Shown: one piece after another, positions 1-1,421 of the stretch | Layout of the letters: each line of letters starts with the position of its first letter | Numbering within the stretch: the first letter of the stretch is position 1 | Translations under genes and position numbers: made by a program | Notes under the pieces: model-generated | The model's database searches: none | What the model saw: the letters and a program-made list of their open reading frames with translations, nothing else | What the model was told of the DNA's origin: nothing | NCBI GenBank assembly: GCA_000004985.1 | Contig: GG739426.1 | From: Naegleria gruberi | Taxonomy: Eukaryota | Reading direction: 5' to 3' (one strand) | DNA length: 1,421 nt

Positions 1-432
1 TCCAAGAGGCAATATGTTGAATTTGATGAAGAAGAAGTTCCTCAAGAGAATTCCAAATCTGGCATGGATATCTTGACCTACAAAACAAATCCAATCAACA
101 TTAATAACCATCATCCTCAAAGAAGAATGATCAATAGAATTACTCCTCAAACAGTATCTCAATTAAGACCAATCGAATCAAATGCCCCAACTATTACTAA
201 TCCACAAATTTATAATTCATTTGTTCGACCAAATAACTTTGTTACCACAGCTCCACCAGCTATTGCTCGACCAAATAACTTTCCTCAAACGCAACCTCAT
301 GAAGCCATGAATCTGCAAAATATTGGTATCAATTTGGTCACCAATCCAACTCCTACAGCTCCAAATCATACCGTTAACAGAGCCAGAGTTGTAGAAGCTT
401 TGAGAAAATTGATTGCCTCTATGAAGAAATAA
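1..432 (+). CDS. C-terminal 143 codons of a hypothetical protein, 5'-partial (continues upstream of the window). It has an acidic stretch EFDEEEVPQE, a long N/Q/P/T-rich low-complexity region and a basic amphipathic tail RARVVEALRKLIASMKK.
   Basis: Frame 1 has no stop from base 1 to TAA at 430-432, so the track ORF 64-432 is only the part downstream of an internal ATG. 143 stop-free codons are unlikely by chance in AT-rich DNA. Codon usage is yeast-like (Arg always AGA, Pro CCA/CCT, Leu TTG/TTA). An internal 16-nt direct repeat tcgaccaaataacttt at 225-240 and 267-282 encodes RPNNF twice. Function is unknown. Confidence 0.6.
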   Translation, partial: SKRQYVEFDEEEVPQENSKSGMDILTYKTNPININNHHPQRRMINRITPQTVSQLRPIESNAPTITNPQIYNSFVRPNNFVTTAPPAIARPNNFPQTQPHEAMNLQNIGINLVTNPTPTAPNHTVNRARVVEALRKLIASMKK

Positions 433-520
433 ACAATTAAGATTTGGTATATTTGAAAATTTAATGGCTCTGGGAATATTTAATAAAATTCACAATTTAT
501 GAACAATTAGGTTAGTAAAT
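433..520 (+). terminator. Putative 3' UTR and polyadenylation region of the upstream gene (yeast-type efficiency and positioning elements).
   Basis: It is AT-rich immediately after the TAA stop. A TATAT-like element ggtatattt lies at about 446-454 and AATAAA at 482-487, with further A/T-rich runs to about 520. This is a motif-level call only. Confidence 0.3.
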
Positions 521-579
521 TGTTTAGAAGTTTTCACTGGTTCACCACATCCATTACACATTCACTTGAATGGCTGTCG

Positions 580-586
580 TATAAAA
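580..586 (+). promoter_or_regulatory. Candidate TATA box (TATAAAA) for the downstream proline-rich protein gene.
   Basis: An exact TATAAAA lies at 580-586, about 200 bp upstream of ATG 786. That fits yeast spacing of TATA to TSS (40-120 bp) plus a leader. An A8 tract at 729-736 and a pyrimidine-rich leader at 751-784 (ccactcatcgcctcctcgtgtgtctttttt) precede the ATG. The start context is acaaATG, A-rich as usual in yeast. Confidence 0.3.
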
Positions 587-785
587 CCGCTATGTATCTC
601 TTCTAATAGTTTTCTTATTAATACGAACAATTGTAAATAAACAGGCCAATACAATACTCAAATTATGAATCTCGCCACTAATTTGTTTAACAGTAAAATT
701 TGAGTCATCACAGAAATTATTTATCTTTAAAAAAAAGAACAAAACAACACACCACTCATCGCCTCCTCGTGTGTCTTTTTTACAA

Positions 786-1421
786 ATGATTAAGGCTAGA
801 AGAAGTAATAACTTTTCGATTTTAATTGGAGTTGTATTGGCGTGCATGATTGCATTCTTGAGCGTGTATGCACATGCTGGTAAGGGTGCTTCTGCTCCAC
901 CTCCTCCATCACCAAGAGCTGCTGCTCCTCCACCACCACCAGTTTCTAGACCACCACCAGTTGCACAACCGGTTTCAAGACCACCTCCTCCACCACAACC
1001 TGTGGCAAGAGCTCCTCCTCCACCTCCAGTTTCAAGACCACCACCAGTTGCACAACCAGCTTCAAGACCAGCTTCTCCACAACCGGTTTCTAGACCAACA
1101 CCAGTTGCACAACCTGTATCAAAGCCTGCTGCCCAACCAGTTTCTAAACCAACCGTTCAACTAAAGCCAGCTTCAGTTGGCTCACCAATTGTTGTCAACA
1201 ATAAGAACCCTGCTAAATCTTTCCCAAAAGAAGGTGATAAAGATTTTGTAGGTCCTGTTCTTCCAAAGAAACAATCAGCAGCTGCCCTTAAACCAGTAGC
1301 ACAACCAACTGTTGAAAAGAAATCTGTTGCCAAGACTGACAAGAGTCAAGTCAAATCAGCAGCTGAAAAGAAGAAGGCCGATGTAACACCAAAAGAAATT
1401 GCTAAACCAACAAAGAAGCCA
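786..1421 (+). CDS. N-terminal 212 codons of a proline-rich tandem-repeat protein with an N-terminal signal anchor or signal peptide, 3'-partial (runs off the window end). Predicted type II membrane or secreted/cell-surface protein.
   Basis: ATG at 786 is followed by 212 sense codons with no stop through base 1421 (frame 0, 636 nt). This frame is not in the supplied ORF track. The translation begins MIKARRSNNFSILIGVVLACMIAFLSVYAHAGKGASAPPPPSPRAAAPPPPPVSRPPPVAQPVSRPPPPPQPVARAPPPPPVSRPPPVAQPASRPASPQPVSRPTPVAQPVSKPAAQPVSKPTVQLKPASVGSPIVVNNKNPAKSFPKEGDKDFVGPVLPKKQSAAALKPVAQPTVEKKSVAKTDKSQVKSAAEKKKADVTPKEIAKPTKKP. It has a positively charged n-region (KARR), a 20-residue hydrophobic core and an AHA-G site. 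Codon bias is strongly yeast-like (all Arg AGA, Pro CCA/CCT, Ala GCT, Ser TCT/TCA). Confidence 0.8.
   Translation, partial: MIKARRSNNFSILIGVVLACMIAFLSVYAHAGKGASAPPPPSPRAAAPPPPPVSRPPPVAQPVSRPPPPPQPVARAPPPPPVSRPPPVAQPASRPASPQPVSRPTPVAQPVSKPAAQPVSKPTVQLKPASVGSPIVVNNKNPAKSFPKEGDKDFVGPVLPKKQSAAALKPVAQPTVEKKSVAKTDKSQVKSAAEKKKADVTPKEIAKPTKKP
813..878 (+). other. Hydrophobic segment FSILIGVVLACMIAFLSVYA (residues 10-29) plus AHA (to residue 31). Either a type II signal anchor or a cleavable signal peptide with predicted cleavage AHA|GK after nt 878.
   Basis: There are 20 consecutive mostly aliphatic residues directly after the basic N-terminus MIKARRSNN (positive-inside rule puts the N-terminus in the cytosol). 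A small-x-small motif A-H-A lies at -3/-1 relative to G32. The core is long for a signal peptide, so anchor versus cleaved cannot be decided by eye. Confidence 0.55.
942..1163 (+). repeat. Eight tandem imperfect in-frame repeats of 24-30 nt encoding the decapeptide consensus (V/A)SRPPPVAQP, preceded by a degenerate proline-rich lead at 897-941 (PPPPSPRAAAPPPPP).
   Basis: Units: 942-971 gtttctagaccaccaccagttgcacaaccg (VSRPPPVAQP); 972-1001 (VSRPPPPPQP); 1002-1028 (VARAPPPPP); 1029-1058 gtttcaagaccaccaccagttgcacaacca (28/30 nt identical to unit 1); 1059-1085 (ASRPASPQP); 1086-1115 (VSRPTPVAQP, 27/30 identical to unit 1); 1116-1139 (VSKPAAQP); 1140-1163 (VSKPTVQL). Degeneracy increases 5' to 3'. 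Confidence 0.85.

What the first reader, a model, noticed from the sequence alone, without database searches (positions are those of the whole stretch)
786..1421. Real gene absent from the ORF track; the listed ORFs over it are shadow frames
The longest and best-supported coding frame in the right half of the window is ATG 786 to the window end: 212 codons, signal sequence right after the start, strong yeast codon bias. It is not in the six-frame track, presumably because it has no in-window stop. The track instead offers 868-1164(+), a His/Leu/Gln-rich +1-frame reading of the CCA/CCT repeat, and 1157-1342(-), which is antisense to the gene. An annotation pipeline that trusts closed ORFs would miscall this locus.
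Basis: seen in the sequence. Interest (0 to 1): 0.6.

Follow-up and report, generated by a model that had tools for sequence, protein, structure and literature searches.

The report
Truncated Naegleria proline-rich secretory gene
The open frame from base 786 to the window end is a real gene, but it is an already-annotated, cut-off Naegleria gruberi (amoeba, not yeast) gene for a proline-rich protein with an N-terminal membrane-targeting helix, so this is an ordinary ORF-listing artefact.

Summary
ATG 786 opens a stop-free frame of 212 codons that runs to the window end. It is missing from the ORF list only because that tool drops ORFs that run off the sequence. ORF 868-1164(+) is its +1 phase and ORF 1157-1342(-) is antisense; both score as non-coding.

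The window is not yeast: it is a whole 1421-bp contig of Naegleria gruberi. GenBank already carries this gene in the same frame as 'predicted protein, partial' (XP_002668031.1, bases 846..1382). So the public pipeline did not miscall the frame.

The one small new point is the start. A 175-aa N. gruberi paralogue (XP_002667955.1) aligns from ATG 786, with 82% identity over the first 34 residues. The GenBank model therefore probably starts 20 codons too late and cuts the N-terminal hydrophobic helix in half.

The product has a basic N-terminus, a 19-residue hydrophobic helix ending in AHA|G, about 90 residues at 42% proline in roughly 10-residue repeats, then a lysine-rich tail. It is predicted disordered after the helix. 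No real relative beyond the paralogue turned up among 1.84 billion representative proteins, Pfam or PDB.

Most likely it is a secreted or type-II-anchored disordered protein specific to this lineage. Interest is low.

The parts
786..1421 (+). 5' part (212 codons, no stop) of a protein-coding gene cut off by the contig end. It corresponds to GenBank XP_002668031.1/EFC35287.1 'predicted protein, partial [Naegleria gruberi]', which covers only 846..1382.
   Evidence: Open frame. 100% match to P0001. Paralogue P0002 aligns only to this frame, E 1e-50. Codon log-odds +105.7 bits against -59 to -179 for the other five frames.
786..788 (+). Probable true start codon, 20 codons upstream of the GenBank model's start.
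   Evidence: It is the first ATG after the in-frame stop at 666. The paralogue begins MIKPRRSNFSLLIGVV and aligns from this codon, 28/34 identical. The context is TTTTTTACAAATG.
846..848 (+). Second in-frame ATG (codon 21), used as the start by the GenBank model. It lies in the middle of the hydrophobic helix.
   Evidence: P0001 begins MIAFLSVYAHA. The hydrophobic stretch is residues 10-28 and the predicted helix is residues 8-31.
786..878 (+). N-terminal targeting segment: basic n-region MIKARRSNN, hydrophobic core FSILIGVVLACMIAFLSVY, then small residues A-H-A before G32. It is either a cleavable signal peptide or a type II signal anchor.
   Evidence: Maximum Kyte-Doolittle 19-residue mean is 2.52 at residues 10-28. 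AlphaFold2 gives a helix at 8-31 with pLDDT 80-87. 82% identical in the paralogue. Cleavage and topology are inferred, not shown.
888..1160 (+). Proline-rich repeat region (residues 35-125, 42% Pro) made of degenerate units of about 10 residues, (P)PPVAQPVSR/K. The DNA tandem repeat has periods of 30 and 57 bp.
   Evidence: Tandem Repeats Finder: 933-1122, period 30, 6.5 copies; 964-1117, period 57. Composition and motif positions. The paralogue lacks about 44 residues here, so repeat number varies.
1161..1421 (+). Lysine-rich, non-repetitive region (residues 126-212; 23% Lys; 20 K+R against 8 D+E). It holds the best conserved internal motif, KSFPKEGDxxFVGPVxPKKQ.
   Evidence: Composition, alignment A1, no secondary structure and pLDDT 40-66.
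868..1164 (+). Shadow ORF: the +1 phase of the proline-rich repeat. Not a gene.
   Evidence: Listed. Codon log-odds -127 bits and AT3 of 23%. No tblastn match of the paralogue in this frame.
1157..1342 (-). Shadow ORF antisense to the gene (TTG start). Not a gene.
   Evidence: Listed. Codon log-odds -8.6 bits against +16.2 for the sense phase 0 over the same bases.
433..785 (.). AT-rich intergenic spacer (29% GC) between the upstream gene's stop and ATG 786. It should hold the upstream gene's 3' end and this gene's promoter and 5' UTR.
   Evidence: GC is 0.292 here against 0.361 and 0.459 in the flanking coding parts. AATAAA occurs at 428, 482 and 636. The functional assignment is inferred.

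Best explanation
Bases 786-1421 are the 5' part of a real protein-coding gene of the amoeboflagellate Naegleria gruberi, cut off because the assembly contig ends at base 1421. The gene is already in GenBank as a partial 'predicted protein'. Translation most likely starts at ATG 786, not at ATG 846 as in the GenBank model. The N-terminus (basic MIKARRSNN, then a 19-residue hydrophobic helix, then AHA|G) most likely sends the nascent chain into the ER. It would act either as a cleaved signal peptide or, given its long hydrophobic core and its positively charged N-flank, as a type II membrane anchor. In both cases the rest of the chain would face the lumen or the cell exterior. That rest is about 90 residues at 42% proline in degenerate (P)PPVAQPVSR repeats, likely an extended and stiff spacer, followed by a lysine-rich basic tail with one conserved motif (KSFPKEGDxxFVGPVxPKKQ). 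The C-terminal part of the protein lies beyond the contig and is unknown. The closed ORFs listed over the gene are by-products of the strongly biased CCA/CCT/GTT/GCA/CAA/AGA codon repeat, which produces few stops in the +1 phase and on the antisense strand. Shown: the open frame, coding phase, organism, existing annotation, paralogue, conserved N-terminus, repeat structure, and lack of other relatives. Inferred: ER targeting, topology, disorder-based spacer role, and any surface or matrix function.
For: The frame is open for 212 codons; 0 of 5000 shuffles reach that length. There is a 100% match to NCBI XP_002668031.1 and, for the upstream ORF, to XP_002668030.1, both from N. gruberi on a contig of 1421 bp, which is the window length. 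Paralogue XP_002667955.1 aligns only to phase 0, from codon 1, with 82% identity over residues 1-34 and conserved internal motifs. Codon log-odds and third-position A+T favour phase 0 by more than 150 bits over the other phases in the repeat. The hydrophobic maximum of 2.52 lies at residues 10-28, and AlphaFold2 predicts a single helix at 8-31 with the rest coil at low confidence. The tandem repeat has a 30-bp period, equal to 10 codons.
Against: There is no transcript or protein evidence. No signal-peptide predictor was available, so cleavage and topology rest on simple rules: a basic n-region, hydrophobicity, small residues at -3 and -1, and positive-inside. The GenBank model stops at 1382, just before GTAACA, so its authors' gene caller may have placed an intron there. 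If that is correct, the last 13 codons of the 212 are intronic. The paralogue keeps D-V across this point, which argues weakly against an intron. The family consists of two truncated models on tiny contigs of 1421 and 1085 bp, so it could be a poorly assembled repeat-rich region, and no function can be read from homology.
Confidence: 0.85

Rival explanations
1. The GenBank model is correct as it stands. Translation starts at ATG 846 and the exon ends at 1382 with a splice donor at GT 1383, so the product has no complete signal or anchor segment.
For: P0001 covers exactly 846..1382. GTAACA follows base 1382.
Against: The 20 codons upstream of ATG 846 are open and start with ATG 786. They are 80-90% identical at protein level to the paralogue's own N-terminus, MIKPRRSNFSLLIGVVLVCV. 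A start at 846 would halve a conserved hydrophobic helix. The paralogue model reads through the equivalent D-V.
Confidence: 0.1
2. This is a yeast (Saccharomycotina) secreted proline-rich protein gene.
For: The codon preferences (CCA, AGA, GTT, GCT, CAA, TCT) resemble those of highly expressed yeast genes.
Against: Both encoded proteins are 100% identical to N. gruberi GenBank entries on a contig of the same length. The search of 1.84 billion representative proteins returned only the two N. gruberi models and three repeat-only matches, none of them a homologue.
Confidence: 0.01
3. The N-terminal helix is a reverse signal anchor or is not used for targeting. The polyproline runs (PPPPP) would then lie in the cytoplasm and act as profilin- or SH3-type ligands, as in the FH1 regions of formins or in WASP/VASP-type actin regulators.
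For: There are several runs of 4-5 consecutive prolines. N. gruberi has a large formin family, and two of its formins were once predicted to carry secretion and membrane signals (PMC2386819; later withdrawn, PMC11194305).
Against: The charge balance puts the N-terminus in the cytoplasm and the proline-rich part outside: K3, R5 and R6 before the helix, against one Lys and one distant Arg after it. Pfam finds no FH2, WH2 or other actin-related domain in the 212 residues. There is no sequence relative among formins.
Confidence: 0.04

Closest known systems
GenBank XP_002668031.1 / EFC35287.1, predicted protein, partial [Naegleria gruberi]
   Same: Same locus, same reading frame, 100% identical over 179 residues.
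   Different: The GenBank model starts at ATG 846 and stops at 1382. The frame is in fact open from ATG 786 to 1421, and the paralogue supports the upstream start.
GenBank XP_002667955.1 / EFC35211.1, predicted protein, partial [Naegleria gruberi] (paralogue, 1085-bp contig)
   Same: Same architecture: MIKxRRSN, hydrophobic helix, YAHAGKG, PPPVAQPVS(R/K) repeats, KSFPKEGDxxFVGPVxPKKQ, lysine-rich tail. About 50% identical overall and 82% at the N-terminus.
   Different: It has fewer repeat units, with about 44 residues missing in the proline-rich part, and a divergent tail. It is also truncated.
Proline-rich secreted structural proteins (plant and algal extensins/HRGPs, proline-rich wall proteins)
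   Same: N-terminal secretory signal followed by a long, repetitive, proline-rich, basic, unstructured region.
   Different: It has no Ser-Pro(3-5) motif and no Tyr cross-link motifs (sequence read; only Y28 is present). There is no sequence homology. It comes from a heterolobosean amoeba, not a plant.
Plant class I (transmembrane) formins, N-terminal part
   Same: Signal peptide followed by a proline-rich extracytoplasmic stretch (general architecture as described in PMC11194305).
   Different: No second transmembrane segment, FH1 or FH2 domain lies within the 212 residues available. The remainder of the protein is missing, so this is a resemblance of the N-terminal part only.
Stem regions of type II Golgi-resident enzymes
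   Same: Short basic cytoplasmic tail, a single hydrophobic helix of about 19 residues, then a proline-rich unstructured stalk.
   Different: No catalytic domain is present in the available sequence, and the small-residue AHA|G motif after the helix fits a cleaved signal equally well.

Membership tests
Annotated N. gruberi gene XP_002668031.1 (identity with an existing database entry) | Identical protein sequence in the same reading frame on a contig of the same length | tested here: met
   100% identity over 179 aa, contig length 1421.
Secretory-pathway proteins with an N-terminal signal peptide or signal anchor | Basic n-region, an uninterrupted hydrophobic h-region, and small uncharged residues at -3 and -1 of a candidate cleavage site | tested here: met
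   MIKARRSNN, then FSILIGVVLACMIAFLSVY (Kyte-Doolittle 19-residue mean 2.52), then A-H-A|G. Predicted helix at 8-31. Conserved in the paralogue. This was a heuristic test only; no trained predictor was available.
Secretory-pathway proteins with an N-terminal signal peptide or signal anchor | Actual ER translocation, cleavage or membrane topology | not testable with these tools
   Needs experiment (localisation, N-terminal sequencing).
Extensins / hydroxyproline-rich glycoproteins | Repeated Ser-Pro(3-5) motifs | tested here: not met
   The 212-aa translation contains no SPPP. The proline runs follow A or R: APPPP, RPPP, APPPPP.
Formins | FH2 domain (Pfam PF02181) C-terminal to the polyproline FH1 region | tested here: inconclusive
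   Pfam finds nothing in the 212 residues, but the C-terminal part of the protein lies beyond the contig end.
   The only real relatives are two N. gruberi proteins. The other three matches are repeat-only.
Any Pfam-A family | Match above the gathering score | tested here: not met
   0 families at E <= 1.

The most novel reading that the evidence does not exclude
The two tiny contigs carry the missing 5' ends of membrane-inserted actin regulators, for example formins with a signal peptide and a proline-rich ectodomain. This is an architecture currently thought to be unique to plants. It was once predicted for two N. gruberi formins and later withdrawn (PMC2386819, PMC11194305). A more modest version: they define a Naegleria-specific orphan family of secreted or anchored proline-rich surface or cyst-wall proteins with no relative among about 15 billion proteins.
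Probability: 0.03. Interest if true: 0.55.

Novelty: already known. Interest (0 to 1): 0.1.

Why it matters
It matters little beyond housekeeping. The case shows that a list of closed ORFs misses genes cut off by a contig end and offers shadow frames of codon-biased repeats in their place. It also shows that guessing the organism from codon preference alone can be wrong: here an AT-rich amoeba was mistaken for yeast. The one usable output is a likely correction to GenBank XP_002668031.1. Moving the start 60 bases upstream to ATG 786 restores a complete N-terminal signal or anchor helix and changes the predicted location from cytosolic or unknown to secretory or membrane. The protein family appears confined to N. 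gruberi and its function is unknown.

Tried and rejected
Pfam scan of the 212-aa product found no family.

PDB sequence search gave only weak compositional matches: bL20m at E 0.05 and Med9.

The word-indexed homologue search found only the gene itself and one paralogue.

The exhaustive HMMER profile search of 1.84 billion representatives added three matches. All lie in unrelated repeats (EPISQEMTRG, REQPMSKPTA, PVAQPVAM), so I rejected them as compositional.

The JGI metagenome scan with conserved peptide patterns gave 600 pattern matches, none confirmed by tblastn.

I tried to find a longer contig that would extend the gene 3', using exact look-up of P0001, P0002 and P0003. None is on record.

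The Rfam scan found nothing above gathering score.

A literature search for the accession numbers found no paper.

I considered and rejected a yeast origin, an extensin identity (no SPPP motif) and coding status for either listed ORF.

I did not run the prokaryotic promoter and terminator scan or the phage, plasmid and E. coli searches, because the sequence is eukaryotic.

Full report
**Observation.** The window was read in full. Bases 786-1421 translate without a stop into 212 residues that begin MIKARRSNNFSILIGVVLACMIAFLSVYAHAGKG.
- The nearest upstream in-frame stop is TGA at 666. The only in-frame ATGs are at 786 and 846. The other two plus-strand phases carry 8 and 17 stops over the same bases.
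- The six-frame list lacks this frame for a purely mechanical reason: the tool does not list ORFs that run off an end of the source.
- The list does contain 868-1164(+), which is phase +1 of the gene and reads as a His/Leu/Gln-rich peptide, and 1157-1342(-), which is antisense.
- None of 5000 shuffles of 786-1421 gave 212 open codons (maximum 182). The analytic probability is 3.5e-5.

**Which frame codes.** Three independent lines agree on phase 0.
- *Composition.* The third codon position of phase 0 is 81% A+T over the whole frame and 93% within the repeat, although the region is C-rich. The other phases give 23%.
- *Codon score.* I used the codon frequencies of the other gene in the window (bases 1-429) as reference. 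Over 868-1164 the log-odds are +85 bits for phase 0, -127 for the listed +1 ORF and -69 for phase +2. Over 1157-1342 they are +16 for phase 0 and -8.6 for the listed antisense ORF.
- *Paralogue.* A related protein from a different contig (P0002) matches the window by tblastn in one frame only. The match runs from base 786 to 1385 with E 1e-50 (uncorrected). With composition correction, a 34-residue N-terminal block still stands at 82% identity, E 1e-16.
The two listed ORFs are therefore shadow frames of a codon-biased repeat.

**Where the sequence comes from.** It is not yeast.
- The 212-aa product is 100% identical over 179 residues to NCBI 'predicted protein, partial [Naegleria gruberi]' (XP_002668031.1 / EFC35287.1).
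- The upstream ORF 64-432 is 100% identical to XP_002668030.1 (NAEGRDRAFT_54996).
- Both sit on a single contig of 1421 bp, which is exactly the window length.
- N. gruberi is a heterolobosean amoeboflagellate in Discoba.
The window is a complete small assembly contig, so the gene cannot be extended 3' from it. Exact look-ups of the three proteins in the contig collection found nothing longer.

**What the public annotation has, and where it is probably wrong.**
- The GenBank model is phase 0, so the frame was not miscalled. It runs from ATG 846 (MIAFLSVYAHA...) to base 1382 (...EKKKAD).
- The paralogue XP_002667955.1 begins MIKPRRSNFSLLIGVVLVCVIAFLSMYAHAGKG. It aligns residue for residue from ATG 786, with 28 of 34 residues identical.
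- ATG 786 is the first ATG after the in-frame stop at 666. It follows a T-run and ACAA.
- ATG 846 lies inside the hydrophobic helix.
- The start is therefore most likely 786, and the GenBank product lacks its first 20 residues.
- The model's 3' end at 1382 precedes GTAACA, which may reflect a predicted splice donor. However, the frame stays open to 1421, and the paralogue keeps Asp-Val across that point. I read 1383-1421 as probably exonic, with modest confidence.

**Anatomy of the product.**
- *Residues 1-9:* basic (K3, R5, R6).
- *Residues 10-28:* FSILIGVVLACMIAFLSVY. This is the hydrophobic maximum (Kyte-Doolittle 19-residue mean 2.52) and is followed by A-H-A|G.
- *AlphaFold2:* run on the two-sequence alignment, it gives one helix at residues 8-31 (pLDDT 80-87) and no secondary structure elsewhere. 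Mean pLDDT is 57 and pTM 0.18.
- *Residues 35-125:* 42% proline, in degenerate units of about 10 residues, (P)PPVAQPVSR/K. The matching DNA tandem repeats have periods of 30 and 57 bp at 933-1122. The paralogue has about 44 fewer residues here, so repeat number differs between copies.
- *Residues 126-212:* 23% lysine, 20 K+R against 8 D+E. This part contains the best conserved internal block, KSFPKEGDxxFVGPVxPKKQ.
- The product has a single cysteine, inside the helix. The only N-x-S/T site lies before the helix.

**Relatives.**
- Pfam gives no family at E <= 1.
- The PDB sequence search gives only weak compositional matches.
- A HMMER profile of the two paralogues, run against 1.84 billion representatives of about 15 billion proteins, returned the two N. 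gruberi models plus three proteins. Those three match only in unrelated tandem repeats.
- A JGI metagenome scan confirmed nothing.
- No paper in the library cites the accessions.
In the data reachable here, the family is two truncated N. gruberi genes on contigs of 1421 and 1085 bp.

**Most likely mechanism (inferred).** The N-terminal segment has the three-part layout of an ER-targeting signal. Its long hydrophobic core and positive N-flank fit either a cleaved signal peptide (AHA|G) or a type II anchor. Both place the proline-rich and lysine-rich parts in the lumen or outside the cell. The proline-rich repeats would form an extended, non-globular spacer, and the basic tail could bind anionic surface material. 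Whatever lies C-terminal is unknown. I put the 'real, truncated, already annotated secretory or membrane proline-rich gene' reading at about 0.85. The specific role (surface, matrix or enzyme stalk) is open.

**Rivals.**
- *The GenBank boundaries are right (start 846, donor at 1383).* This is disfavoured by the conserved upstream 20 codons (confidence about 0.1).
- *Cytoplasmic polyproline ligand of the formin or WASP type.* The charge distribution and the absence of any such domain argue against it, but the missing C-terminus prevents exclusion (about 0.04). Two N. gruberi formins were once predicted to have secretion and membrane signals, a claim later withdrawn (PMC2386819, PMC11194305). 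This is the basis of the 'novel case', which I rate at about 3%.
- *Yeast origin.* Refuted.

**Verdict.** The organism guess is wrong. The locus is already annotated in the right frame. What remains is an ORF-listing artefact plus a probable 60-base start-codon correction to a hypothetical protein of unknown function. Interest is low, at 0.1.

Noticed in passing
window 1-432 (+): The upstream gene's frame is open from base 1, giving 143 codons to the TAA at 430-432. GenBank annotates only ATG 64..432 as a complete 122-aa 'predicted protein' (NAEGRDRAFT_54996). It is probably the C-terminal fragment of a longer protein cut by the contig's left end. Pfam gives one weak, colinear, sub-threshold match to the lariat debranching enzyme C-terminal domain (PF05011, E 0.38, 11.6 bits against a cutoff of 26; residues 3-106 on profile positions 16-125 of 138). 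The homologue search found only the protein itself and the PDB search found nothing.
   Followed up: partly
window 1380-1421 (+): The GenBank partial CDS ends at 1382, directly before GTAACA, which suggests a predicted splice donor. Yet the frame continues open to the contig end, and the paralogue conserves Asp-Val across the junction.
   Followed up: partly
window 327-402 (-): An Rfam match to CLRN1-AS1 (a vertebrate lncRNA conserved region) has E 0.0006 but scores 25.3 bits against a gathering score of 48. It lies inside the upstream coding region on the opposite strand. I take it as chance.
   Followed up: no
window 428-641: There are three AATAAA hexamers, at 428 (overlapping the upstream gene's stop codon), 482 and 636, in the 29%-GC spacer. 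They are candidate polyadenylation-type signals for the upstream gene, but I did not check whether Naegleria uses this motif.
   Followed up: no
window 888-1160 vs P0002: The paralogue lacks two blocks, of about 23 and 21 residues, within and just after the proline-rich repeats. The two gene copies therefore differ mainly by repeat-unit number. Both copies lie on very small contigs (1421 and 1085 bp), which hints that this repeat-bearing region did not assemble well.
   Followed up: no

What the first reader, a model, noticed from the sequence alone, without database searches (positions are those of the whole stretch)
897..1163. Tandem VSRPPPVAQP decapeptide array, a polyproline-II stalk or ligand module
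Eight head-to-tail repeat units with near-identical DNA copies (units 1, 4 and 6 are 27-28/30 identical) show recent expansion or homogenisation, with decay toward the 3' side. Each unit has a fixed Arg/Lys two residues before a PPP/PxP core. If the domain is cytosolic, that matches class I/II SH3 ligand logic (R/KxxPxxP or PxxPxR) and proline-rich tracts recognised by WW, EVH1 and profilin. If extracellular, it would be an extensin- or mucin-like rigid stalk. Such minisatellite-like coding repeats are often copy-number polymorphic between strains.
Basis: partly seen in the sequence, partly recalled or inferred. Interest (0 to 1): 0.55.

Follow-up and report, generated by a model that had tools for sequence, protein, structure and literature searches.

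The report
Proline-rich repeat spacer, Naegleria secretory protein
The repeat is real: eight roughly 10-residue proline-rich units lie just behind a secretion or membrane-anchor signal in a species-restricted amoeba (Naegleria gruberi) gene, so it is most likely an ordinary flexible spacer outside the cytoplasm and not a cytosolic SH3/WW docking site.

Summary
Nt 942-1169 encode eight head-to-tail units of 8-10 residues (VSRPPPVAQP type), preceded by a degenerate Pro/Ala lead-in at 897-941. Units 1, 4 and 6 are 27-28/30 identical. Periodicity at 10, 19 and 29 residues was reached by 1, 0 and 0 of 5000 composition-preserving shuffles.

The window is a whole 1421-bp Naegleria gruberi scaffold. 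The array lies in an ORF that starts at ATG 786 and runs off the window end. Its first 31 residues are a classical signal peptide or type II anchor: a KxRR n-region, a 19-residue hydrophobic core, then AHA|G. The array should therefore face the lumen or the outside, which argues against the SH3/WW/profilin reading. Only 1 of 8 units fits an SH3 consensus in any case.

It is not an extensin or a mucin by motif: there is no Ser-Pro3+, no Tyr, and 12% Ser+Thr. The only relative found anywhere is a second partial N. gruberi protein. It keeps the signal sequence and a KSFPKEGDxxFVGPVxPKKQ motif but has about 4 units, so copy number differs between paralogues.

Synonymous-codon identity between units does not exceed what codon bias predicts, so recent homogenisation is not supported. 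The rest of the protein lies off the scaffold, so function is inferred. My verdict is an ordinary, lineage-specific, basic proline-rich spacer of low interest.

The parts
786..1421 (+). 5' part (212 codons) of a protein-coding gene that runs off the end of the scaffold. It corresponds to N. gruberi XP_002668031.1/EFC35287.1, 'predicted protein, partial', whose deposited model starts 20 codons later at nt 846.
   Evidence: The ORF is open from ATG 786 to the window end. It is 100% identical to P0001. Residues 1-20 are conserved in paralogue P0002, which supports ATG 786 as the start.
786..878 (+). Signal peptide or type II signal-anchor (aa 1-31). The n-region MIKARRSNN is 786-812, the hydrophobic core FSILIGVVLACMIAFLSVY is 813-869, and AHA (small residues at -3 and -1) is 870-878.
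   Evidence: This is the only hydrophobic segment in the 212 residues, with a 19-residue Kyte-Doolittle mean of 2.52 at aa 10-28. AF2 models a helix at 8-31 and coil elsewhere. Identity to P0002 over aa 1-37 is 30/36. No dedicated signal-peptide predictor was available.
897..941 (+). Pro/Ala-rich lead-in PPPPSPRAAAPPPPP, a degenerate unit related to unit 3 (VARAPPPPP).
   Evidence: It forms the first part of the 87-nt higher-order copy 897-983, which matches 984-1070 at 80%.
942..1169 (+). Array of eight head-to-tail units of 8-10 codons (consensus VSRPPPVAQP). Unit starts are 942, 972, 1002, 1029, 1059, 1086, 1116 and 1140. Together with the lead-in (aa 38-128) the region is 43% Pro, has 10 basic and 0 acidic residues, and has no Cys or aromatic residues.
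   Evidence: Searches give the units and their identities. One search gives the periodicity against shuffles. One search gives the composition and a pI of 12.0.
1170..1421 (+). Lys-rich tail with no predicted regular structure (19 K in 84 residues, pI 10.05). It contains a relic of the repeat core, KPVAQPTV, at 1290-1313.
   Evidence: Identity to P0002 over aa 164-212 is only 16/48.
1215..1274 (+). Conserved non-repeat motif KSFPKEGDKDFVGPVLPKKQ (aa 144-163), the best-conserved stretch outside the signal sequence.
   Evidence: The invariant columns K144-D151, F154-V158 and P160-Q163 appear in the alignment with P0002. Identity over aa 129-163 is 20/28.
433..785 (.). AT-rich intergenic spacer (25-33% G+C), presumably the 3' UTR of the upstream gene plus the promoter and 5' UTR of the repeat gene.
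   Evidence: Composition profile. There is no ORF of note and no inverted repeat. Rfam matches are all below the gathering scores.
1..432 (+). 3' part of the neighbouring gene, not part of the repeat feature. It corresponds to N. gruberi NAEGRDRAFT_54996 / XP_002668030.1. The frame is open from nt 1, and the deposited model starts at ATG 64.

Best explanation
The array is the N-terminal, membrane-proximal part of a secretory-pathway protein found only in Naegleria gruberi. An N-terminal signal peptide or type II signal-anchor directs the chain into the ER with its C-terminal side lumenal or extracellular. Directly behind it, about 90 residues of proline-rich, strongly basic, acid-free, Cys-free repeat cannot form helix or sheet. 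It most likely forms an extended, polyproline-II-like, semi-rigid spacer. That spacer would hold whatever lies further downstream (off this scaffold) away from the membrane, or would act as an exposed cationic surface or wall-associated thread. Its length is set by the number of repeat units, which changes by slippage or unequal exchange between units.

Shown here: the repeat, the reading frame, the signal-like N-terminus, the lack of predicted structure, the paralogue with half as many units, and the absence of relatives elsewhere. Inferred: the topology, the PPII conformation, the spacer role, and any hydroxylation or glycosylation.
For: - Real periodic coding repeat.
- The ORF starts at 786 with a KxRR n-region, a 19-residue hydrophobic core and AHA|G. 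This is the only hydrophobic segment and the only predicted helix, aa 8-31.
- There are more basic residues on the N-terminal flank (K3, R5, R6) than just after the core (K33). By the positive-inside rule (established knowledge) this puts the C-terminal side outside.
- The array is 43% Pro, with 10 K+R, 0 D+E, pI 12, and no Cys or aromatic residues. It is modelled as coil.
- Paralogue P0002 keeps the signal sequence (30/36), the core units VSRPPPVAQP-VSKPAA(A)QP-VSKP and the downstream motif (20/28). Its tail is only 16/48 identical. This uneven conservation speaks for constraint. It has about 4 units against 8.
- Non-homologous proteins pulled out by the repeat alone carry similar decapeptide or PVAQP arrays next to a TM segment (P0004), after extracellular PKD domains (P0005), or after a secreted CAP domain (P0006). 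The same kind of module is thus used as an extracytoplasmic linker elsewhere.
Against: - The protein is incomplete. Nothing downstream of residue 212 is known, so what the array would be spacing is unknown.
- No signal-peptide predictor, transcript evidence or proteomic evidence was available.
- Both copies sit on tiny unplaced scaffolds, and both gene models are automatic predictions.
- No orthologue exists to test conservation of the periodicity.
- Without the DNA of P0002, dN/dS could not be computed.
- The 19-residue core cannot distinguish a cleaved signal from a membrane anchor.
Confidence: 0.55

Rival explanations
1. The array is the stem region of a type II Golgi or ER membrane enzyme. 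The layout would be a short basic cytoplasmic tail (MIKARRSNN), an uncleaved 19-residue anchor, then a proline-rich lumenal stem that ends in a catalytic domain encoded beyond the end of the scaffold.
For: A 19-residue hydrophobic core is long for a cleaved signal peptide and of transmembrane length. A short tail with KxRR followed by a structure-free stem is the standard layout of Golgi glycosyltransferases (established knowledge).
Against: There is no catalytic domain within 180 residues after the anchor, where the tail is Lys-rich low complexity. AHA|G is a good signal-peptidase site. No homology to any enzyme family was found.
Confidence: 0.15
2. The array has no specific function. It is a neutrally expanding low-complexity tract in a young orphan gene, or in a mis-predicted or decaying gene copy on unplaced repeat-rich scaffolds.
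For: The only relative is one other partial N. gruberi model on a 1085-bp contig. There are no Pfam hits. Unit number is not conserved between the copies. The tail diverges quickly (16/48).
Against: A 212-codon open frame in DNA of about 36% G+C is unlikely by chance. Conservation is strongly uneven between the paralogues: 83% in the signal, 71% in the motif segment and 33% in the tail. All indels keep the frame. Codon usage matches the neighbouring gene, with AGA, CCA and CAA preferred.
Confidence: 0.2
3. The array is a cytosolic docking tract for SH3, WW, EVH1 or profilin domains.
For: There are three PPPPP runs (aa 48, 66, 77) and one [RK]xxPxxP match at unit 3. Pro-rich tracts with flanking Arg are typical ligands (established knowledge).
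Against: The N-terminal signal or anchor with a positively charged N-flank predicts a non-cytosolic location. Seven of eight units fit neither SH3 class, and there are no WW or EVH1 motifs. The paralogue has no P5 run and no SH3 match within its array, so these motifs are not the conserved element.
Confidence: 0.04
4. The protein is a secreted cationic proline-rich effector. Examples would be an antimicrobial or polyanion-binding polypeptide used by a bacterivorous amoeba, possibly processed into unit-sized peptides.
For: It has a signal sequence, a net charge of +10 over 91 acid-free residues, and R-P-P-P cores reminiscent of proline/arginine-rich antimicrobial peptides (the resemblance is from general knowledge only).
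Against: Charge density is low, at one basic residue per 9-10. There are no dibasic or other recognisable processing sites between units, no aromatic residues, and no homology to any such peptide family.
Confidence: 0.04

Closest known systems
Plant and green-algal hydroxyproline-rich glycoproteins (extensins; Pfam Extensin_1 PF02095)
   Same: Both have a signal sequence followed by a tandemly repeated, basic, proline-rich rod-like region outside the cell. In both, repeat number varies between family members.
   Different: There is no Ser-Pro3-5 motif, no Tyr cross-linking motifs and no Pfam match. No homology was found. Hydroxylation and glycosylation are unknown in Naegleria.
Trypanosoma brucei procyclins (EP/GPEET repeat surface proteins)
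   Same: Both are protist secretory proteins in which a short-period proline-containing tandem repeat is thought to form an extended rod projecting from the membrane. Both are lineage-specific, with variable repeat number (general knowledge).
   Different: Procyclin repeats are acidic (Glu-Pro) dipeptides or pentapeptides anchored by a C-terminal GPI. Here the units are basic decapeptides next to an N-terminal signal or anchor, and the C-terminus is unknown. There is no sequence similarity.
Stem regions of type II Golgi membrane proteins, and the extracellular Pro-rich segment of plant class I formins (PMC11194305 abstract)
   Same: Both have a hydrophobic N-terminal targeting segment followed directly by an unstructured proline-rich stretch on the extracytoplasmic side.
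   Different: Those proteins carry defined catalytic or FH2 domains. None is seen in the 212 residues available.
Non-homologous repeat-bearing proteins found here: P0006 (CAP domain + PVAQP/PVAMP array), P0005 (PKD domains + PTAREQPMSK array), P0004 (TM + MTRGEPISQE array)
   Same: All carry arrays of similar period and composition, placed beside TM segments or extracellular domains.
   Different: The matches are confined to the repeat (profile positions about 5-148, E 1e-10 to 4e-4). Neither the signal sequence nor the KSFPKEGD...FVGPV motif is shared. These are analogues, not relatives.

Membership tests
Coding tandem (minisatellite-like) repeat | Head-to-tail units with periodicity above what composition alone gives | tested here: met
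   TRF reports periods 30 and 57 with scores 142 and 168. Lags 10, 19 and 29 give z = 3.9, 4.95 and 5.9, with 0 of 5000 shuffles reaching the maximum.
Coding tandem (minisatellite-like) repeat | Recent expansion or homogenisation, shown by excess identity at synonymous sites between units | tested here: not met
   Identical codons at aligned identical residues number 10/26, 15/27 and 16/28, against 14.1, 14.5 and 15.0 expected from codon bias. Units 1, 4 and 6 show only a small, non-significant excess (6/8, 6/7 and 5/7 against about 4).
Coding tandem (minisatellite-like) repeat | Copy-number variation between alleles or strains | not testable with these tools
   Only one assembly is available. 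Between paralogues the number differs, 8 against about 4.
Secretory signal peptide / type II signal-anchor | Positively charged n-region, uninterrupted hydrophobic core, and small residues at -3 and -1 | tested here: met
   K3, R5 and R6; a core at aa 10-28 with KD mean 2.52; A29-H30-A31|G32; helix at 8-31. This was judged by rule only, because no SignalP-type predictor was available. Cleaved versus anchored is undecided.
SH3 ligand (class I [RK]xxPxxP / class II PxxPx[RK]) | Consensus motif present in the repeat units | tested here: not met
   One of eight units (unit 3, RAPPPPP) fits class I and none fits class II. The only class II match in the ORF is PVLPKK at aa 157, outside the array. 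No match is conserved in the paralogue's array.
SH3 ligand (class I [RK]xxPxxP / class II PxxPx[RK]) | Cytosolic exposure | tested here: inconclusive
   The predicted topology places the array outside the cytosol. No experiment supports this.
WW / EVH1 ligands | PPxY, PPLP, PPR or [FWYL]PPPP motifs | tested here: not met
   There are no matches in the window protein.
Extensin (HRGP) | Ser-Pro3-5 repeats, Tyr-containing cross-link motifs, and a match to Pfam Extensin_1 | tested here: not met
   No SP3+, no aromatic residue in the array, and no Pfam hit at E <= 1.
Extensin (HRGP) | Prolyl hydroxylation and O-arabinosylation | not testable with these tools
   This needs biochemistry.
Mucin-like PTS domain | Ser/Thr-rich (typically more than 25%) Pro-containing repeats as O-glycan carriers | tested here: not met
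   Ser+Thr is 11 of 91 residues, or 12%.

The most novel reading that the evidence does not exclude
The two N. gruberi copies may be fragments of a so far unrecognised heterolobosean family of basic, possibly hydroxyproline-modified, surface or cyst-wall thread proteins. These would have arisen independently of plant extensins and trypanosome procyclins. Their length would be tuned by gain and loss of one- or two-unit (10 or 19-20 residue) blocks. Such repeat-rich genes would be systematically broken in the short-read-era assembly, which would explain why both copies end at scaffold edges.
Probability: 0.1. Interest if true: 0.35.

Novelty: new member of a known kind. Interest (0 to 1): 0.15.

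Why it matters
The stakes are modest. If the reading is right, it adds one lineage-specific example to the many secretory proteins that use proline-rich tandem repeats as extended spacers. It also corrects a public gene model: XP_002668031.1 starts 20 codons too late and so hides its signal sequence. The locus could serve as a length-polymorphic marker for N. gruberi strains. It would also be a starting point if anyone looks for surface or cyst-wall structural proteins in Naegleria, whose composition is poorly known. It does not open a long-standing question.

Tried and rejected
- **Pfam.** The repeat protein, the upstream protein and P0002 gave no significant family. The upstream protein gave only a sub-threshold DBR1_C hit (E 0.38, 11.6 bits against a cut-off of 26).
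- **Word-indexed protein searches.** I ran three. The full ORF found only itself and P0002. A repeat-excised alignment found the same two. The upstream ORF found only its own model.
- **Exhaustive HMM search of 1.84 billion representatives with the two-sequence profile.** It returned the same two proteins plus three repeat-driven, non-homologous hits.
- **Attempts to recover longer DNA for the gene or its paralogue.** The look-up of encoding contigs had no record for P0001, P0002 or P0003. The viral and metagenome scans with conserved peptides were empty, as was a degenerate KSFPKEGD..FVGPV DNA pattern. The downstream part of the protein and the paralogue's DNA (needed for dN/dS) therefore stayed out of reach.
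- **PDB sequence search of the upstream protein.** Nothing found.
- **Rfam.** Only sub-threshold chance hits.
- **Literature.** No paper mentions these accessions, and nothing specific exists on Naegleria proline-rich or hydroxyproline wall proteins.
- **Mapping P0002's four units onto specific window units.** Several solutions score almost equally (147, 147, 146). I therefore do not claim a particular two-unit block deletion.
- **Fold search.** Not run, because the model is a single helix plus coil.

Full report
**What the window is.** The 1421 bases are an entire small scaffold of Naegleria gruberi. The repeat-bearing ORF is 100% identical to XP_002668031.1/EFC35287.1 ('predicted protein, partial', longest contig 1421 bp). 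The upstream ORF is identical to XP_002668030.1 / NAEGRDRAFT_54996. The organism is a heterolobosean amoeba. Table 1 of PMC9928731 appears to list its NEG-M assembly as 40.9 Mb, 35% G+C and 1,977 scaffolds. The excerpt did not show the column headers, so this attribution is my reading. The window's composition fits: 25-42% G+C outside the repeat and 48-57% inside it.

**Anatomy.** Frame 1 is open from nt 1 to the stop at 430-432, which is the 3' part of the neighbouring gene. An AT-rich spacer follows at 433-785. From ATG 786 a second ORF runs for 212 codons off the end of the window. It reads MIKARRSNNFSILIGVVLACMIAFLSVYAHA|GKGASA, then the Pro/Ala lead-in PPPPSPRAAAPPPPP (nt 897-941). Eight units follow:
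- VSRPPPVAQP
- VSRPPPPPQP
- VARAPPPPP
- VSRPPPVAQP
- ASRPASPQP
- VSRPTPVAQP
- VSKPAAQP
- VSKPTVQLKP

These occupy nt 942-1169, with starts at 942, 972, 1002, 1029, 1059, 1086, 1116 and 1140. A Lys-rich tail follows.

**Checking the observation.** Units 1/4, 1/6 and 4/6 are 28/30, 28/30 and 27/30 identical, as claimed. TRF finds periods 30 and 57. The repeat finder finds an 87-nt pair, 897-983 and 984-1070, at 80%. In the protein, same-residue frequency at lags 10, 19 and 29 is 0.38, 0.44 and 0.50 against 0.23 expected (z = 3.9, 4.95, 5.9). None of 5000 composition-preserving shuffles reaches the observed maximum. The repeat is therefore real and not merely proline-rich composition. It also has a higher order: VSRPxPVAQP-type units alternate with xSRPxxPQP-type units.

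Two details do not hold. First, the basic residue is adjacent to the first proline, not two residues before it. Second, the 'near-identical DNA copies' do not show recent homogenisation. At aligned positions with the same amino acid, the same codon is used 10/26, 15/27 and 16/28 times at lags 10, 19 and 29. Strong codon bias (CCA 34 of 49 Pro codons, AGA 9/9, CAA 10/10) predicts 14.1, 14.5 and 15.0. Units 1, 4 and 6 show only a small excess on 7-8 sites each.

**Topology.** The decisive context lies just upstream of the finding. Residues 1-31 have the three parts of a secretory signal: a basic n-region (K3, R5, R6), an uninterrupted 19-residue hydrophobic core (aa 10-28, Kyte-Doolittle mean 2.52, the only such segment in the 212 residues), and Ala at -3 and -1 before G32. 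AlphaFold2 on the two-sequence alignment models a single helix at 8-31 and no other regular structure (mean pLDDT 57).

A core this long is compatible with either a cleaved signal peptide or an uncleaved type II anchor. In both cases the positive-inside rule (established knowledge) puts the repeat in the ER lumen, and from there at the cell surface, in a secretory compartment or outside the cell. The deposited model for this gene starts at Met21 and so hides half of this signal. Paralogue P0002 starts MIKPRRSNFSLLIGVVLVC..., which matches residues 1-20 and supports ATG 786.

**Relatives.** I ran two word-indexed searches, one with the full ORF and one with a repeat-excised alignment, and one exhaustive HMM search of 1.84 billion representative proteins. 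They found only the protein itself and one other N. gruberi partial protein, P0002 = XP_002667955.1, on a 1085-bp contig. The three further hits (E 1e-10 to 4e-4) match only through their own decapeptide or PVAQP arrays and carry unrelated domains. P0005 has PKD domains, P0006 a CAP domain, and P0004 a TM segment followed by MTRGEPISQE repeats. They are analogues, not homologues. They do show the same kind of module being used beside membranes and between extracellular domains. Viral and metagenome collections hold no relative. No Pfam family matches. The gene is thus restricted to N. gruberi as far as these databases can show.

**What the paralogue tells us.** Conservation is uneven:
- Signal region: 30/36.
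- Aligned part of the array: 36/50.
- Segment with the motif KSFPKEGDxxFVGPVxPKKQ: 20/28.
- Distal tail: 16/48.

All length differences keep the frame. This pattern argues for a real, constrained protein and against junk. P0002's array is PPRAAAPS-VARAQPPPQP-VSRPPPVAQP-VSKPAAAQP-VSKP, a lead-in plus about four units against eight here. Which window units are 'extra' cannot be settled, because several mappings score almost equally.

**Testing the interpretations.** For the SH3/WW/EVH1/profilin branch, only unit 3 (RAPPPPP) fits [RK]xxPxxP. No unit fits PxxPx[RK]. There is no PPxY, PPLP or [FWYL]PPPP. The three P5 runs are absent from the paralogue. Together with the predicted topology this makes the cytosolic ligand reading unlikely.

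The extracellular branch holds up in general, but the named families are not met. There is no Ser-Pro3+ extensin motif, no Tyr or other aromatic residue in the array, and no Extensin_1 match. Ser+Thr is only 12%, far from a mucin PTS domain. What characterises the array is 43% Pro, ten basic and no acidic residues (pI 12), no Cys, and a regular basic residue every 8-10 positions.

**Most likely mechanism.** The array is an extracytoplasmic, membrane-proximal, extended and semi-rigid cationic spacer, probably rich in polyproline-II conformation. Its length is set by unit number. The conformation and the spacer role are inferred from composition and position.

The main alternatives are these:
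- A stem region of a type II Golgi or ER enzyme whose catalytic domain lies off the scaffold.
- Neutral low complexity in a young or decaying orphan gene.
- A cytosolic ligand.
- A secreted cationic proline-rich effector.

The missing downstream sequence is the chief limitation. Neither the paralogue's DNA nor any longer contig could be retrieved.

**Verdict.** The feature is an ordinary kind of thing, a proline-rich tandem-repeat spacer in a lineage-specific secretory protein. It is a new member of a known kind and of low general interest.

Noticed in passing
window 786-845 (against the deposited model start at 846): The public model XP_002668031.1 begins at Met21 (MIAFLSVY...). The upstream in-frame ATG at 786 adds 20 residues, MIKARRSNNFSILIGVVLAC, which are conserved in paralogue XP_002667955.1. 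The deposited model therefore truncates the signal sequence, and standard predictors run on it could miss the signal.
   Followed up: yes
window 1-432 (+): The upstream gene's frame is open from nt 1, so it too may be cut by the scaffold end. The deposited model NAEGRDRAFT_54996 starts at ATG 64. It has no homologue in 5.8 billion proteins and nothing in the PDB. It gives a sub-threshold, near full-length match to the DBR1 C-terminal domain (E 0.38, 11.6 bits against a cut-off of 26, profile positions 16-125 of 138). This is not significant but could hint at a divergent lariat-debranching enzyme tail.
   Followed up: partly
window 221-240 and 263-282: A 20-nt direct repeat (95% identical, 42 nt apart) lies inside the upstream ORF and encodes [V/A]RPNNF twice. 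It is a small internal duplication in a Pro/Asn/Thr-rich low-complexity tail.
   Followed up: no
window 897-1127: The array has a higher-order structure. The 19- and 29-residue periods are stronger than the 10-residue one, and two unit types alternate (VSRPxPVAQP and xSRPxxPQP). There is an 87-nt pair (897-983 and 984-1070, 80%) and a 57-nt TRF period.
   Followed up: yes
window 1290-1313: A relic of the repeat core, K-PVAQP-TV, recurs about 120 nt downstream of the array inside the Lys-rich tail. This suggests the array once extended further, or that the tail derives from decayed units.
   Followed up: no
window 1380-1388: The deposited model ends at ...KKKAD (codon 1380-1382), directly before GTAACA. 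The annotator presumably called a splice donor at 1383. The paralogue's model reads through the equivalent 'DV', so the intron call is uncertain.
   Followed up: no
window 868-1164 (+), alternative frame: A 98-codon ORF lies in another frame across the repeat and encodes a His/Leu/Gln-rich product. It is a by-product of the repeat's lack of stop codons and has no support from homology.
   Followed up: partly
window 327-402 (-): There is an Rfam match to the CLRN1-AS1 lncRNA conserved region (25.3 bits against a gathering score of 48, E 0.0006). It is a vertebrate family, the match is below threshold and it lies inside a coding region, so I take it as chance.
   Followed up: no
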